IMG/VR virus record: IMGVR_UViG_2037747001_000002 | Coordinates: 1 to 27,481 of that record | Direction: 5' to 3' (one strand) | Source: a virus | Length of the DNA stretch: 27,481 bases | Shown: positions 1 through 27,481 of the stretch, piece after piece | How positions within the stretch are numbered: position 1 is the first letter of the stretch | How the letters are laid out: each line of letters begins with the position of its first letter | The notes under the pieces: model-generated | The model's input: the letters and a program-made list of their open reading frames with translations, nothing else | Databases searched by the model: none | What the model was told of the DNA's origin: nothing | Translations under genes and position numbers: made by a program

Positions 1-82
1 ATGATATATCCCTCCTTTTATTGTATCTGTTTAATATGTATTTTCTCATGGAATATAAAATTTACTCATTTATTTTAAACTG

Positions 83-146
83 CACAAAAAGCACAAAATT
101 TATATAGAATATACACTAACTATCAATTAACACAAAAAACACAAAA
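83..146 (+). promoter_or_regulatory. Promoter with TATA box flanked by two CACAAAA-N2-CACAAAA pairs
   Basis: TTTATATA at 99-106; CACAAAA at 83, 92, 131 and 140. GGAGG on the minus strand at 15-11 suggests a divergent gene starting just left of the window. Confidence 0.55.
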
Positions 147-178
147 CTTTTAAAAAGAATTTAGTGAGGTGTTTGTAG

Positions 179-646
179 ATGAAAGTTAAGGAGAAATCTA
201 GGGGCGAGTTAGCTCTTGAGAAGTTGCAAAGGTCGTATAATAGGATTGAAGAGTTAGAAAAAAAGGATAAAAAACAACTGGAAAAAATAGACATAAAAAA
301 CACGTTAAAATCCTTAGTTAAAAGTAGTAAGAATAAAGGAATCAATGGAGATTATTCTTATTTTTCTTCTTTTTTAGGGGATATGCATACTGTTACTTCA
401 TCTTTCCCCTCGATATTTACAGTCCAAACTAGTTTATCGCCCCATTCTAGATTTAAGAATTGCATAACCTCTTTAGGAACGATTGTTCTTGTGGATTTCC
501 CTTTTGTATCAGATTTGCCTAGTTTGCTTTCGTATTTCATAAGCATATCCACTCCTATGTGTTTTCATGTATTTAGTCTTTCTTTTTTCATGTATATAAA
601 CATTCATGATTATATGAATCAAATCATGCCAAATATATTTATATGA
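179..646 (+). CDS. Small Lys/Glu-rich helical protein, paralog of ORF 714-836; only the first ~60 codons look genuinely coding
   Basis: RBS GAGGTG at 166-171; first 32 aa are 23/32 identical to ORF 714-836; the remainder runs antisense through the AbrB gene. Confidence 0.45.
   Translation: MKVKEKSRGELALEKLQRSYNRIEELEKKDKKQLEKIDIKNTLKSLVKSSKNKGINGDYSYFSSFLGDMHTVTSSFPSIFTVQTSLSPHSRFKNCITSLGTIVLVDFPFVSDLPSLLSYFISISTPMCFHVFSLSFFMYINIHDYMNQIMPNIFI
358..540 (-). CDS. AbrB/MazE/SpoVT-fold DNA-binding protein, candidate viral repressor
   Basis: STRTIVPKEVMQFLNLEWGDKLVW matches the swapped-hairpin signature; RBS GGAGTG 8 nt before the ATG at 540. Confidence 0.8.
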   Translation of the reverse strand: MKYESKLGKSDTKGKSTRTIVPKEVMQFLNLEWGDKLVWTVNIEGKDEVTVCISPKKEEK

Positions 647-683
647 TGACTTACAACTATCATACATGACAACCTACATGACA
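565..683. promoter_or_regulatory. Divergent promoter with TACATGA operator-like motifs
   Basis: Minus-strand TTTATATA 600-593; plus-strand TTTATATG 638-645; TACATGA at 663 and 675 (+) and at 594-588 and 571-565 (-). Confidence 0.6.
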
Positions 684-713
684 GTTGTTAAGAAGTTTTT
701 GAGGTGTTTGTAG

Positions 714-836
714 ATGAAGGTAAACGAGAAGTCTAAGGGTGAATTAGCACTGGAGAAGTTGAAAAATTCCTTTTGCAGGATTGAAGAGTTGGAAGAGAAG
801 AATAAAGAGGTTAATAAGAACAGGAGGGGTAAGTGA
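714..836 (+). CDS. 40-aa Lys/Glu-rich protein (MKVNEKSKGELALEKLKNSFCRIEELEEKNKEVNKNRRGK)
   Basis: RBS GAGGTG at 701; paralog of ORF 179; stop abuts the next ATG. Below the ORF-track size cutoff. Confidence 0.7.
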   Translation: MKVNEKSKGELALEKLKNSFCRIEELEEKNKEVNKNRRGK

Positions 837-953
837 ATGGTTTCTGGTAAACATGTGGCTCCATGGTTGAGTGAAGATGATTTCAAAGAATTAACAGATG
901 AATTAAACCGTGAAGAATATCTGCGAAGGAGTAAGAGGAGGGAGGATAAATGA
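837..953 (+). CDS. 38-aa hypothetical protein (MVSGKHVAPWLSEDDFKELTDELNREEYLRRSKRREDK)
   Basis: ATG directly after the upstream TGA; ATGA overlap with ORF 950; GGAGGGG upstream. Confidence 0.6.
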   Translation: MVSGKHVAPWLSEDDFKELTDELNREEYLRRSKRREDK

Positions 954-1234
954 TAGCCCTAACTTCCATTTTTCATTTTGCCTTACCAGCTGCACGAGAG
1001 GTGGATGTTTCAGGTGAAGAGTTGGATCTGGTTCAGGAGGGTGATTTGATTGCCAATACGAATACAGGTAAGGTTCACCGTGCAGGGTGCAGGGCCATCA
1101 ATATGATGAAGCCTGAACATGTTTGGCATACGGATACAACTGAGGGTCTCAGCCTATGTGGTTGGTGTTACAAGAAATCTGATGTTGTGAGTGTTTTGGA
1201 TCAGGTGACTATGGACGAATTCACAAGTAAATAG
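950..1234 (+). CDS. Zinc-binding protein resembling the Ada metal-binding domain
   Basis: IANTNTGKVHRAGC...LSLCGWC pattern (H-x3-C ... CxxC); RBS GGAGG. Confidence 0.6.
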   Translation: MIALTSIFHFALPAAREVDVSGEELDLVQEGDLIANTNTGKVHRAGCRAINMMKPEHVWHTDTTEGLSLCGWCYKKSDVVSVLDQVTMDEFTSK

Positions 1235-1243
1235 GTGATGTAG

Positions 1244-2113
1244 TTGATGCGGAAGTTGAATGTCTTGGATCTGAAGGCTCATCCGCTTAATAAACGCTTG
1301 TATGGTAAGGAAGAGCCGGATGTGGAGTTAATTGAAAGCATAAAAACACATGGTGTTCTTGTACCCTTAACGGTTTTACAGGATGGGACGATTATTAGTG
1401 GTCATCGCAGGTGGAGAGCTGCAATGGACATGAAAAATCCTCCTAAACTGCCCTGTAACATTGTGGGATATCCGGATAAGCTGGCTGAGGAGGAGGCGGT
1501 GATTGAGCATAACAGGCAGCGTCGTAAAACCTTCTCACAACTCATGAATGAATGCAAAGCCCTTGAGGAGATTTACAGGGAACGGGCAGATAAGAACCGA
1601 TTATCATGTTTGAAGCAGTATCGTAAAACCCTTGAGAAAGAAGTTTGTGAACCTGTAGGTCGTGTGCGGGACCGTGTAGCAAGTCATGCAGAGATGTCTC
1701 CTCGTAAGTATGAGGAGGCTCGTAGGATCCTATCTGCTACTCAGAGTGAAGATCCCAAGGTCAAGAAGGTTGCAGTGGAACAGGTCCACAAATTAGACCA
1801 AAAGGAAACGAGTGTTCACAGGGCACATCAAGAGGTAAAGAAGAGTCAGGGCAAACCAGGCCGACCAACAGGTACAAAGGTTGAGGGTTTGGCTCAGGGA
1901 ACAGTGAAACGCTTAGTTCAGACGAAGCTGGATTTCTTTGAAACTAATGTTAGTCAAGTGGGTGACAAAGCAGCTGAACTCTTAAAGCAGCATTTAGAGG
2001 GTGAAACTGAGCGGATAACTATTAAAGCGTATAAGGCTGCGGAGCGTGAGGGTCGTAAAACTATACGTGAATCGGATATTAGAAGGGCGTTGGAAATGCC
2101 CAGTAAAAGATAG
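1244..2113 (+). CDS. ParB/Srx N-terminal domain + HTH + C-terminal archaeal histone-fold fusion protein
   Basis: LIESIKTHGVLVPL, IISGHRRWRAA and IEHNRQR are ParB motifs; C-terminal VGDKAAELLKQHLE...AYKAAEREGRKTIRESDIRRAL aligns with HMf-type histones. Confidence 0.85.
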   Translation: MMRKLNVLDLKAHPLNKRLYGKEEPDVELIESIKTHGVLVPLTVLQDGTIISGHRRWRAAMDMKNPPKLPCNIVGYPDKLAEEEAVIEHNRQRRKTFSQLMNECKALEEIYRERADKNRLSCLKQYRKTLEKEVCEPVGRVRDRVASHAEMSPRKYEEARRILSATQSEDPKVKKVAVEQVHKLDQKETSVHRAHQEVKKSQGKPGRPTGTKVEGLAQGTVKRLVQTKLDFFETNVSQVGDKAAELLKQHLEGETERITIKAYKAAEREGRKTIRESDIRRALEMPSKR

Positions 2114-2130
2114 AAATGGGGGAATTTTAG

Positions 2131-2379
2131 ATGGATGAGATTGTTAAATTGGCATTATCAGAGGTTTTGAAGCATTATAAGGAAACAGATGATTTGGAAC
2201 GTGCTGTGGAGGATATTGATAATATTCTTCACATACCACTGGGAGCTTCAGAGAATGTGGTATTTTGTCCTGCAGCATTACGTGGGGTGAATAAATTTTT
2301 AGAACCATGTAATTTTGTTAAAAATGGTGAGGAATGTCTTCACACAAAAAGGGAGGGATTCAAGGATGGGAGTTTTTAG
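2131..2379 (+). CDS. Hypothetical protein (Cys-containing)
   Basis: 82-aa ORF in a coupled operon. Confidence 0.6.
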   Translation: MDEIVKLALSEVLKHYKETDDLERAVEDIDNILHIPLGASENVVFCPAALRGVNKFLEPCNFVKNGEECLHTKREGFKDGSF

Positions 2380-2581
2380 ATTCAACCCAGAAATGGGCCT
2401 ATGCAGTCTTTTTCCCAGTAAAGGTCAGAAACTCCATGTCACACCTATTCAGGATCTTAAAAAATTCATGCCTGGAAATTTTGAGGACCTACCTTACCTA
2501 GACCACAAACTGAAGATCCAGGATCAGGTCCTGCTTTGTGTTGGTGGAGAATATTTTCAAATATGCTGTGTGAGGGGATAA
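2366..2581 (+). CDS. Hypothetical protein, 71 aa
   Basis: ATG at 2366 preceded by GGAGGG; the longer 2315 start of the ORF track is unlikely. Confidence 0.55.
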   Translation: MGVFRFNPEMGLCSLFPSKGQKLHVTPIQDLKKFMPGNFEDLPYLDHKLKIQDQVLLCVGGEYFQICCVRG

Positions 2582-2582
2582 G

Positions 2583-2858
2583 ATGAGGGATACATGTTAT
2601 GAATGCAAGCATCGTGGAACTGTGGTGAACAGTAGGCATAGTTCCTGTTGTCATCCTGAAGCTTTGAAGGTTGAACAGTCAGGGGAACTGCTTTTCATTT
2701 TAATGGAAGGCTATGTGAAGAATTCAAGAGTTAACCAGGTAACAAATATCAAAGTTGAAGCAGCTGAGCAGGGCATCAAAGGTGGATGGTTTATGTGGCC
2801 CTGGAACTTCGACCCACTATGGTTAATATCTTGTAGTGGATTTGAGGTGAAAGAATGA
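2583..2858 (+). CDS. Cys-rich hypothetical protein, probable metal binder
   Basis: CYEC...SCCH...WPWNFDPLWLISC; ATGA-coupled to the next ORF. Confidence 0.7.
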   Translation: MRDTCYECKHRGTVVNSRHSSCCHPEALKVEQSGELLFILMEGYVKNSRVNQVTNIKVEAAEQGIKGGWFMWPWNFDPLWLISCSGFEVKE

Positions 2859-2950
2859 ACTGTCCATTCTGTGGTGCTAAACTGGAATCTGCGCAACTGG
2901 GAACTATTCTGTTGTGGTTTTGTTCAAAGTGCAGATTCAATACTTACTAA
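2855..2950 (+). CDS. 31-aa zinc-ribbon microprotein (MNCPFCGAKLESAQLGTILLWFCSKCRFNTY)
   Basis: CPxCG...CxxC; RBS GAGGTGA; ATGA overlap with the upstream stop. Confidence 0.75.
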   Translation: MNCPFCGAKLESAQLGTILLWFCSKCRFNTY

Positions 2951-2963
2951 GGAGTGGTTTTTC

Positions 2964-3185
2964 ATGGTTAGTAAAATCCTAAAGGAGAAAGGGGAACGGA
3001 TCCAGAGGCTCCGTGATGAGGGTAAAACCTACCGTGAAATAGGGAGAATAGTGGGTGTTTCACCTGCCAGTGCATGGAGAGTTCTATCAGGAGAGGTTCC
3101 TATGGAATCATATCCGAAGGACCCTAACAAGAGAAGAGGACCATTTCCAGTGTATCTGCGTAGATATATGGAGGATTCAAAGTGA
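2964..3185 (+). CDS. Helix-turn-helix DNA-binding protein, 73 aa
   Basis: LRDEGKTYREIGRIVGVSPASAWRVL is a typical HTH; RBS GGAGTGG before the ATG at 2964. Confidence 0.8.
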   Translation: MVSKILKEKGERIQRLRDEGKTYREIGRIVGVSPASAWRVLSGEVPMESYPKDPNKRRGPFPVYLRRYMEDSK

Positions 3186-3328
3186 ACAGTTTATATCCAC
3201 GTAAGAAACCTTTCTGGACGGTGGAGCGTCGTAGATTGTTGTTTATTATTCTTTTATTAATCTTTTTAACCATGGCCCTGAGCATCCTTGGAGCTATGGA
3301 ACCGATTGAAATCTATAACATGGGGTGA
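3182..3328 (+). CDS. 48-aa single-pass membrane protein
   Basis: GTGA overlap with the upstream stop; RRRLLFIILLLIFLTMALSILGAM hydrophobic segment preceded by basic residues. Confidence 0.55.
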   Translation: MNSLYPRKKPFWTVERRRLLFIILLLIFLTMALSILGAMEPIEIYNMG

Positions 3329-3333
3329 TTTAT

Positions 3334-3912
3334 ATGACTGAGTTTAAGGAATCAGAAGGATGGGAAGAGATAATGGCCAGTGATGCTGAAAGATGGTGTC
3401 CTGAAAAACCTGGAGATGAACTTGTAGGTTTATATGTTGATAAAAAGGAGGATGTTGGTAAAAACCATGCAAATGCCTATTTCATTACCAACATTATCCA
3501 AGGTGAAGAGAAAGAATGGATAGTCTTTGGAACAGAAGACCTCAACCGTAAATTTGAACACATACCCATCGGTTATGAAGTAGGAATTGTATTCCAAGGA
3601 AGTAAACCCAGCAAACCACCCAAAAAACCATTCAAAATCTTCAAAGTCTACAAAAGACCAGCACCAGGAACACAACCAATAGTGGAAAGAGTAACCGAAG
3701 ACAAACCACAAATGTTCGCATCAGAAGAAGAAATGAAAACATGGCAATTAATCGAGGAAATTGCAGCAGACATTACCGTGGGACCTGTTGATAACAAGAG
3801 CATCCTCATGAGAGCGAATAGATGGGCACGTGAAGAAAGATTAGATCCAAAGGACTTTGATAGAATCAAAGCAGCCCTAGAGAAAAATCCTTTCAAGAAC
3901 GAGGGTAGATAA
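3334..3912 (+). CDS. Putative OB-fold single-stranded DNA-binding protein
   Basis: W-x-P-x3-GD-x-L-x-G-x-Y ... VFG-x3-L-x2-KF-x2-I-x2-G-x-EV-x-I-x-F-x-G pattern recalled from viral OB-fold SSB-like proteins; RBS GGGGTGA. Confidence 0.5.
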   Translation: MTEFKESEGWEEIMASDAERWCPEKPGDELVGLYVDKKEDVGKNHANAYFITNIIQGEEKEWIVFGTEDLNRKFEHIPIGYEVGIVFQGSKPSKPPKKPFKIFKVYKRPAPGTQPIVERVTEDKPQMFASEEEMKTWQLIEEIAADITVGPVDNKSILMRANRWAREERLDPKDFDRIKAALEKNPFKNEGR

Positions 3913-3913
3913 T

Positions 3914-4237
3914 ATGTCTACCCTCAATCGTATCCAAAAAGGATTCACTTTATACCGAATGGGCAATGTGGATCTGATCTTCCAGGATGAAAATGAAATC
4001 CAATTCAATGTAAAATCAGGTAAAACAGAGTACCTCGTATCCATCAATGAAGACGGAATTAAGTGTAATGTATGTGAAGATTGGCATTACAGGTGGAAGC
4101 ATGCAGCAAAAGTGGGTGGCAGCTTCCTCTGCAGCCATTGCTACGCCGCACTATTCAAATTAGGATACCTACGAGGAGTGGGAACACAAGCCACACTAGG
4201 AACCACAATAGAGGAGGCATTACAGGTTGGTAAATAA
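3914..4237 (+). CDS. SWIM-like zinc-finger protein
   Basis: YLVSINEDGIKCNVCEDW...CSHCYAAL; CxxC instead of the canonical CxC. Confidence 0.6.
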   Translation: MSTLNRIQKGFTLYRMGNVDLIFQDENEIQFNVKSGKTEYLVSINEDGIKCNVCEDWHYRWKHAAKVGGSFLCSHCYAALFKLGYLRGVGTQATLGTTIEEALQVGK

Positions 4238-4679
4238 AAAATACAAAGGCATCTACATGAAAATCGACTACGACCTCTACAGAAAATCCAAAGTCATAAT
4301 AAAAGACCGAACCAAAGACTACGAAGACTACCTACGCAGAAGAATCACAGTCAGTAACAGGGCAGAACTCCTCAAACTAGAAATAGAAGAACTCGACGAA
4401 CGCAGAAAAGCACTCATGAAAGAATACGACACAGAACTAGAACTACAAGAACAAATCAACATAACCGATGATAAAACCGTGGATGAGGTAGCTGAAATTT
4501 GCATTAACATCATAGAAAACCTAGGATACATAGGATTAGACAAAATGGAAACAATAGCAGACCTCCATGAAGTAAGCCTGGCAGAACTCAAAAAAACAAT
4601 ACCCACGGAATACCATGAGAAATTTGTCAAATACCACACAGACCCACAACCAGAAATCTGTAATCAAGTGACAATTTAA
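4227..4679 (+). CDS. Hypothetical protein with RHH-like N-terminus and coiled coil
   Basis: TTG start after GAGGAGG; YMKIDYDLYRKSK beta-helix pattern, then heptad-rich LLKLEIEELDERRKALMKE. Confidence 0.65.
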   Translation: MVNKKYKGIYMKIDYDLYRKSKVIIKDRTKDYEDYLRRRITVSNRAELLKLEIEELDERRKALMKEYDTELELQEQINITDDKTVDEVAEICINIIENLGYIGLDKMETIADLHEVSLAELKKTIPTEYHEKFVKYHTDPQPEICNQVTI

Positions 4680-4709
4680 AAAAATTTAAAAAAAGAAGGA
4701 TAGGGGGAA

Positions 4710-4805
4710 TTAACAGATTTTAAATGCAGTTTTTATTATTGCAATTATTAGATGTGCTGCTGCGAGTAGGACGTTAGCTATCGCTAACCCAGTTTCTAAT
4801 TTCAT
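4710..4805 (-). CDS. 31-aa hydrophobic peptide (MKLETGLAIANVLLAAAHLIIAIIKTAFKIC)
   Basis: RBS GAGGTGA 4 nt before the ATG; single amphipathic/TM helix; T-rich tract after the stop. Confidence 0.65.
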   Translation of the reverse strand: MKLETGLAIANVLLAAAHLIIAIIKTAFKIC

Positions 4806-4971
4806 AAATTCACCTCGTAATTTATCTTATTTAACCTAAAATTGGAGTATACTCGCGTTTTAAGAGAAATTCTCTACAATTATTCCCTTTTCCTCTTCTG
4901 ATATATAAAAGAAAAACTAAAATTTTGAGGATACAACACGGTAAATTAGTAATACAAAAAAGGGTGTTAAA

Positions 4972-5271
4972 ATGGAAATTCAGGAAAAACTCTTACAACC
5001 CAAAACAACATGGAATAAAATTGTTAAAAATGAGAAAACCCTGGAAAAATATGAAAAATTCTACCTAAAAAACGAAGCCCGACACGGAGAAGCCACAGCA
5101 AAAGAGATACTACAATCCCTAAAAGACAAAGGATGCTTACACACAGACTACAAACTAAACCCCAAACGCATCGGAAGAAAAATGGCAGAATATCCCTGGT
5201 TCAAACCCACTAAGAAATATGATAAAAGAACAAAACAGGACCGTATACACTGGAGATATATTAATATTTAA
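4972..5271 (+). CDS. Basic hypothetical protein, possibly winged-helix
   Basis: 99-aa ORF with GGGTG RBS; ATAKEILQSL...NPKRIGRKM pattern. Confidence 0.6.
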   Translation: MEIQEKLLQPKTTWNKIVKNEKTLEKYEKFYLKNEARHGEATAKEILQSLKDKGCLHTDYKLNPKRIGRKMAEYPWFKPTKKYDKRTKQDRIHWRYINI

Positions 5272-5311
5272 ATGTTAATTTATAATGAAGTAATGATAAG
5301 TGGTGGATGAT

Positions 5312-5668
5312 ATGGCGTTATTAACAAATGGAATAAGACTTTATAAAGAGAATGATATTGTTGCTGGGAATTACTACTTAAATAAAGATGTAAAATATGA
5401 GTTTGGATTTATTGATCCAAATATTAGTGAAGAAGCATTCAAAGAAAAATTAAGTAAAATGGGAGAAAAATATGTTATTAATGAAATAAATAATCTGAAA
5501 CGCTCTTTTTTTGTAGAAAAAACTGTTTTTACTCCCAAACCTAATGAAAAAGGAAATACTACTGAATTAGAATATCTGTTTAATAATATTATTGAGGAAA
5601 TACAAGAAGATTATGATAACTGTTTTGTAAAAGTTGATAAACTTTTAAGAGATGATCCTGTCGATTAA
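5312..5668 (+). CDS. AT-rich hypothetical protein (moron-like)
   Basis: Open frame with GGTGGA upstream; more AT-rich than its neighbours; T-rich terminator-like tract follows. Confidence 0.6.
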   Translation: MALLTNGIRLYKENDIVAGNYYLNKDVKYEFGFIDPNISEEAFKEKLSKMGEKYVINEINNLKRSFFVEKTVFTPKPNEKGNTTELEYLFNNIIEEIQEDYDNCFVKVDKLLRDDPVD

Positions 5669-5721
5669 TATCCATTTTCTTCTCGTATTTTTATTTACTC
5701 TTTTTTATTCTATTTTTACTC

Positions 5722-6051
5722 ATGAAGAGGATTTGTGAGTGGTGTGGTAAGCCTATAACTGTTTTGAGGCATGGTAATCAGCATTATCATAAGATAAATG
5801 ATGATGGAATTGAATGCTATAAGGAACACCGGAGAGAAGTAATCCGGGAAGCTCGGTCTAAGAATTACAGAAAAAACAGGGAAAGAGAAAACTTGAAAAG
5901 TACAGGTTCGGGTTATCTTAGAGAGCATCGTAAACAAGATTTTACTAGTGAATACGAAACGATACAAAAAGAATTGAACCGTCTTGGTATTAGAAAAATA
6001 GTGTTTACAGGTAATAGTGAAGAGGAGTTAATCCAACCTCTTCGAAACTAG
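5722..6051 (+). CDS. Basic protein with N-terminal CxxC (zinc-binding)
   Basis: MKRICEWCGKP...H...C followed by an Arg/Lys-rich helix. Confidence 0.65.
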   Translation: MKRICEWCGKPITVLRHGNQHYHKINDDGIECYKEHRREVIREARSKNYRKNRERENLKSTGSGYLREHRKQDFTSEYETIQKELNRLGIRKIVFTGNSEEELIQPLRN

Positions 6052-6088
6052 ACCCCTTTTATAAAACCAAATCGGAGACGACCTCCCT

Positions 6089-6607
6089 ATGGAGTTAATA
6101 TCTGTGGATGTCCTCACCCCGGGCATCCACCTCCTTACTAAAAAAGTTTACAAGTATCAATGGGATGAAGAATGGATAAAAACCGTCAAAGCTGGTTACT
6201 GTCCTGATTGTAAGAAACCATTCATTCACCGAGCTATTACCTGGACTTGCCCACGCTGTGGACTTTATCTAAAAGGTGCTATAGGTGCTTTATCTTATAC
6301 GTTAAAGGAATTGACAAAGGAAGATCCTAAAGTTGAACGTGAGGATAAGTGTCCTGAATGTGGGTCCACAGTTTTTGAGCATGATTTTAAGCATGATGAA
6401 ACTATCTGCAGAGGTTGTGGACTTGTATTGGAGGGACCTCCAGGATTCATTCCAGAGAATATCAAATTAAATTATCCTTTTGGTTATAATTTTGACGCTG
6501 AAGTAGTGTTCAGCTTTAGAAAGAGTGGAACACGTGTTATTGGATTTTATTATACTCCCACATATTCTAGGGATCCTCAGCAATTCACAACTTATATTAA
6601 AAAATAA
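6089..6607 (+). CDS. Double zinc-ribbon protein with a TFIIB/TFB-type ribbon
   Basis: CPDC...CPRCG, then CPECGSTVFEHDFKHDETICRGCGLVL matching the TFB N-terminal ribbon; no cyclin repeats. Confidence 0.75.
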   Translation: MELISVDVLTPGIHLLTKKVYKYQWDEEWIKTVKAGYCPDCKKPFIHRAITWTCPRCGLYLKGAIGALSYTLKELTKEDPKVEREDKCPECGSTVFEHDFKHDETICRGCGLVLEGPPGFIPENIKLNYPFGYNFDAEVVFSFRKSGTRVIGFYYTPTYSRDPQQFTTYIKK

Positions 6608-6615
6608 TTTTTATT

Positions 6616-6743
6616 GGTCCTGTACTGTAAAAATGAAGGAAATCATATCATCTTCTCTATGCCATATGAGTAAAACTTCCATCAGAAATTGTTGTATATC
6701 ACCAAACTTGAAATGGGACTTCTTTTTTTTACAGTATGGGACC
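6616..6743 (+). ncRNA. Putative structured RNA closed by an 18-bp stem
   Basis: 6616-6633 pairs fully with 6726-6743 if two G-U pairs are allowed; internal stems GAAGG/UCUUC and UUCCAU/AUGGGA. Confidence 0.4.
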
Positions 6744-6795
6744 TTTAAAACCATAAATTCACGTTAATCAGATCACAGTATTTGATTAGAAAAAA

Positions 6796-15488: not shown

Positions 15489-15502
15489 GGAGGTAATAAG
15501 AA

Positions 15503-16006
15503 ATGTTAGGTATAATTAACGCAATTAAAGAACAAACTCAGCAGATGAAAGCAAACAGTCTTTCAGTATCCACCCTTGGAATAGTGGATATTGTAGTATC
15601 AAACATCACAGCAACAGCAAGCACAGACCTAAAACTCATAGGAGTGACTGGTAAAGACATCATCGCAAAGCTCACAGATGCTGCAGGTGCAAGGAAGTTT
15701 CTCATAAAAGACAGTGGGGATGTCACAGTTGCAAGTATAGATAGTGATGGAGTAATCACAGGATCTAAAATAGTTGGTCCTGTACCTTATGCACATGCAA
15801 CTACAGGAGCTGCACCAACCAGTGCACAACTAGTAAGTGCATTTGGAGCAGCTGCAACAGTAGGTGCAGGGTTCCGTGGAGTATTTAAGGATGACACAGC
15901 AAGTACAGGTAAAACTTATCTTGTTATCTGTGATGGTGCAGCATATCACACCATACAAGCAACAGCCGCAGAAGCAACAGCCGCAGAAGCAACAGCCGCA
16001 GATTAA
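15503..16006 (+). CDS. Probable head decoration/fibre protein
   Basis: Ala/Gly/Thr-rich beta-type sequence directly after the capsid gene; RBS GGAGGT. Confidence 0.6.
   Translation: MLGIINAIKEQTQQMKANSLSVSTLGIVDIVVSNITATASTDLKLIGVTGKDIIAKLTDAAGARKFLIKDSGDVTVASIDSDGVITGSKIVGPVPYAHATTGAAPTSAQLVSAFGAAATVGAGFRGVFKDDTASTGKTYLVICDGAAYHTIQATAAEATAAEATAAD
15959..16002 (+). repeat. 15-bp tandem repeat x3 (GCAACAGCCGCAGAA) encoding ATAAE-ATAAE-ATAAD
   Basis: Exact copies at 15959 and 15974, and 14/15 at 15989. Confidence 0.9.
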
Positions 16007-16041
16007 ACACTTTTTTTATATTATTTTTTGGAGGGGTATTT

Positions 16042-16449
16042 TTGGCATATTGCACCGCTGAGGAAGTAATAGGATTAACCGGTGTTAACCCTAAGAAGCT
16101 AAAACTGGATGGAGATGACAATGAAGGTCTTAACACTTTACTCACTAAATGGATTTACCAAGCTGAAAGTCTAATTGACAGCTATTGTCATACTTCATGG
16201 ACAGATGATGTCCCTGGAGCTGTGAGTAATGTTTGTTTAAGATTGGTGGCTAATATGGTTGCCCTGGCCGTGGCAAGACGTGAAACCGCCCTGGTAAAAG
16301 TCAATGATTGGACTATCAAAATCAGTGATGATAATGTATTCAATGATTCACTTAAAGCAGATTTAAATCCTTTTGTTGTTGACAAATCCACCAAATCAGA
16401 TAATGTTGATTTTTCAGCAGTTACCGGAGCTGACTTATACAATGTCTAA
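16042..16449 (+). CDS. Head-tail adaptor (gp6/gp15-like)
   Basis: MAYCTAEEV...IYQAESLIDSYC...VPGAVSNVCLRLV pattern and position. Confidence 0.8.
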   Translation: MAYCTAEEVIGLTGVNPKKLKLDGDDNEGLNTLLTKWIYQAESLIDSYCHTSWTDDVPGAVSNVCLRLVANMVALAVARRETALVKVNDWTIKISDDNVFNDSLKADLNPFVVDKSTKSDNVDFSAVTGADLYNV

Positions 16450-16882
16450 TTTGGGAGTGACAGTTAAACTGGATAAAAGTCCTGCGAAGGACATGGAACA
16501 GATCATTAGACGAACCATGGGATTAACCCAACTGGAACTACTTGGAAACCTCAAAAAAAACAGTCCAGTTGATCATGGAAAGCTGCAAGGGTCATGGTTT
16601 CCTGTTTCCAGTAATCAAACATTTACAAGGGGAATAAGGAGTAGTTCCCGCTATGTAAACTGGGTTAATGATGGTACTGGAATATATGGGCCACGTGGCC
16701 AGTTAATACGGCCGAAAACTGCTCGACTACTTGGACCTTTCAAATACAAGGGTAGAATGATTGCAGTACCATGGATTCGTGGTATAAAACCCCGGAAATT
16801 CGTTGAAAAAAGCATAAGACAAACAAAGAGAAGAGTGCCGGAATTCACAATACGAGCTGTGATGGAAACACAGGGAGGATGA
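16442..16882 (+). CDS. HK97 gp10-like tail completion protein
   Basis: SPVDHGKLQGSW...YVNWVNDGTG...GIKPRKFVEKS. Confidence 0.8.
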   Translation: MSNLGVTVKLDKSPAKDMEQIIRRTMGLTQLELLGNLKKNSPVDHGKLQGSWFPVSSNQTFTRGIRSSSRYVNWVNDGTGIYGPRGQLIRPKTARLLGPFKYKGRMIAVPWIRGIKPRKFVEKSIRQTKRRVPEFTIRAVMETQGG

Positions 16883-16888
16883 ACAATA

Positions 16889-17395
16889 ATGGCCCAAGGA
16901 ATAGTCAAAGGATTAGATGCTGTTTCAAGAACCGTTCCCAACTACATAAAATATGAAATTAAACCTGGAGGAATATTAGAAGATGTTAAACACATTATCG
17001 TAGGACCTAAGAGTGATGTTGGTGTTGACACTCCCCTTGTTTGGATTGTTGAGCACCCTACAATACCACAACCAGGTTCAAAAGCAAATTTAAGTAGAAC
17101 AAATTATCTACAAACCTCTTTTGAGTTTGTTTGTGTTGAATATGATAAGGATCCAGAGATCGCAACAGAAAAAGCTAAAAACCTTGCAACCCGTGTGGGT
17201 GCATGTATAATAACTCATTTTAACATTTTAAAGGAAAACCCAAACGATCCTAACCGTATCTTTCAATTCGTGAACTTCAACGAATTGATTCCTGACGGAG
17301 AGGTAAACGTAGAGGGAAATAACGAATCAGTTCCAGTTGCATCAATAATTTTTGACTTTATTTATCCAATAAGTTGGCTGGAATGCAAAAAATAG
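16889..17395 (+). CDS. Probable tail terminator protein
   Basis: Position before the tail tube; size and beta/alpha pattern. Confidence 0.6.
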   Translation: MAQGIVKGLDAVSRTVPNYIKYEIKPGGILEDVKHIIVGPKSDVGVDTPLVWIVEHPTIPQPGSKANLSRTNYLQTSFEFVCVEYDKDPEIATEKAKNLATRVGACIITHFNILKENPNDPNRIFQFVNFNELIPDGEVNVEGNNESVPVASIIFDFIYPISWLECKK

Positions 17396-17407
17396 GAGGT
17401 AAAACTC

Positions 17408-18697
17408 ATGGCAAATCGAGTATTAGGATTAAAAGAAGAAACCACATACGGTGTAGCCTCGGACACCGTACCAGATTGGCATCAAGAAGTAAGCAAAGCC
17501 AAAGCCACACCAAACACTAAACCAATGATTTACTCCGGAGGTTCAAGAAGTGTTAAAAAGGCAAAAGCAGGAGTAATGAAACCTGAAGCCAGTTATGATA
17601 TGAAATGTGACCTCAAGAGGATAGGACATTATATGAAAGCATTTCTAGGAAACTATGTCTTCACAGCAGGCGGAAACAACACAAACATACACGAATTCTG
17701 GGGAGGTGAAAACACCGAACTACCGAGTTTCACAGGATGGAGTACCTTTGACATAGTGATGAAAAAACTTGTTGGAATGCTCTGCGATAGTCTAAAACTC
17801 GAAGTTGGCGACGAGTTCATGGATGGATCTGTCGAGTGGAAATACCAGAATGAAACAAGAATCCTAGAAGTTCCGGAACCTGCAGATCAAAAAATGATCC
17901 CTGATGACACACTCATAGCATTCTATGACATAGCCATACTCTTAGATAGTGCAGCACCTCCAGGAATTGTGAGTAAATTCAGTTTTGAAGGCAAAAACAA
18001 CTTAAATGTTGATAAAACAATCGGATTGGGTAGTCGTAAGCCTCAAAAAAAGGCAAAAGGACAGAAAAGAGAGGTCACACTTAGTATTGAATCAACACTT
18101 GTCCAGGAAACTCTTGATCTGATTGCAAAGGCTGAATATGGGGAGGTTGCAGATTCTCCAAGTGACTGTAAACTCTATAAATTACCATTAAAAATTACAA
18201 TACACTTTTGTGAGGATGGAACTGACACTATGGAAATATTATTCCCCGAATGTATTTTCAGCGTGGACTATGAGGCTAGTGATGCGGATGAAATAGATGT
18301 GAAATTTGAACTTCAAACCATGGCAACAAAGAAAGTCACACTTGCAGATGGCACTACAGAAGTTGTCACAGATATGTATGTAAAACTTCAGAATAACCAG
18401 CCTAAAATCCAACCAGGAGTGCCAGGAACTGCTACGGTAAACTTCACAGTACAGAGTGATGATACAACACCAGTTCCACTTGCAGGGGCAACAGTCACAA
18501 TTACTAACAGAATTACAGATGCAGAATTAAGTAGTTCAGCAACAAGTGCATCTGGAGCTTGTTCTATTGCAACAGTACCACTCGGAAGTTATAATGTTGA
18601 AGTCAAGAGTTCTGAAAATGCGGTGTTAAATATAACACCTTTAATTGTGTCTGTGAATGAAACACCTGAAACATTTGTAATAACAGTAAAAGACTGA
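17408..18697 (+). CDS. Major tail tube protein with C-terminal Ig-like domain
   Basis: GLKEETTYG start typical of tail tube proteins; C-terminal VNFTV...PLAGATVTI...GSYNVEV Ig/CarboxypepD-reg-like pattern. Confidence 0.85.
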   Translation: MANRVLGLKEETTYGVASDTVPDWHQEVSKAKATPNTKPMIYSGGSRSVKKAKAGVMKPEASYDMKCDLKRIGHYMKAFLGNYVFTAGGNNTNIHEFWGGENTELPSFTGWSTFDIVMKKLVGMLCDSLKLEVGDEFMDGSVEWKYQNETRILEVPEPADQKMIPDDTLIAFYDIAILLDSAAPPGIVSKFSFEGKNNLNVDKTIGLGSRKPQKKAKGQKREVTLSIESTLVQETLDLIAKAEYGEVADSPSDCKLYKLPLKITIHFCEDGTDTMEILFPECIFSVDYEASDADEIDVKFELQTMATKKVTLADGTTEVVTDMYVKLQNNQPKIQPGVPGTATVNFTVQSDDTTPVPLAGATVTITNRITDAELSSSATSASGACSIATVPLGSYNVEVKSSENAVLNITPLIVSVNETPETFVITVKD

Positions 18698-18714
18698 ATA
18701 AATGAGGAGATAAC

Positions 18715-19179
18715 ATGGTTTTAAGTAAAGAAGACATACTACGTGGAGTAAATGACCCTGAACTGGTAAAAATAGAAGCTTTAAGTGGAGAAATTCCCCT
18801 CCGTCCACTTTCTAAGAATGAATGGCATAAAATTGAGAAGATCGAAGCTAAAGCCTATGGTAAATTTGAGGCTAATGAGGAAGCAATACGAGCAGCACAG
18901 AAGGGTAAAAGACAGCAGAAAGGCAAATCAAAGATGAACACAAAGGGCATAATTGACCTTGAAAAACAGACAAAAGCAGAATTTGAAGGAAAAACACAAG
19001 CACTATACTTTTCAATGAACAACAATCACCAAGAAGCCAGCGAATGGACAAAAGAAGAAATACAACAACTTAAATCAGATGCTTTTGATGAAATATTCAC
19101 AGCTGTTCAAAAACTCTCAGGTGTTGACATAGAAGATGATGATCTGAAAAAAGAATTGGATTCCTTTCCTGAAGACTGA
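18715..19179 (+). CDS. Tail assembly chaperone (gpG-like)
   Basis: Between tail tube and tape measure; IPLRPLS motif; acidic C-terminus. Confidence 0.8.
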   Translation: MVLSKEDILRGVNDPELVKIEALSGEIPLRPLSKNEWHKIEKIEAKAYGKFEANEEAIRAAQKGKRQQKGKSKMNTKGIIDLEKQTKAEFEGKTQALYFSMNNNHQEASEWTKEEIQQLKSDAFDEIFTAVQKLSGVDIEDDDLKKELDSFPED

Positions 19180-19318
19180 TGAAGCTGCTGAAATAATATG
19201 GCTTGATTACTGTGGGTACCATTTAACATTACGCCAAAATGATTTAACCCCTATTCAAGCCTATTTCATCTCAAAGGGCCGAATGGATCTACATAACGAG
19301 ATGAATAAAACTGAATAA
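19166..19318 (+). CDS. Chaperone extension (gpGT-like) reached by a probable +1 frameshift
   Basis: +1 frame open from 19148 to TAA 19318 with no RBS/start of its own; TCC TTT C at 19162-19168. Confidence 0.65.
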   Translation, partial: FLKTDEAAEIIWLDYCGYHLTLRQNDLTPIQAYFISKGRMDLHNEMNKTE

Positions 19319-19368
19319 CATACTAATTCTTTTTTTTATATTTTTAAATTTCATGGAGGTATAATAAA

Positions 19369-22300
19369 ATGTCAGCACTCATGGAAATTATCATCAAAGC
19401 CATTGACAAATCTTCAGACGTTGCCAAAAAGGTTGAAAATAACCTCAAGGGTATGGGAGACAAGGCATCAAAAGCACTTGATAAAGCCTCACAATCAGGA
19501 GATAGATTCACAGGAGCAGTGGTAAAAGTAGGTCAAAGCGGAATATCTGCATATGCTCAATTATCTCAAAAACAGCAGAAGTATATCAACGGACTGAACA
19601 AAACACAGGGAATGCTCGACAGAATGGGGTTATCAGGTACTAAAATGGGTAATGCCGTCTTAAGAGGATATGATCTCATATTCAATGGAGCAAACAGAGT
19701 TAGATCAAGTGTGGAAAGTCTAAAACAGAAGATTGAAAGCACAACCGTCGGTAGTAAACTGATAACGGGGTTTAACTCCGTAAGTACCACTGTGTCCAAT
19801 GTAGGTTCAAAGATAAAAACAGCCATTGGTACAGGGTTGGATTCAGCTAAAACCAAAGTTCAAAACCTCAACAATAGCATGGGCGAACTCGGAACCGCTG
19901 TGACAAGTGCCTTTGGTGCCCTGGGAATGGGAAGCATCTATGATGCCACCATTGGCTTGGGTATGGTCCGTGAACAAATGACCACACTCATGAGTGCCAC
20001 GATGGGATCCGGTGCAGCTGCAAAAAGCTTTGTCAGCTACTTGGATCAGATGACAAACAATTCCCTTGTCAGCCTCAACGACCTGGGAAATGCAATGTCA
20101 AAGATAAAAATGAGCACAGGATTGACAAATGACCAGTTAAAACTCATAGCTCCAACCGTGAATGATATAGGTCAACGTGCCCTTTTAATGGGTAAAAGCA
20201 CTGGTGAAGCTCAAGATCTCATGGTTGCATCATTCAGAGGATTGAACGGCGAATTTGACATGCTGAAAACCAATTTCGGTATAACAAAACAAAGCCTTGT
20301 TGATGCAGGATGGAGTGGAGCCGCAACAGATGTTGAAGGATACAACGCCGCATTACAGAAAGTTCTTGCCAAGGGAGGATCAATGGATGGAATGTTACAA
20401 TCCACAACAGGACAGATCCAACTCGTCAAAAAAGGATTCAGCACAGCTGGTAGACAGATAGGTGAGGCTTTTTTACCTGCCATTAAGGTGATTTTAAGTT
20501 TCATGGTATCTCTTAAACAGACTAATCCTCTTGTTTTTAAATTAATGATTGTTGGAGCAGCTTTAATTTCAGCATTTGCCTTGTTATTACCTGTGATGGC
20601 TTCAATAATTGGTAGTTTCAAGTCATTCCTCATCTTCCTGGGCCTTGTTGAAGGAGGGGAAAATGCAACAACACTCGCAACAATACGAGATACTATTGCT
20701 AAAAAGGCAAGTGCGGTAGCATCTAAGGCGGCAGCAGTAGCAAACGGGGTTTTAACAGCTGCAAATACGGCTTATACTTTTGCTACAAGTGGTAGTGTTG
20801 GGGCCACGGTTGCTAGTACTGCTTCTAGGATAGCTCATGGAGTTGCTTCGGGTGCTGCTGCTGTAGCAACTGGGGTTTTAACAGCTGCACAATGGCTTTT
20901 AAATGCTGCTTTGAATGCAAATCCTATTGGAATTGTTATAATTGCTATTGTGGCTTTAGTTGCTATTCTTGCAGTGTTGTATAATAAGAATGAAACTGTA
21001 CGTAATGCGATTAATGCCCTTTGGAATGGTTTAAAAGTTCTTGGTGGTTATATTGTAAGTGGTTTGATGGCTGCGTGGAATGCTGTTGGTGGTGCTCTTT
21101 CCTGGATATGGGGAATACTTGTAAAAGTTGGTTCTTTTATTGCAGGAACATTTATAGCAGCATGGGTAAGTATAAGAGATGCATTGTCCCCTATTACATC
21201 AGCCCTTGGTAATTTATGGACTGCACTTAATATGGTGTGGAGTGCGTTTTCTGGTGGTCAAGCTGCACAGGCAAATAGTACATTTAACCAAATTGGAAAT
21301 GTTATTAATGTGTTATGGGCTGTGATTTCATCTGCATTACTCCCGGTCTTCCAAACCCTTTATGGTGTATTGGTTCAAGTTGCTACATTCATTGGGGGCT
21401 TTTTCAGTGCTGTTTGGACCACACTTAGTGGTTCAATCATGGCAGTAATTAACTATATTTCCCTGTTCATCAACAGCCTTGCACAGCTCCTTTCAGGTCA
21501 GATTACATTCAGCCAATTCGCAACTCAGATCTGGAATGGCTTTAAAACCATGCTGTTAAGTATTTTAATGTCTGTTATCTTAGGGGTGGGTTCTTGGGCT
21601 GCACAGTTACTCACAAAAGGTAAGAATGCAGCGGTTGGGTTTGTAACTGGAATCATATCATACATCGCAAGTTTACCCGGTCGTGTTTGGGCTTATCTCA
21701 TGTACACATTACAGAGGATTCAGAACTTCGCTAACAGTGCACGTGAAAGAGCAAGATCCGCTGCAAGTCAGATGGTAAGTGCATTTGCAAGTTACCTCTC
21801 AAGCCTTCCAGGTAAGATGTATACGTGGGGTAAGAATGCTATTAACAGTTTCATAAATGCAGTGATAAACAGTATTCCTGGTTTGCGTAGTGCTTTAAAC
21901 ATGGTCAGTTCTTTATTCCCTCACAGCCCTCCAAAGGAAGGGCCTTTATCTACCATCAAGCCTGAAAATATTTACAGTTGGGGTTCAACATTAGGGGATG
22001 CACTCACAAGTGGGGTGAATGACAGTACAGGTAGTTTATTCAGCGGCATTAAAACAGCTATAGATACAAAAGTTGATGTAACAACTAAAATGCCAGATGT
22101 ATCTGAAAACATGGGAAACACTCAGGTTTTAACAGAACAGACCACAAAAGCAATTGATGCAGCTAATATGACAAAGAATGGAGTAACAACTGCTTATAAT
22201 TCCATGGGAACCACCGTAACCAGTAGTTTAACCAGTATGGTGAATAATGATAAATCCGCATGGCTTAAAATCAAAGGAAACACGGATAGTCAGTTAAACA

Positions 22301-23301
22301 GCATAAAGAACAGTACCAAACAAGTAACAGGGCAGATGATTTCTGCATGGGATACTATGAAAAATGGTATTGTGAACAGTGCTGAAAAAATCAGATCCCA
22401 AAGCTCCGGAAAAATCAGTAATTTAAGTGTCAATATCAGGACATTTTATGACCGTTTAACCCATCCCACCAAATGGTTTGCAGGACCTGGACCTACACAT
22501 AGAAGGGTTATGTTTTCAACTAATTTTGCAGGTCCTGCAAGATCCTCTAAAGAGTTGCTTGACAGTTTCCTGATTAATGAATCACCATGTACTAACTGTT
22601 ATGCTGGAGGATGGAGCTCCAGCACACCTAATAACAATAAAATACGTGATGAACTCTACAACTACAATGTTACCATGCCAGACCTTAATGGCTTGAAAGT
22701 GGGGGATTTCAGCAACACCACAAACCCTCTCTTGGGAAACATGAGATTATTCGAGGCTGTGGCAGAAAAACTAATTGCACCAACCAGCTACGACTTCTAT
22801 TACAATGGACGCTATGGAAACCTTGAAGCCTTACAACGTGGTCGGTTCAATTGTTGGGATGGAGCCGAGATCATGGTGGGACTTGCAAATGCTATGGGAA
22901 TACCAGCCCATATGATTCATGGCCGTTGGGGAAATATTGGGCACATGGCAGCAATGGTTGGGGGTAAGATATTTGATACTACTCAACGCCAGAATCGTGG
23001 GGTATGGAGAGGCTCACCAGGTGTTAGTTTTGCCGGTCCTGGACCTGTTGGCTATACTCGAGATGAAAACAGTGAAAATAAGGATTCTGTGGTTATAAGT
23101 GGTGAATTCACGATTGTCCATGATTTAAAGAATATACCTTCTGGTTTAGATGAATCATTAATTGCTGAACTTATAAATAACGCAGCAGATGATGAAAATT
23201 TCTTTAAAAAATTATTAAACAATCGTAATTTCCTTAATGCTTTGGTTAAAAACCTTAAAATAAGGGATAATCGAATTAATCGTGGAGGAGCAATAGCATG
23301 A
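19369..23301 (+). CDS. Tape measure protein with C-terminal transglutaminase-like (Cys-His-Asp) domain
   Basis: 1310 aa, Ala/Gly-rich helical sequence with periodic Trp/Phe repeats; NCWD...GH...D near the C-terminus. Confidence 0.9.
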   Translation: MSALMEIIIKAIDKSSDVAKKVENNLKGMGDKASKALDKASQSGDRFTGAVVKVGQSGISAYAQLSQKQQKYINGLNKTQGMLDRMGLSGTKMGNAVLRGYDLIFNGANRVRSSVESLKQKIESTTVGSKLITGFNSVSTTVSNVGSKIKTAIGTGLDSAKTKVQNLNNSMGELGTAVTSAFGALGMGSIYDATIGLGMVREQMTTLMSATMGSGAAAKSFVSYLDQMTNNSLVSLNDLGNAMSKIKMSTGLTNDQLKLIAPTVNDIGQRALLMGKSTGEAQDLMVASFRGLNGEFDMLKTNFGITKQSLVDAGWSGAATDVEGYNAALQKVLAKGGSMDGMLQSTTGQIQLVKKGFSTAGRQIGEAFLPAIKVILSFMVSLKQTNPLVFKLMIVGAALISAFALLLPVMASIIGSFKSFLIFLGLVEGGENATTLATIRDTIAKKASAVASKAAAVANGVLTAANTAYTFATSGSVGATVASTASRIAHGVASGAAAVATGVLTAAQWLLNAALNANPIGIVIIAIVALVAILAVLYNKNETVRNAINALWNGLKVLGGYIVSGLMAAWNAVGGALSWIWGILVKVGSFIAGTFIAAWVSIRDALSPITSALGNLWTALNMVWSAFSGGQAAQANSTFNQIGNVINVLWAVISSALLPVFQTLYGVLVQVATFIGGFFSAVWTTLSGSIMAVINYISLFINSLAQLLSGQITFSQFATQIWNGFKTMLLSILMSVILGVGSWAAQLLTKGKNAAVGFVTGIISYIASLPGRVWAYLMYTLQRIQNFANSARERARSAASQMVSAFASYLSSLPGKMYTWGKNAINSFINAVINSIPGLRSALNMVSSLFPHSPPKEGPLSTIKPENIYSWGSTLGDALTSGVNDSTGSLFSGIKTAIDTKVDVTTKMPDVSENMGNTQVLTEQTTKAIDAANMTKNGVTTAYNSMGTTVTSSLTSMVNNDKSAWLKIKGNTDSQLNSIKNSTKQVTGQMISAWDTMKNGIVNSAEKIRSQSSGKISNLSVNIRTFYDRLTHPTKWFAGPGPTHRRVMFSTNFAGPARSSKELLDSFLINESPCTNCYAGGWSSSTPNNNKIRDELYNYNVTMPDLNGLKVGDFSNTTNPLLGNMRLFEAVAEKLIAPTSYDFYYNGRYGNLEALQRGRFNCWDGAEIMVGLANAMGIPAHMIHGRWGNIGHMAAMVGGKIFDTTQRQNRGVWRGSPGVSFAGPGPVGYTRDENSENKDSVVISGEFTIVHDLKNIPSGLDESLIAELINNAADDENFFKKLLNNRNFLNALVKNLKIRDNRINRGGAIA

Positions 23302-23471
23302 GTGAATTTAAAATAAATCCTGGTAAAGCAACAGTTAAAGGAAACTTATTCAAAGGTGACCTCATCAATGATTCAACTATTACAAAGAATAATGCAAATG
23401 TGACTAAAGACAGGACACTCACTGTTGATGATAAAACTATTAAAACATTCTTAATTACTTACACTGCGTGA
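23298..23471 (+). CDS. 57-aa small tail-region protein
   Basis: ATGA overlap with the tape-measure stop, GGAGGAG RBS, TGATG overlap with the next gene. Confidence 0.7.
   Translation: MSEFKINPGKATVKGNLFKGDLINDSTITKNNANVTKDRTLTVDDKTIKTFLITYTA

Positions 23472-27481: not shown

Follow-up and report, generated by a model that had tools for sequence, protein, structure and literature searches.

A viral ParB-type protein ending in a predicted HMf-type histone fold, and its relatives in Methanobacteriaceae elements

Described ParB fusions and prokaryotic histone-fold proteins

The ParB protein of the Sulfolobus plasmid pNOB8 joins a ParB-N domain to a CenpA-like ParB-C domain and forms part of an AspA-ParB-ParA partition machine (Schumacher et al. 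2015, reviewed in PMC5120986). According to that review, the C-domain binds DNA non-specifically. The protein encoded at positions 1244–2113 (plus strand) of the window, which is the whole 27481 nt stretch of viral DNA analysed here, is similar in that an archaeal mobile element encodes a ParB N-module joined through a flexible linker to a histone-like fold at the C-terminus. The first-pass annotation of this DNA knew of no description of such an architecture, a statement overtaken by the pNOB8 protein as the review presents it. However, the pNOB8 gene lies in an aspA-parB-parA operon for plasmid partition, whereas the fusion gene was found with no ParA, AspA-like partner or ParA-binding motif and has different neighbours. 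In the review's account the pNOB8 C-domain was recognised only by structure and likened to CenpA, whereas the fold in the fusion is detectable from sequence as HMf-type, with an RKT loop and an R-D clamp. The host of the fusion is a euryarchaeon with histones of its own and the element a tailed virus, rather than a Sulfolobus plasmid.

Searches of PDB sequences and with family profiles gave no sequence match to pNOB8 ParB, and pNOB8 ParB-C was not among the matches listed by Foldseek or VIA-align for the C-domain, though this does not show the folds to be different. The pNOB8-like ParB-N structures were among the best Foldseek matches of aa 1 to ~215 (5k5d, E 9.6e-5, TMq 0.43 over 217 columns; 5k5a, E 3.9e-4; TMq of the two 0.42–0.43). 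The fusion represents a second, independent case after pNOB8 of a histone-like fold located where a ParB C-domain would be.

The closest sequence relatives of aa 1–205 are viral orphan ParB-methyltransferase fusions (ParB_N with N6_N4_Mtase or MT-A70; phrog_498) with 35–47% identity, a group surveyed in PMC12704722. These have the same ~210-residue fold (TM 0.58–0.62) and likewise occur in viruses and mobile elements. At E<1e-10, 749 clusters matched the aa 1–205 chassis and most were ParB-methyltransferase fusions, while models in the ESM Atlas had residues 1–214 in common (TM 0.53–0.62) followed by an MTase, DruA or HTH_3 domain. A feature search of the ESM Atlas returned ParB_N clusters only, with scores <0.9. 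Pfam identified ParB_N and the histone fold in the fusion protein and no DNA methyltransferase domain. As the histone fold takes the place of the C-terminal methyltransferase, the fusion protein has no catalytic DNA-modifying domain, and the viral ParB chassis can carry a structural DNA-binding domain instead of an enzyme.

The histone fold had also been said to replace the dimerisation domain of ParB. This stands for its position, which is that of the ParB C-terminal domain, but not as an account of its history, as the nearest relatives of aa 1–205 bear DNA methyltransferase domains there. Judged from these sequences, the replacement is a functional reading rather than a historical one, and because methyltransferases rather than dimerisation domains are found in the closest chassis relatives, this lineage may never have had a closed-clamp topology.

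The canonical CTP clamps (ParB/Spo0J, Noc and KorB), which include the best PDB matches, resemble the fusion in having a Box I/II/III-like N-domain and then an HTH. The canonical ParB C-terminal domain dimerises and binds DNA non-specifically (PMC12704722), and both properties are expected of the C-terminal domain of the fusion. However, no ParB-type C-terminal dimerisation domain was detected in the fusion by Pfam, its TIGR00180 match is below the cut-off, the ParA-binding motif is missing, Box II reads GHRR and not GERR, and a long helix and variable linker lie between the N-domain and the HTH.

Archaeal histones (HMfA/B, HPhA) share with the fusion the three-helix fold (rmsd 1.3 Å to HPhA and HMfB), ~30% sequence identity, the RKT loop and the R52-D59 clamp. 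The dimer-dimer interface has been lost, as it has in the 'capstone' variants known from Methanobacteriales (PMC7776873). The fusion differs from archaeal histones and capstones in that the fold follows a 215-aa ParB module, has a 6–7 aa insertion after α1 and carries Q in place of R19 and a larger residue in place of G16, and its positions 49 and 62 are basic rather than acidic or hydrophobic (PMC7776873). Reports of viral histones mainly concern giant viruses of eukaryotes, with a class of truncated 'phage histones' in addition (PMC11390915). Phage histones (Schwab et al. 2024, PMC11390915) are, like the fusion, histone-fold proteins of tailed prokaryotic viruses, but their histone is N-terminal with a truncated α3, a tetramerisation helix lies at the C-terminus and an RxTxxxD-type motif is missing, whereas the fold in the fusion is C-terminal, has a 7-residue α3 and an R-K-T...D motif, and is joined to ParB. 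In the papers searched, which include the 2025 survey of ParB-fold fusions (PMC12704722) and two recent surveys of prokaryotic histones, no archaeal virus was found to be described with an HMf-type histone fold, nor was such a fold joined to ParB.

Domains of the fusion protein

The fusion gene encodes 289 aa when read from TTG 1244 to the stop codon at 2111–2113. The true start is probably ATG 1247 (288 aa), which is likelier than the TTG as a ribosome-binding-like motif, GGTGAT (1235–1240, plus strand), read off the sequence, is 6 nt ahead of it, and a close relative with 95% identity (P0002) is 288 aa long. The small (288 aa), soluble-looking protein makes direct in vitro testing feasible. 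At least eight relatives (33–95% identity), from Methanobacteriaceae proviruses and metagenomic contigs, carry the fusion, which is thus not a one-off. The ParB-HTH-histone architecture originally proposed for this reading frame was upheld by Pfam, with the cut-offs passed for ParB_N and the histone fold, and by Foldseek and AF2 models (mean pLDDT 83.6 for the full-length model).

The ParB N-terminal (ParB/Srx NTP-binding) domain covers aa 3–95 (1250–1528, plus strand) and was identified using Pfam PF02195, a profile search against the PDB and Foldseek. The Pfam match at aa 3–88 scored 33.4 bits against a cut-off of 26.3 (E 4.9e-8), ParB/Spo0J/Noc N-domains in the PDB were matched by sequence at ~1e-6, and a profile of the fusion family matched ParB at 2.9e-15. 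The AF2 model has pLDDT >90 over aa 1–95, and Foldseek gave a probability of 1.0 for this domain against ParB-CDP, Noc, KorB, PadC and sulfiredoxin. The GHRR arginine patch and IEHNRQR motif that had been picked out by eye are at aa 53–59 and aa 87–93, respectively. The first, GHRRWRA (1400–1420, plus strand), corresponds to the Box II or P motif (GxxRxxA) and is present in all nine family members checked, with G53, H54, R55, R56, A59 and A60 invariant. Within the second, EHNRQR (aa 88–93; 1505–1522, plus strand) is Box III-like and aligns to ParB ENLQR with a one-residue insertion; N90, Q92 and R93 are invariant. A Box I-like SIxxHG[VI]L.P is also conserved, and its HG[VI]L.P part is invariant in the family alignment.

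The motifs of the NTP pocket are kept, but the CTP-gated sliding clamp of the first-pass reading is an inference. The nucleotide specificity of ParB folds cannot be read from sequence, with CTP, ATP or GTP bound depending on the fusion protein, and 17 of 28 purified ParB-fold proteins did not bind an NTP in vitro (PMC12704722). Mutations in the NTP pocket had no effect on function in a ParB-dioxygenase pair (PMC13229309), so NTP gating is not guaranteed for viral orphan ParBs.

The ParB/Srx domain could instead be catalytic or nucleotide-consuming (a nuclease, kinase-like enzyme or NTPase), the HTH and histone fold merely anchoring it on DNA. In SerK, SbnI and sulfiredoxin the ParB fold binds ATP as part of an enzyme (PMC12704722), and the last two were among the Foldseek fold matches. 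This possibility also draws on the range of nucleotides bound by different ParB-fold fusions and on the label 'ParB-like partition nuclease' carried by PHROG relatives. However, that label is an annotation and not a tested function, no catalytic motif other than the NTP pocket was identified, and the best matches in sequence and structure are the CTP-clamp proteins ParB, Noc and KorB, covering the N-domain together with the HTH. Delivery of an enzyme is therefore considered improbable.

Beyond the N-domain, the AF2 model places a long helix at aa 97–122 (1532–1609, plus strand) and then a low-confidence linker at aa ~125–140, which varies in length and is 30–50 aa longer in relatives. A ParB-type HTH DNA-binding domain (1664–1849, plus strand) follows, recognised from the AF2 model, Foldseek and a Noc profile match. 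The HTH-like segment noted at first pass corresponds to modelled helices at aa 141–148 and 153–165, with additional helices at 171–185 and 191–202. Foldseek alignments of 225–260 columns, from aa 1 to ~230, to NTD+DBD structures of ParB, Noc and KorB take in helices 141–202, and the match to the Noc profile (PDB) spans positions 21–191. A Pfam search gave no HTH_ParB match in the fusion protein. The HTH part is the least conserved stretch of the family (16–51% identity, leaving out the near-identical P0002). It is followed by a basic linker at aa 203–217 (1850–1894, plus strand), flexible as indicated by pLDDT <50 in the AF2 model, and the AT-hook-like KPGRP attributed to this linker is present at aa 204–208 (1853–1867, plus strand). 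The motif K/R-x-GRP-x-G was found in six of the eight fusion proteins.

The HMf-type histone fold (1895–2110, plus strand) was identified from Pfam PF00808, an alignment to host histones, AF2 models and fold searches. It consists of α1 (aa 218–232), a loop L1 with the 6–7 aa insertion, α2 (aa 241–268), an L2 loop with GRKT (aa 270–273), α3 (aa 276–282) and a short tail to aa 289. The fold had been placed from about nt 1889 (aa 216), close to the start of α1 in the model at aa 218, and its end motif, GRKTIRESDIRRAL, is at aa 270–283. CBFD_NFYB_HMF (PF00808) was matched at aa 235–283 with 25.7 bits against a cut-off of 21.4 (E 1.4e-5), and NCBIfam archaea_histone (NF043032) with 38.9 bits, which is below its cut-off of 50. 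When the C-terminal 85 aa were compared to PDB sequences, HPhA was matched at 0.0015 and HMfA at 0.013. In the full-length monomer model α1 has low pLDDT (41–45). The model of the C-domain has a mean pLDDT of 88.8 and helices of 15, 28 and 7 residues. Its top Foldseek matches were all histones (HPhA, TMt 0.88; HMfB, 0.86; both rmsd 1.3 Å), with TMt of 0.86–0.89 across HPhA, HMfB and HMfA, and VIA-align aligned 66 of 66 residues to HPhA (Z 8.9), all 50 among the matches listed being histone-fold proteins. On these models the C-terminus is a genuine archaeal-type three-helix histone fold, as the first-pass annotation had read it.

Residues with known roles in archaeal histones (R10, R19, G16, L46, H49, D59, L62, the RKT loop and the R52-D59 clamp; PMC6136690) were located by alignment to HMfA and three host histones. 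The RKT loop and R-D clamp are kept as R271, K272, T273 and D278 (equivalent to R52, K53, T54 and D59). K272 and D278 are invariant in the eight fusion proteins, and R271 and T273 are present in seven, differing only in P0135. The equivalent of R10 is R223, which is R or K in most members and Thr in P0135, and the equivalent of R19 is Q238 in seven of the eight, P0135 being without that stretch. At the tetramer interface, L46, H49 and L62 are replaced by A265, R268 and R281 while D59 is kept as D278; position 49 is Arg or Ser in the fusion proteins. G16 corresponds to N235 and is N, K, P or R across the family. The three host histones keep all five of L46, H49, D59, L62 and G16. With the tetramer interface (L46A, H49R, L62R) and R19 lost, the histone fold is expected to form a dimer rather than a hypernucleosome.

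The same replacements could point to an effector of host chromatin. The viral fold would then heterodimerise with host HMf-type histones, and the mixed dimer, through the loss of the viral tetramer interface, would cap or disrupt host hypernucleosomes. It would also bring the ParB module to host chromatin, so that transcription in the host is remodelled or DNA is made available to the virus. Archaeal histone paralogues are known to mix. The hosts are histone-bearing Methanobacteriaceae, and one Methanobacteriaceae MAG has two copies of the fusion and three canonical histones, with which the viral fold aligns end to end at 31–36% identity. L46 and L62 are replaced as well as H49, whose loss serves as the diagnostic for natural capstones in Methanobacteriales, but at position 49 those are acidic or hydrophobic (PMC7776873) and not Arg or Ser. 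Moreover, the insertion after α1 separates the viral fold from all host paralogues, and a heterodimer, with its single ParB arm, would offer no obvious role for either the HTH or the conserved NTP pocket. This reading is thus unlikely. There is a similarly small chance that the virus-made histone, paired with host histones, places a ParB arm switched by nucleotide within the hypernucleosomes of host or virus and halts their growth. If this were true, the protein would be the first known viral effector to hijack archaeal histone chromatin, and a natural link of ParB-type spreading and histone-type wrapping.

Genomic setting, partition and a proposed role

The best explanation for the source of the window, which is ~73% complete as a viral genome, is a temperate tailed virus of the methane-producing Methanobacteriaceae. 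No nucleotide similarity to known phages was found for it. The fusion gene is at or near the head of a rightward early operon and beside a small divergent regulator gene. Immediately upstream, 10–13 nt away and in the same orientation, is a gene for a 94-aa Cys/His-rich protein (950–1234, plus strand) to which Pfam assigned no family; tblastn identified it at the same position and in the same order in L003 and L006 (49–53% identity). The small divergent gene (358–552, minus strand) has a weak MazE/AbrB-like match (Pfam MazE_antitoxin, 19.1 bits, below the cut-off of 24.7) and, facing the early operon, is a candidate regulator of lysis-lysogeny or of immunity. Small minus-strand genes are similarly placed in L005 and L011. 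Among the neighbouring early genes, Pfam and PHROGs recognised only an HTH protein (2871–3185), the weak MazE/AbrB-like match and a weak TerS match, and no replication genes. An integrase accompanies the fusion gene in L002, L003, L005, L006 and L011; several relatives are thus in integrase-bearing elements, at least two of which are inside host contigs.

The proposal made at first pass, that the protein binds a viral centromere and ties an episomal viral genome to histone-coated host DNA for segregation, has the architecture of ParB N-domain and HTH in its favour. It has a parallel in pNOB8 ParB, a component of a genuine partition cassette in which, as reviewed in PMC5120986, a ParB N-domain is combined with a histone-like C-domain that binds DNA non-specifically. 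The first-pass observation that no ParA is present was confirmed, as neither PF13614 nor PF01656 was matched in the window, though a partner gene could lie in the part of the genome outside it. However, ParA was also not found in the gene tables around relatives L002–L005, and the ParA-binding motif (L/F/I)G(K/R)G(L/F/I), as defined in PMC12704722, is absent from the fusion protein and its eight relatives. TIGR00180 scored 34.4 bits against a cut-off of 58.45 and was matched only over profile positions 25–102 of 186, in the N-domain. No recurring parS-like motif was found in a repeat search over positions 1–8400 or a scan of the whole window for perfect palindromes with 7-nt arms; a site, if there is one, may be short or fall outside the window. 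Archaeal ParB homologues are in any case seldom linked to ParA (PMC12704722), and the integrase-bearing elements of the relatives also weigh against the proposal. Segregation or tethering is therefore very unlikely, and the fusion protein is most likely not a partition ParB of the ParABS type but acts on DNA packing or gene control.

The reading preferred here, which has about an even chance of being correct, is that the fusion is an early-expressed viral DNA-binding protein in which an 'orphan ParB' chassis (aa 1–205) and a dimerising histone fold form a virus-specific nucleoprotein domain. Orphan viral ParBs that serve a DNA-acting partner have precedents in PMC12704722, and a ParB-dependent thymine dioxygenase acting on dsDNA is a further one (PMC13229309). 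In the mechanism envisaged, the histone fold would form a handshake homodimer, joining two chains at their C-termini as the canonical ParB C-domain does, and the RKT loop, R-D clamp, basic α1 and preceding GRP linker would provide a non-specific DNA-bending surface. As G16, the L1 arginine and all but one of the four residues at the tetramer interface are replaced, the unit would be a lone dimer and not a growing hypernucleosome. The HTH may select a putative loading site, after which nucleotide binding at the N-domains would shut the dimer around DNA. The protein would then build up on DNA, most likely that of the virus, and the resulting nucleoprotein domain could control early/late transcription or keep host histones and nucleases off. 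Histones package the DNA of the hosts themselves, so a viral version of the fold in which the DNA contacts persist and the oligomerisation interface is gone offers a natural probe of the reading, capping or exclusion of archaeal chromatin in infection.

Conservation of the fusion family

The per-domain identities indicate that the histone part is at least as conserved as the ParB part, and it is 57–77% identical in relatives whose HTH part is 45–51% identical. This pattern fits a constrained effector domain, the histone fold, joined to a diverging specificity domain, the HTH. The family is rare, being carried by 2 of 301 Methanobacteriaceae genomes searched, and the copy in L002 is split over several reading frames, as might be the case for an accidental or decaying fusion with no function of its own. 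However, two host genomes and several independent contigs carry intact full-length copies with 33–95% identity, conservation is highest in the histone part and the functional motifs are invariant, so that an accidental fusion is extremely improbable.

A 75-aa sequence with 73% identity to the C-domain (P0266) was considered as a possible stand-alone viral histone, but tblastn located the ParB part directly upstream in three other frames, and P0266 is one piece of a copy that is either split or assembled with errors. Another short sequence (P0267, 68 aa) is on a 1.2-kb contig and begins within α1.

Domains, predicted fold and distribution of the fusion protein

The ORF at 1244–2113 encodes a product of 289 aa, for which ATG 1247, preceded by GGTGAT, is a likelier start codon than the first codon of the ORF. 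Pfam identified ParB_N (aa 3–88; 33.4 bits) and CBFD_NFYB_HMF (aa 235–283; 25.7 bits), both above the curated cut-offs, and PHROGs assigned aa 1–200 to the ParB-methyltransferase family phrog_498 as well as to ParB-like families. When PDB sequences were searched, the N-terminus matched ParB, Spo0J and Noc and the last 85 aa matched HPhA and HMfA/B, and a profile of the fusion family matched ParB at 2.9e-15. The motifs quoted in the first-pass annotation were all found at the positions reported there.

The full-length AlphaFold2 model (31-sequence alignment; mean pLDDT 83.6) includes a confident ParB N-domain (aa 1–95), a long helix (aa 97–122) followed by a low-confidence linker, an HTH (aa 141–148 and 153–165) with two further helices within aa 171–202, a disordered basic linker (aa 203–217) and three C-terminal helices (aa 218–231, 241–268 and 276–282). 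In Foldseek, 225–260 columns aligned to structures of ParB, Noc and KorB that lack the C-terminus and consist of the N-domain plus the HTH domain, with the highest query TM (0.43) for a pNOB8-like ParB-N domain; a separate alignment paired the C-terminus with HMfA, HPhA and HMfB and with an Asgard histone. A model of the C-domain by itself (pLDDT 88.8), built from 14 aligned sequences among which were host histones, superposed on HPhA and HMfB at 1.3 Å (TMt 0.88 and 0.86), and VIA-align against 48,161 representative chains gave HPhA a Z of 8.9 with 66 of 66 residues aligned, all 50 matches listed being histone-fold proteins. The C-terminus thus models as a three-helix histone fold, as had been claimed.

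The same fusion was found in P0002 (95% identical), in P0003, P0004, P0005 and P0122 (50–54%), and in P0123 (40%; 444 aa), which has a full-length PF00808 match of 32.9 bits; in P0135 (34%) a histone-like C-terminus is visible by alignment. These intact copies show that the fusion is more than a one-off, and with the Pfam matches and models they confirm the description of 1244–2113 as a ParB-HTH protein with an archaeal histone fold. A scan of 185,579 species genomes gave full-length matches in one uncultured Methanobacteriaceae MAG only. In a set of 301 Methanobacteriaceae species genomes, two have full-length copies, one of them two copies. In the 50–54% relatives the histone part is 57–77% identical and ParB_N 56–68%, so that the histone fold is constrained at least as much as the ParB domain. 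The HTH region (45–51%) diverges as a specificity element would.

A third fusion copy from one and the same metagenome assembly (L002:9230–10228) is broken across several reading frames, with pieces at 9230–9436, 9382–9636, 9831–9983 and 10004–10222, and is either a decaying gene or the product of assembly indel errors. Because of this split, gene callers report its last piece, the 75-aa P0266, as a free-standing histone, an identity that was rejected.

The closest described architecture is the ParB of the Sulfolobus plasmid pNOB8, which has a ParB N-domain, a linker and a CenpA-like C-domain with non-specific DNA binding, and acts with AspA and ParA in partition (PMC5120986). The viral protein is therefore a ParB-fold fusion with a precedent for its histone-like C-domain. 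However, the viral family differs from pNOB8 ParB in partners, element type and host, and its histone fold has HMf character at the sequence level. The ‘phage histones’ (PMC11390915) are a separate class. ParB is not mentioned in a survey of archaeal histones (PMC13260811), a review of viral histones mentions neither ParB nor archaeal viruses (PMC9145170), and histones go unmentioned in the text and the searched supplements of a ParB-fold survey (PMC12704722). Further full-text literature searches found no description of a ParB-histone fusion. The family is of clear interest for research on archaeal chromatin, the ParB switch and archaeal viruses.

Character of the histone fold

The C-domain was aligned to HMfA and to three canonical histones of one host MAG. 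The L2 motif R-K-T and the R52–D59 clamp (HMf numbering) are retained as R271, K272, T273 and D278, and the R10 position is basic in most fusion proteins. A 6–7-residue insertion follows alpha1, the L1 arginine R19 is replaced by Gln in seven of eight fusion proteins (P0135 lacks that stretch), a larger residue occupies the G16 position, and L46, H49 and L62 are replaced by A, R and R. R10 and R19 are minor-groove anchors of archaeal histones, and L46, H49, D59, L62 and G16 are required for tetramer and hypernucleosome formation (PMC6136690); the host MAG's own histones retain all of the residues listed. Given the replaced tetramer-interface residues, the viral fold is expected to form a DNA-binding dimer that does not polymerise. 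Six of the eight fusion proteins have a K/R-x-GRP-x-G motif immediately ahead of alpha1; this motif may provide a further contact with the minor groove. The most interesting alternative, though an unlikely one, is that the fold heterodimerises with host histones and so caps or hijacks host chromatin.

Some Methanobacteriaceae genomes encode histones of 110–112 aa (L070:1372–1710 and L071:1498–1830) that carry Tyr in place of H49 and a C-terminal tail of ~40 aa; they are variants of the host's histones and have no relation to the viral fusion.

ParB chassis, genomic position and proposed role

The GxxRxxA motif is kept as GHRRWRA in all family members examined, and the N-domain also retains a Box I-like element and a Box III-like E.NRQR. 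On sequence grounds the protein is not a canonical partition ParB: TIGR00180 reached 34.4 bits against a cut-off of 58.45, with the match confined to the N-domain, and a motif scan found no ParA-binding motif.

The nearest relatives of aa 1–205 are ParB proteins fused to N6/N4 or MT-A70 DNA methyltransferases and encoded by bacterial and archaeal viruses and mobile elements; 749 clusters match at E<1e-10, and ParB-methyltransferase clusters number in the hundreds. The first ~210 residues recur in ESM Atlas models (TM 0.53–0.62), ahead of methyltransferase, DruA or HTH_3 domains. Orphan ParB fusions were described in the 2025 survey of the ParB-CTPase fold, in which different members bind CTP, ATP or GTP, sequence cannot predict specificity, and archaeal ParBs are rarely linked to ParA (PMC12704722). 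In a phage, ParB activates a thymine dioxygenase, and does so specifically on dsDNA (PMC13229309). Together with the methyltransferase that relatives carry at the same position, this activation suggests that the ParB chassis gives its partner domain access to duplex DNA. An enzymatic role for the ParB/Srx domain is improbable.

Other Methanobacterium proviruses (L011:10001–11620; P0009–P0011, P0147, P0162) carry the same chassis in the same slot with a different C-terminus. This C-terminus is long and acidic/lysine-rich and closes with a conserved motif of ~40 aa (IKxLI...W.W/MDDH.LL..VL), and no family could be assigned to it.

The fusion gene starts 10–13 nt after a 94-aa Cys/His-rich gene, with which it shares a rightward operon facing a small gene on the minus strand whose match to MazE/AbrB is weak. 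Two related loci (L003 and L006) have the upstream gene followed by the fusion and by homologues of the early genes that encode 195, 107, 99 and 150 aa in the window, and in L002 the split copy precedes the same early genes; in each of the three an integrase lies upstream at a distance of a few kb. The rightward genes of L005 begin with the fusion, which comes after an integrase and a small divergent gene and has terminase and portal genes downstream. L002 and L003 lie within host contigs, with ordinary cellular genes on both sides. The gene stands where a temperate virus places early functions in regulation or protection, and the setting is not that of a plasmid-type partition cassette.

The first-pass annotation had proposed a chromatin-linked ParB that could serve segregation. 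This is reasonable as an architecture, but the segregation role is unsupported: the reported absence of ParA was borne out by a ParA-family search, with no such gene in the window or in the gene tables around relatives' loci, the ParA motif is missing, and some of the relatives' elements are integrated. Partition or tethering would call for a partner gene in the missing quarter of the genome and is very improbable, slightly more so than an enzymatic ParB/Srx domain.

We propose instead that the protein would homodimerise at its C-terminus through the histone handshake, which would also provide a non-specific DNA-bending surface; the canonical ParB C-domain does the same two jobs, joining the dimer and offering a non-specific DNA surface. 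The HTH would select a loading site, the N-domains would engage under nucleotide control, and the protein would build up on viral DNA soon after entry or induction. Its role could be transcriptional control, like that of the ParB-family regulators KorB, VirB and BisD (mentioned in PMC12704722), or exclusion of host histones or nucleases. The domain identities aside, we infer this reading and give it about an even chance of being correct as a whole.

The early operon also occurs in short integrated elements of ~10–13 kb in a Methanobacteriaceae MAG (L003:5568–16000) and a metagenome assembly (L002:2695–15000). Each carries an integrase, yet no terminase or capsid gene is recognisable up to the point where host genes start again, and nothing within 10 kb in L006 matches the terminase of the window. 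These may be defective proviruses or satellite-like elements sharing the virus's early module.

The virus and its host

The window is a complete, linear IMG/VR record of 27,481 bp, with completeness estimated at ~73% by CheckV. It encodes a head-tail morphogenesis module of standard type, comprising large terminase (8333–9799), portal (9796–11376), Mu-F-like protein (11195–12880), XkdF-type protease (13446–14459) and tail tube protein (17408–18697), and, from its size and position, a 1310-aa ORF (19369–23301) is likely the tape measure. Nucleotide comparison with a phage collection gave no matches. Pfam and PHROGs found no polymerase, primase, helicase or Orc1/Cdc6 in 2131–7400, and replication may depend on the host, or the genes for it may lie in the missing ~27%.

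Between the early and packaging genes, a 172-aa protein (6089–6607) with a TFIIB-type zinc ribbon (Pfam, 43 bits), further zinc-ribbon matches and no TFB core domain indicates that the window is archaeal. Host assignment rests on relatives of the fusion gene: full-length homologues are present in an uncultured Methanobacteriaceae MAG, and the annotation of a fragment 67% identical to the fusion protein gives a Methanobacterium paludis MAG as its source.

Directly upstream of a 203-aa ORF (7712–8323) with a weak small-terminase match are three tandem 11-bp units (TTCACTAAATT-like; 7671–7713), a possible packaging site or binding site for TerS. At the AT-rich left end of the window, a 117-nt direct repeat (155–271 and 690–806; copies 79% identical) spans the starts of two small paralogous ORFs and flanks the MazE/AbrB-like gene on both sides.
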